Shown here: positions 1 to 64,000 of the stretch, in pieces | Layout of the letters: each line of letters begins with the position of its first letter | How positions within the stretch are numbered: position 1 is the first letter of the stretch | Assembly: GCF_041886205.1 (NCBI RefSeq) | Contig: NZ_CP169029.1 | DNA: 64,000 bases | Reading direction: 5' to 3' (one strand) | Source: Escherichia coli | GTDB taxonomy: Bacteria; Pseudomonadota; Gammaproteobacteria; Enterobacterales; Enterobacteriaceae | Made by a program: the position numbers and the translations under genes | Notes under the pieces: generated by a model | The model's input: only the letters and a program-made list of their open reading frames with translations | What the model was told of the DNA's origin: nothing | Databases searched by the model: none

Positions 1-183
1 GCCCTGAAATCCGTTATTACACCAGAAATTGAACAAAAAATGTTACAGCACACGCCGATCAGACGTCTGGGCCAACCGCAAGATATTGCTAACGCAGCGC
101 TGTTCCTTTGCTCGCCTGCAGCCAGCTGGGTAAGCGGACAAATTCTCACCGTCTCCGGTGGTGGGGTACAGGAGCTCAATTAA
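1..183 (+). CDS. hdhA: 7-alpha-hydroxysteroid dehydrogenase, 3' end (partial, runs off the window start)
   Basis: Frame 1 is open from base 1 to TAA at 181-183. The translation ...[40 protein letters not shown] is a short-chain dehydrogenase C-terminus. Position next to uidR fits K-12 order. Confidence 0.8.
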
Positions 184-282
184 TACACTAACGGACCGGT
201 AAACAGCCGTACGTGTTGTTTACCGGGATAGCGTGAGCAACTCATCAACGTCTCTGCTAAACAACTGGCAGCCAAATCACGG

Positions 283-300
283 CTATTGGTTAACCAATAG
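283..300. promoter_or_regulatory. Perfect 18-bp palindrome CTATTGGTTAACCAATAG upstream of uidR, candidate UidR (TetR-family) operator
   Basis: The palindrome is read directly. It shares the GGTTAAC core with the imperfect palindrome upstream of uidA at 1332-1345. Confidence 0.4.
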
Positions 301-411
301 ATGGATGAAAAGCATACGAATAGAGTGTGCCTTCGCACTATTCAACAGCAATGATAGGCGCTCACCTGACAACGCGGTAAACTAGTTATTCACGCTAACT
401 ATAATGGTTTA

Positions 412-1002
412 ATGATGGATAACATGCAGACTGAAGCACAACCGACACGGACCCGGATCCTCAATGCTGCCAGAGAGATTTTTTCAGAAAATGGATTTCA
501 CAGTGCCTCGATGAAAGCCATCTGTAAATCTTGCGCCATTAGTCCCGGGACGCTCTATCACCATTTCATCTCCAAAGAAGCCTTGATTCAGGCGATTATC
601 TTACAGGACCAGGAGAGGGCGCTGGCTCGTTTCCGGGAACCGATTGAAGGGATTCATTTTGTTGACTATATGGTCGAGTCTATTGTCTCTCTCACCCATG
701 AAGCCTTTGGGCAACGGGCGCTGGTGGTCGAAATTATGGCGGAAGGGATGCGTAACCCACAGGTCGCCGCCATGCTTAAAAATAAGCATATGACGATCAC
801 TGAATTTGTTGCTCAGCGGATGCGTGATGCCCAGCAAAAAGGCGAGATAAGCCCAGACATCAACACGGCAATGACTTCACGTTTACTGCTGGATCTGACC
901 TACGGTGTACTGGCCGATATCGAAGCGGAAGACCTGGCGCGTGAAGCGTCGTTTGCTCAGGGATTACGCGCGATGATTGGCGGTATCTTAACCGCATCCT
1001 GA
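412..1002 (+). CDS. uidR: TetR-family repressor of the glucuronide operon
   Basis: 196-aa ORF with an N-terminal TetR HTH (TRILNAAREIFSENGFHSASMKAICKSCAISPGTLYHHF). It lies directly upstream of uidA. Confidence 0.95.
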   Translation: MMDNMQTEAQPTRTRILNAAREIFSENGFHSASMKAICKSCAISPGTLYHHFISKEALIQAIILQDQERALARFREPIEGIHFVDYMVESIVSLTHEAFGQRALVVEIMAEGMRNPQVAAMLKNKHMTITEFVAQRMRDAQQKGEISPDINTAMTSRLLLDLTYGVLADIEAEDLAREASFAQGLRAMIGGILTAS

Positions 1003-1331
1003 TCCTCTCTCTCTTTCCGCGGGCTGGTGACAACTGAGCCCGCGTTTCATATCGTAATTTCTCTGTGCAAAAATCATCCTCCCAGGGATCGGAGAATCCC
1101 ACCTGAATATTCATCGTAGCAATATATCATGAGGGTTTATCGCTCCCAATATGTTCGAACGAACGTTCGATTGCTTATTTTATGGCTTCTGTCAACGCCG
1201 TTTTAAAGATTAATGCGATCTATATCACGCTGTGGGTATTGCAGTTTTTGGTTTTTTGATCGCGGTGTCAGTTCTTTTTATTTCCATTTCTCTTCCATGG
1301 GTTTCTCACAGATAACTGTGTGCAACACAGA

Positions 1332-4573
<3,242 letters not shown>

Positions 4574-4611
4574 TATTCAATAAAAATAATCAGAACATCA
4601 AAGGTGCAACT

Positions 4612-5877
4612 ATGAGAAAAATAGTGGCCATGGCCGTTATTTGCCTGACGGCTGCCTCTGGCCTTACCTCTGCTTATGCGGCGCAACTGGCTGACGATGA
4701 AGCGGGACTACGCATCAGACTGAAAAACGAATTGCGCAGGGCTGATAAGCCCAGTGCTGGCGCGGGAAGAGATATTTACGCATGGGTACAGGGAGGATTG
4801 CTCGATTTCAATAGTGGTTATTATTCCAATATTATTGGCGTTGAAGGCGGAGCGTATTATGTTTATAAATTAGGTGCTCGTGCTGATATGAGTACCCGTT
4901 GGTATCTTGATGGTGATAAAAGTTTTGGCTTTGCCCTGGGGGCAGTAAAAATAAAACCCAGTGAAAATAGCCTGCTTAAATTAGGTCGCTTCGGGACGGA
5001 TTATAGTTATGGTAGCTTACCTTATCGTATTCCGTTAATGGCTGGCAGTTCGCAACGTACACTACCGACAGTTTCTGAAGGCGCATTAGGTTATTGGGCT
5101 TTAACGCCAAATATTGATCTGTGGGGAATGTGGCGTACACGAGTATTTTTATGGACCGATTCAACAACCGGTATTCGTGATGAAGGGGTGTATAACAGCC
5201 AGACGGGAAAATACGATAAACATCGCGCACGTTCTTTTTTAGCCGCCAGTTGGCATGATGATACCAGTCGCTATTCTCTGGGGGCATCGGTACAGAAAGA
5301 TGTTTCCAATCAGATACAAAGTATTCTCGAGAAAAGCATACCGCTCGACCCGAATTATACGTTGAAAGGGGAGTTGCTCGGCTTTTACGCGCAGCTCGAA
5401 GGTTTAAGTCGTAATACCAGCCAGCCCAATGAAACGGCGTTGGTTAGTGGACAATTGACCTGGAATGCGCCGTGGGGAAGCGTATTTGGCAGTGGTGGTT
5501 ATTTGCGCCATGCAATGAATGGTGCCGTGGTGGATACCGACATTGGCTATCCCTTTTCATTAAGTCTTGATCGTAACCGTGAAGGAATGCAGTCCTGGCA
5601 ATTGGGCGTCAACTATCGTTTAACTCCGCAATTTACACTGACATTTGCACCGATTGTGACTCGCGGCTATGAATCCAGTAAACGAGATGTGCGGATTGAA
5701 GGCGCGGGTATCTTAGGTGGTATGAACTATCGGGTCAGCGAAGGGCCGTTACAAGGGATGAATTTCTTTCTTGCTGCCGATAAAGGGCGGGAAAAGCGCG
5801 ATGGCAGTACGCTGGGCGATCGCCTGAATTACTGGGATGTGAAAATGAGTATTCAGTATGACTTTATGCTGAAGTAA
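4612..5877 (+). CDS. uidC: outer-membrane glucuronide porin
   Basis: 421-aa ORF with a signal peptide (MRKIVAMAVICLTAASGLTSAYA) and a beta-barrel-type C-terminus ending ...YDFMLK. Third gene of the uid operon. Confidence 0.93.
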   Translation: MRKIVAMAVICLTAASGLTSAYAAQLADDEAGLRIRLKNELRRADKPSAGAGRDIYAWVQGGLLDFNSGYYSNIIGVEGGAYYVYKLGARADMSTRWYLDGDKSFGFALGAVKIKPSENSLLKLGRFGTDYSYGSLPYRIPLMAGSSQRTLPTVSEGALGYWALTPNIDLWGMWRTRVFLWTDSTTGIRDEGVYNSQTGKYDKHRARSFLAASWHDDTSRYSLGASVQKDVSNQIQSILEKSIPLDPNYTLKGELLGFYAQLEGLSRNTSQPNETALVSGQLTWNAPWGSVFGSGGYLRHAMNGAVVDTDIGYPFSLSLDRNREGMQSWQLGVNYRLTPQFTLTFAPIVTRGYESSKRDVRIEGAGILGGMNYRVSEGPLQGMNFFLAADKGREKRDGSTLGDRLNYWDVKMSIQYDFMLK

Positions 5878-5883
5878 GAAATA

Positions 5884-5912
5884 ACGCCGGAGAGAAAAAT
5901 CTCCGGCGTTTT
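5884..5912. terminator. Bidirectional intrinsic terminator between convergent uidC and ydgA
   Basis: 10-bp perfect stem ACGCCGGAGA/TCTCCGGCGT with loop GAAAAA, followed by a T-run. Confidence 0.8.
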
Positions 5913-5921
5913 GGCTGTGAA

Positions 5922-7430
5922 TTACTGCTGCGGAATAGCGGGTACGACCGGAACATTTAATGCCGGCATTGCAAACATACCAACGAAATCTTCCAGTGGC
6001 ATTTTCTGCCCGTTTAACGTTATCTGACCGTTAGTATATTGCAGGCTGGTGGTGATGGTATTGTCCTGCAAGGTGGTCAGACGGAACATCTGCCCCATTG
6101 CTGATGCACCTTCAACTTGCTGTTTCGCCAGTTTTTTCGCTTGATCTTCCTGATAACCTTCCAGCTTCGCTACCTGAGTCATAAACTCAGTTGCCATATC
6201 CACCGGAATGGTCAGTTTCGCATCCAGAGATTTAACCGAACGATCTACTTCCTGCGCCAGCGTTTGCGGCGCTTCTTTAGTCGTTGCCGGATCTTTCAGG
6301 AACAGCGACAGATTCAGGGCACTTTCACCCTGACTGTTTTTCCAGCTTAGCGGCGCGATAGTAATCACCGGATCGCCTTTCAGCATCAGCGGCAGGGCGC
6401 TAAAGAAGGCTTCCGTCACTTTCTCCTGATAAAGTTCGGGGTTGTTGGCAATTTCTGGCTGTGCCAGCAGCGCCTGAGTTTGCGCGTTATATTGCTGGCT
6501 AAACTGATGCCAGGCTTCACCATCAATCTGGCCGACTTTTAAAGTCAGCTTGCCGCTGCCCAGATCCTGATTCTGTACCTTCAGGCTGTTTAGCGAGTAA
6601 TCCAGTTGGCTATTGATCGTTTTACCGTCATTGACCAGATCCGATTTACCGCTGATCTCCATGCCTTCCAGCAGTGCCAGTTCTTTGCCTTCCACTGAAA
6701 TGGTCATTTTTTCCAGTGACAGTTTTTGATTTCCTACACGCTCACCAAAACTTGCCAGCGTGCTGGAACCGTCGGTTTTCAGATTATTAAAGGTCAACTG
6801 CACTTTCTGGTTGTATTCGTTAACTGCGTCTATCCGACCACTTTGCGCCTCCCCGGAAAGGGAGATGGCTTTGCCGTCTCTGTCAGCATTTAACTGGAAC
6901 TCGCCGCCGCTAAAGGCGACTTTTTCATCCTTTTGCTCGTAATTCAGTGGCTTGAGCGAAATATCGGAACTGGAATCACCGCTGTAACCAATGCGCGAGT
7001 TAATCTCAAAAGGCGTTTCACCTTTTGCCATATCAAACAGTGGTTTACTTACTTCGTTATTAACCAGCGTGGTTTGAATTGATGCCATCGACGGGATCAG
7101 GTTCAGTTTTTTAAGCTGGGCAAGCGGGAAGGGACCATGATCAACCGATTCGTTGAAGATGACGCTCTGACCGCTTTTAATCCACGGATTTTCTTTCCCG
7201 GCAATGGGTTTCACCAACAGTTGCAACTGGCTGCTGAATACGCCGCGATGATAGTTTTGATAACTCACTTCCAGGTTGGATTCAGGAGCTGTCAGTTTGA
7301 GTTGCGCGTTCGCCTGCGCGACCATGTCTTCGAGATGGGTTTCAATCTTCTTGCCTGTATACCATGCGCCGCCTGTCCAGACTACGCCTAGCGCAACAAT
7401 GACGCCTACCGCTACCAGCGATTTATTCAT
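5922..7430 (-). CDS. ydgA: DUF945-family envelope protein YdgA
   Basis: 502-aa ORF with an N-terminal anchor/signal (MNKSLVAVGVIVALGVVWTGGAWY). Position matches K-12. Confidence 0.9.
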   Translation of the reverse strand: MNKSLVAVGVIVALGVVWTGGAWYTGKKIETHLEDMVAQANAQLKLTAPESNLEVSYQNYHRGVFSSQLQLLVKPIAGKENPWIKSGQSVIFNESVDHGPFPLAQLKKLNLIPSMASIQTTLVNNEVSKPLFDMAKGETPFEINSRIGYSGDSSSDISLKPLNYEQKDEKVAFSGGEFQLNADRDGKAISLSGEAQSGRIDAVNEYNQKVQLTFNNLKTDGSSTLASFGERVGNQKLSLEKMTISVEGKELALLEGMEISGKSDLVNDGKTINSQLDYSLNSLKVQNQDLGSGKLTLKVGQIDGEAWHQFSQQYNAQTQALLAQPEIANNPELYQEKVTEAFFSALPLMLKGDPVITIAPLSWKNSQGESALNLSLFLKDPATTKEAPQTLAQEVDRSVKSLDAKLTIPVDMATEFMTQVAKLEGYQEDQAKKLAKQQVEGASAMGQMFRLTTLQDNTITTSLQYTNGQITLNGQKMPLEDFVGMFAMPALNVPVVPAIPQQ

Positions 7431-7530
7431 AATGATTATCCATAAAATGAAATCAGGCGGACTGGCCGCCTGAAGGTGTTATAAGCCTTTAATAAGCTTA
7501 GCAAGAGATGTTAATTTTTTCAGTAAGCTC

Positions 7531-8706
7531 TTACAGCTTGTTGTAAACACGCGCTAAACGGCCGTGGCCTTTGACAGTCACCGGTGATTCGTTGGCGGCA
7601 ATAAACGCTGATTCACCCGGTTTAAGCTGTAACTGCTGAGAACCTTTCCACAACGTTGCATCGCCTTCGACGCAGAACAAAATGGCGGCACTCTGCTGGC
7701 TAATGGTGGTTTCTTTATCACTAAGGTCATGCAGCGAGAAGGCAAAATCATCCACTGGAATCGGGAAGTCCAGTTCTGCACCTTGTTTCACCGGCTGGGT
7801 CAACAACTGGTTAGCCGGTTTGGCTTCGAATTTCACATTGGCAACCAGTTCCGGAATATCAATGTACTTAGGCGTCAGACCCGCACGCAGCACGTTATCG
7901 GAGTTCGCCATCACTTCCAGCGCCACGCCTTGCAGGTAAGCGTGCGGTGTTTCAGCGAACAGGAACATCGCTTCGCCAGGATTCAATTTCACCACATTCA
8001 GTAACAGCGGGGAGAACAGGCCGCTGTCTTCCGGGTAAAATTCAGAAATTAAACGAATCGTTTGCCACGGTTCACCCTGCTGACTGTCGAGCGCCGATTT
8101 TAAAATCGCCAGCGCGCGGGATTTTTCTTCACCCTGCATATTCAACAGGCTGGCGAACAGTTCGCTTAAACGTTCGGCATTAGGCTGTTGTAAAAAGTGA
8201 GCAATTGCCGGATGTGCACCTGCGACTGGCTGGAGTAGGGAGACAATCTCGGAAAACTCACGAAACGCGTTCATCGCAAGGAAAGGCGTCAGCGCAAAAA
8301 CCAGCTCCGGCTTGTGGTTAGGATCTTTATAGTTACGCTCGGCGGCATCCATCGGGATACCTGCGGCATTTTCTTTGGCAAAACCGATTTCAGAATTGCG
8401 TTTGTTTGGATGAACCTGAATGGAGAGCGGCTGTGCTGCGCATAATACTTTGAACAGGAAAGGCAGTTCGCCAAAGCGTTTGGCAACGGCCTCTCCGAGC
8501 AGAGTCGATTTATCACTCTCAATCACATCACGCAGTGAAACGATATCTCCGGCGGCATTCTGCACTCGTGAACTGCTTTTCGGATGTGCGCCCATCCACA
8601 GCTCGGCCATCGGCTGGCTGGACGGATTTTCCATACCATAAAGTTCAGTCAACGCCGTTTTGCTGCCCCAGGCATAGTTTTGCACTGAGTTAATGAGTTT
8701 TTGCAT
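7531..8706 (-). CDS. manA: mannose-6-phosphate isomerase
   Basis: The track ORF runs to 8784. I place the start at internal MQKLINSVQNYAWGSKTALTELYG (391 aa), the canonical ManA N-terminus. Confidence 0.95.
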   Translation of the reverse strand: MQKLINSVQNYAWGSKTALTELYGMENPSSQPMAELWMGAHPKSSSRVQNAAGDIVSLRDVIESDKSTLLGEAVAKRFGELPFLFKVLCAAQPLSIQVHPNKRNSEIGFAKENAAGIPMDAAERNYKDPNHKPELVFALTPFLAMNAFREFSEIVSLLQPVAGAHPAIAHFLQQPNAERLSELFASLLNMQGEEKSRALAILKSALDSQQGEPWQTIRLISEFYPEDSGLFSPLLLNVVKLNPGEAMFLFAETPHAYLQGVALEVMANSDNVLRAGLTPKYIDIPELVANVKFEAKPANQLLTQPVKQGAELDFPIPVDDFAFSLHDLSDKETTISQQSAAILFCVEGDATLWKGSQQLQLKPGESAFIAANESPVTVKGHGRLARVYNKL

Positions 8707-8904
8707 GATCAATCCCTGTTTTAATGTGGAAATTAATCCCACTATTAAAGCAAGAATCCTACGGGAAGTAACCTGGAGCCGCAAAAAGTCGTACTAGTCT
8801 CAGTTTTTGTTAAAAAAGTGTGTAGGATATTGTTACTCGCTTTTAACAGGGCAACGGAACACCCGCCCAGAGCATAACCAAACCAGGCAGTAAGTGAGAG
8901 AACA

Positions 8905-10551
8905 ATGTCAAACAAACCCTTTCATTATCAGGCTCCTTTTCCACTCAAAAAAGACGATACTGAGTATTACCTGCTAACCAGCGAACACGTTAGCGTATCT
9001 GAATTTGAAGGGCAGGAGATTTTGAAAGTCGCACCCGAAGCGTTAACTCTGTTGGCGCGTCAGGCGTTTCATGATGCGTCATTTATGCTGCGTCCGGCTC
9101 ACCAACAACAGGTGGCCGACATTCTGCGTGACCCGGAAGCCAGCGAAAATGATAAATATGTGGCGCTGCAATTCCTGCGCAACTCCGACATCGCGGCGAA
9201 AGGTGTTCTGCCAACCTGTCAGGATACCGGCACTGCGATTATTGTTGGTAAAAAAGGGCAGCGTGTATGGACCGGTGGCTGTGATGAAGCGGCGCTGGCG
9301 CGCGGTGTCTATAACACTTATATCGAAGATAATTTGCGCTACTCGCAAAACGCGCCGCTGGATATGTATAAAGAGGTGAATACCGGCACCAATCTGCCAG
9401 CGCAGATCGATCTTTATGCCGTTGATGGCGACGAGTACAAATTCCTCTGTATCGCCAAAGGTGGTGGTTCGGCAAACAAGACGTATCTCTATCAGGAAAC
9501 CAAAGCGTTACTAACGCCGGGGAAACTGAAAAATTACCTGGTTGAGAAGATGCGCACGCTGGGTACGGCGGCCTGTCCTCCGTATCATATTGCGTTCGTA
9601 ATTGGTGGAACTTCTGCAGAAACTAACCTTAAAACAGTGAAACTGGCTTCCGCTAAATACTATGACGAACTGCCAACGGAAGGGAATGAGCACGGTCAGG
9701 CATTCCGCGATGTGGAACTGGAAAAAGAATTGCTGATCGAAGCGCAAAATCTCGGTCTGGGTGCGCAGTTTGGTGGTAAATACTTCGCTCACGACATACG
9801 CGTGATTCGCCTGCCACGTCACGGCGCATCCTGTCCGGTTGGTATGGGTGTTTCCTGCTCTGCTGACCGTAATATCAAAGCGAAGATCAACCGTCAGGGG
9901 ATCTGGATCGAAAAACTGGAACATAATCCAGGTAAATATATCCCTGAAGAGCTGCGTAAAGCGGGAGAAGGCGAAGCGGTGCGCGTTGACCTTAACCGTC
10001 CGATGAAAGAGATCCTCGCACAGTTGTCGCAGTATCCCGTTTCTACACGCTTATCGCTTAACGGCACGATTATCGTCGGTCGTGATATTGCTCACGCCAA
10101 ACTGAAAGAGCGGATGGATAACGGTGAAGGGCTGCCGCAGTACATTAAAGATCATCCGATTTACTACGCGGGTCCGGCCAAAACGCCGGAAGGTTATGCC
10201 TCCGGTTCTCTTGGCCCAACGACCGCCGGACGGATGGATTCTTATGTCGATCAACTGCAAGCGCAGGGCGGAAGTATGATCATGCTGGCGAAAGGCAACC
10301 GCAGCCAGCAGGTGACGGATGCCTGTAAAAAACACGGCGGCTTCTACCTTGGCAGTATCGGTGGTCCGGCCGCTGTATTGGCGCAGGGAAGTATTAAGAG
10401 CCTGGAATGTGTTGAATATCCGGAACTGGGAATGGAAGCCATCTGGAAAATTGAAGTGGAAGATTTCCCGGCGTTTATCCTTGTGGATGATAAAGGAAAT
10501 GACTTCTTCCAGCAGATACAACTCACACAATGCACCCGCTGTGTGAAATAA
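8905..10551 (+). CDS. fumA: class I (Fe-S) fumarate hydratase
   Basis: 548-aa ORF starting [29 protein letters not shown], typical FumA. Confidence 0.97.
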
Positions 10552-10557
10552 ACAGAG

Positions 10558-10580
10558 CCGCCCTTCGGGGCGGTTTTTTT
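10558..10580 (+). terminator. Intrinsic terminator after fumA
   Basis: Stem CCGCCC/GGGCGG with a TTCG loop, followed by a T7 run. Confidence 0.8.
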
Positions 10581-10693
10581 ACATGGCACGAAAGACCAAA
10601 CATTTGTTATCAAATGGTGAATAATAAGTGAGCTAAAAGTTGCTTAACGAAAGCAAAACAGAAAGAAAAAATTAATCAGGTGAGGAGCAGGTC

Positions 10694-13056
<2,363 letters not shown>

Positions 13057-13098
13057 TTATAGCACAGTGGTGGTGACTTGACCACCGTGCGCGTAGTG

Positions 13099-14400
13099 TC
13101 AAGCAGAGGTAAATTGCGGGATGTTATGCCATAACGGCCAGCTAAACGAGAAGCGGGCACCACCCAGTTCGCTGGTGTCACAATTAACCGTACCGCCCAT
13201 TGCCAGTGCTATAGAGTGGACAATTGCCAGCCCCAGCCCACAGCCGCCGGTTGAGCGATCCCGGCTGGGATCGAGGCGAACAAAAGGTTCAAAGATATGT
13301 TCGCGGTTTTCTGGGGCAATCCCTGGGCCATCATCCTCAACAATTAATGTCGCTCTATTCCCCGACAGTAGCAGGCTGGTTTCAACCGTTGAATGGCAGT
13401 AGCGCAGGGCGTTATTGAGCAAATTATCCAGCACGCGCTCCATTAAGCGCATATCCAGTGCCGCGTAATTACCTGGCGTGATCGTTTTTATCCGTACCGT
13501 TTTATCGGGCGTTACTGCCTGAATATCTGCCAGATGCGTTGACAGCCACAACGGCAGGTCTGGTTCGCTAAGATGAAGCTCGTTTTGTGGGCGATCGAGT
13601 CGGGCATAAGTCAGCAGCTCTTCAATTAAAGCTTCAAGTTGACTGATATCACGATTCAACGCCTGGGATTCGGCGGCGCTCAGGTTATCGCTCATCTCCA
13701 GTCGATAACGCAGGCGCACTAACGGTGTTCGCAGTTCATGAGCGATACCGTCAATAAGCTGTTTTTTGCTGGCAATCAAGGCGTTGATATTGTCCGCCAT
13801 CTGGTTAAATGCGATACCAAGTCGTTCAAAGCTCGAACCCTCATCAAAGTGGATACGTTCATTGAGATGCCCATCGCCAAATCGTTGCGCCGCAGCTTCC
13901 AGTTTTAACATATCCTGCCAGTGCGGACGCATCCAGATAAACACCGGAAAGGCGAGGGAAATGGCAATAAAAGCGATTAGGGCGATATCCAGCAATCGCA
14001 TCTGATGGAGGTAATAAAGATAAGGAACAGGACCAACTGCCAGCACGTAGTGGCTGCGCGGGATACGCTGCAAAAACGTGTACTGATCGTCCAGGGCGAC
14101 AATTTCGCCGCCACGCAGTCGGTGCATGGAAATATCATCAAGATGGTATTTACTCAGTGGCTCGACACGCAGATCGAAAGAGAGGTTTAAATCCATCTCT
14201 TTCAGCGTCTTACCCCAGTCGTGTGGGGGGATCTCACGCAATTCGCTGCGCATCAGATACAGCGAACTGTTCATCAAATCATCCAGCGACTGTTTGCCCG
14301 CGCGTTCGGCGGTAAATTTGTACACCAGCCCAACCAGCAGAGACATCACAAGGAAGCAGACAAACAATAACAGGTAAAACTGGATAAACAGTTTTTTCAT
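13099..14400 (-). CDS. rstB: sensor histidine kinase RstB
   Basis: 433-aa ORF with two TM segments, H-box GIAHELRTPL and an ATPase domain (DDGPGI, GGCGLGLAIV). Confidence 0.95.
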   Translation of the reverse strand: MKKLFIQFYLLLFVCFLVMSLLVGLVYKFTAERAGKQSLDDLMNSSLYLMRSELREIPPHDWGKTLKEMDLNLSFDLRVEPLSKYHLDDISMHRLRGGEIVALDDQYTFLQRIPRSHYVLAVGPVPYLYYLHQMRLLDIALIAFIAISLAFPVFIWMRPHWQDMLKLEAAAQRFGDGHLNERIHFDEGSSFERLGIAFNQMADNINALIASKKQLIDGIAHELRTPLVRLRYRLEMSDNLSAAESQALNRDISQLEALIEELLTYARLDRPQNELHLSEPDLPLWLSTHLADIQAVTPDKTVRIKTITPGNYAALDMRLMERVLDNLLNNALRYCHSTVETSLLLSGNRATLIVEDDGPGIAPENREHIFEPFVRLDPSRDRSTGGCGLGLAIVHSIALAMGGTVNCDTSELGGARFSFSWPLWHNIPQFTSA

Positions 14401-14403
14401 CGC

Positions 14404-15123
14404 TTATTCCCATGCATGAGGCGCAAAAAGATAGCCTTTGTTACGCACAGTTTTAATGCGATAAGGTTCTGCGGCGTTATCGAGCAGTTTTTTTCTTAAC
14501 CGCGAAATAGCCACATCCACGCTACGATCCAGTCCGTCATAACTGACGCCGCGTAAATTTTTCAGCAATGCATCGCGGTCCATGATTTGCCCGGCATGGG
14601 TAGCTAATTCCCACAATAATTCGAAATCAGCTGTCGAGAGCGAGATTTCAGTGTTAGCCAGGGTGACTACGCGGTTGATGGGATCGATGGTCAACGTGCC
14701 GAAATGCAGGGCTTTGTAGGGAGTCAGATACGTTTCCTGAAGACCTTTGGTCAGTGTGGCTTGCTCATTCTGACGCAAATGCAAACGTAAACGCGCTAGC
14801 AAAACAGCAGGGGGCGTCGTTTTGAGAATATAGTCGCAGGCACCCATTTCCAGTGCCAGGATGTGGTTCATATCGCTATCGAGAGAGGTTAGAAGAACAA
14901 TCGGTCCAGACCACTTTGCGCGTAAATCACGACAAATGGTCATGCCGTCCTTGCCTGGTAGCATGATGTCGAGTAACACCAAATCCGGATTTTCTCGCAA
15001 AATGGTTTCTTCGGCCTGGTCGCCGCGCGGCTCTACGGTAACCTGCATATCATGTTTTGCCAGGTACGCGGCAATCAGTGAACCGACTTCCGCATCATCT
15101 TCCACAAATACGATAGTGTTCAT
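14404..15123 (-). CDS. rstA: OmpR-family response regulator RstA
   Basis: I place the start at MNTIVFVEDDAEVG (239 aa). Receiver domain plus winged-helix C-terminus. The gene sits 3 nt upstream of rstB. Confidence 0.93.
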   Translation of the reverse strand: MNTIVFVEDDAEVGSLIAAYLAKHDMQVTVEPRGDQAEETILRENPDLVLLDIMLPGKDGMTICRDLRAKWSGPIVLLTSLDSDMNHILALEMGACDYILKTTPPAVLLARLRLHLRQNEQATLTKGLQETYLTPYKALHFGTLTIDPINRVVTLANTEISLSTADFELLWELATHAGQIMDRDALLKNLRGVSYDGLDRSVDVAISRLRKKLLDNAAEPYRIKTVRNKGYLFAPHAWE

Positions 15124-15251
15124 AACATTCACGGTAGATATAAAAACGTCACAATACACCGCGCTGTTTTTACTTACTATCAATCGTTTCTAAACAAGTT
15201 TTCATCAGGTATTCTACTGATGACTTGTTATGGAAGTGTTAAGGTAAAAAG

Positions 15252-15587
15252 ATGGGGCTGGTAATCAAAGCCGCGCTCGGTGCGCTGGTAGTGCTGTTGA
15301 TTGGTGTTTTAGCAAAAACGAAAAATTATTATATCGCCGGGCTGATTCCACTTTTCCCGACCTTTGCGCTTATCGCGCATTATATTGTTGCCAGCGAACG
15401 CGGCATTGAAGCCTTACGCGCAACCATCATTTTTAGTATGTGGTCGATTATTCCCTATTTTGTTTACCTGGTGTCGCTGTGGTATTTCACCGGAATGATG
15501 CGCTTGCCCGCCGCTTTTGTTGGTTCTGTTGCGTGTTGGGGGATAAGCGCATGGGTGTTGATTATATGCTGGATAAAGCTGCATTAA
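15252..15587 (+). CDS. ydgC: GlpM-family inner membrane protein
   Basis: 111-aa ORF with four hydrophobic segments. Position matches K-12. Confidence 0.88.
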   Translation: MGLVIKAALGALVVLLIGVLAKTKNYYIAGLIPLFPTFALIAHYIVASERGIEALRATIIFSMWSIIPYFVYLVSLWYFTGMMRLPAAFVGSVACWGISAWVLIICWIKLH

Positions 15588-16306
15588 CGCAGATGACGAC
15601 CGCCATCAAGTGGGAAACTGCGTCCGGTGACAAAGCAACTGGTAAGTAAGTAATCGACCAGGTCGATCACTTCTTTCTCGCCAGGCGCGGTTTTCATCAG
15701 TGATTTATTCAGCGCCTGTTGTCGATATTCGGCATCATCATGTTCATTAAACAGGATCAGCGATGGCGCAATAGAATTCACTTTCACTTCCGGTGCCAGC
15801 TTGCGGGCAAACGAGCGGGTCATATTATCCAGTGCCGCTTTGCTTGCAGCATAGGCAATATGTTTGTCGCTACCGCGCTCCACCACATAATCGGTAAAGT
15901 GAATGATATCGCTGGCGGCGTGTCCGTGCCCACGCAGTAATCTTTCCAGAGCATGGTTGAGCAGGTAAGGGGTATTAACGTGGATCTGCATCATGCAAGC
16001 CAGTACGTCGGCCAGTGGCGCACCCGCTTTTTCCGCCATCCACGCACTGGCGTTATGCAAAATAGCACGCAGACCATGGGTGCTTTTTAGTACTTCATCG
16101 GCAAACGCCATCACACCGTCGTTGGTCGAAAAATCAGCCTGAATACACTGCGCACCTGCCTTAATCAGTCCATCAATGGCTGGATAGTGCGTCCGATAGC
16201 TGACAATCACCGGTTGCTTTTGATTAATGAAATGCCAGGCGAGGGCGAGGCCGATGCGACGACCTCCGCCAGTAATTAATATTGGCAAGGGCTGGGCTTT
16301 ACCCAT
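15584..16306 (-). CDS. folM: dihydromonapterin/dihydrofolate reductase (SDR)
   Basis: 240-aa SDR with an N-terminal ITGGGRRIG nucleotide-binding motif and the YAASKAAL catalytic motif. Confidence 0.93.
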   Translation of the reverse strand: MGKAQPLPILITGGGRRIGLALAWHFINQKQPVIVSYRTHYPAIDGLIKAGAQCIQADFSTNDGVMAFADEVLKSTHGLRAILHNASAWMAEKAGAPLADVLACMMQIHVNTPYLLNHALERLLRGHGHAASDIIHFTDYVVERGSDKHIAYAASKAALDNMTRSFARKLAPEVKVNSIAPSLILFNEHDDAEYRQQALNKSLMKTAPGEKEVIDLVDYLLTSCFVTGRSFPLDGGRHLR

Positions 16307-16342
16307 CGTTATCTCCTTTGCTATCCAACGATGGGATGAACG

Positions 16343-17725
16343 TTATCCCACCAGCATCCAGGTCGCCGGAACTGAGGCAATTAACAGCATGCCAATCAGC
16401 ACCATTTCCTGACGGTTCAGTACATTATCATGTGTATGCGTTTTGCGCGCATACAGGAAAACCAGCAGCCCCGGCGCATACAGAACAACGGATAACAGCA
16501 AGTGCATTGGACCAGAGGCGTACAATAACCATAAGCCATAAATGCAGGCACCGACACCTACCGCTTTATGCAGTGGACGGGTTGCGATTTTCAGCAAGAA
16601 CGCGCCGACCAGGAAATAGGGCACCAGAATCATTTCTGAGGCGATGGTCAGCAACGTGTTGTAATCGGAACCGGTCAGCCAGATGAGTACCAGACAAATT
16701 TGCACGCAGATGTTGGTCAGCCACAGTGAGGCGGATGGCGCAGCTTGTGCGTTCTGGCGCGCAAAAATGCGCGGGAATGCTTTATGAGTGGCGGCCAGGA
16801 ACGGAACTTCTGCTGCCATGATGGTCCAGCTTAAGTACGCGCCGCAAACGGAAACGATCAAACCGGCAGCGATGATGATTTCGCCCCACGGTCCCATCAT
16901 TTCCACCATCAGACCGGCCATTGACGGGTTACGAATTTCAGCCAGTTCAGGACGTGCCACCACACCCAGTGAAAGCAGCGTTACCAGCAAGTAAACGCCC
17001 AGAGCGGAGAGAACCGCCAGCAGTGTCGCTTTGCCAACATCACGTTTATTACGCGCACGCGCAGAAACAACCACGGCACCTTCCACACCAATGAAAACCC
17101 ACAGGGTGATCAGCATGGTGTTTTTCACCTGTTCCCAAACGGGTACGCCAAGTGCAAGTCCGGTGAAGTCGAGCTTGAAGGTATCCAGTTTGAACATCAT
17201 CATCGCCAGCACAACAAACAGACCCAGCGGCAACAATTTTGCCAGTGTCGCCACCAGGTTAATGCTGGCAGCGGTTTGCACCCCGCGCAGGATCAAAAAG
17301 TGAACAATCCACAATAAAGCCGATGCACCGACTATCGATTGCCAGGTATTACCATCGCCAAACAGGCGCAATTCCGGCGTGTCCGTAAAAAAGCTTAACG
17401 CGGAAAAAACGATCACCAGATAGGAGACGTTGGCGATGACTGCGCACAGCCAGTATCCCCATGCGGAACAAAAGCCGATTAGCTCGCCAAACCCTTCGCG
17501 GGCATAGGTAAAGATACCGCCGTCAAGTTCGGGACGAATGCGCGTGAGGATCAGCATGGCAAAGGCCAGCAATAAAATGCCAGCGCCAGTAATACCCCAG
17601 CCGATGAGCAGTGCTGCCGGGCTGGCAACTGCCGCCATATTTTGCGGCAGACTGAAAACACCCGCGCCCAGCATTGAGCTTAATACCAGCGCGGTGAGTG
17701 CGCTCAGTCCCAGTTTCTTTTCCAT
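16343..17725 (-). CDS. ydgI: APC-family basic amino acid antiporter (ArcD-like)
   Basis: 460-aa polytopic membrane ORF. Position matches K-12 ydgI. Confidence 0.9.
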   Translation of the reverse strand: MEKKLGLSALTALVLSSMLGAGVFSLPQNMAAVASPAALLIGWGITGAGILLLAFAMLILTRIRPELDGGIFTYAREGFGELIGFCSAWGYWLCAVIANVSYLVIVFSALSFFTDTPELRLFGDGNTWQSIVGASALLWIVHFLILRGVQTAASINLVATLAKLLPLGLFVVLAMMMFKLDTFKLDFTGLALGVPVWEQVKNTMLITLWVFIGVEGAVVVSARARNKRDVGKATLLAVLSALGVYLLVTLLSLGVVARPELAEIRNPSMAGLMVEMMGPWGEIIIAAGLIVSVCGAYLSWTIMAAEVPFLAATHKAFPRIFARQNAQAAPSASLWLTNICVQICLVLIWLTGSDYNTLLTIASEMILVPYFLVGAFLLKIATRPLHKAVGVGACIYGLWLLYASGPMHLLLSVVLYAPGLLVFLYARKTHTHDNVLNRQEMVLIGMLLIASVPATWMLVG

Positions 17726-17910
17726 CGATATCCAGTGATTAAAACGTGATAAGAAGAATAAATATTAGGGCAAAACGCATAAAAATGGAGTTTGCCACTG
17801 AAGCGCGGGATTTTACGAAGAGATGTGTCTGCATGCAATGGTCGCGGGGAAATTTGTGACTAAAAATGCGAAAGGCGGCATCAAGCCGCCTTATAGGAGT
17901 AACTGAATAG

Positions 17911-18855
17911 TTATTTATACAGATCTGCGCTGACGGTCAGGTTATTACCACGTTCCTGCCACTGGCGGGTGATGTGGTAATACTTAGCACCTTTCTTCGC
18001 GGCACGTTTCGCAACCTGATAGGAGACTTCGGTCATGTTGCCGTAGTTGCCAGAGAATTTGATGCTGTCGAACGGGACCATCATCGCTGCGGTCGCTTTG
18101 TTCAGTTCTTCGACTTTAGTGCCATCCGGGAGCGTGACGGTGTAACGCCCGCCTTTTGATGACTGGGTTTCAAAGAAGCGACCGACTTCAGAACTTGGTG
18201 ATGCGGTAGTCGCAACACCCGGGATCTCAACTTTCTTCGCGGCTTCGCCACCGGCAGCCAGAGCTGCACGTCCTGCTTCGGAATCTGCCGGGATCACATC
18301 CGGGCTCTGGACGATACGTTTCTTAGCATCTTTTTTATAGATGAATGCAGTAATACGCTGGTTGCCGCCCTGGTTGGCATCGATTTGACGAACGATGTAG
18401 AAAGAGTAGGCACCTTTCGCTTTTGCCGCTTTGGTGATGGCATCATTGACTTCTGGCTGGCTACGATAGAAGCCCTGGACGGTGACCGTGTCAAACGGTT
18501 CAATCAGAACCGCCTGATCTTTCGGCAGTTCGACAACACCGTTAATTACGCGATTACTTGTTTCTTCTGCTTTTTCAGCATCGGCTTTATAGAGGTCAGC
18601 GACCACACGCCAGTTACCGCTGTTACCAAAATCAGAAGTGTCGACAACATAAAAAGAGGCGGCACCTTCTTTATCTGCGCGACGAGAAACGGCTTTCACC
18701 GCTTCGCCAATAGCATTAAAACGACCGGTAACCACTACACGGTCAAAAGGTTTAACCGCTGCCGCTTGCTCCGGTGTCAGTTCTGTTGCTGCGTTAACGG
18801 AGAATGCCGTAGCAGAAAGCAGTGCCGACGCCAGGAGGGTGTTCTTAAGCTTCAT
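17911..18855 (-). CDS. ydgH: periplasmic protein YdgH (tandem DUF1471/YdgH-BhsA-McbA-like repeats)
   Basis: 314-aa ORF with signal peptide MKLKNTLLASALLSATAFSVNA and three internally similar segments ending ...ADLYK. Confidence 0.9.
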   Translation of the reverse strand: MKLKNTLLASALLSATAFSVNAATELTPEQAAAVKPFDRVVVTGRFNAIGEAVKAVSRRADKEGAASFYVVDTSDFGNSGNWRVVADLYKADAEKAEETSNRVINGVVELPKDQAVLIEPFDTVTVQGFYRSQPEVNDAITKAAKAKGAYSFYIVRQIDANQGGNQRITAFIYKKDAKKRIVQSPDVIPADSEAGRAALAAGGEAAKKVEIPGVATTASPSSEVGRFFETQSSKGGRYTVTLPDGTKVEELNKATAAMMVPFDSIKFSGNYGNMTEVSYQVAKRAAKKGAKYYHITRQWQERGNNLTVSADLYK

Positions 18856-19315
18856 AAAAATAATCCTTCGCCTTGCGCAAACCAGGTACTGGTATTGTTA
18901 TTAACGAGAAACGTGGCTGATTATTGCATTTAAACGGTGTAACTGTCTGCGTCATTTTTCATATCACATTCCTTAAGCCAATTTTAATCCTGCTCAAATG
19001 ACCGTCTATGCTTAAAAAACAGCCGTATCAGCATCAATACTACTGAAGCAACTGAATTGTATAAGTTAATTTAATGTTAAGTAGTGATTCGTGTCGGGGC
19101 GATGTCTCGTTTTATCCGACCGTCGAAGACAATTATCAGTCTTTATCCGGCGTTCTAAGGTGTTTATCCCACTATCACGGCTGAATCGTTAATATTTTGC
19201 GAGTTCACGCCGAAATACTGATTTTTGGCGCTAGATCACAGGCATAATTTTCAGTACGTTATAGAGCGTTTGTTACTAATTTATTTTAACGGAGTAACAT
19301 TTAGCTCGTACATGA

Positions 19316-20911
<1,596 letters not shown>

Positions 20912-20918
20912 GGGGTAA

Positions 20919-22310
<1,392 letters not shown>

Positions 22311-22313
22311 CCC

Positions 22314-22337
22314 TGACGGCCTCTGCTGAGGCCGTCA
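22314..22337. terminator. Hairpin between convergent pntB and tqsA
   Basis: 9-bp stem TGACGGCCT/AGGCCGTCA with a 6-nt loop. It overlaps the tqsA stop region. Confidence 0.6.
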
Positions 22338-23369
22338 CTCTTTATTGAGATCGCTTAACAGAACGGCGATGCTTTGACCTCCCGCTGTTTGTTCAAGCGC
22401 AATTTTGACAATAATTGTCAACGGCACGGAAAGCAGCATACCCACCGGTCCTAACAACCATCCCCAAAAAATCAACGACAAAAATACCACCAATGTGGAA
22501 AGCCCCAGCCCACGCCCCATGATGCGTGGCTCCAGAATATTGCCGAAGACCAGATTAATCAGCAGATATCCCGCCAGCACCAGCAACGCTTCGTAGAAGC
22601 CATTAAACACCAGTACCTGAGCGATAGGGGGAATTGCTGCGAGAACTGAACCAATATTAGGGATGTAATTAAGCGCAAAGGCCAGCAATCCCCAGACAAA
22701 AGCGAAGCGAACATCGAGTGCGGCGAGCATCGCCCAGGCGACCAGGCCGGTGATGATGCTGATGGCTGTTTTCAGCACCAGATAATGAGACACACTGTCA
22801 ATCGCACGCTGAATCGCCGCCATCCCTTCAACCGGACGCGCCATCATTTGCTGAAATTTTCCGGGCAATTGTGGCACTTCGAGCAGCATAAACAGCACCG
22901 TCAGCAGCAATAAAAATATTGATGACATGGCATTAGATAACTGCGTCAATAAGTTGGTGAGCAACGTCATCGCCGCGTTCGGATCTATGTAATGCGCCAG
23001 TTGGTCAACTGAGACGTCAATCCCTACGCGTTGCAACAACGGCTCAAGAGCTTGCAGCGGCGTCATAATAGAGTTGCGATATTGCGGTAACGTCCGCGTC
23101 AACTCGTTGAGCGCGGAACCCAGATAAGCTAACAGCAACACCATCGCCATCACGATGATGGTCATCAAAATCGACACTGCCAGTACACGCGGCACACGCC
23201 AGCGGACCATGTGTTGCACCAGCGGGTTAAGAATAACAGCAATAAATAATGCGAGAATAAACGGCACGATGATCTCGGCGGCAAAACGGATACCGCAGAG
23301 AATAATGACCAGCATTCCCAACATAATGACGATTTTTAGGCCATTGAGCGTGATGATCGGCTTTGCCAT
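22335..23369 (-). CDS. tqsA: AI-2 exporter (PerM family)
   Basis: 344-aa polytopic membrane ORF. Position matches K-12 ydgG/tqsA. Confidence 0.9.
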
Positions 23370-23780
23370 GCTTGTCCCCGTTTTTTCTTCCTTTGCTAAT
23401 AATAATGTCTTTTTCGCTCCGTCATCATAACGAAAATCAAACCGCTCAGGTAAAGAAGTGAAAATATTTTGAGTTAATTCTTAAGCTATGATACAAATCA
23501 GGCGTGTTCAACTACCGAGGACAATTATCATCCGCGATGACGAGAAGCAACACTGCGGATAATTGTAATATTATGGACAATTTGTTCAGGACGTTATTTT
23601 CTAAATTTACCCATCTTCGTACCTCATCCACTATCTTGCTCGTAGGTGAGCAGCACTGGCGCAACGCGCTTTAGTCCTTTCTTCTGCCAAAGCTTGCGCT
23701 ATGCGCGGGGCTTGACCAGTTTACTTTGGTTTCGCTGAATTAAGCGAAAATTAAAATAATTCTCTTGCAGGAGAAGGACA

Positions 23781-24146
23781 ATGTATATTTATTGGATTTT
23801 ATTAGGTCTGGCTATTGCTACGGAAATTACCGGTACGCTGTCCATGAAATGGGCGAGCGTCAGTGAGGGAAATGGCGGCTTTATTTTAATGCTGGTGATG
23901 ATTTCTCTGTCGTATATATTTCTCTCTTTCGCCGTTAAAAAAATCGCCTTAGGCGTAGCTTATGCGCTGTGGGAAGGTATCGGTATTTTATTTATTACCT
24001 TGTTTAGCGTTTTGTTATTCGACGAAAGTTTATCGCTGATGAAAATTGCCGGGTTAACCACCCTGGTCGCCGGGATTGTGTTGATAAAATCAGGTACCCG
24101 TAAAGCGCGTAAACCTGAACTGGAGGTGAACCATGGCGCAGTTTGA
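23781..24146 (+). CDS. mdtJ: SMR-family spermidine exporter subunit MdtJ
   Basis: 121-aa four-TM SMR protein that overlaps mdtI by 14 nt. Confidence 0.93.
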
Positions 24147-24462
24147 ATGGGTTCACGCCGCCTGGCTGGCATTGGCAATCGTGCTGGAAATCGTTGCTAA
24201 CGTCTTTTTGAAATTTTCTGACGGCTTTCGTCGCAAAATATTTGGCTTGCTCTCCCTGGCGGCGGTGCTGGCTGCCTTTAGTGCGCTTTCTCAGGCCGTT
24301 AAAGGGATCGACTTGTCTGTCGCTTATGCATTGTGGGGCGGGTTTGGTATTGCCGCCACGTTAGCCGCAGGTTGGATCTTGTTTGGTCAACGGTTAAATC
24401 GTAAAGGCTGGATTGGCCTGGTCTTGCTGTTGGCTGGAATGATCATGGTGAAACTTGCCTGA
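24133..24462 (+). CDS. mdtI: SMR-family spermidine exporter subunit MdtI
   Basis: 109-aa four-TM SMR protein. Confidence 0.93.
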
Positions 24463-24468
24463 TGAACA

Positions 24469-24494
24469 CGCTGCCCGCGCTGTCGGGCAGCGTT
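24469..24494. terminator. Hairpin between convergent mdtI and ydgD
   Basis: 10-bp perfect stem ACGCTGCCCG/CGGGCAGCGT with a 6-nt loop, followed by TTT. Confidence 0.7.
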
Positions 24495-24500
24495 TGAACA

Positions 24501-25322
24501 TTATTTTTGCGACAGTTGATCCAGCTTGTCGCGAAAACCGGTAACAGAAATGGCCCGGTTATCGGCGCGCCAGCGATCTTTCGCGGCAGGAGCCGAACTT
24601 TGCACCCCAATTAATTGCCAGCCGTCATCGGTATGCAACATCAGAGGCGAACCGCTGTCACCCGGCAAGGTATCGCACTGATGTGACATCACCGACGTTT
24701 GCGCCCAGCCAGTCACTTCACAGTTTTGATGACTGTACAACGTATCGAGATGATCTTCAGGGTATCCCGCCTGAGTCACTTTACGACCTGCCGCTTTTAA
24801 TGCGGCGGTAAGCGCGGCTTTATCTCCCTCAAATAACGGCAACGGCGTAATGCCAGAAGGGGGATTACGTAGCACAATCAATCCGAAGTCCCACGGCGCG
24901 GCTGCGGGAGGTACAATCCAACCATCCCCATCTGCTTTTAACCGCTTTCCCAGTGTCGGATCAACGCGGCCTTCTATGTCGTGGATCTCATAGCGCCAAA
25001 GACCTTTATTTGACACAAAACGCAGCGCCACTGCTTTATCGGCTTTACCCTTTGGAGGTGTCAATAAACAGTGTCCTGCCGTTAATGCCAGATTGGGTGC
25101 AATCAGCGTCGCCGTACATAAATTGCCGCTGGCCGTTTCCAGTTGCCCAACCGCATCCCACGGTAATTGGGTCGTGTCATTCACTGGCACACGATCATCA
25201 TGACCAAAAAACAGGGTGCTGACCTCATCGTTTGCCGATTTGGCAACGTCTGGTTTATCTGCAAACACAAAAGCAGACGTCAAACTAATTGCACCCAACA
25301 CTACAGCAATGGTTGTACGCAT
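24501..25322 (-). CDS. ydgD: secreted trypsin-like (S1) serine peptidase
   Basis: 273-aa ORF with a signal peptide and catalytic motifs TAGHC (His) and GDSGSP (Ser). Confidence 0.9.
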
Positions 25323-25421
25323 ATCACACTCTGGTGGGTAATTATGATTATTAAAAGCAAACCCTCATAAATACTATAGACGGGACGGGATGAAAGTGGG
25401 AGTAAAATCAGATAACTACAG

Positions 25422-25505
25422 TCAGGAAAGATAAAAACGGGCGGCAATCAGTGCGCATAAAATAAGGATGATAAGAATGAACTCAAAGCGATAACGGCCC
25501 ACCAT
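25422..25505 (-). CDS. ydgU: small membrane protein YdgU (27 aa), absent from the ORF track
   Basis: The minus strand reads GGAGGgtagtATG GTG GGC CGT..., giving MVGRYRFEFILIILILCALIAARFYLS*. The SD is strong, and sequence and position match my recollection of K-12 YdgU. Confidence 0.75.
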   Translation of the reverse strand: MVGRYRFEFILIILILCALIAARFYLS

Positions 25506-25597
25506 ACTACCCTCCGCTAAAGGCGGTGCTAAACGTTACCCGCTTAGCACCGTAATTTTCAGGCGCGAGGGGGCGCGCCAGCATTACTGTTGAAAAC

Positions 25598-25906
25598 TTA
25601 CGCTGCGGGTTGTGCAGCAGGTTTTGCCGGTTGCTGATGGCTGTGTTTCCCGGCGTGTTTCTTCGCTGCCTGCGCTTTTTGTTCAGGGGCTTTATGTTCA
25701 GCTTTCGTATTTTTATGATGCTTTTTAGCCGCCTGCGCTTTCTGGGCAGGTGCTGCTTTATGCTGTTTTTTATGATGTGTAGTTTTCGCCGGCGCTGCTT
25801 TGGTGGTCGTCGCAGTCGGAGCAGGTGTGGTCGCAGTCTCTGCAGCAAAGGCGGCAGAAGACAGACCCATAGCAGCGGCAACAACCAGAGCTAATACTTT
25901 TTTCAT
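25598..25906 (-). CDS. asr: acid shock protein
   Basis: I place the start at [21 protein letters not shown] (102 aa). The mature part is a Lys/His/Ala/Gln-rich low-complexity repeat, typical of Asr. Confidence 0.93.
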
Positions 25907-26329
25907 TGTCATACCCTCAATTTGTTTTTTCATTTAACCCCACTGCGGGGCCGTTGAAATAACTATATCCCTGGGAATGGCAGACTTCCGTGAGTGGTTG
26001 GTTTCAGCGTGTAACGATATGTACAAACGCTGAATAAATTACAGCATTGATAATAACGTATTGTGACTTAAGGGAAATTTAGCTACCAATAATAGTAGTC
26101 TTGATCGGGTTAACTATTTTACTACTTACAAAGCGGTAGAATAACTGCGCATCAGTAATAAATGACACACAGCAAAATGAATCCGTTTATTTGGGTACTT
26201 ATAATCCTGATGACGCTAGACGCGCTGCGGGAATTGGCTGGCGCTTCGTCTATTTTAGGATGGCTATTAACGTTGGTTTGAGCAAGCAATAAGTCCGGAC
26301 GGGTAGTTACCGCAGTCCGGACTTATTTT

Positions 26330-27583
26330 TCAGGCGTGCAGACGACGATGCAAACGCGTCCCGACCAGCAGAGCAATGACCAGCATCAGAGCAATAAATG
26401 CGCCGACGCCGTTCCAGCCATAGTTATGCCAGAAAACACCACCCAGCGTCCCGGCAATACTCGACCCCAGATAGTAACTGAACAGATACAGCGAGGAGGC
26501 CTGGCCTTTAGCGCGTTTTGCGCGGGGGCCAATCCAGCTGCTGGCAACTGAGTGGGCTGCGAAGAATCCTGCTGAGAAGAGTAACATTCCGGCAAAGATC
26601 AGCCACAGCGAGCTGAATAAGGTCATCAGTAAACCAAACAGCATAACCCCCGTCGAAAACAACATCACCGGACCGCGCCCGTAGCGGGTGGTCATGGTTC
26701 CGGCTTTGGGTGAGCTCCATGTACCGGTCAAATAAGCCAGCGATAATAAGCCAACCACGGCCTGACTGACATGCCAGGGGGAAAGCATCAACCGATAGCC
26801 GATGTAATTAAACAGCGTGACGAACGACCCCATCAGCAAAAAGCCTTCTGCGAACAATAACGGTAATCCCCGGTCACGCCAGTGCAGACGAAAGTTGATA
26901 AACAACGTCTTAGGGCGCAGCGAAGTCGGGCGAAAATGGCGTGATTCCGGGAGGATTTTCCAGAACATCAACGCCGAGGCCAGCGCGAAACAACCGATTG
27001 CCGCCAGAGCAATTCGCCAGTTGAAAAAGTCCGTGAAGACACCGCTAATTAAGCGTCCGCTCATGCCGCCAATTGAGTTGCCGCTGATATACAACCCCAT
27101 TGAAAAGGCCACGAAACTGGGGTGGATTTCCTCGCTAAGATAAGTCATGCCAACAGCTGCCACGCCACTTAACGAAAGCCCAATCAAGGCGCGCATAATC
27201 AAAATGCCGTGCCAGCTGGTCATCATTGTCGAAAGTAACGTACAAATGGAGGCCAACAGTAGCGCCGTGACCATCACTGGTTTGCGACCAATGGCATCGG
27301 ATAGGGGGCCAGTAAACAGCAAACCAATAGCCAACATCGCCGTGGAAATGGACAGTGAAATACTACTGTTCGCGGGGGTTAAGCCAAACTCCTGCGAAAG
27401 CACCGGAAGGATAGGCTGCACACAATAGAGAAGTGCAAATGTTGCCAGTCCGGCAGAGAACAGCGCCAGGGTGACGCGCATAAATTGCGGCGTACCGCGT
27501 TTAATAAATTGATTTGGCTGAGAAATGCTTTGCTTGTCAGTGTCGCTTGCCGGAGCGCCATCAACAGTTGTAGTACGGCTCAC
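26330..27583 (-). CDS. ynfM: MFS transporter YnfM
   Basis: 417-aa 12-TM MFS ORF, divergent from the LysR gene ynfL. Confidence 0.92.
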   Translation of the reverse strand: MSRTTTVDGAPASDTDKQSISQPNQFIKRGTPQFMRVTLALFSAGLATFALLYCVQPILPVLSQEFGLTPANSSISLSISTAMLAIGLLFTGPLSDAIGRKPVMVTALLLASICTLLSTMMTSWHGILIMRALIGLSLSGVAAVGMTYLSEEIHPSFVAFSMGLYISGNSIGGMSGRLISGVFTDFFNWRIALAAIGCFALASALMFWKILPESRHFRPTSLRPKTLFINFRLHWRDRGLPLLFAEGFLLMGSFVTLFNYIGYRLMLSPWHVSQAVVGLLSLAYLTGTWSSPKAGTMTTRYGRGPVMLFSTGVMLFGLLMTLFSSLWLIFAGMLLFSAGFFAAHSVASSWIGPRAKRAKGQASSLYLFSYYLGSSIAGTLGGVFWHNYGWNGVGAFIALMLVIALLVGTRLHRRLHA

Positions 27584-27689
27584 TTGAAATCCTTGCTAAA
27601 TATGCCTGTGGATCAGGCTTATACATAGGGTAGGAAAATCGAATTGTTCTGTCTAATATATTAATAATCTCAAATAAGATGTTTTAAAT

Positions 27690-28583
27690 ATGAATATTGA
27701 ACTTCGTCATCTGCGTTACTTTGTTGCTGTTGCGGAAGAGCTGCATTTCGGGCGCGCCGCTGCCCGCCTGAATATTTCGCAACCGCCGCTAAGTCAGCAG
27801 ATTCAGGCGCTGGAGCAACAAATTGGTGCCCGACTGCTGGCACGAACCAATCGCAGTGTATTGCTGACGGCAGCAGGAAAACAGTTTCTTGCAGATAGTC
27901 GGCAAATCCTGTCTATGGTGGATGACGCTGCCGCTCGCGCTGAAAGACTGCATCAGGGTGAAGCGGGGGAGTTGCGCATTGGTTTTACTTCGTCCGCTCC
28001 TTTTATTCGGGCGGTGTCCGATACGTTATCGCTGTTTCGCCGTGATTATCCCGATGTCCATTTACAAACCCGCGAAATGAACACTCGCGAGCAAATCGCT
28101 CCGCTCATTGAAGGAACGCTGGATATGGGATTGCTGCGTAACACAGCGTTACCGGAGACGCTTGAACACGCAGTCATCGTCCATGAACCGCTTATGGCGA
28201 TGATCCCGCACGATCATCCCCTGGCAAATAACCCGAATGTAACGCTGGCTGAACTGGCGAAAGAACCCTTCGTCTTTTTTGATCCGCACGTCGGGACAGG
28301 GCTGTATGACGATATTCTCGGGCTGATGCGACGTTACCATTTGACGCCCGTCATCACTCAGGAGGTGGGCGAGGCAATGACCATCATCGGTCTGGTTTCC
28401 GCCGGTCTGGGTGTTTCAATTTTGCCTGCTTCATTTAAACGTGTTCAGCTCAACGAAATGCGCTGGGTGCCGATTGCTGAAGAGGATGCGGTTTCTGAAA
28501 TGTGGTTGGTCTGGCCGAAACATCATGAACAAAGTCCGGCTGCGCGTAACTTTCGTATTCATCTGCTGAATGCTCTCAGGTGA
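27690..28583 (+). CDS. ynfL: LysR-family transcriptional regulator
   Basis: 297-aa ORF with the N-terminal LysR HTH MNIELRHLRYFVAVAEELHFGRAAARLNISQPPLSQQI. Confidence 0.93.
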   Translation: MNIELRHLRYFVAVAEELHFGRAAARLNISQPPLSQQIQALEQQIGARLLARTNRSVLLTAAGKQFLADSRQILSMVDDAAARAERLHQGEAGELRIGFTSSAPFIRAVSDTLSLFRRDYPDVHLQTREMNTREQIAPLIEGTLDMGLLRNTALPETLEHAVIVHEPLMAMIPHDHPLANNPNVTLAELAKEPFVFFDPHVGTGLYDDILGLMRRYHLTPVITQEVGEAMTIIGLVSAGLGVSILPASFKRVQLNEMRWVPIAEEDAVSEMWLVWPKHHEQSPAARNFRIHLLNALR

Positions 28584-28717
28584 GGGAAATTTCAGCGAAA
28601 AAGCCCGAAAAATGTGCTGTTAATCACATGCCTAAGTAAAAATTTGACGACACGTATTGAAGTGCTTCACCATAGCCTACAGATTATTTCGGAGCGCGAA
28701 AATATAGGGAGTATGCG

Positions 28718-29938
28718 GTGGTTGCTGAAAACCAGCCTGGGCACATTGATCAAATAAAGCAGACCAACGCGGGCGCGGTTTATCGCCTGATTGATCAGCT
28801 TGGTCCAGTCTCGCGTATCGATCTTTCCCGTCTGGCGCAGCTGGCTCCTGCCAGTATCACTAAAATTGTCCGTGAGATGCTCGAAGCACACCTGGTGCAA
28901 GAGCTGGAAATCAAAGAAGCGGGGAACCGTGGCCGTCCGGCGGTGGGGCTGGTGGTTGAAACTGAAGCCTGGCACTATCTTTCTCTGCGCATTAGTCGCG
29001 GGGAGATTTTCCTTGCTCTGCGCGATCTGAGCAGCAAACTGGTGGTGGAAGAGTCGCAGGAACTGGCGTTAAAAGATGACTCGCCATTGCTGGATCGTAT
29101 CATTTCCCATATCGATCAGTTTTTTATCCGCCACCAGAAAAAACTTGAGCGTCTAACTTCGATTGCCATAACCCTGCCGGGAATTATTGATACGGAAAAT
29201 GGTATTGTACATCGCATGCCGTTCTACGAGGATGTAAAAGAGATGCCGCTCGGCGAGGCGCTGGAGCAGCATACCGGCGTTCCGGTTTATATTCAGCATG
29301 ATATCAGCGCATGGACGATGGCAGAGGCCTTGTTTGGTGCCTCACGCGGGGCGCGCGATGTGATTCAGGTGGTTATCGATCACAACGTGGGGGCGGGCGT
29401 CATTACCGATGGTCATCTGCTACACGCAGGCAGCAGTAGTCTCGTGGAAATAGGCCACACACAGGTCGACCCGTATGGGAAACGCTGTTATTGCGGGAAT
29501 CACGGCTGCCTCGAAACCATCGCCAGCGTGGACAGTATTCTTGAGCTGGCACAGCTGCGTCTTAATCAATCCATGAGCTCGATGTTACATGGACAACCGT
29601 TAACCGTGGACTCATTGTGTCAGGCGGCATTGCGCGGCGATCTACTGGCAAAAGACATCATTACCGGGGTGGGCGCGCATGTCGGGCGCATTCTTGCCAT
29701 CATGGTGAATTTATTTAACCCACAAAAAATACTGATTGGCTCACCGTTAAGTAAAGCGGCAGATATCCTCTTCCCGGTCATCTCAGACAGCATCCGTCAG
29801 CAGGCCCTTCCTGCGTATAGTCAGCACATCAGCGTTGAGAGTACTCAGTTTTCTAACCAGGGCACGATGGCAGGCGCTGCACTGGTAAAAGACGCGATGT
29901 ATAACGGTTCTTTGTTGATTCGTCTGTTGCAGGGTTAA
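28718..29938 (+). CDS. mlc: ROK-family global repressor Mlc (DgsA)
   Basis: 406-aa ORF with a GTG start and sequence VAENQPGHIDQIKQTNAGAVYRLIDQLGPVSRIDLS. ROK zinc motif CYCGNHGCLE. Confidence 0.96.
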   Translation: MVAENQPGHIDQIKQTNAGAVYRLIDQLGPVSRIDLSRLAQLAPASITKIVREMLEAHLVQELEIKEAGNRGRPAVGLVVETEAWHYLSLRISRGEIFLALRDLSSKLVVEESQELALKDDSPLLDRIISHIDQFFIRHQKKLERLTSIAITLPGIIDTENGIVHRMPFYEDVKEMPLGEALEQHTGVPVYIQHDISAWTMAEALFGASRGARDVIQVVIDHNVGAGVITDGHLLHAGSSSLVEIGHTQVDPYGKRCYCGNHGCLETIASVDSILELAQLRLNQSMSSMLHGQPLTVDSLCQAALRGDLLAKDIITGVGAHVGRILAIMVNLFNPQKILIGSPLSKAADILFPVISDSIRQQALPAYSQHISVESTQFSNQGTMAGAALVKDAMYNGSLLIRLLQG

Positions 29939-30062
29939 CATTTTTTAACTGTTCTACCAAAATTTGCGCTATCTCAATTTGGGCCAGGAAAGCATAACTT
30001 AGACTTTCAAGGTTAATTATTTTCCTGGTTTATATTTGTGAAGCATAACGGTGGAGTTAGTG

Positions 30063-30758
30063 ATGCTGAAGCGTTTCTTTATTACCGGTACAGACACTTC
30101 TGTAGGGAAAACGGTGGTTTCCCGCGCATTGCTACAAGCGTTAGCCTCCCAGGGAAAAACGGTTGCGGGATATAAACCCGTAGCGAAGGGGAGCAAAGAG
30201 ACACCCGAAGGGCTGCGTAATAAAGATGCCCTGGTGTTGCAGAGTGTTTCAACCATCGAACTGCCTTATGAAGCAGTTAATCCTATCGCGTTAAGCGAAG
30301 AAGAAAGTAGCGTGGCGCACAGTTGCCCAATCAATTACACCCTCATTTCAAACGGCCTGGCAAACCTGACCGAAAAAGTCGATCATGTCGTGGTAGAAGG
30401 GACTGGCGGCTGGCGCAGTCTGATGAATGATTTGCGTCCACTCTCTGAATGGGTAGTGCAGGAACAACTGCCGGTGTTGATGGTTGTCGGTATTCAGGAA
30501 GGTTGCATTAACCATGCACTGCTAACAGCTCAGGCGATCGCCAACGACGGGCTGCCGCTCATTGGCTGGGTGGCTAACCGAATCAACCCAGGACTGGCGC
30601 ATTATGCGGAAATCATTGATGTGCTGGGTAAAAAACTTCCGGCACCGCTCATTGGTGAACTGCCTTATCTGCCGCGCGCCGAACAGCGTGAACTGGGGCA
30701 ATACATCCGCTTAGCTATGCTGCGCAGTGTGCTGGCGGTAGATAGAGTCACGGTGTAA
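30063..30758 (+). CDS. ynfK: dethiobiotin synthetase paralogue
   Basis: I place the start at [17 protein letters not shown] (231 aa), a BioD-type P-loop. Confidence 0.9.
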
Positions 30759-31967
30759 CGTCCGCGAAATTACCGACGCAATTACGCAGGCAATCAATAA
30801 ACCGGGGAGTAGCTGATACTCCCCGGTCATTTCACATATCATCAACGTCGACATAATCGGCGCGTGCGTGGTCGCCGCCAACAGTGTCGCCATCCCGGTC
30901 AATCCGAGTAAAAGTGTAATTTCTTCGCCATCAGGGAACCATAATCCCAGGCTACGACCATACAACATGCCAATGGCAAGACCGATAAATAGCGTCGGTG
31001 TAAAGACCCCACCGGGTGCGCCGGAACCGCTACTCGCCAGCACGGCACACAGTTTACAAAGGAAGATCCCGGCAATGATTATTAACAGTGGTGGGGCGGT
31101 TAAAAAGGATTGTACGGTGCTATAGCCGTTGCCCCACACTGCAGGTGTGAACAGGGAAAGCAGACCCACGATCAACCCGCCTAGTGCCAGTTGCCAGGGC
31201 GGCGCAAGTTTGAGACTCACAAATCCACGATGACAGGCGTTCATTAACGTTAACAACAGTGGTCCGCACAGACCTGCCAGCACACCTGTACTGATAATCA
31301 GCGCATAGTCACGAGCCTGAACCGTCACTGAGAGTTGTACGTTGTAGAGTAACGCGTCGCTATGATTAATCAGATTGCTAACCAGCAATGCCACGACGGC
31401 GGAAATAATCACCGGGCCGAGAGAGGCCAACATCATAGTGCCAAACAGCACTTCGGCTATAAATAAACTGCCAGCAAGCGGGGCACGATAGGCCGCAGCC
31501 ATTCCCGCCGCGGCCCCACAGGCGATCCATAATTTCCACTCCTGGCGTGGCGTAAAACGTTGGGCAAAACAGGAGGCGGCAAGGGCAGCTAAAAGAATCA
31601 TCGCACCTTCGCGACCAATTGCACTGCCGCTGGTTACTACCAGCAGAGAGGCAAGCGATTTAACCAGGCTTGCTGCGTAATCGAACTGTCCATCGGTTTG
31701 CAACGCTTCCATGTAATCGGTCGGCGCATGAGGGCGTTGTTGGGTAAATTTCTGCCAGCCCATCAGCAACAAACCCGCCGCCAGTCCGCCGAGCGCCGGA
31801 GTTAGCAACCGTCGCCAGGGGGAAAGGTTTGTCGCTGCATTGACCAGACTGCCGGAGTCATTATTGAGGAACAACCACTCCAGTAGCAGCATCGCATGAC
31901 GAAACCCGGCAACGGCAAAGGCCGCGAGAATACCGACGACTGTTGCGATAAGCAGACGGCGGAACAT
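30711..31967 (-). CDS. clcB: voltage-gated ClC-type chloride channel
   Basis: I place the start at [17 protein letters not shown] (418 aa). ClC motifs GREGA and GAPGGVFTP are present. Confidence 0.92.
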
Positions 31968-32162
31968 AGTGCGCAGATCCGGATAGATGTGTAGATGATG
32001 CATGAGCAGAAATGGGCAATGAAACACGGGCGACTATTTTGCGGCAAAAGAGGCCAGCCGCAAAAGCAGTGCGTGCTTTAAGAGATAAAAAAAACGTGAC
32101 ACTGTAACCTATTATTGCCGGATTGCGCGTAATCGTCACCATCCGGCAATATTACGGTGATC

Positions 32163-32777
32163 CTATCGAAACAGCGGTTTAACCGCGACAGGAATTAACA
32201 GTTGTGATTGCCATTGCGCCAGCGTTAAGCGAGCCAGTTCACCCAGTGCACGGTAGAAAGGGTGTTCTGCTTTTTCGATAAAAACCTCAAGAAAACGTGT
32301 TGACCACGGAAAAAGGTGCCATGCCAGCAATTCTTCGCATTCTGTCTGGCGACCATTCTCCGCCAACCACGCAGCCATCAACAGCAGTGAACCAAAATGA
32401 TCTTCCGGTTCGTTTTGCTTCATTTCAAACTGAATGCCTTTCTCGCGCATCCACTGACGAAGTGCCAATGTTGAATCGCCAAACAGCACAGATTCGCGAT
32501 CCAGCCAGACCGACCCCCACGGCGGAGACGGCAGTGCCCACGGGCCGACAAACAAACGCTGCCAGGCCTGGGCGTGAGTCTCTTCACACTGTGTCTGAAA
32601 AGCCGTCACCAGCGGCGCTAATGACGCTTCTGGTAGAGGCCACTGAGTTTCCCAGCCGTCACTGGTGAGTACCGCAACCAGAGGTGCGGCTTCCGCACTC
32701 TCTGGAGCGTAATAAAACAGCGCGCCCAACACGCGCGCCGCGACAGAAAAATTATCTTGCTGTGAAAAATGGGTCAT
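32163..32777 (-). CDS. dmsD: Tat proofreading chaperone DmsD
   Basis: I place the start at MTHFSQQDNFSVAARVLGALFYY (204 aa). TorD/DmsD family, last gene of the ynfEFGH-dmsD operon. Confidence 0.93.
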   Translation of the reverse strand: MTHFSQQDNFSVAARVLGALFYYAPESAEAAPLVAVLTSDGWETQWPLPEASLAPLVTAFQTQCEETHAQAWQRLFVGPWALPSPPWGSVWLDRESVLFGDSTLALRQWMREKGIQFEMKQNEPEDHFGSLLLMAAWLAENGRQTECEELLAWHLFPWSTRFLEVFIEKAEHPFYRALGELARLTLAQWQSQLLIPVAVKPLFR

Positions 32778-32819
32778 TCCTAACATCCTGAAATGTGCGG
32801 GTTGCCCCGCACCAATTTG

Positions 32820-33674
32820 TTAACCTGCAATAGCCATTCCTACTGTCATGTGCAGGCCATAAAAGAGCACACGCCCGATCATCTCACCGCCAAGTATGAG
32901 GATTAGCCCCAGAATAAGTCCGGCAACGTGAGGTTCACGGCGACGAATGAGCGGGCAAAGCCAGCATCCAAGACCTGCGCATAACAATACCACACGCCAG
33001 ACCTGTAAGGAGGCGTAATCTGGTACCAGTGCGCTGGCTTGTTGCACGGATGAGTGAATAGACGCCAGAGACAAACCTTGCAGCACAATCACCCCGGCAC
33101 AAGCGATCAGCGCCAGAACGCTAATGATGGCAAATGGTGTGGTATTAAATGTAACGCGAGCTGCCCGCAGAATTGCGGCAGCAAGTATTGGACCGCTCAA
33201 CAATACCGTCAGGAAGAAAGCCAGCGTAGTGTAACCGTTATGCCAGGTTGGCACGGTGTCGATTTGATACACGCAGGTCATCATCCAGACGAAAATGACG
33301 CCGAGCGCCATGCTGAAAAGTAACCAGAGTTTCCCCAACGCTTGCGGCATTTTACCGATGACTGCCACCAGCCACCATAATCCGCCAACGGCAAAAAATA
33401 TGGAACCGGCAGCAATCTCGTTACTCAGACCAGAAGCTCCGATTCGATTCAGCGAGTTAAACGCCCGCAGTGGCGATCCCAGGTGCATGACAGAGGCAAT
33501 AAACCCGACGCCCATCAACAGCCAGAGGAAAAACATGCCACGGACAATACGCTGACGGTCTGCGTCATTTTTGGCGGCGAACCAGCCAATTCCGCTAACA
33601 ATCAGCGCGCCTACTACGCATTGACCCAATACGGTAAAGATAACCAGTGGCCACTCATGCCATCCATTTCCCAT
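32820..33674 (-). CDS. ynfH: DmsC-like membrane anchor subunit
   Basis: I place the start at MGNGWHEWPLVIFTVLGQ (284 aa), 1 nt after the ynfG stop. The track ORF is over-extended upstream. Confidence 0.92.
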   Translation of the reverse strand: MGNGWHEWPLVIFTVLGQCVVGALIVSGIGWFAAKNDADRQRIVRGMFFLWLLMGVGFIASVMHLGSPLRAFNSLNRIGASGLSNEIAAGSIFFAVGGLWWLVAVIGKMPQALGKLWLLFSMALGVIFVWMMTCVYQIDTVPTWHNGYTTLAFFLTVLLSGPILAAAILRAARVTFNTTPFAIISVLALIACAGVIVLQGLSLASIHSSVQQASALVPDYASLQVWRVVLLCAGLGCWLCPLIRRREPHVAGLILGLILILGGEMIGRVLFYGLHMTVGMAIAG

Positions 33675-33675
33675 T

Positions 33676-34293
33676 TTACACTTCCTCCGGATTAGCCAGA
33701 TAACCAGTGGTATCGCCGGTCGGGCGGCTGTTGGCGTTAGGTTTGATAACGATATTGGGTTTTGTGAAATGCGCGCGCGGCAGTGGCGCGACGGCAGCAA
33801 GAGTGCCGTGCTTCTGGCGCAGCTCTTCAATTGGACCGAACTCAAGTGCACGCAGCGGGCAGGATTCGACACATATGGGTTGTTTCCCCTCGGCGACGCG
33901 CGAATAACAACCATCGCACTTCGTCATGTGCCCTTTTTCAGCATTGTACTGTGGCGCGCCGTACGGACAAGCCATGTGGCAGTAGCGGCAGCCGATACAA
34001 ACATCTTCATCAACCACCACAAAGCCATCTTCACGCTTATGCATTGCGCCGCTGGGGCAGACTTTTGTACATGCGGGGTCATCGCAATGGTTACAGGAGA
34101 TGGAGAGATAATAAGCGAACACGTTCTGGTGCCAGACGCCATTATCTTCCTGCCAGTCGCCGCCAGCGTATTCATAAATACGGCGGAAACTGACTTCCGG
34201 GCCAAGATCTTTAAAATCTTTGCACGCCAGTTCGCAGGTTTTACAGCCAGTACAGCGGCTGGAATCGATAAAAAATCCATATTGTGTGGTCAT
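33676..34293 (-). CDS. ynfG: DmsB-like 4x[4Fe-4S] ferredoxin subunit
   Basis: 205-aa ORF with four CxxCxxCxxxC(P) cluster motifs. Confidence 0.95.
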   Translation of the reverse strand: MTTQYGFFIDSSRCTGCKTCELACKDFKDLGPEVSFRRIYEYAGGDWQEDNGVWHQNVFAYYLSISCNHCDDPACTKVCPSGAMHKREDGFVVVDEDVCIGCRYCHMACPYGAPQYNAEKGHMTKCDGCYSRVAEGKQPICVESCPLRALEFGPIEELRQKHGTLAAVAPLPRAHFTKPNIVIKPNANSRPTGDTTGYLANPEEV

Positions 34294-34303
34294 GGGCTAC
34301 TCC

Positions 34304-36730
34304 TTAAACCTTTTCGATCTGGACAAGATTGCTGTGCGACGGGTTTCCCTTTGCCAGCGGTGAAGGGCGGTGAGAGGTCAGAATATTGATACTGCCGCCG
34401 TGATCGACCCGGTCACCAAACATATCCGCTTTAAGCCACGCACCTTGCCCGATGGCGGTAACGCCAGGCAGAATACGCGGAGTCACTTTTGCGGCAATCA
34501 GCATTTCTCCATTATTGTTAAATACCCGCACGGTATCGCCATGACGGATACCGCGTGCCTGAGCATCAATGGGGTTGATCCACACCTCTTGTGGGCAGGC
34601 CTGCTGTAACACATCAATATTGCCGTAGCTGGAGTGGGTACGCGCTTTGTAATGGAAGCCCGTTAACTGCAGTGGATAGGTTTTCCGCAGGGGATCGTCC
34701 CAGCCATCAAAACCTGGGGTATACGCAGGAAGGGGATGAATAATTTCATCTTTTTTCAATTCCCAGGTATCTGCAATCTTCGCCAGTCGTTCAGAATAAA
34801 TTTCGATTTTCCCCGAAGGTGTTTTCAACGGGTTTGCCTGTGGATCTTCACGGAATGCGCGGAAAGCGACGTAGTGTTCTTCCGGGCATTTTTTCTTAAA
34901 GATCCCGGTCGTTTTCATCTCCTCGTAGTCGGGCATCTCAGGGTTACGTTCCTTCGTTTTCGCATGGAGATATTTGATCCATTCATGCTGACTGCGACCT
35001 TCAGTAAAGGTTTGATAAACGTCTGGTCCTAAGCGTTTGGCGACTTCACTCAGCATCCAGTAGATGGGTTTGCGTTCAAATTTTGCTGAGGTTGCGGGTT
35101 GGGCGAGGATCACATAGCCCATATTCCCTGCAGATTCATGAGAGATAAGGTCTTCTTGCTCTGTTGGCATCAGGTCGGGCAACAGGATATCGCAATACTT
35201 AGCCGAGGCCGTCATGAAGTGGTCAATGCCAACAATCATCTCGCACTTGCTGTCATCCTGAAGCACCTCATGGGTGTGATTGATGTCGCCATGTTGATTG
35301 ATCAATGTGTTACTGGCGTAGCACCATAAAAACTTGATGGGGACATCCAGTTTTTCTTTTCCACGAACACCATCACGGGTCGCGGTCATTTCCGTACCAT
35401 GGTCGATGGCATCTGTCCATGTAAAGACGGAAATCTGCGTTTTAACAGGATTCTCGAGCATCGGGAACCATTCTACCCCCAGATCCCAGCTACCTTCGCG
35501 TACGCCTGAGTTGCCGCCGTTTATGCCGACGTTGCCGGTGAGAACGGAAAGCATGGCAATAGCGCGGGATGTTTGCTCGCCGTTGGAATGTCGTTGTGGC
35601 CCCCAACCCTGACAAATATAAGCAGGTTTTGCTGAACCGATCTCTCGTGCCAACTGGATAATTTTTTCTGCCGGGATGCTGGTGATTTTTGCTGCCCATT
35701 CCGGCGTTTTAGCTATGCCGTCAGGCCCTTCGCCCAGAATATAGGCTTTATAATGCGCGTTACGTGGTGCGTTGGCGGGCAGCGTTTTTTCATCGTAACC
35801 AACACAATATTTGTCGAGAAATGGCTGATCGACCATGTTTTCAGTAATCAGTACCCAGGCAATCGCACAGGCCAGTGCGCCATCGGTGCCAGGGCGAATG
35901 GGCAGCCATTCATCTTCACGCCCGGCAGCAGTGTCGTTATAACGTGGATCGATGACGATCATGCGTGCGTTTGAACGTTCGCGGGCTTGCTCGACGTAGT
36001 AAGTGACACCACCGCCGCTCATCCGCGTTTCTGCCGGGTTATTTCCGAACATAACGACCAGTTTCGTATTGGCGATATCATCCGGGCTGTTGCCATCATT
36101 GGCACCGAACATATAACTCATTGCGGCACTGATCTGTGCGGTACTGTAGCTGCCATAGCGACTGAGAAAACCACCGCAAGAGTTCATCAGACGGTACGGG
36201 ACGTTTGAGTTGGTGATGTTTCCGCCATCTACACCTGTTCCGTACAGGACATGTACAGCCTCATTGCCGTAATCTTTTAGGATCCGCCGAAGATTATCAC
36301 TGATGGTATCCAGGGCTTCGTCCCAACTTATCCGTTCAAATTTACCTTCACCGCGCTTGCCGACGCGCTTCATGGGATATTTCAACCTATCAGGATGATT
36401 CATCCGTCGGCGGATAGAGCGCCCGCGTAAACACGCGCGAACCTGATGATTACCGTAGACGTCGTCACCTGTCGTATCAGACTCCACCCAGTACACGGTG
36501 TCATCTTTCACATGCAAACGTAACAGACAGCGGCTCCCGCAGTTAACGGTGCAGGAACTCCAGACCGCTTTCTCTTCTACCGGAACCTCTGCCGCCCGAA
36601 CCATTTGGGAAAATGGCAGAGTGAAAGCACTGCTTGCCAGCGCGAGACTGCCAAGTGCGGAGGTTTTCATCAGACTTCTACGGCTGATTTCAGCCTTCAT
36701 GAGCGCCTCTGTGGTATGGATTTTCATCAT
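34304..36730 (-). CDS. ynfF: DMSO-reductase-family molybdopterin oxidoreductase (selenate reductase paralogue)
   Basis: 808-aa ORF with twin-arginine signal SRRSLMKTSALGSLALA and a CTVNCGSRC Fe-S motif. Paralogous to the adjacent ynfE. Confidence 0.95.
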   Translation of the reverse strand: MMKIHTTEALMKAEISRRSLMKTSALGSLALASSAFTLPFSQMVRAAEVPVEEKAVWSSCTVNCGSRCLLRLHVKDDTVYWVESDTTGDDVYGNHQVRACLRGRSIRRRMNHPDRLKYPMKRVGKRGEGKFERISWDEALDTISDNLRRILKDYGNEAVHVLYGTGVDGGNITNSNVPYRLMNSCGGFLSRYGSYSTAQISAAMSYMFGANDGNSPDDIANTKLVVMFGNNPAETRMSGGGVTYYVEQARERSNARMIVIDPRYNDTAAGREDEWLPIRPGTDGALACAIAWVLITENMVDQPFLDKYCVGYDEKTLPANAPRNAHYKAYILGEGPDGIAKTPEWAAKITSIPAEKIIQLAREIGSAKPAYICQGWGPQRHSNGEQTSRAIAMLSVLTGNVGINGGNSGVREGSWDLGVEWFPMLENPVKTQISVFTWTDAIDHGTEMTATRDGVRGKEKLDVPIKFLWCYASNTLINQHGDINHTHEVLQDDSKCEMIVGIDHFMTASAKYCDILLPDLMPTEQEDLISHESAGNMGYVILAQPATSAKFERKPIYWMLSEVAKRLGPDVYQTFTEGRSQHEWIKYLHAKTKERNPEMPDYEEMKTTGIFKKKCPEEHYVAFRAFREDPQANPLKTPSGKIEIYSERLAKIADTWELKKDEIIHPLPAYTPGFDGWDDPLRKTYPLQLTGFHYKARTHSSYGNIDVLQQACPQEVWINPIDAQARGIRHGDTVRVFNNNGEMLIAAKVTPRILPGVTAIGQGAWLKADMFGDRVDHGGSINILTSHRPSPLAKGNPSHSNLVQIEKV

Positions 36731-36787
36731 TACTCACTTATTGCTTTTCAAACAAAATGTCATGCCAGAATTTATGGTTGTAGTGGG

Positions 36788-39214
36788 TTATATTTTTTCG
36801 ATCTCGACCAGATTAGTGTGCTGCGGGTTTCCCTTCGCCAGTGGTGAAGGGCGCAGAGTGGTTAGCGTATTCACACAGCCGCCATGGTCGATTTTATCGC
36901 CAGACATATTGGCCTCGTGCCAGGCTCCCTGGCCCATAGCGCTAACTCCAGGGAGAATACGTGGTGTCACTTTGGCTGGTAGCCGAACTTCGCCACGATG
37001 GTTAAACACCCGCACCATATCGCCGTTGGCAATCCCACGTTTCTGCGCATCTATAGGGTTGATCCACACCTCCTGACGGCAGGCTGCTTTCAGGACATCA
37101 ATGTTGCCGTAGGTCGAGTGAGTACGGGATTTGTAATGGAAACCAAACAGTTGCAGTGGGAAGGTTCTACGTTCAGGGGAGTCCCAGCCTTCAAAGGTAG
37201 AGGCATAAACTGGCAGTGGGCTTATCACTTCATCTTTTTCCAGTTCCCAGGTACGGGCAATTTCCGCCAGCTTGCTGGAATAAATTTCAATCTTACCGGA
37301 AGGTGTTTTAAGTGGATTTGCCTCGGGGTCGTCACGAAATGCTTTGTAGGCGACAAAATGACCATTGGGATCTTTACGCTTATAGATACCCATTTTTTTC
37401 AGTTCGTCGTAAGACGGTAACGCCGGATCTTTGGCAAGCATTTTGGCGTACAGATGTTGTAACCATTGTTCCTGCGTGCGACCTTCAGTGAACTTTTGAT
37501 AGACGTCAGGTCCAAGACGTTTCGCGACTTCACTCAGGATCCAGTAAATCGGTTTGCGTTCGAATTTTTCGCTGGTGACAGGCTGGAGGAAAATGAGATA
37601 TCCCATGTTACCGGCGTAGTCGTTAGGAATAATATCTTCCTGCTCAACGGTCATCAGGTCTGGCAGCAGAATGTCGGCATATTTTGCCGATGAGGTCATA
37701 AAGTTTTCGATGACCACAATCATTTCGCATTTCGATTCGTCCTGCAGAATTTCATGCGTTTTGTTGATGTCAGAATGCTGATTAACGAGGGTATTTCCCG
37801 CGTAGTTCCAGATGAACTTAATGGGCACATCCAGTTTATCTTTGCCCCGGACGCCGTCGCGGATTGCCGTCATTTTGGGGCCATGATCGATAGCATCTGT
37901 CCAGCTGAAGCAGGAAATTGACGTTTTGACCGGATTATCCAGCACCGGCAGGCGCTCTATGGTAATGGTATAGGTCGATTCACGCGCGCCACTATTTCCG
38001 CCGCTGATGCCGACATTGCCCGTCAAAATAGGTAACATAGCAATAGCGCGTGCAGTCAGTTCGCCGTTTGCCTGGCGTTGTGGCCCCCAGCCCTGGCAGA
38101 TATAAGCGGGTTTTGCTGTGCCAATTTCACGCGCCAGTTTGATGATACGGTCCTCCGGGATACCGGTAATTTGCGAAGCCCACTGCGGCGTTTTCGCTGT
38201 TTTATCGTCACCTTCACCAAGAATATAGGCTTTATAGTGACCATTTTTGGGTGCATCTGCGGGTAAGGTTTTTTCGTCATAGCCGACGCAGTATTTATCG
38301 AGAAAAGGTTGATCAACGAGATTTTCGTTAATCAATACCCAGGCAATACCCGCAACCAGCGCGGCATCGGTGCCCGGGCGAATAGGGAGCCATTCGTCTT
38401 CACGACCGGCAGCCGTATCGGTATATCGCGGATCGATAACAATCATTTTGGCGTTCGATTTCTCGCGCGCTTTTTCAAGAAGATAAGTGATGCCACCACC
38501 GCTCATGCGGGTTTCTGCCGGGTTGTTACCAAACATCACGACCAGCTTGCTGTTTTCAATATCCGTGGTGCTGTTGCCATCATTACTGCCGTAGGTGTAG
38601 GGCATGGCACAGGAAATTTGCGCAGTGCTGTAGGAGCCATACTGGTTGAGTGAACCGCCGTAGCAGTTCATCAGGCGTTTGACCGCCGAGGCTGATGGCG
38701 AAGAGCGGGTCATATTGCCGCCAACGATCCCCGAAGAGTACTGAATATATACAGCCTCATTGCCATATTGTTCGACGGTTTTCTTCAGGCTACTGGCGAT
38801 AGTATCCAGGGCTTCATCCCAGCTAATCCGTTCGAATTTGCCTTCGCCGCGTTTGCCCACGCGTTTCATTGGGTAATTCAAGCGATCGGGATGATTAATA
38901 CGCCGGCGGATGGAGCGACCGCGCAAACAGGCGCGTACCTGATGGTTGCCGTACTCATCGCTGCCGGTATTGTCAGTTTCCACCCAGGTCACTTCATTAT
39001 CTTTAACATGTAGACGAAGTGCACAGCGGCTACCACAGTTGACGGAACAGGCACCCCAGACCACTTTTTCGCGGGCCTGTTGTACCGATGCTGCTGCATT
39101 GCGCAGGGTAAACGGCAAAGAAAAACCGCCTGCAGCCAGCGCCAGAGAACCTATCGCGGTAGATTTAACGAGTGTTCTGCGGCTGATGCCCACCATTCGT
39201 TCATTTTTGGACAT
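36788..39214 (-). CDS. ynfE: DMSO-reductase-family molybdopterin oxidoreductase (selenate reductase paralogue)
   Basis: 808-aa ORF with twin-arginine signal SRRTLVKSTAIGSLALA and a CSVNCGSRC motif. Confidence 0.95.
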   Translation of the reverse strand: MSKNERMVGISRRTLVKSTAIGSLALAAGGFSLPFTLRNAAASVQQAREKVVWGACSVNCGSRCALRLHVKDNEVTWVETDNTGSDEYGNHQVRACLRGRSIRRRINHPDRLNYPMKRVGKRGEGKFERISWDEALDTIASSLKKTVEQYGNEAVYIQYSSGIVGGNMTRSSPSASAVKRLMNCYGGSLNQYGSYSTAQISCAMPYTYGSNDGNSTTDIENSKLVVMFGNNPAETRMSGGGITYLLEKAREKSNAKMIVIDPRYTDTAAGREDEWLPIRPGTDAALVAGIAWVLINENLVDQPFLDKYCVGYDEKTLPADAPKNGHYKAYILGEGDDKTAKTPQWASQITGIPEDRIIKLAREIGTAKPAYICQGWGPQRQANGELTARAIAMLPILTGNVGISGGNSGARESTYTITIERLPVLDNPVKTSISCFSWTDAIDHGPKMTAIRDGVRGKDKLDVPIKFIWNYAGNTLVNQHSDINKTHEILQDESKCEMIVVIENFMTSSAKYADILLPDLMTVEQEDIIPNDYAGNMGYLIFLQPVTSEKFERKPIYWILSEVAKRLGPDVYQKFTEGRTQEQWLQHLYAKMLAKDPALPSYDELKKMGIYKRKDPNGHFVAYKAFRDDPEANPLKTPSGKIEIYSSKLAEIARTWELEKDEVISPLPVYASTFEGWDSPERRTFPLQLFGFHYKSRTHSTYGNIDVLKAACRQEVWINPIDAQKRGIANGDMVRVFNHRGEVRLPAKVTPRILPGVSAMGQGAWHEANMSGDKIDHGGCVNTLTTLRPSPLAKGNPQHTNLVEIEKI

Positions 39215-39412
39215 AACTCACTCCCTGTTCTTTATCGTTATATAAAAGTTTATATATTGAATATTTAGCGCGCTAACAATAGAGGGAGTCTACCCATTTT
39301 GGGTTAAGAATTATTAATCCATATCAATAGAAGGGTATGAGTAATAAGGTGGGATTATGTTGTATGTTCAAATCGCCGGATTTGTCATATCCGGCGTTCA
39401 GTCGATAATGTG

Positions 39413-39718
39413 TTACTGCGGTTCGGCAGGCGCGCCATCCTGGCTAGACTGCGCGGGAGCAGAGACGTTACCGCTGGTGGTGCGGGTATAGAGAATTTTA
39501 TGCGTATCATTAGCGCAATGGCCGACGACCTGGGAATCAGGCTGATCAACCTGGTCATTGGGTACAATACTTAACGTGAAGCTGCTTTCGGGTACGCCAT
39601 TATTGATAATGCGCTGTGATATATCGCTCTGTATGCGCTCACAGGATCCCGGCGCGGCGAGTACCGCGGGTGAGGCGAGGGCGAGCAGAAGCGCGGCACA
39701 GCAGGTTGAGAGTTTCAT
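39413..39718 (-). CDS. ynfD: DUF1161 periplasmic protein
   Basis: I place the start at MKLSTCCAALLLALASPAVLA (101 aa), a signal peptide. Confidence 0.88.
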   Translation of the reverse strand: MKLSTCCAALLLALASPAVLAAPGSCERIQSDISQRIINNGVPESSFTLSIVPNDQVDQPDSQVVGHCANDTHKILYTRTTSGNVSAPAQSSQDGAPAEPQ

Positions 39719-39825
39719 CATAAGCTCCTTACGCGAAGATAACTTCTTTAAGCATAGCATTTAACGTGTAAAGTACTGTATTTGCTACTATGATTGAGAA
39801 TCATCTCTACTCTCTGGTGACTGTT

Positions 39826-40536
39826 GTGAAATACAAATTACTACCATGCTTACTCGCGATATTCCTCACAGGATGTGACCGCACAGAGGTAACACTTTCA
39901 TTTACCCCTGAGATGGCCAGTTTCTCTAATGAATTCGATTTTGATCCGCTGCGTGGTCCGGTAAAAGATTTCACTCAGACATTAATGGATGAGCAAGGTG
40001 AAGTGACGAAACGTGTTTCTGGGACTTTGTCGGAAGAAGGCTGTTTTGATTCACTCGAATTACTGGATCTGGAAAATAATACCGTGGTCGCTCTGGTACT
40101 GGACGCCAATTATTACCGTGATGCCGAGACGCTGGAGAAGAGAGTACGTTTACAGGGAAAATGCCAGCTAGCAGAATTACCTTCTGCCGGGGTGAGTTGG
40201 GAAACCGATGATAATGGCTTCGTGATTAAAGCCAGCAGCAAACAAATGCAGATGGAATATCGCTATGATGATCAGGGTTATCCGCTGGGTAAAACCACGA
40301 AAAGTAACGACAAAACATTATCTGTCAGCGCCACGCCATCAACGGATCCGATCAAAAAATTAGATTACACAGCGGTTACTTTACTGAATAATCAACGGGT
40401 TGGTAATGTAAAACAGAGCTGTGAATATGACAGTCACGCTAATCCGGTGGACTGTCAGCTAATCATTGTTGATGAAGGAGTAAAACCCGCCGTCGAACGG
40501 GTTTACACCATCAAAAATACGATCGATTATTATTAA
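39826..40536 (+). CDS. ynfC: UPF0257 lipoprotein YnfC
   Basis: GTG start giving (M)KYKLLPCLLAIFLTGC with lipobox LTGC (236 aa). The track ORF starts 36 nt earlier. Confidence 0.85.
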   Translation: MKYKLLPCLLAIFLTGCDRTEVTLSFTPEMASFSNEFDFDPLRGPVKDFTQTLMDEQGEVTKRVSGTLSEEGCFDSLELLDLENNTVVALVLDANYYRDAETLEKRVRLQGKCQLAELPSAGVSWETDDNGFVIKASSKQMQMEYRYDDQGYPLGKTTKSNDKTLSVSATPSTDPIKKLDYTAVTLLNNQRVGNVKQSCEYDSHANPVDCQLIIVDEGVKPAVERVYTIKNTIDYY

Positions 40537-40538
40537 TG

Positions 40539-41099
40539 CTATTGTGCGGTCGGCTTCAGGAGAGTCTGACCCGGTGTTTTGTGCTCTGCCAGATACTGAT
40601 GCTGGAATATACACATGCGAATGGCATTACGATATTGACCATTAATAAAGAACTCGTGCATCAATTCACCTTCAACCGAAAAGCCAAGCTTGCGGTAAAT
40701 GTGAATCGCTTTTTCATTCTCTTTATCAACGATCAGATACAGCTTATAGAGATTGAGAACGGTGAAGCCATAGTCCATTGCTAATTTGGCGGCACGGGTT
40801 GCCAGACCTTTCCCCTGATACTCCGGGGAGATAATTATCTGAAATTCTGCGCGGCGATGAACATGGTTAATTTCCACCAGCTCCACCAGACCGGCTTTTT
40901 CGCCGTCACATTCCACCACAAAGCGCCGTTCGCTCTGATCGTGAATATGCTTATCATACAGATCAGAGAGTTCAACAAAGGCTTCGTAGGGTTCCTCAAA
41001 CCAGTAACGCATCACACTGGCGTTATTGTCGAGTTGATGTACATAGCGTAAATCTTCACGCTCCAGCGGGCGTAGCTTAACACTGTGGGCGCTTGGCAT
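40539..41099 (-). CDS. speG: spermidine N1-acetyltransferase
   Basis: 186-aa GNAT ORF starting [26 protein letters not shown]. Confidence 0.96.
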
Positions 41100-41133
41100 A
41101 ACGTGTCCTTACATTCCTTAAATCAATAACAGG

Positions 41134-41475
41134 TTAGGGGGTAATAACGCGGCCAGTTCGACGGTCCAGGCAGCGCAAAGTATTTGGCTCCCAGTAGGCA
41201 TTGATGTTGGCGCTTTGCTCGCATTTATCGCGGTTATCAAAAGCGGCGTCGGCTTTATCCCACTCTTTTTCAGTGCGTTTATTCACTTTCTGGCGCAGAT
41301 TGCGCGTGTCATTCCATTGCTCTTTTTCCATAGCGGCGTGCTGGCGACTTTGTGCACTGTCGCCAGACTCAATCACCAGTTTGTTAGTTTCGGCATGAAC
41401 AGTTGTGCTCAATGCCAGTGCGCAAGGCAGCAGAAAAGCGAGCAGGCCGATTCGTTTGCTGAGAGTGATTTTCAT
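41134..41475 (-). CDS. ynfB: UPF0482 secreted protein YnfB
   Basis: 113-aa ORF with signal peptide [28 protein letters not shown]. Confidence 0.9.
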
Positions 41476-41609
41476 AATTCATTCCCTGTATGAATGATTA
41501 AAGGTGATTCTACACCATCCACTGCGAACGCAAAACGTACCAGGTGGGTGTTTATATTGATGATATTATGTCGCCCTATAACTATACATGATGTCAATAA
41601 GTGACAAAG

Positions 41610-41936
41610 ATGATTAAAACAACGTTACTATTTTTTGCTACTGCGCTGTGTGAAATTATTGGATGCTTTCTGCCCTGGTTGTGGTTAAAACGAAACGCCA
41701 GTATCTGGCTGTTGCTTCCGGCGGGGATTTCACTGGCGCTGTTTGTCTGGTTGTTAACGTTGCATCCAGCGGCGAGTGGGCGTGTTTACGCGGCTTATGG
41801 TGGCGTTTATGTCTGCACGGCGTTGATGTGGCTGCGCGTTGTGGATGGCGTGAAACTGACTCTTTATGACTGGACGGGTGCGTTGATTGCGCTTTGCGGC
41901 ATGTTGATCATTGTTGCGGGCTGGGGGCGCACGTAG
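41610..41936 (+). CDS. ynfA: UPF0060 four-TM membrane protein YnfA
   Basis: I place the start at [20 protein letters not shown] (108 aa). Confidence 0.9.
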
Positions 41937-42140
41937 GAACATAAATCCATTTTATCAATAAGATAAGAGGAAGTGTCAGCTGACAAAAGGTATTCTATTT
42001 CATCTTTTGTCAACCATTCACAGCGCAAATATACGCTTTTTTTGTGATCACTCCGGCTTTTTTCAATCTTCATACTTGTATGGTAGTAGCTCAGATGCGT
42101 AGATTTCATGCATCACGACAAGCGATGCAAGGAATCGAAC

Positions 42141-43355
42141 ATGAAGATCGTAAAGGCTGAAGTTTTTGTTACCTGTCCGGGGCGTAATTTCGTCACATTA
42201 AAAATCACCACTGAGGACGGTATTACGGGCCTTGGGGATGCCACCCTCAATGGACGTGAGCTTTCCGTGGCCTCTTATTTGCAGGATCACCTTTGTCCGC
42301 AGCTTATTGGTCGCGATGCGCACCGTATCGAAGATATCTGGCAGTTTTTCTATAAAGGTGCTTACTGGCGTCGCGGTCCGGTTACGATGTCGGCCATTTC
42401 AGCGGTTGATATGGCGCTGTGGGATATTAAAGCCAAAGCTGCCAACATGCCGCTTTACCAGTTACTCGGCGGCGCGTCTCGTGAAGGGGTGATGGTTTAT
42501 TGCCATACCACCGGTCACAGTATTGATGAAGCTCTGGATGATTATGCCCGTCATCAGGAGCTGGGATTCAAAGCCATCCGCGTGCAGTGCGGAATCCCTG
42601 GTATGAAAACCACCTACGGCATGTCGAAAGGTAAAGGTCTGGCTTATGAACCCGCAACCAAAGGACAGTGGCCGGAAGAGCAGCTGTGGTCGACGGAGAA
42701 ATACCTCGATTTCATGCCGAAATTGTTTGACGCGGTACGTAACAAGTTTGGTTTTAATGAACATTTGCTGCATGACATGCACCATCGCTTAACGCCTATT
42801 GAAGCGGCGCGCTTTGGTAAAAGCATTGAAGATTATCGCATGTTCTGGATGGAAGACCCGACGCCTGCGGAAAACCAGGAATGCTTCCGTCTCATTCGCC
42901 AACATACCGTCACACCCATCGCAGTGGGTGAAGTCTTCAACAGCATCTGGGACTGCAAACAACTGATTGAAGAGCAACTCATCGATTATATCCGCACCAC
43001 GCTGACCCATGCAGGCGGAATTACCGGTATGCGCCGGATTGCCGATTTTGCTTCGCTGTATCAGGTACGTACTGGCTCACACGGTCCTTCCGATTTGTCA
43101 CCAGTCTGCATGGCTGCGGCGCTGCACTTTGATCTGTGGGTCCCCAATTTCGGTGTCCAGGAATACATGGGTTATTCCGAACAAATGCTCGAAGTCTTCC
43201 CGCACAACTGGACTTTCGATAACGGCTATATGCATCCGGGAGACAAACCGGGTCTTGGTATCGAATTCGATGAAAAGCTGGCGGCGAAATATCCCTATGA
43301 ACCTGCTTATCTACCAGTCGCACGTCTGGAAGATGGCACGCTGTGGAACTGGTAA
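42141..43355 (+). CDS. rspA: enolase-superfamily starvation-sensing protein (mannonate-dehydratase-like)
   Basis: I place the start at [38 protein letters not shown] (404 aa). Confidence 0.95.
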
Positions 43356-43366
43356 GGAGTAAGATA

Positions 43367-44386
43367 ATGAAAAGCATATTAATTGAAAAACCGAATCAAC
43401 TGGCGATTGTCGAACGTGAAATACCCACCCCGTCAGCGGGTGAAGTACGAGTAAAAGTGAAACTTGCCGGAATTTGTGGTTCAGATAGCCATATTTATCG
43501 TGGGCATAATCCTTTTGCGAAATATCCGCGCGTCATTGGTCATGAATTCTTTGGCGTCATTGATGCAGTGGGTGAAGGCGTGGAAAGCGCCAGAGTCGGT
43601 GAACGTGTTGCTGTCGATCCGGTGGTCAGCTGTGGGCATTGCTATCCGTGCTCTATAGGTAAACCGAACGTTTGTACGACACTGGCTGTATTAGGTGTGC
43701 ACGCTGACGGTGGTTTCAGTGAATATGCCGTGGTTCCGGCAAAAAATGCGTGGAAAATTCCTGAAGCAGTGGCCGATCAATATGCGGTAATGATCGAACC
43801 TTTTACCATTGCGGCTAACGTAACCGGACATGGTCAACCGACTGAAAATGATACCGTTCTGGTTTATGGTGCCGGTCCAATCGGCCTGACGATCGTTCAG
43901 GTATTAAAAGGCGTCTATAACGTTAAAAATGTGATTGTTGCCGATCGCATTGATGAACGACTGGAAAAAGCGAAAGAGAGCGGGGCTGACTGGGCGATTA
44001 ATAACAGCCAGACACCGCTTGGCGAGATTTTCACTGAAAAAGACATCAAGCCGACATTAATTATCGATGCGGCTTGTCATCCTTCTATCCTGAAAGAGGC
44101 CGTAACGCTGGCTTCTCCAGCGGCACGTATTGTATTGATGGGCTTCTCCAGTGAACCGTCTGAAGTGATTCAGCAAGGAATTACCGGAAAAGAACTCTCT
44201 ATTTTCTCTTCACGCTTAAATGCAAATAAATTCCCGGTCGTTATCGACTGGTTAAGTAAAGGGTTAATTAAACCAGAAAAATTAATTACCCATACGTTTG
44301 ATTTCCAGCATGTTGCTGATGCCATTAGTTTATTTGAACAGGATCAAAAGCATTGCTGCAAAGTCTTACTCACTTTTTCTGAATAA
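43367..44386 (+). CDS. rspB: zinc-type alcohol dehydrogenase-like protein
   Basis: I place the start at MKSILIEKPNQLAIVERE (339 aa). MDR motifs GICGSDSH and GAGPIGL are present. Confidence 0.95.
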   Translation: MKSILIEKPNQLAIVEREIPTPSAGEVRVKVKLAGICGSDSHIYRGHNPFAKYPRVIGHEFFGVIDAVGEGVESARVGERVAVDPVVSCGHCYPCSIGKPNVCTTLAVLGVHADGGFSEYAVVPAKNAWKIPEAVADQYAVMIEPFTIAANVTGHGQPTENDTVLVYGAGPIGLTIVQVLKGVYNVKNVIVADRIDERLEKAKESGADWAINNSQTPLGEIFTEKDIKPTLIIDAACHPSILKEAVTLASPAARIVLMGFSSEPSEVIQQGITGKELSIFSSRLNANKFPVVIDWLSKGLIKPEKLITHTFDFQHVADAISLFEQDQKHCCKVLLTFSE

Positions 44387-44443
44387 TACTAATAACGGCG
44401 AGTAAGTAGTACGCATCTTACCTCTTTTTTAGAGATAACCATT

Positions 44444-44572
44444 ATGACAATAGAAAAACACGAAAGAAGCACTAAGGATTTGGTGAAAGCAGCAGTATCG
44501 GGATGGCTGGGCACTGCGCTTGAATTTATGGATTTCAAGAGTCATACGTGTCAACTATTTGATAAATATTAA
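44444..44572 (+). pseudogene. ydfJ: 5' stub of MFS transporter gene ydfJ, truncated by prophage insertion
   Basis: MTIEKHERSTKDLVKAAVSGWLGTALEFMDF (31 codons, 44444-44536) matches the YdfJ N-terminus as I recall it. The frame then reads 11 unrelated codons (KSHTCQLFDKY) to TAA at 44570-44572, 1 nt before the integrase stop. Confidence 0.85.
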
Positions 44573-44573
44573 A

Positions 44574-45854
44574 TTAATTTTTCATTGCTTCGTTATGGGG
44601 CATGGTTGGGGCAAACTCGCTTAACTGTGTATTTAACAAAGCTACCTGTGCATTATTGTTTTCAGACATCCATTTTCCGTATACCTGAAATACCATTTGC
44701 GCATCTGCATGGCCCATCTGGTTTGCTATAAATGCCGGGTTAGCACCAGCTGTCAGCGACCAGCAGGCATAAGTATGTCTCGACTGATATGATTTTCGAT
44801 GGCGGAGTCCGGCACGTTTTATCGCTGCGTCCCACATCTGCCTTATTGAGTCAACGGTAAAATGGTCACCATAATTTTTTACTCTCGCTGACACTTCAGG
44901 TTGAAAAACAAAGGTGCATTTATGTTTTTCTGTTCTGCCATACTCTCTGAGGTGAACATCAATGATATGCTCTTTGCTCAGTCTCGTTAATGTCATCTGA
45001 CTCCGGAGAGCGTCGATTGCTGGCTTAATAAGATGAATGACCCGATTGGTTCCCGCCTGTGTTTTTGGGACCGTGAAACGGTCTTTTGCTAAATTTCTCC
45101 TGATCATCATTGTTCCATTTTTCAGATCTATGTCCTCCCATCCAAGTGCACACAGCTCACCAGGGCGAACGCCAGTATAAACAGAAACACACCATAAATT
45201 TTTGGCTTGCTGATTTCTGCACGCATCGATAAGACGGATGAATTCCTCCCGCGAAAGAGGATCCGGAATGGTTCTTGATTCCTTTAATGGCGAGATCCCC
45301 TTAAACGGGTTATCTGCCAGGTAACCGTTATCAACACCAAACTGGAACACGGCGTTAAGATTTGTCATGTAATTATTTACAGTTACAGCCGATCTCCCTG
45401 GTTGTGTAACAATATAGTTACTTTTGGGGATCTGGTATCCAGTCAGTAGCTCTTTACGAACCTCCAGTAATTTTTCTTTATTAATCGATGAGGCAAGATT
45501 TTTTTCACCGATTATGCTCAGGATATTTTTGATGACGGCACGGTATGTGTTGAGTGATGTTTTGGCGACTTCAGTTTCTTTCAGTGCCAGAAATTTTTCA
45601 GCCAGTTCTTTTATGGTTAAATCTTGTCGGGCCTCACCAAATTTTTCCAGATTGCGTGAGGAGGGAAACTGTTTTGCATAGTCGAAAACACCAGTTTTTA
45701 TTGCGTAACAAACAGAGGAGCGTAGTTCACCTGCAACGCGCCTGTTTTTTGCTGTGTCAGGAACCCCCAGATTTTCCCTGACTCTTACGCCTTTATAAAC
45801 AAACCAGATACGTAATTTCCCTCCATGGTTTTCCACGCCTGTCGGATATTTCAT
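44574..45854 (-). CDS. tyrosine-family phage integrase (apparently intact)
   Basis: I place the start at MKYPTGVENHGGKLRIWF (426 aa). The C-terminal catalytic region reads ...YQSRHTYACWSLTAGANPAFIANQMGHADAQMVFQVYGKW (H-x-x-R box and Tyr). It resembles K-12 IntQ as I recall it. Confidence 0.9.
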   Translation of the reverse strand: MKYPTGVENHGGKLRIWFVYKGVRVRENLGVPDTAKNRRVAGELRSSVCYAIKTGVFDYAKQFPSSRNLEKFGEARQDLTIKELAEKFLALKETEVAKTSLNTYRAVIKNILSIIGEKNLASSINKEKLLEVRKELLTGYQIPKSNYIVTQPGRSAVTVNNYMTNLNAVFQFGVDNGYLADNPFKGISPLKESRTIPDPLSREEFIRLIDACRNQQAKNLWCVSVYTGVRPGELCALGWEDIDLKNGTMMIRRNLAKDRFTVPKTQAGTNRVIHLIKPAIDALRSQMTLTRLSKEHIIDVHLREYGRTEKHKCTFVFQPEVSARVKNYGDHFTVDSIRQMWDAAIKRAGLRHRKSYQSRHTYACWSLTAGANPAFIANQMGHADAQMVFQVYGKWMSENNNAQVALLNTQLSEFAPTMPHNEAMKN

Positions 45855-45888
45855 TTCAACTTCTCTCATTAGTTAGTGTGGCTTTTAG

Positions 45889-46140
45889 TCAAGTAAGATG
45901 ACGTCTTGGTCTTGCTGATGCCTGGCGCTCAATCCAGCGATCAATTTCTTCCAGGTTGTAAAAGCATGGACTGTTATCCCATGGCATACCGTCATGAGCG
46001 ACATGCTTATATTCCCTTCCTTCCATAAACGATTTTTCCCGGGCCTTTTTTAACGTACCTTTTTTTATTCCTTTCAGCGCAATTAACTGCTCTTCGGATA
46101 CCCATTTGCCGGGAGAGACAATCATGATTACTTCGCTCAT
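45889..46140 (-). CDS. excisionase-like small DNA-binding protein
   Basis: 83-aa ORF immediately upstream of int on the same strand, with the segment KWVSEEQLIALKGIKKGTLKKAREKSFMEGREYKHV. Assigned on position and size. Confidence 0.6.
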   Translation of the reverse strand: MSEVIMIVSPGKWVSEEQLIALKGIKKGTLKKAREKSFMEGREYKHVAHDGMPWDNSPCFYNLEEIDRWIERQASARPRRHLT

Positions 46141-46212
46141 CGATTTCTTTATCTCTTACATCAGACGAGCGCCGGTTGCAGAATACCAGTCACAACCGGC
46201 GACAGTTGAACA

Positions 46213-47935
46213 TTAAGAATCAGCCTGACTCGGGATCAGTTTTTGCCAGATAGCTGAAACGTATTTTGCCTGGTAACGGGCGTCATCAAGTGCATTATGG
46301 CGCTCACCTTCGAATGGAATAGCCGTTCTGGCATCGAAGTCTATGGCTTTCCCCAGCTCAACGATTGTGCGTACATCGCGATCGTTGTAGTAACGCCACG
46401 GGCAGGGGATCCCCTGCCGTTCGTATGAACGGCGCAAAATCGTGTTGTCGAAGTTGGCTCCATTTCCCCAGACATGAACAAAAAATTCACCGGAGTTTTC
46501 GTCGATAAATTCCCGCAATTGTAACAGTGCATCATCTAACGGGATTTCATCGGTCATAATGGCAGATTGCGCTTCGCGTGATTGTTTAAGCCACCATTTA
46601 ATGGTGTCCCGATCAATGACTCCGCCAGCAGTTTCCAGATCGATAGTCTTACTAAATTCCGGTCCCATATCTCCGGTTTGCGGATCGAAAAATATTGCAC
46701 CTATTGAGATAATCGGGGCATCGGGATTTTTTCCCATGGTTTCAAGGTCGATCATCAGATGAATCCCCGCTCTGCTGGTGGATGTGAGATTATGATGACC
46801 GTTTGCCTTAATTAAGGGATCTGACGCCTCGCCAGTTTCACTATCGCTGGCATGATGCTGATTGCCGCCAGTGTTCTCCTTGTGCTGATGCGCAGTGCCT
46901 TCTATTTCCTCCGGATCATTTTCCTGAACTTCAGGCTGATTCTCTCCATCGAATATTTCCTGGTATGTTGCGTCACCCATCACCGCACCACAATCAGGGC
47001 AGTTGCCGCCACCGCTCTGACCGCAGGCGGTGCAGATCTTTTCCGGTTCCTGTTGCACTACTGGTTCAGGTTGTTTCGTTTCTGGCTCGTTTTGTTGCAT
47101 ATTTGGGCTGTTTTGTTCCGCTTTCTGGTCGTTCTGTTCCGTTTCTTGCTGGTTCTGGTTCACAGAATCGCGGGTCTGGATCCCCTTAATCCATTTCGGA
47201 TCATTCGGGTCGCTAATCCCTTCAACAAATTCACCACGTGATACTGCAAGCAGTTCATCGGCGTCAGGCTGGCTGATATTGGCTGCCTGCATAATTTTGT
47301 TTACTTCGTCAGCGGTAACTTTTACTGACCCTGGTTGTGCGGTCGTGTCAGATGCACCAGTATTTTGTTGTGAACCTGAGTATGTACCGTTTTTGCGGGC
47401 GAAATATTCTTCTTTCGTGATTTCAGTAGCCCCAGCAGACAGCGCCTTATCCAGACCAGAAAGTTTATTTGCGCGACCGTATTTTTCGCCATCCTTGTCG
47501 GTGAAGAGGAAGTAGAACGGCCCCTCACGTTCTACAGATGGTTCGACTTCCACTTTGCATTCGGTTTTTTCGTTGTCTGGAATTGCCGTTTCCACTGCAT
47601 CAGTTTCTGGTACTGGCGACGAGAGAGTATCAGTTGCGCTCTGATTTGTTCCTTCATCTTCAAACACGCCCTTTGTAGTCAGGTATTCAGTAATGTATTT
47701 GTTCAGTGCCACAGGGTCTTTGTGAATGTCGATCGGACGTTCACGGACAAGGCCAAAAATAGTCTGGCGGTCGTAGCGAAGGGCATCAGGCTGTTTGCGC
47801 ATTGATGCCGAGATACGCTTCCAGTCTTCGCGGTCGTTGTCGATAACTTCATTTTTTGCCCAGCGATGGATGCTGCCGTCAATGTTTCCGGCATCCACAT
47901 CACCAGGCCAGAGAGCGTAGGCCAGTTCGTCATCC
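46213..47935 (-). pseudogene. distal (C-terminal) part of a large early-region exonuclease gene split by IS629
   Basis: C-terminal DEDDh 3'-5' exonuclease motifs (LMIDLETMG, WGNGANFDNTIL, HNALDDARYQ). The middle is acidic and Q-rich and contains a CTACG...CPDCG zinc ribbon. The reading frame stays open upstream of the GTG called by the track, right up to the IS boundary. Confidence 0.85.
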
Positions 47936-47989
47936 TGAACCGCCCCGGGAATCCTGGAGACTAAACTTCCTGAGAAAGAGGTAAACAGG

Positions 47990-48316
47990 ATGACTAAAAA
48001 TACTCGTTTTTCCCCCGAAGTCCGTCAACGGGCAGTCCGTATGGTTCTGGAAAGTCAGAGCGAATATGACTCACAATGGGCGACAATTTGTTCCATTGCT
48101 CCAAAGATTGGCTGTACGCCGGAGACTCTGCGTGTCTGGGTTCGCCAGCATGAGCGGGATACCGGGGGCGGTGATGGAGGGCTCACCACCGCTGAACGTC
48201 AGCGTCTGAAAGAGCTGGAACGTGAAAATCGTGAACTGCGCCGCAGTAACGATATCCTTCGCCAGGCTTCCGCTTATTTTGCGAAGGCGGAGTTCGACCG
48301 CCTCTGGAAAAAATGA
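47990..48316 (+). CDS. IS3-family transposase OrfA (HTH)
   Basis: 108-aa [58 protein letters not shown]..., which matches IS629 OrfA as I recall it. Confidence 0.93.
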
Positions 48317-49203
48317 TGCCACTGCTGGATAAGCTGCGTGAGCAGTACGGGGTCGGACCGCTATGCAGCGAACTGCATATTGCCCCGTCAACGTATTACC
48401 ACTGTCAGCAACAGCGACATCATCCGGATAAACGCAGTGCCCGTGCGCAGCGCGATGACTGGCTGAAGAAAGAGATACAGCGCGTATACGATGAAAATCA
48501 CAAGGTATACGGTGTGCGTAAAGTCTGGCGTCAGTTGTTACGGGAAGGTATCAGAGTGGCCAGATGCACTGTGGCACGTCTCATGGCGGTTATGGGACTT
48601 GCCGGTGTTCTCCGGGGTAAAAAGGTCCGTACGACCATCAGCCGGAAAGCCGTTGCCGCAGGCGACCGCGTAAACCGTCAGTTCGTGGCAGAACGACCTG
48701 ACCAGCTGTGGGTGGCTGATTTTACTTACGTCAGCACATGGCGGGGCTTCGTCTATGTGGCGTTCATCATTGATGTGTTTGCCGGATACATCGTGGGGTG
48801 GCGGGTCTCATCGTCCATGGAAACGACATTCGTGCTGGATGCACTGGAGCAGGCGTTATGGGCCCGTCGACCGTCCGGCACGGTCCATCACAGTGATAAA
48901 GGTTCTCAGTATGTATCGCTGGCCTACACACAGCGGCTTAAGGAAGCCGGATTACTGGCATCAACAGGAAGTACAGGCGACTCGTATGACAACGCGATGG
49001 CGGAGAGCATCAATGGTCTTTACAAAGCGGAGGTAATACACCGTAAGAGCTGGAAAAACCGTGCAGAAGTGGAACTGGCCACACTCACGTGGGTGGACTG
49101 GTATAACAATCGACGATTGCTGGAAAGGCTGGGCCATACTCCTCCGGCAGAAGCAGAAAAAGCTTATTATGCTTCCATCGGAAACGATGATCTGGCAGCC
49201 TGA
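48313..49203 (+). CDS. IS3-family transposase OrfB (DDE integrase domain)
   Basis: 296-aa ORF with rve-type motifs (WVADFTYV..., [15 protein letters not shown]). It overlaps orfA at GGAAAAAATGATG, consistent with a programmed -1 frameshift. Confidence 0.93.
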
Positions 49204-49245
49204 GTTCACAGATAAAACACTCTCCAGGAAACCCGGGGCGGTTCA

Positions 49246-49973
49246 TCCAGTGTTTTCCATGTCTGCTTGTATTCGCGATGAATGGCAGCAATGACCGGGT
49301 TGATTTTTCCTGTTGAATTTTCAGTGTGCTGTTGATTGGCTCTGGCACGGGCGAGATCAACAACAGACGTGTATTTTCCGGCTTCCTTGCGTTCACCTTC
49401 GCGACGTTTTTTCCAGATGCGCATCTCTGCCTGAATTTCGGGCCATTTGGCACCAGGCTTACATTTATGCTTAACCCACCCGATGGCATGCAGCTTAAGC
49501 TCCGGATACATAGCGTTAACTTCTGGCATTTTCATCAACGCTTCAACGATATGGCCGTCGAATGTTGCCATGTCTTCCTGCAACAATTCCTGTGCGCTAA
49601 TCACCATATCAACAGTGATGTTTTCACATGTGTCGAACTTAACCATGACAGCGTTCTGTACTTCAGGGGCTAGGTTGTCAAAAGTGACGTTCATCGGATC
49701 GGATTCAGTCTCGACCGGGACAAAGGAAGCAGACGCCTCATCCCAGCGGTTTTCCTGCATATATTCAGCATCCCAGGAATCGAGGGCAGGGCGGGGTATA
49801 CCGGGTTTATCCTCGCAAACAAGAAATTTATAAGCGCAGTCCTGAGCAGCCGGATAATGTTCCAGGAATTGCCAGTGAAATTTTGCGCGGGCGCGACGTT
49901 CATCACCGGCTTCAATGGCAGTGGCTACAGTGAGACGAACTTCGCCGTGCGCTTTCGTGTTGTGTGCCTGCTT
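49246..49973 (-). pseudogene. proximal part of the IS-split exonuclease gene; 5' end also truncated (no start codon)
   Basis: The track ORF starts at M 49760, but the same frame is open for 71 more codons up to a TAA at 49974-49976 with no in-frame ATG, GTG or TTG (KQAHNTKAHGEVRLTVATAIEAGDERRARAKFHWQFLEHYPAAQDCAYKFLVCEDKPGIPRPALDSWDAEY-MQENRW...). Confidence 0.75.
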
Positions 49974-49996
49974 TTAACCACGTCAGGCGAGGTGGT

Positions 49997-50025
49997 ATCC
50001 TTAAAATCACCACAGTTTTAAGGAT
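49997..50025. repeat. Perfect 10-bp inverted repeat ATCCTTAAAA-N9-TTTTAAGGAT directly upstream of the 82-aa ORF
   Basis: Read directly. The right arm contains AAGGA (50020-50024), the only SD-like element before the ATG at 50036. Confidence 0.8.
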
Positions 50026-50035
50026 TCATTAAGCA

Positions 50036-50284
50036 ATGTCGCAACCACCAATAAATCCGCTTAAGAACATGAAAATTGATTACTGGTATAAAGCGCTTAC
50101 AGTTGTTGGCGCTGCGTTGTTTGTCTTTAATGGAACGTCTTTTTTTGACAGATATCCCGTTGTTCCATTGGATTTTTTGTCCTCCGGCATCTTTTTTATT
50201 GGTTTGGGGGAGTGGATTAATCACCCTCTCAAAGTGAGATTTATTGGTCCTGGAGTTTGGACTCGTGGATATAATCGTTCTTAG
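50036..50284 (+). CDS. small two-TM membrane protein, oriented against the leftward early operon (function unknown; sits where sieB sits in Rac)
   Basis: 82-aa ORF with two hydrophobic segments (YKALTVVGAALFVFNGTSFF and LDFLSSGIFFIGLGEWI). It is visibly more AT-rich than its flanks. The antisense translation is K/R-rich junk. Confidence 0.55.
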   Translation: MSQPPINPLKNMKIDYWYKALTVVGAALFVFNGTSFFDRYPVVPLDFLSSGIFFIGLGEWINHPLKVRFIGPGVWTRGYNRS

Positions 50285-50593
50285 TGCGCACTCGGTATCA
50301 TCTTCGACATACTTGGTTGTTTCCTGATTGTTACAGGAGTCGTCAAGTTCTTCTGATGTAAAACCGCAAATGGGGCACGTAACGGGAATTTTGAAAAGCG
50401 TTTCTCCGGGTTCCAGAACAAAATTTTCTGCGGTCTGATTTTGCTTCTCATATTTGTGCTCCGCGTCATTGTGAGAGCACATTCTTATTCTGAGTGCCTG
50501 TTTAAACTCACTGAAGCTGAGAGCTTCTTCGCCTTCGGCAAGACCTTCGAAGTATTCTTCGTAAGCCTTTTCCATGATTGTGTCGAAATCCAT
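50285..50593 (-). pseudogene. early-operon zinc-ribbon protein, 3' end replaced by the reverse-oriented cassette
   Basis: MDFDTIMEKAYEEYFEGLAEGEEALSFSEFKQAL...VTCPICGFTSEELDDSC... The ATG lies 1 nt after the upstream stop and is preceded by GGTGAG. Beyond about 50284 the frame runs antisense through the membrane ORF as low-complexity sequence, to a stop at 50018. Confidence 0.55.
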
Positions 50594-50594
50594 A

Positions 50595-50750
50595 TCACTC
50601 ACCTGAGTTTCTTTCCAGCCAGCGACGGGCACCATTTTCGGTTTTAAACGTTTTGCTTTTGGTATACGTCATCGCGGTGAACGTACCGTCCTGGTTGGGG
50701 AACACGCCACATACCGGAGATTCGCTGTTGCCAAGATCGATAGTATCCAT
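50595..50750 (-). CDS. YdfA-like (DUF1391) small early protein
   Basis: 51-aa MDTIDLGNSESPVCGVFPNQDGTFTAMTYTKSKTFKTENGARRWLERNSGE, preceded by GAGGtcagcATG. First gene downstream of the leftward operator region, as ydfA is in K-12 Qin (from memory). Confidence 0.65.
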   Translation of the reverse strand: MDTIDLGNSESPVCGVFPNQDGTFTAMTYTKSKTFKTENGARRWLERNSGE

Positions 50751-50932
50751 GCTGACCTCATTTCCCCTTAACGCCGGGGTAGCGGAACAAAAACCTGCTG
50801 CATAGTTATTAAAGTTGAACCCTGCCGTCATGTTCTTACGCCTCGGGCTGGCTACTTAACCCCTGACCACTGCCTGGTAACTCGAAGTATTGCCCTGCAT
50901 TCTGTGGGGCGGGGTGGGTGGCAGGCATATAA

Positions 50933-50971
50933 TGTACTTTGCGTTCATTGTTGTAAAGTACTTTTAGTACA
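50933..50971. promoter_or_regulatory. Leftward operator/promoter region: two copies of a 15-bp motif
   Basis: TGTACTTTGCGTTCA (50933-50947) and, inverted, TGTACTAAAAGTACT (complement of 50957-50971). The same motif occurs twice in the repressor-cro intergenic region. Confidence 0.55.
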
Positions 50972-51047
50972 TTTTGTGTGTAAAAAAATGAGATGGGATA
51001 AAGTGAAGCACAAACCCGGAGGAAGGCGCTACCGGATTTATGCTGGT

Positions 51048-51467
51048 TTAAGAGGCTTTTTGTTTTTTCTTTCGTGCTAACTCTTCGTAAATTGCATTGT
51101 ACTTCTGTTTTTTCTCTTCAAGAGTTTTTAAAAGTTCATCTGTCTCACTGTCAGGGAGCTCGTCCAGAAGGTCAATGATGATTTTTTGTCTTGGATTTAA
51201 CTCCTGATAGAAACGTACCTGTCCACTTTCTTCTGTATCCTCTCCCAAAAGATAGGTTGGTGTTGTTCCTATTAGTGTTGCTAATTCCCTTAATTTCTCC
51301 CGGCGAGGAATTGTTTCGCCATTAAACCATTTGCTAACCGCTTTTGGTGTTAATTTCATTCGACGGGCAATTTCTGCCTGCCTTCCATGTTGTTCATAAC
51401 CAGCGTTTTCACAGGCTAGCGCAAGCCTACTGGCGAACTCTTTACGCGCTTTATCTTCATGAACCAT
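51048..51467 (-). CDS. DicA-like prophage repressor (XRE HTH, no S24 peptidase domain)
   Basis: 139-aa ORF with HTH GRQAEIARRMKLTPKAVSKWFNGETIP. The C-terminal helical tail LNPRQKIIIDLLDELPDSETDELLKTLEEKKQKYNAIYEELARKKKQ parallels the DicA C-terminus as I recall it. Divergent from the cro-like gene. Confidence 0.8.
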   Translation of the reverse strand: MVHEDKARKEFASRLALACENAGYEQHGRQAEIARRMKLTPKAVSKWFNGETIPRREKLRELATLIGTTPTYLLGEDTEESGQVRFYQELNPRQKIIIDLLDELPDSETDELLKTLEEKKQKYNAIYEELARKKKQKAS

Positions 51468-51492
51468 AAGTTCAATGATATTCGCTCTTGAA

Positions 51493-51531
51493 TGTACTGT
51501 CAGTTCTGTTATAGCATGTACTCAAAGTTCA
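51493..51531. promoter_or_regulatory. Rightward operator/promoter region: two copies of the 15-bp motif overlapping a candidate PR
   Basis: TGTACTGTCAGTTCT (51493-51507) and TGTACTCAAAGTTCA (51517-51531). Candidate -35 TTGAAT (51488-51493) and -10 TATAGC (51510-51515) with a 16-nt spacer. Confidence 0.55.
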
Positions 51532-51546
51532 CACTGTGAGGGTGAT

Positions 51547-51801
51547 ATGAACCAGAAAACACTTGAAGATGTAATCAAAACTGTTCGCGTTGCTGTTGTG
51601 GCCGACGTTTGTGGTGTCAGCCAAAGAGCAATCTATAAATGGATGGATAACGGAAAATTGCCTCGCACAGAATATACCGGCGAAACAAATTACGCTGAAA
51701 AAATCGCTCTTGCATCAAACGGATTATTTTCTGCCGATGCAATTTTAACTATTGGCAGGAATAAAACTACTACGAAAAAGCTGATGGGAGTTGATTCATG
51801 A
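51547..51801 (+). CDS. Cro/YdaS-like HTH protein
   Basis: 84-aa MNQKTLEDVIKTVRVAVVADVCGVSQRAIYKWMDNGKLP..., preceded by GAGGGTGATATG. The track ORF is over-extended upstream to 51475. Confidence 0.75.
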   Translation: MNQKTLEDVIKTVRVAVVADVCGVSQRAIYKWMDNGKLPRTEYTGETNYAEKIALASNGLFSADAILTIGRNKTTTKKLMGVDS

Positions 51802-52223
51802 AAATCAAGCATGAACACATCCGCATGGCGATGAATGCCTGGGCGCATCCGGACGGCGAAAAAGTACCGGCTGCGAAAATTACCAAAGCGTATTTCGAGC
51901 TGGGAATGACGTTCCCGGAACTGTATGACGACAGCCATCCGGAAGCCCTGGCTCGCAATACTCAGAAAATTTTCCGCTGGGTGGAGAAAGACACCCCTGA
52001 TGCGGTTAAAAAAATTCAGGCGTTGTTACCAGCTATCGAAAAAGCAATGCCACCTCTGCTGGTGGCCCGAATGCGCAGTCATAGCTCAGCCTATTTTCGG
52101 GAACTAGTGGAGACGCGGGAACGACTGGTGAGAGACGCTGATGATTTTGTCGCAGTGGCGATCGCTGGTTTCAACCAGATGAATCGTGGTGGCCCTGCAG
52201 GAAATATTGTGGTTGTGCATTGA
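51798..52223 (+). CDS. YdaT-like protein (CII-analogue family)
   Basis: 141-aa ORF that begins MKIKHEHI and ends ...VVVH, like Rac YdaT (MKIKHEHI...VIVH as I recall). It overlaps the cro-like stop (ATGA). Confidence 0.7.
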   Translation: MKIKHEHIRMAMNAWAHPDGEKVPAAKITKAYFELGMTFPELYDDSHPEALARNTQKIFRWVEKDTPDAVKKIQALLPAIEKAMPPLLVARMRSHSSAYFRELVETRERLVRDADDFVAVAIAGFNQMNRGGPAGNIVVVH

Positions 52224-52294
52224 CTCGCAATATTCATACCGGATCACTTCCGGCAATTTGTGAGTAAAAAGATTCGGTATCAAAAGAGGTGAGT

Positions 52295-53365
52295 ATGGCT
52301 AACGCCTGGCTCAGATTATGGCATGACATGCCAAATGACCCTAAGTGGCGAACAATTGCCAGGGTGTCAGGGCAGCCAATTGCAACAGTGATGGCAGTGT
52401 ATATCCACCTCTTGGTGAGCGCGTCACGAAATGTCACGCGAGGTCACATTGATGTCACGACAGAAGATTTGGCAAGTGCGCTCGACGTGACAGAAGAGGT
52501 AATTGATTCAATTTTGCAGACGATGCAGGGGCGGGTACTTGATGGTGATTTAATCACTGGATGGGAAAAACGCCAGGTGCTTAAAGAGGACAACGGCAAT
52601 ATTTCGCAAACCGCAAAATCTCCTGCAGAGCGCAAGAGGGCGCAGCGAGAGAGGGAAAGAAAGCGGGAACAAAATGGCGATTGTCACGGCGCGTCACGAA
52701 ATGTCACGCACATGTCACGACGAGTCACGACAGATAAAGATACAGATAAAGATACAGATCAAGAAGATCAAAACACTATGGTCCATGGCGTAAAAAACGC
52801 CACGAACCAGGCAGGGGATGTTCAGACCGTCAATCTTGGTCAGCCAGCAGGCACGACACCGGAAGCCGATTCAGCGTATGCGCTGAAAGCCGATTCGGGC
52901 GCTGTGCAGCAGGTGATGACCGCAAGGCCGGAGCAATCACACCAACTGCAGCAGCCCGAAGCCGATTCCGCCATTCAGCGGGAAGCCGATCGGGTAGTCC
53001 CGGAAAACACCGGGCAGTCTGTGGGACGAGTGGATTATCCGGATGTGTTCGAACAGGTCTGGCGGGAGTACCCGTTGCGTGCCGGAGCAAACCCGAAGAA
53101 ATCCGCTTTCAGTGCCTGGAAGGCCAGATTACGCGAGGGGGTGCCACCAGAGGCCATGCTGGATGGCGTGAGGCGTTACGCAAGATACTTGGCGGCTACC
53201 GGGAAAACGGGAACGGAATTTGTTCAGCGAGCGACGACGTTTTTTGGACCGGACCGGAATTTTGAGAACTCCTGGTTGCTCCCGGTAAGCGGCACGAACA
53301 ACCAGCGTTGTGTGAATCATATTTCTGAACCGGATAACGAAATTCCGCCGGGCTTCAGGGGGTAA
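52295..53365 (+). CDS. phage replication initiator (O-like / replisome organiser) containing the putative origin
   Basis: 356 aa from the ATG after AGAGG (the track uses GTG at 52289). An N-terminal WLRLWHDMPNDPKWRTIA domain, an acidic and Q-rich linker, and a C-terminal YPLRAGANPKKSAFSAWKARLREG...ATTFFGP motif, which I recall, without having confirmed it, from phage replication proteins. Two iteron clusters lie inside the gene. Confidence 0.65.
   Translation: MANAWLRLWHDMPNDPKWRTIARVSGQPIATVMAVYIHLLVSASRNVTRGHIDVTTEDLASALDVTEEVIDSILQTMQGRVLDGDLITGWEKRQVLKEDNGNISQTAKSPAERKRAQRERERKREQNGDCHGASRNVTHMSRRVTTDKDTDKDTDQEDQNTMVHGVKNATNQAGDVQTVNLGQPAGTTPEADSAYALKADSGAVQQVMTARPEQSHQLQQPEADSAIQREADRVVPENTGQSVGRVDYPDVFEQVWREYPLRAGANPKKSAFSAWKARLREGVPPEAMLDGVRRYARYLAATGKTGTEFVQRATTFFGPDRNFENSWLLPVSGTNNQRCVNHISEPDNEIPPGFRG
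52423..52459. repeat. Iteron cluster 1: four GTCAC(G/A) repeats at 10-11 bp spacing
   Basis: GTCACG at 52423, 52433 and 52454; GTCACA at 52443. Confidence 0.7.
52683..52760. repeat. Iteron cluster 2 (five GTCACG repeats at 10-11 bp spacing) followed by a tandem 12-mer CAGATAAAGATA x2.5
   Basis: GTCACG at 52683, 52693, 52703, 52714 and 52724. The 16-mer CGTCACGAAATGTCACGC occurs in both clusters. The A-rich tandem repeat spans 52731-52760. Confidence 0.7.
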
Positions 53366-53405
53366 GTGTTAATTTCTGGTCATGAGGTAATTTTCAGGAG
53401 GGCTT

Positions 53406-53828
53406 GTGGCAAAAGTTTTTACACAAGAAGAGCGGGAAAAAATTAAAGGGCAGGTTGTTGAACTCGTACGCCAGAGTGGGCGCGAGACGTTAAGACAACT
53501 GGAAACTAAAACTGGGGCAACAAAATATATGATGAACGTTCTGGCCAGAGAGCTGGTTGCCAGTGGCGATGTATACAACTCTGGTTACGGGTTATTCCCG
53601 TCTGAACAGGCGCGTAAGGACTGGCAAAATGCCCGTAAAAAGCTCTCAAGGGCAAAGCTGAAGAAACCATCTGCGGTTGATCCGGACCTTATCTGGTCAT
53701 TACCTGATGGAGAAATACGTCGTTACGACAGGCGTCATAATATGATTTGTACTGAGTGTCGTAAAAGCGAAGTTATGCAGCGCATATTGTCGTTTTATCA
53801 GGGGGATGTTCGGTATTTATTGAAGTGA
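53406..53828 (+). CDS. hypothetical protein (possible winged-helix N-terminus, Cys-containing C-terminus)
   Basis: 140-aa ORF with a GTG start 6 nt after AGGAGG. No family recognised. Confidence 0.55.
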   Translation: MAKVFTQEEREKIKGQVVELVRQSGRETLRQLETKTGATKYMMNVLARELVASGDVYNSGYGLFPSEQARKDWQNARKKLSRAKLKKPSAVDPDLIWSLPDGEIRRYDRRHNMICTECRKSEVMQRILSFYQGDVRYLLK

Positions 53829-54223
53829 CGAGATTAAAGTGCATTAGTTCAGATGCAAATTGACATTTTGTGGCACAGGGTAGAGCTAGCGTGGTTGTCC
53901 GCTTTGTGCCAACAGCGGACATTATGGAAGGTCAGAGTTAAAGATTAAAATGGGATGCTGTGTGTTTTCTCCAGGTTTTGCTCTATACCTTTCGGGATAC
54001 TCCACCGACAGAATACGAAAATCAACATTATCAACGGCTCGAAGTGTCTAGATTATCCATGGCAATTCATGGGAAATCCCATCCAACGGCTTATGCTTCA
54101 TGTTGCTTTTTGAGATCGCTTCTAGCATAGCTCCACTCAATAATGTTGTCGGGTCGTTGCTGATCGAAAAGGATACGGGATTCAATACCATTACCTAAAA
54201 AGCTGGTACCGGAACTCGGGCTG

Positions 54224-55228
54224 GTGGTCGTTAAGCCGGGCCGTGAATCCATGCCGGTATTCCACAATACCCGGGTACTGGTGGAGCCGGAACCGAAAAG
54301 CATGCGTAATCTGCCGTCCGGGGTCGTTCCTGCCGTTCGCCAGCCGCTGGTGGAAGACAAAACATTGCTGCCGTTTTTCAGTAACGCACGGGTAATTCGT
54401 GCTGCTGGTGGTGCTGGTGCATTGTCTGACTGGCTGTTGCGCCATATTAAATCCTGCCAGTGGCCACACGGCGATTATCATCACAGCGAAACCGTTATTC
54501 ACCGATATGGTACCGGCGCAATGGTGTTGTGCTGGCACTGCGACAACCAGCTGCGTGACCAGACATCCGAATCACTCGAGCAACTTGCTCATCAAAACCT
54601 GTCAGCATGGATGATTGACGTCATCGGTCACGCAATAAGCGGTACGCAGGAGCGTGAATTATCTCTGGCTGAATTATCCTGGTGGGCGGTCCGCAATCAG
54701 CTGGCGGACGCGCTACCGGAAGCGGTATTACGTCGCTCGCTGGGATTACCAGCGGAAAAAATCTGCTCGGTGTACCGCGAAAGCGACATCGTACCGGGAG
54801 AGCAGACCGCCACCAGCATATTGAAACAGCGCACAAAAAATCTTGCACCGTTGCCTCACGCCCACCAGCAACAAAACCCATCACAGGAAAAGACGGTGGT
54901 AAGCATCACCGTTGATCCAGAGTCTCCGGAATCTTTCATGAAGCTGCCTAAACGTCACCGGTGGGTTAAGGAGAAATACACACGCTGGGTTAAGACACAG
55001 CCGTGTGCTTGCTGCGGTATGCCAGCCGACGATCCGCATCATCTGATTGGTCACGGGCAGGGCGGAATGGGAACCAAAGCACATGATCTCTTTGTTTTGC
55101 CTTTGTGCAGAAAGCATCACGACGAGTTGCATACGGATACCGTGGCATTTGAAGAGAAGTATGGCTCCCAACTGGAGCTGATTTTTCGATTTATCGATCG
55201 CGCGCTGGCAATTGGTGTGCTGGCCTAA
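54224..55228 (+). CDS. YdfU-like DUF968 protein with a C-terminal HNH-like Cys/His motif
   Basis: 334 aa from GTG, or 325 aa from ATG 54251. The C-terminus reads [43 protein letters not shown]. It lies immediately upstream of Q, as ydfU does in Qin. Confidence 0.75.
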
Positions 55229-55245
55229 TTTTGTGGAGTAAGTTG

Positions 55246-55623
55246 ATGCGTGATATTCAGATGGTTCTTGAGCGTTGGGGGGCATGGGCGGCTAATAATC
55301 ATGAAGATGTGACCTGGTCGTCCATTGCCGCCGGTTTTAAGGGATTAATTCCTTCAAAAGTAAGATCTCGTCCGCAATGCTGTGACGATGACGCGATGAT
55401 CATTTGTGAATGTATGGCTCGCCTGAAAAAAAACAACAGCGATTTACATGATTTATTGGTGGACTATTATGTCGGCGGCATGACTTTTATGGCGCTTGCA
55501 CATAAGCATGGGCGATCTGATTGTTGGGTTGGCAGGATGCTCCAGAAAGCTGAGGGCGTAGTGGAGGGCATGCTGATGGTGTTGGATCTCCGATTGGAGA
55601 TGGATGCTGATTGTTCGAAATAA
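55246..55623 (+). CDS. late-gene antiterminator Q (QuuD/QuuQ type)
   Basis: I place the start at [35 protein letters not shown] (125 aa), preceded by GGAG. It matches DLP12 QuuD as I recall it. Confidence 0.88.
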
Positions 55624-55635
55624 TTAAAGGAAAAG

Positions 55636-55664
55636 TTGCTGTCTGATTTTCATTAGTCTAACAT
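55636..55664 (+). promoter_or_regulatory. Candidate late promoter PR' just downstream of Q
   Basis: TTGCTG (55636-55641), a 17-nt spacer, then TAACAT (55659-55664). The position is as expected for a Q-utilisation promoter. Confidence 0.35.
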
Positions 55665-55723
55665 TTTAAATGTTGGAATCGCAACGTAGTTATTATCATA
55701 TAACAGCTTGTTTCCTGATTTAG

Positions 55724-55750
55724 CCAGCCTCCCCAAAGGCTGGTTTTTTT
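55724..55750 (+). terminator. Intrinsic terminator (tR'-like); it also abuts the 3' end of the convergent lipocalin gene
   Basis: Stem CCAGCCT/AGGCTGG with loop CCCCAA and a T7 run. Confidence 0.8.
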
Positions 55751-55778
55751 CTAATAAGTATCATTTCGGGTGGGGATT

Positions 55779-56303
55779 TTATTGTTTAACCCATAATAGT
55801 TCATTGACATTGAATCCCAACTTTTGAGCGGTACGCACATAGTCTGCTTTTACATTATCTGGAATAGTTTGGGTCCTTGCCAGAATCCATAGGTATTCTC
55901 TGTTCGGACCACTGACAAGAGCATACTTATACTCATCATCCAGTTTGATTACATTATAGCCACCATAGAAGGGGCCAAAAAACGAAACTTTCAACGCTGC
56001 AGTTTTAGTATCTCCAGTAAAGTATGCTTTACCTTCGCTCTCGCTCCATTTGTTTTTCGTTGGATCGTATCCACGGTTAAGTACGCGAATCCCTCCGTCG
56101 TTCCGTTTTTCATAAGTAGCGCTGACCTGTTCCAGACCACGTTCGAACCAGTTCTCGAGGCGAGCTATTTCATACCATTTTCCGAGGTAGCGGTTGGCGT
56201 CAAAATTTGTAATCGGCTGCACACCTTTAGGTGGTGTCGGGGCCTTACATGCTATAAGAGTGAAAGAGAGTGCAATGCCAGTCAACACAGGCCATAACTT
56301 CAT
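55779..56303 (-). CDS. bacterial lipocalin (Blc-like) outer-membrane lipoprotein
   Basis: 174-aa ORF with lipobox LIAC. Motifs NFDANRYLGKWYEIARLENWFERG...GKAYFTG...ALKVSFFGPFYGGYNVI...YLWILART align closely with E. coli Blc as I recall it. Confidence 0.88.
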   Translation of the reverse strand: MKLWPVLTGIALSFTLIACKAPTPPKGVQPITNFDANRYLGKWYEIARLENWFERGLEQVSATYEKRNDGGIRVLNRGYDPTKNKWSESEGKAYFTGDTKTAALKVSFFGPFYGGYNVIKLDDEYKYALVSGPNREYLWILARTQTIPDNVKADYVRTAQKLGFNVNELLWVKQ

Positions 56304-56495
56304 AATAAATCCTGTACTTTTGATAGTTGAGAGTAAGTATGAAAGATAGATGAGTACGACCGATCACTTAAAGAACTTTCCTACTATATTAGGAATAGTC
56401 AATAACAGAAAAATTGTCAGTGATGAAGCCAGAAAGGCAATTTAGTCCGTGCACTACAAAGTTTATGTGTTAATGAATTAGTCAAGGGGGAGGAA

Positions 56496-57455
56496 ATGAT
56501 AAAAAAACCTGTGATTGGGATCAGCGGTTGTTTGGGCGGTTCTGCTGTTCGTTTTGATGGTGGTCACAAAAGAGATGACTTTTTAATGGACAAATTAGTG
56601 GAATGGGTAACATTCAGACCAGTATGTCCGGAAATGGCTATAGGGCTGCCAGTTCCGCGTCCTGCTCTACGACTTGTGCGCTCGAAGCAAGGAAATATAC
56701 GGATGTGTTTCAGCCACGACCAGAATGAGGATGTGACAGAGAGAATGACAGAGTTTAGTCGTTCTTATATGGACAAATTAAAGGATGTATCGGGGTTTGT
56801 GGTTTGTGCTAAATCTCCCAGCTGTGGCATGGAGCGCGTGCGTGTCTATGATGAAAATGGTAATCGAGGTCGTAAAGATGGAGTGGGACTATTTACGAGC
56901 ACTTTGATGGAAAAGTTTTCCTGGCTACCGGTTGAAGAGGATGGGCGATTACATGATCCAGTGCTTCGTGAGAATTTTATTGAAAGAGTTTTTGCTTTGC
57001 ATGAGCTCAATCACCTTTACAAGGAGAAATTATCAAGAAGAGAGTTATTAGCTTTTCATAGTCGTTATAAGCTTCAGTTGTTGGCGCATAGCCAGGCAGG
57101 CTATAAAGATATGGGACCATTTGTGGCTGCAATACACGAGTGGGCGGACCTTGAATCATACTTTGAGGTGTATCGTGATAATCTGATGGCGATTCTCAGA
57201 AAACCAGCATCACGTAAAAATCACACGAATGTGCTGATGCATATACAGGGGTATTTTAGTAATTACTTAAGTACACGCCAGCGTAAAGAGTTGAGCGAGG
57301 TTATACTTAACTATCGCTTTGGCACATTGCCTCTTCTTGCGCCGTTGACTCTGCTGAAGCATTATCTGGGTGAGTATCCTAATGATTACTTGCTTACACA
57401 GAATTACTTCGATCCCTATCCGGAAGAACTGGCTCTAAGACTGATGGTGAATTAA
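56496..57455 (+). CDS. DUF523 (TudS-like Fe-S) - DUF1722 (YbgA-like) fusion protein
   Basis: 319 aa. The N-terminal half has GISGCLGG, VCPE and SPSCG Cys motifs typical of DUF523. The C-terminal half (FHSRYKLQLLAHSQAGYKDMGPFVA...) resembles YbgA. SD GGGGGAGG lies upstream. Confidence 0.75.
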   Translation: MIKKPVIGISGCLGGSAVRFDGGHKRDDFLMDKLVEWVTFRPVCPEMAIGLPVPRPALRLVRSKQGNIRMCFSHDQNEDVTERMTEFSRSYMDKLKDVSGFVVCAKSPSCGMERVRVYDENGNRGRKDGVGLFTSTLMEKFSWLPVEEDGRLHDPVLRENFIERVFALHELNHLYKEKLSRRELLAFHSRYKLQLLAHSQAGYKDMGPFVAAIHEWADLESYFEVYRDNLMAILRKPASRKNHTNVLMHIQGYFSNYLSTRQRKELSEVILNYRFGTLPLLAPLTLLKHYLGEYPNDYLLTQNYFDPYPEELALRLMVN

Positions 57456-57861
57456 CTGTATGCGATATCATCTGAAAGTGATGAGTTCCTGTATGCAGGA
57501 TATTTACAATCGTAAAAACTACGCTATGATGCTCATAGTGTCAGTTTTTATAAAAATCCTGTTCACGCTAAAGAAAACATTGAGATGCAATTTAATGTTG
57601 GTAAACATACCAACCCCAAAAGATTTTATTCAATCTGTTTTTATATGAAGATATTTCAAGTGAATATAAAGAGCATATAATATTATTATTGCACGCAGCT
57701 ATTATAATATAACAGATTAGTTTAATGATTTGTTTTTTGTGAGTTAAACACATGGTTTTATAGTTGTGATGCAATGAGATTTTCCTTATTGTTGAACTGG
57801 CGAATATTGATTTTCCACCTATACTTACCTGGTGTAACCCCAATGATATCAGGTGGATAAT

Positions 57862-58575
57862 ATGTCATACATATGTTCTATCATTTTGGTGTTGAACTCG
57901 TTTGGTGTCCGAATTGGTAAAGAAGATATTTTGTTTAAAAAAGGAAATGCTGTCCTCATTGAATACAATTTAAAAGATCTTTTTTCGTCAAATACAGATC
58001 ATCTAATGATCGTAGATGTTGAGGAGAAAACAGTTAATGATTTCTTTAAAAACTACACACTCTCACCTTTTTCTGTAAGAAGGTTTTATCCGTCATACTT
58101 GATAGTAGAATGTGAAGATTTTTCATTGTTAAAGAACTTGGTTGCATGCTTGAATTGTGATAGCAAAACCGTGGATGTAGTTAGAAATCAAATATCACTT
58201 GCATGTCTTGCTGTCTTATCTTCAGAGAAAATAGTGCAAAGTTTTTTGTTCGGAAGTCTTAATAGCTTAGGTTGTAAAGTTAAGGCTATTATTCACTCGG
58301 ATATCTCAGCGTCATGGAGACTTTGTGATATATCTTCAAGATTATATATGAGCGAGAGTTTGTTAAAAAGAAAATTAAAAGACGAAGGATTATCGTTTAG
58401 TAAATTAATTCTTGAAGAACGAATGATGATGGCGCAAAGATTATTGATCTACAGTAACCATACTGTCGGCAAGGTGGCGGGAATATGCGGGTATGACAAT
58501 GCATCATATTTTGTAAGTGTTTTTAGAGGATATTTTGGTGTGCCTCCGCACCAATATTTATCAAGATTTTCTTAG
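57862..58575 (+). CDS. AraC/XylS-family regulator of the AppY/EnvY/GadX type
   Basis: 237 aa from ATG (the track uses GTG 57853). The N-terminus MSYICSIILVLNSFGVRIGKEDILFKKGNAV parallels AppY MDYVCSVVFICQSF... The C-terminal double HTH reads ...GYDNASYFVSVFRGYFGVPPHQY. Confidence 0.85.
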   Translation: MSYICSIILVLNSFGVRIGKEDILFKKGNAVLIEYNLKDLFSSNTDHLMIVDVEEKTVNDFFKNYTLSPFSVRRFYPSYLIVECEDFSLLKNLVACLNCDSKTVDVVRNQISLACLAVLSSEKIVQSFLFGSLNSLGCKVKAIIHSDISASWRLCDISSRLYMSESLLKRKLKDEGLSFSKLILEERMMMAQRLLIYSNHTVGKVAGICGYDNASYFVSVFRGYFGVPPHQYLSRFS

Positions 58576-58643
58576 AAGATATGATGTGATGGCATTTTAT
58601 AAAGTTATTTTTTGAAGTGTAAGATTATACGATATTTTTAGCT

Positions 58644-58675
58644 ACGCCAGAATAATTGCTGGCGTTTTTCTTTTT
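58644..58675 (+). terminator. Intrinsic terminator closing the cargo block, about 90 nt before the holin start
   Basis: Stem ACGCCAG/CTGGCGT with an 8-nt loop, followed by TTTTTCTTTTT. Confidence 0.75.
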
Positions 58676-58765
58676 GAATAGATGTTCGGGCCTTACGCTA
58701 ATGTAACTTCTTTCCTTCTTCGAACCAAACCGTGTACACCATCCGTTATCTGCGGAGGTGAGGCT

Positions 58766-58981
58766 ATGAAATCCATGGATAAGTTAACAACGGGCATCGC
58801 CTACAGCACCTCTGCAGGCAGTGCTGGCTACTGGTTTTTACAGTTGCTCGATAAAGTCACGCCCTCACAGTGGGCGGCAATAGGTGTATTGGGTAGTCTG
58901 GTATTTGGCATGCTGACGTATCTGACAAATCTTTATTTCAAGATTAAAGAAGACAGGCGTAAGGCTGCGAGAGGAGAGTAA
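58766..58981 (+). CDS. essQ: class II pinholin (S21/EssQ type) with an MKSM dual-start motif
   Basis: 71-aa [71 protein letters not shown], preceded by GGAGGTGAGG. The track ORF is over-extended to 58682. Confidence 0.9.
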
Positions 58982-58985
58982 TCCA

Positions 58986-59297
58986 ATGACTCAAGACTAT
59001 GAACTGGTTGTGAAAGGAGTCCGTAATTTTGAGAATAAAGTTACGGTAACTGTAGCCTTACAGGACAAAGAACGCTTTGACGGTGAAATTTTTGGCCTGG
59101 ATGTCGCCATGGACCGTGTTGAAGGAGCTGCGCTGGAGTTTTATGAGGCAGCAGCCAGAATGAGCGTCCGGCAAGTCTTCCTGGAAGTAGCAGAAAAATT
59201 GTCAGAAAAAGTTGAGTCTTATCTGCAGCATCAGTACTCCTTTAAGATTGAAAATCCTGACAATAAGCACGAGCGTCCTCATCATAAATATCTATGA
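58986..59297 (+). CDS. ydfR: YdfR-like protein inserted between holin and endolysin
   Basis: 103-aa MTQDYELVVKGVRNFENKVTVTVALQDKERFDGEIF... matches K-12 YdfR as I recall it. Confidence 0.85.
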   Translation: MTQDYELVVKGVRNFENKVTVTVALQDKERFDGEIFGLDVAMDRVEGAALEFYEAAARMSVRQVFLEVAEKLSEKVESYLQHQYSFKIENPDNKHERPHHKYL

Positions 59298-59823
59298 ACA
59301 CAAAAATCAGATACGGCCTGTCGGCTGCCGTTCTGGCGCTGATTGGTGCTGGCGCATCTGCTCCTCAGATACTTGACCAGTTTCTGGACGAAAAAGAAGG
59401 TAACCACACAATGGCATACCGCGATGGTTCTGGCATATGGACCATCTGTCGGGGTGCCACAGTGGTGGATGGAAAAAACGTTTTTCCCAATATGAAACTG
59501 TCGAAGGAAAAATGCGACCAGGTCAACGCCATTGAGCGTGATAAGGCGCTGGCATGGGTGGAGCGCAATATAAAAGTTCCACTGACCGAGCCACAGAAAG
59601 CCGGTATCGCGTCATTCTGTCCCTATAACATTGGCCCTGGTAAGTGTTTTCCGTCGACGTTTTATAAGCGGCTTAATGCCGGTGATCGTAAAGGCGCATG
59701 CGAGGCGATTCGCTGGTGGATAAAGGACGGTGGACGTGATTGCCGCATTCGTTCAAATAATTGTTACGGTCAGGTTATTCGTCGTGACCAGGAGAGTGCA
59801 TTAACCTGCTGGGGGATAGAACA

Positions 59824-59827
<4 letters not shown>
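59294..59827 (+). CDS. SAR (signal-anchor-release) endolysin, GH24 lysozyme
   Basis: 177 aa. The N-terminal segment YGLSAAVLALIGAGASA is weakly hydrophobic. An E-x8-D-x5-T catalytic triad lies in EGNHTMAYRDGSGIWT. Overlaps the ydfR stop. It corresponds to K-12 ydfQ/rrrQ. Confidence 0.88.
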
Positions 59828-60320
<493 letters not shown>

Positions 60321-60683
60321 GGTAATATTAAATCGGAACATTTACATCGCGGAATGTAAAATTTAAATAAAAAGGACTCTTCCATGAGCCAAAATTCCTG
60401 AAATCTTAAGGGTAAGATAAAAGGTCTTAATCAGAATGACACGTTATTATTAATAAATAAAGCTATTCTTTCATTGCTGTGTTTTTCTTTACAAAAGTAA
60501 TCCTTGCTATGGGTGGTTAATCATGCGTTAATGGTGTTCTGGTTTGTTACAAATTTATCTGAAGCAGTCATTGTTATAATTTTATTATTTGTACCTCTTG
60601 AGATTTCCTTGTTGGTTTTTCTCTCTGATATTTTTTTTCGGACCATTCTGCCCAAGGGCTAATTTCTTCAAAAGGTAATAATT

Positions 60684-60896
60684 ATGTCTAACAAAATGAC
60701 TGGTTTAGTGAAATGGTTTAACCCTGAAAAAGGTTTTGGTTTCATCACGCCGAAAGATGGCAGCAAAGATGTGTTTGTCCATTTCTCAGCAATTCAGAGC
60801 AACGATTTCAAAACATTAACTGAGAATCAGGAAGTTGAATTTGGTATTGAGAACGGACCTAAAGGTCCTGCCGCTGTTCATGTAGTGGCGCTTTGA
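60684..60896 (+). CDS. cspI: cold shock protein CspI
   Basis: 70-aa [38 protein letters not shown]... with RNP1/RNP2 motifs, preceded by a long AT-rich leader typical of csp genes. Confidence 0.93.
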
Positions 60897-60906
60897 GGTA
60901 GACAAT

Positions 60907-61095
60907 ATTACAAACCATATTCACTTTAGATGCCCGTGTTGTCATGGTTCCCAGTATAGAACATCATCTTTTGATGTTTCTGACATGAATCCTTTCGGGG
61001 CAAAATGTATCTTTTGTAAATCAATGATGATTACATTTGATAATATTTCACAATACTTAAATGCCAGCCGTCTGTCGTTGGATTTAAAAAAGTGA
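60907..61095 (+). CDS. zinc-ribbon small protein (CPCC...CIFC) with no canonical start codon; possibly YnfU-like
   Basis: The frame is open from 60886 to TGA 61093-61095: ..NITNHIHFRCPCCHGSQYRTSSFDVSDMNPFGAKCIFCKSMMITFDNISQYLNASRLSLDLKK. The only plausible start is ATT 60907, 8 nt after GAGG (60895-60898). The start coordinate is uncertain. Confidence 0.5.
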   Translation: MTNHIHFRCPCCHGSQYRTSSFDVSDMNPFGAKCIFCKSMMITFDNISQYLNASRLSLDLKK

Positions 61096-61102
61096 AAATG
61101 AA

Positions 61103-61123
61103 GGCTCCTTCGGGAGTTTTTTT
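61103..61123 (+). terminator. Intrinsic terminator after the cspI/zinc-ribbon unit
   Basis: Short stem CTCC/GGAG, extendable by G-U pairs, with a TTCG tetraloop and a T7 run. Confidence 0.65.
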
Positions 61124-61167
61124 GCTTGGTATCTATTCGATGGATACTCACATACTACGGTAACATC

Positions 61168-61398
61168 ATGAAAAAAATCATAGTTTTTTTTAACTCTGAA
61201 CCAGCAGTGGTAGTGCCAGCGATGACTGGAGTTAACACCATCATGCGTGAATATCCAAATGGCGAAAAAACACACCTTACTGTAATGGCCGCAGGGTTTC
61301 CATCTCTGACCGGAGATCATAAAGTCATTTATGTAGCAGCGGATCGACATGTAACTTCAGAAGAAATTCTGGAAGCAGCAATGAGACTCTTGAATTGA
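61168..61398 (+). CDS. ynfN: YnfN-like cold-shock-associated small protein
   Basis: The C-terminal 51 aa MREYPNGEKTHLTVMAAGFPSLTGDHKVIYVAADRHVTSEEILEAAMRLLN match K-12 YnfN as I recall it (that start would be 61243). A longer form begins at MKKIIVFF (61168). The start is uncertain. Confidence 0.7.
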   Translation: MKKIIVFFNSEPAVVVPAMTGVNTIMREYPNGEKTHLTVMAAGFPSLTGDHKVIYVAADRHVTSEEILEAAMRLLN

Positions 61399-61570
61399 TT
61401 TGATTCTAATGCATTGATAATAAATGATAATCATCTTTATCTGTTTGTGTGAAATTTAGACCGTCGTATGTTGATTATTGCGATGTTTCATCTTATCTTT
61501 TATACGTTTGCTCCATATAATTGACACTACTGTGTACCAGGACAGTCATAACAGACTAAAAGAGGAAATG

Positions 61571-61744
61571 ATGAACATTGAAGAGTTAAAAACAAAAACA
61601 GAAGCAGATATTTCTGAATATATAACAAAAAAAATCATTGAGCTTAAGAAAAAGACCGGGAAAGAAGTTACCAGTATCCAGTTTACTGCACGGGAAAAAA
61701 TGACTGGTCTTGAAAGCTATGATATCAAGATTGATTTAATCTAG
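61571..61744 (+). CDS. gnsB: GnsB-like protein
   Basis: 57-aa MNIEELKTKTEADISEYITKKIIELKKKTGKEVTSIQFTAREKMTGLESYDIKIDLI, preceded by AGAGGAA. Confidence 0.85.
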   Translation: MNIEELKTKTEADISEYITKKIIELKKKTGKEVTSIQFTAREKMTGLESYDIKIDLI

Positions 61745-62039
61745 CATGTTTATAGTATTAGCATCAATTTCTCATCAGATGCTATTCAACAATACAAATT
61801 ACCCATAAACCTCGTTTTTACGGGGTTTTGTTATATTTAAACATTACCGAATAGATATAAATCTCGATTGTCGATGGTATTGGTTATGTGACAATACCTA
61901 GTCTTTCCGGTATGCCTGAAGAGAATACAAACGACAGATTATGTAAGGGAAACGCGCTGAAACTTTCACTCTTTCATGCTGAGTGATTTGACGTTATATT
62001 TTTAGCCGCAAGTGAAGAGCAAACGAATGGAGCGACAAA

Positions 62040-62246
62040 ATGCATAAAGATCAATACACTGATGCCCCCTCCCAGGAGCAGGTTCGTGTAAAAACTATGC
62101 TTAATAGCACCATTTCGATGGGTTACCCGGATGTTGTAATTGCATGTATAGAACATCAAGTATCTCTGGAAGCATTCAGGGCAATTGAGGCCGCGTTAGT
62201 AAAGCACGATAAGAATACGAAGGATTATTCCCTGGTGGTTGACTGA
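62040..62246 (+). CDS. hypothetical 68-aa protein
   Basis: ORF with GGAG 8 nt upstream of the ATG. No family recognised. Confidence 0.45.
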
Positions 62247-62352
62247 TCACCATAACTGCTAACCATTCTGACCATTTCACAAGTGACAGAGTCAATATCG
62301 TATTCTGTCACTGTAAGGCTAATACAGTACTGCAATTCAACTACAGCAATGC

Positions 62353-62838
62353 CTCGTATTTAGGTGAATTTACAATATCGTCCAGTTCGGATGCCGGCTG
62401 CATTTCTGAAGATAAGGCATTTCGGTTCGCGTATTTTCCCCTCATGCTCGTCAGTCCTGCGCGTAGTAAGAAACACCAAACGGGACGGTTACAGTCACCA
62501 TAAGCGATGATCATAACTTTGACCGTCAAATCATTATTCCGCCCATTATCTTTAACGGAATAGCGTATAGCGATCCGGGAAGTGGTAATAACCCGGGAGG
62601 TACAAGATACACGGGTTATGGTTTTGAAGTTCGCAAAAACGGTGTATTAATCGCATCCAGAGAAACTAAAGGGGCCATTCCCGGTAGCTACAGTGCGGTT
62701 ATTGATATGCCGAGTGGCAGGGGAAGCGTCACTCTGGAGTTTAAGGTTTTCCATAAAGGCAATCAGTGGGCAGGTAATATCACCGACTGTACGGTGATTG
62801 TGACCAAAAAAGCCGCTTCCGGCATCAGTATTCGTTGA
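62353..62838 (+). pseudogene. 3' remnant of the tail gene that precedes lom (the J host-specificity position in the lambda order J-lom-stf)
   Basis: There is no start codon. The last 122 codons (62470-62838) read ...GYGFEVRKNGVLIASRETKGAIPGSYSAVIDMPSGRGSVTLEFKVFHKGNQWAGNITDCTVIVTKKAASGISIR*. An upstream open stretch lies in a different frame. The assignment rests on position only. Confidence 0.4.
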
Positions 62839-62907
62839 AATTGTTATAACCCATATAAGGGCACCAGAAATGGTGCCTTTTTTATTGCAGAAAAGCGAGA
62901 GGTAATT

Positions 62908-63507
62908 ATGCGTAAACTTTATGCCGCCATTTTGTCCGCAGCCATTTGTCTGGCCGTATCCGGTGCGCCTGCATGGGCATCTGAACATCAGTCCACGCTG
63001 AGCGCGGGGTATCTTCATGCCTCGACGAACGTTCCCGGCAGCGATGATCTTAACGGGATTAACGTGAAATACCGTTATGAGTTTACGGACACACTGGGGC
63101 TGGTGACGTCATTCAGCTATGCAGGAGACAAGAATCGCCAGCTTACCCGTTACAGCGATACCCGCTGGCATGAAGATTCCGTGCGTAACCGCTGGTTCAG
63201 CGTGATGGTGGGGCCGTCTGTGCGCGTGAATGAATGGTTCAGCGCGTATGCGATGGCGGGTGTGGCTTACAGCCGTGTGTCGACTTTCTCCGGGGATTAT
63301 CTCCGCGTAACTGACAACAAGGGGAAAACGCACGACGTGCTGACCGGAAGTGATGACGGTCGCCACAGCAACACGTCTCTGGCGTGGGGAGCTGGCGTGC
63401 AGTTTAACCCGACCGAATCCGTGGCCATTGATATTGCTTATGAAGGCTCCGGCAGTGGCGACTGGCGCACTGACGGTTTCATCGTGGGTGTCGGTTATAA
63501 GTTCTGA
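62908..63507 (+). CDS. lom: Lom/Ail-family outer-membrane beta-barrel protein
   Basis: 199 aa with signal peptide [24 protein letters not shown] and a C-terminal ...[10 protein letters not shown]. It matches lambda Lom as I recall it. Confidence 0.92.
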
Positions 63508-63533
63508 TTAGCCAGGTAACACAGTGTTATGAC

Positions 63534-63560
63534 AGCCCGCCTGTTCAGGCGGGCTTTTTT
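63534..63560 (+). terminator. Intrinsic terminator after lom
   Basis: Stem AGCCCGCC/GGCGGGCT with loop TGTTCA and a T6 run. Confidence 0.8.
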
Positions 63561-63571
63561 GTGGGGTGAAT

Positions 63572-64000
63572 ATGGCAGTAAAGATTTCAGGTGTACTGAA
63601 AGACGGCACAGGAAAACCGGTACAGAACTGCACAATCCAGCTGAAAGCAAAACGTAACAGCACCGCGGTGGTGGTGAACACGCTGGCCTCAGAAAATCCG
63701 GATGAAGCCGGGCGTTACAGCATGGACGTTGAGTACGGTCAGTACAGCGTTATTCTGTTGGTGGAAGGATTCCCGCCGTCACATGCCGGGACCATCACCG
63801 TGTATGAAGATTCCCGACCCGGTACGCTGAATGATTTTCTCGGTGCCATGACGGAGGATGATGCCCGTCCGGAGGCTCTGCGACGTTTTGAACTGATGGT
63901 GGAAGAGGTGGCGCGTAACGCGTCCGCAGTGGCACAGAACACGGCAGCCGCGAAGAAGTCAGCCAGTGATGCCAGCACATCTGCCCGTGAGGCGGCAACT
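63572..64000 (+). CDS. stf: side tail fibre protein Stf, 5' part (runs off the window end)
   Basis: MAVKISGVLKDGTGKPVQNCTIQLKAKRNSTAVVVNTLASENPDEAGRYSMDVEYGQYSVILLVEGFPPSHAGTITVYEDS... is near-identical to the lambda Stf N-terminus as I recall it. The frame is open to base 64000. Confidence 0.92.
   Translation, partial: MAVKISGVLKDGTGKPVQNCTIQLKAKRNSTAVVVNTLASENPDEAGRYSMDVEYGQYSVILLVEGFPPSHAGTITVYEDSRPGTLNDFLGAMTEDDARPEALRRFELMVEEVARNASAVAQNTAAAKKSASDASTSAREAAT

Follow-up and report, generated by a model that had tools for sequence, protein, structure and literature searches.

In lambda and in the Rac prophage, sieB lies in the early-left region in an orientation opposite to PL. Lambda RexB, HK97 gp15 and T4 Imm are prophage moron or superinfection-exclusion membrane proteins. 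In the SieB/Esc/sas system of P22, an antisense transcript is linked to expression, and the same DNA yields a second product (PMC12197685). Embedded overlapping genes in antisense have been described in EHEC (asa, laoB and ano; PMC6294744, PMC5810103, PMC5960689); in the portions of these reports available to us, the evidence consists mainly of RNA-seq, Ribo-seq and phenotype, and laoB and ano are short.

Here we analyze a locus in a 64,000-nucleotide stretch of Escherichia coli DNA (hereafter, the window), which holds a reverse-oriented membrane-protein gene inside the leftward early operon of a prophage. An earlier note on this DNA had likened its position to that of sieB, and our analysis supports this. 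As in P22 and lambda, a prophage encodes a small membrane protein in its early-left region, the gene runs counter to the early operon, and the same DNA has a putative second product. Unlike SieB, the protein gives no PF14163 match and has 106 aa and three transmembrane (TM) segments; also, esc corresponds to an internal in-frame start, whereas here the second product would be read off the other strand, over the full length of the gene. RexB, gp15 and Imm are comparable as small membrane proteins encoded next to the immunity region of temperate phages and plausibly expressed in the lysogen, but no sequence or fold similarity to them was detected. The likeness to the EHEC genes, as far as the accessible parts of those reports go, lies in protein-coding frames on both strands of one locus; the difference is that the evidence here is entirely comparative, from 23 diverged phage lineages, and that the overlap is ~320 nt long. 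The ydfA-ydfB-ydfC-dicF-dicB-ydfD operon of K-12 Qin occupies the same chromosomal locus on the same backbone, with ydfA and the first 34 ydfB codons matching and ~96% nucleotide identity over the segment, but it has a ydfC segment where a 517-bp module is found here, and dicF, dicB and ydfD are deleted in the window. Literature searches on ydfB/dicF, the EHEC overlapping genes, sieB and mEp390 yielded no account of the gene pair. The features of the locus are listed in Table 1.

Table 1 Positions of the features discussed, in window coordinates, with the evidence for each. L001 is E. coli strain 503025; L124 is a related contig.
Feature	Coordinates	Strand	Evidence
Exonuclease gene (YdfE/Exo VIII-like), 5'-truncated and split by an IS element	46216..49933	-	Match to annotated CDS in L001
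IS3-family insertion sequence inside the exonuclease gene	47936..49242	+	Transposase ORF; ALIL; absence from L124
Junction of the 927-bp deletion, 8-bp microhomology TACAGTGA	49926..49933		L001 alignment
Leader core GCCTG-N7-CCAC-G-TCAGGC-GA-GGTGGTATC, at the left end of the module	49966..49999	+	Conservation; recurrence
Mosaic module relative to K-12 Qin	49976..50492		BLAST of L001 against the K-12 Qin region
Perfect 10-bp hairpin	49997..50025	+	Inverted repeat; fold; recurrence in 49 leaders
Partner ORF	50018..50635	-	ORF listing; P0059; phrog_35040; antisense stop exclusion in 23 lineages
Gene of the 106-aa three-TM protein, uncharacterised family (DYWYKA, GLGEWINHP)	50036..50356	+	Homologues; dN/dS; AF2
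ydfA (DUF1391), upstream gene of the leftward operon	50595..50831	-	PF07151, E = 6.7e-26; annotated in L001
DicA-like HTH repressor, immunity region	51048..51467	-	ORF listing; helix-turn-helix in L001, HTH_3 in L124

The ORF listing of the window shows, as the earlier note had reported, an 82-aa ORF on the plus strand (50036-50284, with its ATG at 50036). The suspicion raised there that it might be a fragment of a longer gene proved correct, since the gene has 106 codons and ends at 50356. An amber TAG at 50282-50284, corresponding to codon 83, replaces the second Ser codon of close E. coli relatives, which read ...GYNRSSCALGIIFDILGCFLIVTGVVKFF at this place, and the codons 3' of it are still intact as far as the TGA at 50354-50356. 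Position 50284 is therefore a point nonsense mutation within the gene and not the edge of a cassette. The membrane-protein gene is present in about 790 of 5,426 complete E. coli genomes, and 43 of 786 complete genomes with the segment have the amber allele, as judged by identity over 61 nt. Strain 503025 (L001), a close relative that we used as reference, shares this allele; the phage HannyBb is without it.

A profile search of the family yielded 472 cluster representatives. Homologues were found in Yersinia, Herminiimonas, Reinekea, Pseudomonas, Arcobacter, various MAGs and many IMG/VR prophages; those in other orders and classes are 41-56% identical, and almost all have a length of 102-111 aa. 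YWYKA, GLGEWxNHP, G87 and G94 are invariant in the family, for which a length of 100-115 aa is expected, and the window protein has both motifs. The AF2 model (pLDDT 87.8) comprises helices at residues 17-32, 42-62 and 85-105 and a beta hairpin at 65-79, so that the two hydrophobic segments perceived earlier in the ORF are those of a product truncated by the amber codon ahead of the third helix; the intact protein is predicted to have three. Substitutions in the plus gene fall mostly at third codon positions. Its dN/dS is 0.12-0.19 among the lineages of the window type; most of the remaining comparisons give 0.04-0.25, and three pairs lie at 0.29-0.48. On these comparisons, the plus gene is real and under ordinary purifying selection. 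As the amber codon is at position 83, the window product lacks the conserved third helix (TM3), including G87 and G94. Most likely, the amber mutation inactivates the gene by removing TM3, and the membrane protein of the window is most likely non-functional.

Searches of the membrane protein against Pfam, PHROG, PADLOC and NCBIfam gave no match. The family assignments contemplated in the earlier note, SieB (PF14163) or a type I toxin, found no counterpart in Pfam: the window ORF and four intact family members showed no match to PF14163 at E <= 1, and a type I toxin of the Hok/Ldr/TisB kind (under ~60 aa, with a single TM) was rejected in view of an intact protein of 106 aa with three helices and no Pfam match. 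Rfam likewise gave no RNA antitoxin candidate in 47000-53000, the antisense partner at this locus being a putatively translated operon ORF, although a small RNA may still exist. Foldseek comparison of the AF2 model with PDB and BFVD returned nothing at E <= 0.001; the best matches were generic three-helix membrane subunits. Apart from phrog_35040 (a family of unknown function) for the minus ORF, family-library scans of both proteins of the locus gave a lone match, to DUF7103, which was non-significant.

The leftward operon has, on the opposite strand, a partner ORF of 205 aa when counted from the ATG at 50635 or of 191 aa from the ATG at 50593, the stop codon of ydfA lying 1 nt ahead of the latter. 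Its frame stays open to 50018, antisense through the whole membrane gene, which is contained in the 3' two-thirds of the ORF, and its stop codon (50018-50020) is inside the hairpin described below. Three parts can be distinguished: a YdfB-like N-terminus (50492-50593), the motif PGETLFKIPVTCPICGFT (50357-50410) and an antisense-encoded tail. The ORF corresponds to P0059 (1,798 members) and phrog_35040. Its first 34 residues are identical to K-12 YdfB (42 aa), after which the two diverge, and PGAP calls it a partial ydfB pseudogene. It is intact in the window because the amber change amounts to an Arg-to-Leu substitution on this strand.

The earlier note had described the gene starting at 50593 as a zinc-ribbon protein that loses sensible sequence at about 50284, truncated by a splice. 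This description did not hold, as the frame is open to 50018 in antisense overlap with the whole membrane gene, and coding conservation was found for 50410-50357. Over these 18 minus-frame codons (50410 down to 50357), pN/pS is 0.42, with 60, 52 and 97 differences at the first, second and third codon positions. The motif PGETLFKIPVTCPICGFT is retained in diverged lineages while minus-frame third positions vary, with synonymous swaps for Ile (ATT/ATC/ATA), Pro (CCC/CCA/CCG/CCT) and Cys (TGC/TGT). The zinc-ribbon label was also abandoned: instead of two conserved CxxC-type knuckles there is just one CPxC(G) knuckle, with none in the type A partners (mEp390, L019), and no Pfam zinc-ribbon match was obtained. 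Just outside the overlap, partners conserve IPxxCPxCGF or, in other lineages with a second type of N-terminal domain (...PGSVxID...VTLxGW), PGSVxID...GW, in either case with synonymous changes. Short-form partner ORFs start 31-46 codons ahead of the overlap. SD-like purine runs (GAGG, AAGGAG) were seen just 5' of the partner ATG of several lineages, in the 20-nt upstream sequences. By this comparative evidence, the N-terminal domain of the partner, of ~35 aa, is real and conserved.

Maintenance of the open frame across the overlap was assessed in 23 clusters at <85% nucleotide identity, which included further lineages obtained by scanning viral contigs with the mEp390-type protein as anchor, the expected number of stops being derived from the codon usage of neighbouring genes. 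The codon-aligned antisense frame contained 7 stops where ~99 were expected, and 19 of the 23 clusters were free of any antisense stop as compared with 0.4 expected (Poisson-binomial P ~1e-35, with the clusters treated as independent). In the four clusters with stops, the first of these lies 12-51 nt inside the 5' end of the plus gene. The enterobacterial phage copies first examined had no antisense stop. CTA and TCA together accounted for 1 of 329 codons in the embedded copies (p ~1e-27) and TTA for 6 of 56, whereas A-ending codons made up 21% of the control boxes (Val, Pro, Thr, Ala, Gly). Family members that are not embedded showed no such avoidance, with A-ending codons at 31% in the control boxes, CTA plus TCA at 30%, and TTA at 48 of 75. 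Since other A-ending codons are used normally in the same genes, composition is ruled out as the cause.

Amino acid constraint in the overlap belongs to the plus frame (omega 0.04-0.25); in the partner it is confined to the N-terminal domain, outside the overlap. The omega of the antisense frame is ~1 or above, and a tail omega of ~1 indicates no specific tail fold. As judged from these alignments, it is the openness of the antisense frame that is conserved and not its amino acid sequence. In the genes of the window itself, ~8% of 106-codon stretches have an open antisense frame by chance. Other cargo genes found in the same slot (42 other cargo classes) have antisense stops in every frame, which indicates that stop avoidance is specific to the membrane-gene pair. 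The comparative data thereby lend good support to a rare arrangement, in which each strand of one and the same DNA carries a gene.

The comparison of L001 with K-12 Qin gave homology ending at L001 position 4211 and restarting at 4729, K-12 Qin having a 396-bp ydfB-tail/ydfC segment where the module sits. In window coordinates, K-12 homology ends at 49975/49976 and resumes past 50492; this makes the left edge a genuine joint of the mosaic and places the right edge at 50492. Of the boundaries 49974 and 50284 initially assigned to the interval, the former thus stood and the latter did not. The lower GC content noted for the interval was borne out (0.40-0.42, against 0.49 in the flanks). The alignments show the interval as the left half of a native, mobile accessory module of ~520 bp (49966-50492) of a Qin-locus lambdoid prophage. 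From its distribution, the module is old and native, being present also in Yersinia and in many IMG/VR prophages. In the window, in Yersinia, in several Escherichia prophage types and at the loci L009-L013 and L177, the gene is found close to the repressor, pointing opposite to the leftward early operon; in mEp390-type phages, it lies between cro and cII, against the rightward operon, and the GenBank annotation of mEp390 has the antisense ORF (gp39) only. The sole recurrent neighbour that emerged from neighbour clustering of the non-phage family members was a cI-like repressor.

The copy in the window has decayed in three independent ways: by the amber mutation, by a 927-bp deletion and by an IS insertion. 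The earlier note had correctly observed that the minus frame below 49973 is without its 5' end, the first ATG in this frame, which is open from 49973, being reached only at 49760, and had attributed this to truncation by the cassette. Window positions 49243-49933 align with L001 2544-3234, within the annotated exonuclease CDS, and 49926-52000 align with L001 4162-6236. L001 has copies of TACAGTGA at 3227-3234 and 4162-4169, which flank the segment missing here, and a single copy is left in the window. The breakpoint of the exonuclease gene is therefore not at 49973, the actual deletion junction being 43 bp leftward. According to L001, the deleted 927 bp comprise the exonuclease gene's initial 64 nt together with ydfD, dicB and the DicF RNA, the latter giving an Rfam match of 72.5 bits inside this segment. 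The absence of dicF, dicB and ydfD from the window, remarked upon in the earlier note, was accordingly borne out, also by the lack of a DicF Rfam match. The same DNA is found at 99.7-99.9% identity in hundreds of the 5,426 complete E. coli genomes searched, and in every one of these matching genomes the two halves of the query are separated by ~930 bp of extra sequence. The deletion junction was found in none of the 5,426 and, in identical form, in 11 draft contigs. About 790 E. coli genomes have the module with intact neighbours. The left truncation is thus a separate microhomology deletion, independent of the module.

The reading frame of the exonuclease gene is further interrupted by an IS element, with a transposase ORF at 48313-49203 in the ORF listing and an ALIL frameshift pseudoknot at 48271-48387, the only RNA family that Rfam reported for 47000-53000. 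The otherwise identical contig L124 is without 47936-49242, window position 47935 abutting 49243, which identifies this stretch as an IS3-family insertion in the same exonuclease gene; a 744-aa YdfE_C/Rv2179c-like product is called from the uninterrupted gene of L124. The IS element is unrelated to the presumed cassette.

The inverted repeat that had been noticed at 49997-50025, with AAGGA in its right arm, is confirmed. It is perfect (ATCCTTAAAA-N9-TTTTAAGGAT), and the 64-kb window contains 6 perfect 10-bp inverted repeats with a short spacer as compared with ~0.85 expected. Its RNA fold has a free energy of -16.8 kcal/mol (z = -3.9). The SD-like AAGGA (50020-50024) is in the 3' arm, ahead of the ATG at 50036. 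The 85 nt 5' of the plus ATG are conserved above the level of the coding region, and the leader core is nearly invariant from E. coli to Yersinia. In a generalised form, GCCTG-N7/8-CCAC-N-TCAGGC-N2-4-GTGGTATC, the core was found at >120 IMG/VR viral loci, where its distance to the small cargo gene that follows is fixed; >25 such genes, unrelated to one another, were counted. Next to the core there is always a hairpin, which varies in sequence and has the same position in 49 distinct leaders. Covariation was scored by comparing pairing between own arms and between foreign arms, the right arms varying in sequence: of 6 pairs in the distal stem, own arms formed 5.0 and foreign arms 4.4, and none of 2000 permutations reached the observed own-arm mean. 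PR-side modules are without the leader core.

The translational gating that the earlier note read into this hairpin is favoured by 44 of the 49 distinct leaders, whose 3' arm has an SD-like triplet in the paired state. As in SD-sequestering hairpins and RNA thermometers, an A/U-rich stem pairs UCCUU with AAGGA, 11 nt before the start codon, and the pairing is kept 5' of many different genes; the locus differs from them by the preceding conserved core of ~35 nt, which is not in Rfam. Yet minus-strand RNA folds slightly more stably in 35 of 47 hairpins, so that this interpretation is not secure. In our own reading, it is also in the minus orientation that the loop lengths would better suit an H-type pseudoknot of canonical form. 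The leader gave no Rfam match, and permissive thresholds produced noise only; no intrinsic terminator was found after the hairpin on either strand. A consensus promoter scan yielded nothing usable for the plus gene, the best promoter-like match being an extended -10 (TGGTATCCT) from which the start would fall within the left arm of the hairpin.

We considered several explanations for this arrangement. The one that we hold to be probable, from the comparative data, is that of a native module in which both frames are maintained and which has decayed in the window, with a membrane protein of the lysogenic state that would be silenced by early transcription. The initial proposal, an exclusion or toxin cassette at 49974-50284 that was inserted by illegitimate recombination and cut both neighbours, draws on the end of K-12 Qin homology at 49975/49976, on the low GC content and on the damaged look of both neighbours when they are read in isolation. 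We give it almost no credence: the alignments with L001, HannyBb and L124 already refute it, relatives at 99.8% identity have the module together with an intact exonuclease start, ydfD, dicB and DicF, the truncation is a deletion junction 43 bp off, 50284 is a nonsense mutation and the right-hand frame is intact. It is likewise hardly credible that the 205-aa minus ORF (annotated in HannyBb, as gp39 in mEp390 and as phrog_35040) is the sole gene, and the plus ORF its shadow frame. Gene callers do often choose the longer minus ORF, and a longer intact minus-strand gene, for which the earlier note had foreseen that the plus ORF would be an artefact, is indeed seen in relatives. Yet both frames are maintained: distant homologues of the plus protein have an antisense frame full of stops, the dN/dS of 0.04-0.25 in the plus frame stands against ~1 or above in antisense, and the plus protein has invariant motifs and a confident AF2 fold. 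That the plus gene is real and the minus ORF real only as far as the CPICGF motif, with a tail that is a chance open frame, is very unlikely as well. This would agree with the tail omega of ~1, with the fact that chance leaves the codon-aligned antisense frame open more often than any other (~8%) and with L013, where a TGA follows CPVC immediately; it is contradicted by the number of lineages with zero stops (19 of 23, 0.4 being expected) and by the specific avoidance of TTA, CTA and TCA, from which non-embedded relatives are exempt.

Two further explanations concern the role of the pair. The membrane protein could be an abortive-infection or exclusion effector that is neutralised by the early partner so that the induced phage can grow. 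The position and orientation are those of sieB, recombination cannot part the two genes, the partner ORF goes with the membrane gene specifically and does not accompany other cargo in the slot, and SieB/Esc/sas offers a precedent (PMC12197685); on the other hand, there is no SieB homology and the tail sequence is without independent constraint, and we regard such self-immunity as a minority possibility. Alternatively, the tail could serve only to provide ribosome cover over the inverted gene, against Rho termination or against RNase III acting on the duplex. The conservation of openness without that of sequence and the location of the module ahead of early genes that are essential (between cro and cII, for instance) speak in favour of this anti-polarity role, but other inverted cargo in the slot has no open antisense frame and the partner possesses its own conserved N-terminal domain. 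As a general rule of the slot, it was rejected on account of the antisense stops in the 42 other cargo classes; for this pair, we regard it, too, as a minority possibility. We rate about equally a tail that acts as a polypeptide, as in self-immunity, and a stretch that needs to be translated. A more specific version, in which the antisense-encoded tail would be a working polypeptide that binds or neutralises the three-TM protein in a SieB/Esc-like manner, appears rather improbable to us. If the tail does bind the three-TM protein, coding on the reverse complement would keep hydropathic complementarity and co-inheritance automatically, and this would explain selection on openness alone.

For the preferred reading, that of a native module with both frames maintained, the following sequence of events may be proposed. 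While the early promoter is repressed, the membrane protein would be made, its translation being limited by the SD hairpin. Upon activation of the early operon, the membrane gene would be switched off by converging transcription and by antisense pairing, and the partner ORF would be translated by ribosomes all the way across it. What is selected in the partner tail would be its translation, or its length or composition, and not a specific amino acid sequence. Our best guess, and in our opinion the most likely role of the membrane protein, is that of an accessory function expressed in lysogeny, which would act at the membrane against superinfecting phage; this functional reading is suggested by the position, the orientation and the P22 sieB/esc/sas precedent.

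Long antisense coding overlaps in bacteria and phages are contested because the evidence for them comes mostly from expression studied in a single strain. The present case is an evolutionary one: dozens of diverged temperate phages have eliminated precisely those three codons which would read as stops on the other strand, and non-embedded relatives have not. The gene pair thus offers a clean comparison in which to ask how antisense overlaps persist, and why. It also brings to light a family of ~100-aa proteins that is systematically missed, or replaced by the antisense ORF, in phage and RefSeq records, and a conserved leader, absent from Rfam, ahead of many prophage cargo genes. The locus in the window itself is a decaying prophage copy and not a fresh insertion.

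The leader core, a conserved segment of about 35 nt, and a variable SD-containing hairpin stand upstream of small cargo genes in one and the same prophage slot; more than 25 such genes, unrelated to one another, are involved. The core matches no Rfam family. The leader core and hairpin may act in cis as a regulatory RNA of a new kind, perhaps as a pseudoknot in the transcript of the minus strand, or they may mark a recombination boundary. Rfam STnc100 matches were found on the early transcript in two loci, L212 and L001 (E. coli strain 503025), and their positions, directly downstream of the leader core and of DicF respectively, suggest that the early-left operon has a conserved RNA region in common.

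One of the cargo genes, in L121, encodes a soluble protein of 77 aa. It is convergent with, and overlaps the 3' end of, an 86-aa minus-strand gene; the two adjoin a LexA-like repressor and form a further convergent small-gene pair in the leader slot. One antisense frame is also stop-free in two other small zinc-finger-like cargo genes that follow this leader, of 66 aa (MNTIKFSCPECG..., L218 and L283) and 67 aa (MFMGAFDNQEITLPACPKCG..., L259 and L265). This may be due to chance, because these two genes are short.

In some prophages (proteins P0065, P0066 and P0069), the partner ORF, which lies antisense to the three-TM membrane gene, crosses both this gene and the leader without a break and then enters YdfC (MQKREPVIIAPDY...) in the same frame, so that the module and ydfC coexist there as one ORF of 245-271 aa. 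In Yersinia enterocolitica, L003 differs from L004 and L005 by a homopolymer upstream of CPICGF (A6 vs A7), so that in one of the three assemblies the partner ORF and its MGYTQK start are no longer in the same frame; either the tract is phase-variable or the difference arose from a sequencing error. In one Yersinia prophage (L005), a terminator-like hairpin and a promoter-like site (TTGACC-N17-TAATAT) separate the partner ORF from the repressor gene. Given this position, the leftward early transcript would begin with the partner ORF as its first gene.

Not all phage-borne copies of the three-TM gene are embedded. Three identical copies are present in one chromosome of Arcobacter sp. (L023, L024 and L025), each near a cI-like repressor and each with an antisense frame full of stops. 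Of the other features of the window, the IS3-family element inside the exonuclease gene is absent from the otherwise identical draft contig L124.

Coordinates of the features described
Feature	Locus	Position	Strand
Leader core (also in L210-L330, L121, L122), followed by variable SD-containing hairpin	window	49966-49999	
77-aa soluble cargo gene, same leader	L121	5282-5534	+
86-aa gene	L121	5509-5769	-
STnc100 match, directly downstream of leader core	L212	3043-3265	-
STnc100 match, directly downstream of DicF	L001	3735-3944	-
Terminator-like hairpin and promoter-like site	L005	~470-790	-
IS3-family element	window	47936-49242	
Transposase ORF of the element	window	48313-49203	
ALIL pseudoknot of the element	window	48271-48387	
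Annotation gap at three-TM gene	L118 (mEp390)	3456-3911	
Annotation gap at three-TM gene	L002 (HannyBb)	4045-4662	
Annotation gap at three-TM gene	L001	3768-4727	

Public annotation leaves gaps at the three-TM gene, whose mEp390 copy has TTG as its apparent start codon. The antisense ORF alone appears in public records (mEp390 gp39, HannyBb CDS0038, phrog_35040), and the sole RefSeq entry at the membrane-gene locus is a 'ydfB pseudogene'. With annotation absent or restricted to the antisense strand, phage protein libraries largely fail to show the three-TM family.

Follow-up and report, generated by a model that had tools for sequence, protein, structure and literature searches.

A three-gene passenger cassette in a Qin-type prophage of E. 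coli lies between the antiterminator gene Q and the genes for lysis and encodes a Blc-type lipocalin, a predicted tRNA 4-thiouridine desulfidase (RudS) and an AraC-family regulator of the PatE/Psr family. On the reading that we favor and hold to be likely, this is a cassette of lysogenic conversion, i.e., a moron that is linked to a particular Q allele, has an origin in two parts and acts in the manner proposed below. The identities of the genes, their linkage and origin, the selection on them and their prevalence are established by the comparisons made here, whereas the logic of their expression and the targets of the regulator are inferred. The cassette is a genuine, widespread and partly documented moron built from gene families that have already been described; our analysis mainly refines the annotation and suggests experiments, and does not overturn current understanding. 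Its features, all of which lie in the 64,000-nucleotide stretch of DNA that was analyzed (hereinafter the window), are collected in Table 1.

Table 1. Features of the Q-linked cassette and its boundaries, in window coordinates.
Feature	Position	Strand	Remarks
Q antiterminator gene, QuuD/phage-82-type	55231/55246-55623	+	PF06530, 170 bits
Q-proximal non-coding region with candidate PR'/qut	55624-55721	+	Read from sequence
tR'-like intrinsic terminator	55722-55752	+	9-bp stem followed by T7 run; hairpin at 55722-55745
Outer-membrane lipoprotein lipocalin, Blc paralogue	55779-56303	-	174 aa; antisense to late operon
blc/rudS divergent control region	56304-56495	.	192 bp, GC 0.344
RudS, TudS(DUF523)-DUF1722 fusion	56496-57455	+	319 aa; both domains by profile search
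rudS-araC spacer	57456-57861	+	AT-rich, GC 0.31; presumed araC control region
PatE/Psr-family AraC regulator, Rns/ToxT-type architecture	57853/57862-58575	+	237 aa from ATG 57862
Cassette-closing intrinsic terminator	58644-58675	+	7-bp stem with 5 GC pairs, T-rich tail; hairpin at 58644-58665
P21-S-type (essQ-type class II) holin	58766-58981	+	PF04971; first late lysis gene, right boundary of the slot

The GC content of the block (0.380) is the minimum among all 2930-bp windows of the 64 kb (mean 0.486, s.d. 0.035), with the dip being unevenly distributed: blc and rudS have values of 0.438 and 0.432, respectively, and the spacer and araC of 0.308 and 0.333. The original prediction that the slot from Q to the holin harbors three cargo genes of non-phage type, with a terminator at either end and an aberrant base composition, is upheld, with the three ORFs, both terminators and the AT-richness all lying where it had placed them and the domain searches recovering each of the Pfam families that it expected (lipocalin, DUF523 plus DUF1722, and HTH_18/AraC). 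Foreign genes in this slot, deviant GC and a downstream terminator together mark the block as a moron (sensu Hendrix/Juhala). As is the case here, other lambdoid prophages have foreign cargo in the Q-to-S slot, with terminators bracketing it: Stx phages carry stx and tRNAs in the same fixed Q-to-S position that blc-rudS-araC occupies here, DLP12 carries nmpC in the same position between Q/PR'/tR' and the holin, and K-12 Qin carries cspF/cspB in the same slot, the gene content differing from that of the cassette in each case. The proposed swap of cargo relative to K-12 Qin holds insofar as cspF/cspB are found there instead; however, the swapped unit also includes the Q gene itself. Similarity to K-12 Qin stops at position 55228 and returns at 58737, and phages 1H12 and IdasGreatGrand are collinear with the window from 55204. 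The mobile unit comprises Q, PR'/tR', blc, rudS, araC and the terminator, with the Q allele co-varying with the cargo (the Q of K-12 Qin is of an unrelated 250-aa type). We posit that the cassette moves among lambdoid coliphages within the Q-to-lysis slot, linked to a single Q-antiterminator allele.

The middle gene is, on the strength of its sequence relationships, predicted to be RudS, a [4Fe-4S] tRNA 4-thiouridine (s4U8) desulfidase. Its product combines in one polypeptide the TudS/DUF523 domain (PF04463, 2-thiour_desulf; residues 7-149, 137 bits) with DUF1722 (PF08349; residues 192-309, 136 bits). It conserves C12, C44, C110, E46, S107, S109 and R55, which, as mapped by motif position and TudS alignment rather than by direct alignment to RudS_KT, correspond to the [4Fe-4S] ligands (C17/C49/C114) and catalytic residues (E51, S111, S113 and R60) of the latter (PMC11417400). 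It is 92% identical (26 substitutions) to RudS_vir (gp66 of phage 1H12, NC_049947), with which it shares its length of 319 aa, the TudS-DUF1722 architecture, Cys12/44/110, its neighbors and its slot, although RudS_vir is found in an inducible phage and the window version in a probably defective Qin-type prophage. Versions of the same length from Salmonella (ORF319, STM1389, RudS_ST) and Enterobacter/Leclercia are 70-76% identical to it. RudS_vir has been assayed in E. coli, where it reduces the s4U content of tRNA (Jamontas et al., NAR 2024, PMC11417400), as did all six RudS proteins assayed in that work. Thus, the earlier reading of this gene as a DUF523-DUF1722 fusion is correct as to both domains but, with an assayed orthologue at 92% identity, the protein is best regarded as neither of unknown function nor a thiouracil-salvage enzyme. 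Only two types of bacterial tRNA "eraser" have been reported so far, RudS being one of them. In the cassette, RudS would restore uridine from the 4-thiouridine at position 8 of tRNAs and, by lowering tRNA s4U, would blunt the UVA-induced growth arrest; RudS overexpression cuts the UVA growth delay from ~105 to ~60 min. The prophage gene offers a native, genetically tractable setting for s4U erasure in vivo, with candidate roles in UVA tolerance, the stringent response and phage induction.

The assays also bear on an alternative that we regard as improbable, namely that the middle gene codes chiefly for a TudS-like desulfidase of free bases or nucleotides, which salvages thiouracil or s4UMP rather than acting as a tRNA eraser. 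RudS_vir is among the weaker of the assayed orthologues in tRNA desulfidation relative to its protein level and has some activity on 4-thiouracil (PMC11417400), with a uracil auxotroph showing the shortest lag on 4-thiouracil with this version among the RudS proteins assayed. However, the growth support from any RudS fell short of that from TudS, whereas tRNA s4U was lowered by six of the six. Moreover, purifying selection acts in the cassette on an intact DUF1722, the domain that binds tRNA (dN/dS of rudS 0.11-0.24).

The divergently transcribed gene codes for a protein with both the lipocalin domain (Lipocalin_2, 146 bits) and the lipobox (LIAC, with Cys19 and a lysine at +2) expected of Blc; it scores 312.6 bits against the NCBIfam Blc subfamily (cutoff 267) and finds its best PDB matches in the Blc structures 3mbt and 1qwd. 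While it shares the Lipocalin_2 fold, the lipobox and the NCBIfam subfamily with the ampC-linked Blc of E. coli (b4149), it belongs to a separate, RudS-linked lineage: its identity to K-12 Blc is 59%, as against 78-80% to the RudS-linked lipocalins of Enterobacter and C. sedlakii, and its genomic context is different. Hence, orthology to the ampC-adjacent blc was rejected and the cassette lipocalin is a paralogue. In the lysogen it would modify the outer membrane. The gene has a dN/dS of 0.07-0.23, and the window allele has a tryptophan in the LENRFERG motif where all compared homologues have an arginine. A blc gene was earlier listed as a lambda moron present in >50% of infant-gut lambdas (2020; PMC6969025). 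The refuting outcome named with the original prediction, that of a block already characterized, applies in part: the whole cassette is only partly documented, but this blc moron and the RudS_vir assay (PMC11417400) precede the present analysis.

The third gene, whose homologues begin at the ATG at 57862, codes for an AraC-family protein (HTH_18, 59.9 bits) that shows full-length homology, across the N-terminal domain and the C-terminal double HTH, to the likewise prophage-borne PatE, PsrA and PsrB. Over 237 aa it shares 48% identity with PatE (65% within the DNA-binding half), and it is 37% identical to PsrA at full length (54% in the DNA-binding half), with the N-terminal half being only 24-35% identical to PatE/Psr. 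Its identity to AppY is 29% (22% in the N-terminal half), to YdeO 28% and to GadX 27%. Of the earlier label "AppY-like", the grouping with prophage AraC regulators stands, but the likeness to AppY itself is weak and the nearest characterized relative is PatE. An AppY/YdeO/GadX equivalog was likewise rejected, the protein scoring 114 bits with the NCBIfam model of YdeO (cutoff 348) and 89.9 bits with that of GadX (cutoff 500). The AF2 model (pLDDT 85.7) recovers Rns, CsvR, ToxT and the GadX DNA-binding domain as its best folds. The cassette regulator constitutes a distinct, fourth clade of the PatE/Psr regulators, a family that rewires acid resistance and virulence. PatE (z0321/ECs0287) and PsrA/PsrB (z1789/z2104) are, like it, prophage-borne, AT-rich AraC regulators of ~240 aa; in O157 Sp4, psrA is located downstream of Q, as is the cassette araC here, whereas the PatE gene occupies the slot between the tail-fibre gene and att. 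Activation of gadE/hdeA and repression of LEE are known only for PatE and Psr of E. coli O157:H7. We propose that the cassette regulator might, in the manner of PatE and PsrB, act on acid-resistance-type promoters of the host. This extrapolation of DNA targets spans a distance at which identity is only 37-48%.

Comparison with chromosomal relatives points to an assembly from two parts. The first, the divergent blc-rudS pair, stems from a conserved enterobacterial chromosomal locus: a lipocalin lies divergently upstream at 42 of 62 enterobacterial chromosomal RudS loci, with 36 of the 62 showing the arrangement lipocalin|MerR-TTR-RudS. In the Enterobacter/Leclercia version of this locus, the divergent lipocalin is 78-80% identical to that of the cassette, and an MlrA-like MerR gene and a transthyretin-like (HIUase-like) gene come first in the RudS operon, both of which have been lost from the phage copy. 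The cassette further differs in its lower GC, in having an AraC regulator downstream, a type found at none of the 62 chromosomal loci, and in its unrelated intergenic DNA, with no similarity being detected between the divergent region and its counterpart on the Citrobacter chromosome. This makes it a clear case of a chromosomal gene pair that was captured by a phage and its regulator discarded. The second part, the AT-rich regulator, comes from the pool of prophage regulators. As had been noted, ybgA adjoins phr in K-12; at the 62 related chromosomal loci, however, there is no photolyase within 6 kb.

The history of the regulator also weighs on the original prediction of a self-contained stress module. 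In the form considered here, the AraC protein would have replaced the MerR and would directly control the divergent blc-rudS promoters, such that the three genes form one regulon for envelope, lipid or photo-oxidative stress. We consider this unlikely. It could account for the strict two-way co-occurrence in the phage database, where RudS and the regulator clade of the cassette occur in an identical set of 12 records, and for the missing chromosomal MerR alongside a phage-specific control region. The regulator has, moreover, the Rns/ToxT fold, solved members of which bind fatty acids, and adjoins a lipid-binding lipocalin. Nevertheless, the trio as a whole does not form a single evolutionary unit: blc-rudS is a conserved chromosomal pair, whereas the dS of araC is about twice that of its neighbors and the spacer contains a recombination joint between rudS and araC, where identity to 1H12 falls from 90% to 80% at 57686/57767. 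Further, in a sister lineage represented by 583 genomes, a T8-to-T7 frameshift disrupts araC in 207 or more of them while leaving blc and rudS intact, and IS1 has removed araC in some other genomes. Lastly, the family is known to target the host gadE/hdeA promoters, and a shared operator was not identified.

The Q-proximal region is 95% conserved across three lineages, above the level of flanking synonymous sites, and includes a PR' candidate (TTGCTG-17-TAACAT, 55637-55665) that matches 7 of 12 consensus positions and is not called by the consensus scan. The tR'-like hairpin is invariant in four lineages, and the 92-nt RNA from 55665 to 55756 folds at -24.1 kcal/mol (z = -3.9). The divergent gap, which is 192 bp as originally noted, is ~93% conserved among phage lineages; the consensus scan finds no sigma-70-like site of at least 9/12 in it, so that we infer rather than observe promoters belonging to these genes. 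The scan matches are overall at chance level (12 found versus 10.8 expected), as is the frequency of the promoter-like sites in the spacer (57503-57530 and 57737-57764), which also has a weak hairpin (57521-57541). In a lysogen, each gene would be read off its own weak and probably H-NS-silenced promoter. Q-modified polymerase ignores terminators such as those bracketing the cassette. Upon induction of an intact phage, polymerase so modified would start from PR' and pass both terminators, and the late read-through would bring rudS and araC to expression together with the lysis genes and cross blc in the antisense direction.

This late transcript raises the possibility, which we think doubtful, that RudS is mainly an auxiliary to the lytic growth of the phage itself: following UV/SOS induction, s4U would be stripped from host tRNAs, averting or relieving the UVA cross-linking and stringent arrest and sustaining late-protein synthesis. 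Such a role is compatible with the favored explanation, the difference being who benefits. The co-orientation of rudS and araC with PR' and the lysis genes, with only terminators bracketing them, would suit it, as would the tight linkage to one Q allele and the above-mentioned shortening of the UVA growth delay. Translation-tuning cargo in the form of tRNA genes is also found in the same slot of O157 Sp4 and Stx phages. However, the cassette is kept under purifying selection in defective prophages incapable of lytic growth, and the latent period might be too short for the erasure of so stable a tRNA modification to matter. Somewhat more speculatively still, the cassette could be a phage-rewired enterobacterial light/oxidative-stress locus, in which the MerR was swapped for Q antitermination and a PatE-like regulator and the eraser is fired with the late genes. 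If so, a UV-induced eraser would preserve the chargeability of host tRNAs and sustain phage translation, and a temperate-phage "epitranscriptomic" auxiliary gene would be present in about one-fifth of E. coli strains.

The moron cassette is widely distributed. The order Q-blc-rudS-araC-holin recurs in the inducible phages 1H12, Lambda_2E9 and IdasGreatGrand, as well as in a Qin-site prophage and an att-lambda prophage (i.e., at two or more prophage sites). Among 5426 complete E. coli genomes, 80% or more of the block is present in 888, and any portion of it in 1152. Thus, while the paper defining RudS described E. coli as being without it (PMC11417400), 16-21% of the complete genomes considered here carry the prophage cassette. 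All the cassette genes are under purifying selection, with a dN/dS of 0.05-0.25 across all four genes inclusive of Q (Q, 0.05-0.11; araC, 0.20-0.25).

In the window, the early region of the host prophage contains an IS, and its lysis region is soon followed by a lom-like gene; the prophage is probably defective and, accordingly, Q-driven expression may be lost in this strain. One might, therefore, regard the block as decaying junk in a dead prophage and functionless at present, with the frequent IS insertions and deletions and the reduction of the E. coli B lineage to a remnant being in keeping with such decay. We deem this most improbable: intact ORFs, kept in hundreds of genomes with the above dN/dS values across lineages, largely refute it, and inducible, plaque-forming phages carry the cassette. 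Rather, the araC frameshifts and the frequent disruption of the cassette by IS elements, including an IS3 inserted ~120 bp upstream of araC in the spacer of other genomes, imply that its benefit is conditional at best. Strain background matters in s4U/UVA experiments, since K-12 is without the cassette and E. coli B/BL21 retains only blc and a rudS stub.

The Q-to-holin slot of the Qin-type prophage holds a block of three genes, namely a blc-like lipocalin, rudS and an AraC-type regulator, at the positions of the original prediction. Its account of the flanks also agrees with our annotation, which places a DUF968/ydfU gene and a PF06530 Q antiterminator upstream, and a P21-S-type holin, ydfR, a lysozyme and an Rz-like gene downstream. 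Pfam and NCBIfam searches recovered every domain that had been anticipated: Lipocalin_2 (with a score exceeding the NCBIfam Blc-subfamily cutoff), 2-thiour_desulf (DUF523) plus DUF1722, and HTH_18/HTH_AraC. Since all homologues of the regulator open with MP(Y/C)ICS, the ATG listed for araC is its true start. Both terminators said to bracket the block correspond to terminator-like hairpins followed by T-runs, and its reported AT-richness is pronounced: a GC content of 0.380 is the minimum among the 2.93-kb stretches of the 64-kb window (0.486 ± 0.035). The dip is centred on the rudS-araC spacer (0.31) and araC (0.33), with blc and rudS at 0.43-0.44.

Features of the cassette and of the surrounding prophage in window coordinates
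Feature	Coordinates	Strand	Description	Basis
Exonuclease gene	46213-47898			
IS3-family element	47990-49203		HTH_Tnp_1 and rve ORFs; early region	
Putative PR'-to-tR' transcript	55665-55756		-24.1 kcal/mol, z = -3.9; 95% conserved	predicted fold
Hairpin after Q (tR')	55722-55745		terminator-like	hairpin with T-run after
Cassette	55751-58680		Q-to-holin slot	
Lipocalin ORF	55779-56303	minus	174 aa	ORF call
Lipocalin residue 52	56148-56150		Trp, in LEN(W)FERG	
rudS ORF	56496-57455		319 aa	ORF call
AraC-type ORF	57862-58575		start ATG 57862	ORF call and homologue starts
Regulator Lys20	57919-57921			
Regulator Arg74	58081-58083			
Hairpin after araC	58644-58665		terminator-like	hairpin with T-run after
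Two AT-rich islands	~60150-61450		GC <0.36	
cspI	60684-60896			
gnsB	61478-61744			
Ail/Lom-family outer-membrane protein gene	62908-63507		PF06316, 399 bits	

Similarity to K-12 Qin ends at 55228, the end of ydfU, and restarts at 58737 just ahead of the holin gene essQ; between these joints K-12 carries an unrelated 250-aa Q and cspF/cspB. The proposed cargo swap relative to K-12 Qin is thus borne out, but because the similarity already breaks at 55228 and the K-12 Q is unrelated, the exchanged unit takes in Q and the PR'/tR' region (candidate late promoter and terminator) as well. Collinearity of the window with phages 1H12, Lambda_2E9 and IdasGreatGrand extends from 55204 to the end of the holin gene, and the order Q-blc-rudS-araC-holin recurs in three settings: the Qin site, a lambda-like prophage at att-lambda whose early and lysis genes are quite different, and free phages. 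RudS and this regulator clade occur in exactly the same 12 records of the phage database. Of 5426 complete E. coli genomes, 1152 contain some part of the block, with coverage of at least 80% in 888. The copies form at least three sequence lineages. Between lineages, dN/dS is 0.05-0.25 for all four genes, a sign of purifying selection that effectively excludes the reading of the block as junk.

The name RudS was given in 2024 to TudS-DUF1722 fusions, which are [4Fe-4S] desulfidases that convert tRNA 4-thiouridine to uridine; when the orthologue RudS_KT is overexpressed in E. coli, the growth delay induced by UVA falls from ~105 to ~60 min (PMC11417400). The six enzymes assayed in that study include RudS_vir, the gp66 protein of Escherichia phage 1H12. 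This phage is among the DNA matches of the window, and its gp66 is 92% identical to the window RudS over all 319 residues. The window protein retains the cluster cysteines C12, C44 and C110 along with the catalytic Glu46, Arg55 and Ser107/Ser109. The same study describes E. coli as being without TudS/RudS homologues (PMC11417400), a generalization that is true of K-12 but not of roughly a fifth of sequenced strains, the prophage-borne rudS being present in 888-1152 of the 5426 complete genomes.

The lipocalin has an LIAC lipobox with Cys19 and a Lys at +2, and among solved structures those of E. coli Blc match it best. It is nonetheless a Blc paralogue, with 59% identity to K-12 Blc as against 78-80% to a lineage adjoining RudS in other Enterobacteriaceae. 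The window allele has Trp at residue 52, where K-12 Blc, the Enterobacter and Citrobacter homologues and the 1H12 allele have Arg; the Trp52 allele (WP_000780584.1) is also annotated in MIN9 and BL21.

We surveyed 62 chromosomal RudS loci from Enterobacter, Leclercia, Citrobacter, Kluyvera, Klebsiella and other genera, whose products are 66-76% identical to the window RudS. A lipocalin gene lies divergently upstream of RudS in 42 of them, and 36 display the full order of a minus-strand lipocalin followed by an MlrA-like MerR regulator, a transthyretin/HIUase-like gene and RudS. In the Enterobacter and Leclercia synteny (L018-L070, e.g., L028:4021-6960) the two intervening proteins are of 241 aa (MlrA-like MerR) and 136 aa (hydroxyisourate-hydrolase/transthyretin-like). 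In two Citrobacter genomes the lipocalin directly abuts RudS as in the phages. The conserved Enterobacter and Leclercia synteny suggests that the lipocalin and the tRNA eraser were functionally linked before their capture by phages. The AraC clade of the cassette is absent within 6 kb of all 62 loci, and the phage 192-bp control region between blc and rudS has no detectable similarity to its chromosomal counterpart. Further, synonymous divergence of araC is about twice that of blc and rudS, and between-lineage identity steps down within the rudS-araC spacer (57686/57767). The history of araC thus differs from that of blc-rudS, making the cassette a composite of the chromosomal lipocalin-RudS pair, minus its MerR regulator, and an AraC regulator from the prophage pool. 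A photolyase connection had also been raised; with K-12 Phr as the query, we found none within ±6 kb of the 62 loci, and this lead holds for the stand-alone ybgA of K-12 only and not for the RudS fusion loci.

The regulator belongs with PatE and Psr, which are established prophage regulators (2024 review, the source of the PatE facts used here). It is 48% identical to PatE of O157 (ECs0287), with 65% in the DNA-binding half and 35% in the N-terminal half, followed by full-length PsrA (37%), GadW (33%), AppY (29%; 22% in the N-terminal half), YdeO (28%) and GadX (27%). Assignment to YdeO or GadX was rejected, as it falls below both equivalog cutoffs. In structure comparisons, an AlphaFold model predicted with confidence (pLDDT 85.7) matched Rns, CsvR and ToxT best over its full length, and its DNA-binding domain matched GadX best. 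The family is small, comprising 27 clusters essentially restricted to E. coli, none of them functionally named. Lys20 and Arg74 show almost no variation within the PatE-like family and are numbered similarly to H20 and R75 of the Rns fatty-acid pocket (from PDB entry titles). The relatives of the regulator occupy both classical moron slots: PatE lies in the interval that separates att from the tail fibres in Sp1, ev099 and mEp332, and PsrA downstream of Q in the O157 prophage Sp4, beside three tRNA genes. In Sakai Sp4 (L005:16716-19669), PsrA is annotated as 195 aa, and an upstream in-frame ATG yields a 237-aa ORF of the family length. It is accompanied by a CAAX protease, with ileZ, argN and argO directly after, so that here too the Q-to-lysis slot combines a regulator with cargo related to translation.

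Beyond the identities, linkage, origin, selection and prevalence of these genes, we infer a working model with two modes. As rudS and araC are co-oriented with PR' and the lysis genes and bracketed by intrinsic terminators only, Q-modified polymerase in an intact phage should read both and transcribe them with the late operon, like stx. The candidate PR' fits only 7 of 12 consensus positions. Being antisense to the late transcript, blc would require its own promoter. The two terminators would insulate the cassette in a lysogen, with any expression coming from weak local promoters, and the right third of the cassette, being AT-rich, is likely to be silenced by H-NS. A consensus promoter scan found none in the 192-bp divergent region, promoter-like matches overall being at chance level, and an operator search of the two control regions returned short imperfect inverted repeats only, none convincing. 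By homology, the regulator would probably act on host promoters of the gadE/hdeA type, while RudS would lower tRNA s4U. Alternatively, RudS might serve as a lytic-cycle auxiliary gene or as a salvage enzyme; that the eraser is expressed together with the late genes and rescues translation after UV induction seems to us rather unlikely.

The window prophage contains int, xis, a repressor, replication genes, Q and lysis genes. Its early region has an IS3-family element adjoining the exonuclease gene, an insertion suggesting that the prophage is defective, and an Ail/Lom-family gene comes shortly after cspI and gnsB, with no packaging genes seen between gnsB and it in the window. Given the IS3-family element and the position of the Ail/Lom gene, only the lysogen mode may apply here. 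Two further AT-rich islands lie downstream of the cassette.

The non-coding interval from Q to tR' is 95% conserved between lineages and its hairpin is invariant. The putative short transcript spanning PR' to tR' has a stable predicted fold, and by analogy could represent a terminated-leader sRNA like StxS of Stx phages. An Rfam scan of 54000-60500 gave two sub-threshold matches, one merely overlapping the tR' hairpin, and no known sRNA. HnrS, a prophage sRNA that up-regulates psrA, was rejected as an occupant of the slot, as it sits among the late genes of other prophages.

With respect to prior knowledge, blc as a moron (PMC6969025 lists it for over half of the lambda phages of the infant gut), the RudS_vir assay and the PatE/Psr regulators are already on record, and the cassette is no new type of system; we found no paper on the trio as a unit or on its prevalence. 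The finding corrects annotation and one published generalization, adds a fourth clade to PatE/Psr, traces the blc-rudS pair back to a chromosomal ancestor, and provides a native system for the study of a tRNA eraser.

The apparent absence of araC reflects a diverged allele, an IS1 deletion, or an IS3 deletion (BL21/B); an alternative third gene was rejected for copies where only blc and rudS matched, these having a diverged araC allele or an IS-mediated deletion and no other cargo. That the regulator controls blc and rudS is a reading weakened by the frequent inactivation of araC while blc and rudS stay intact. Insertion sequences are present in about a third of sampled cassette copies, with independent hits in L082, L083, L084 and L075. 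An IS3 ~120 bp upstream of araC (~57740 equivalent) is common to many genomes of the ≥99% lineage; other genomes have an IS2 inside blc, a separate IS3 at the blc 3' end, or an IS1-mediated araC deletion (equivalent to ~57560-58700). In E. coli B and BL21(DE3), the latter the host of the published UVA assay, Q is retained, the lipocalin is intact and identical to the MIN9 allele, and only the first ~49 codons of rudS are left, cut by an IS3 that is followed by tail-fibre fragments (BL21(DE3) locus L077, NZ_CP053602.1 1585987-1593869, positions 3520-5576).

The short contigs L059 and L064 (JARKOR010000151.1 and JARKOR010000135.1), assigned to a 'Candidatus Nanosynbacter' MAG, match the cassette at 92-97% identity over Q-blc-rudS and rudS-araC-holin, and are almost certainly E. 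coli prophage binning contamination.

In the 94.7% lineage at att-lambda, araC has a T8 homopolymer at codon ~40 (L085:16045-16775, L084:3606-4336; window equivalent ~57975-57985), whose contraction to T7, seen in two unrelated strains, causes a frameshift. By exact 90-mers in 583 genomes, 207 have T7, 50 have T8 and 326 make up the rest. The T7 state could stem from clonal inheritance, slippage-based switching or assembly error, and many of the T7 genomes look like one clinical clone. The T tract of the window allele is interrupted (GATCTTTTTTC).
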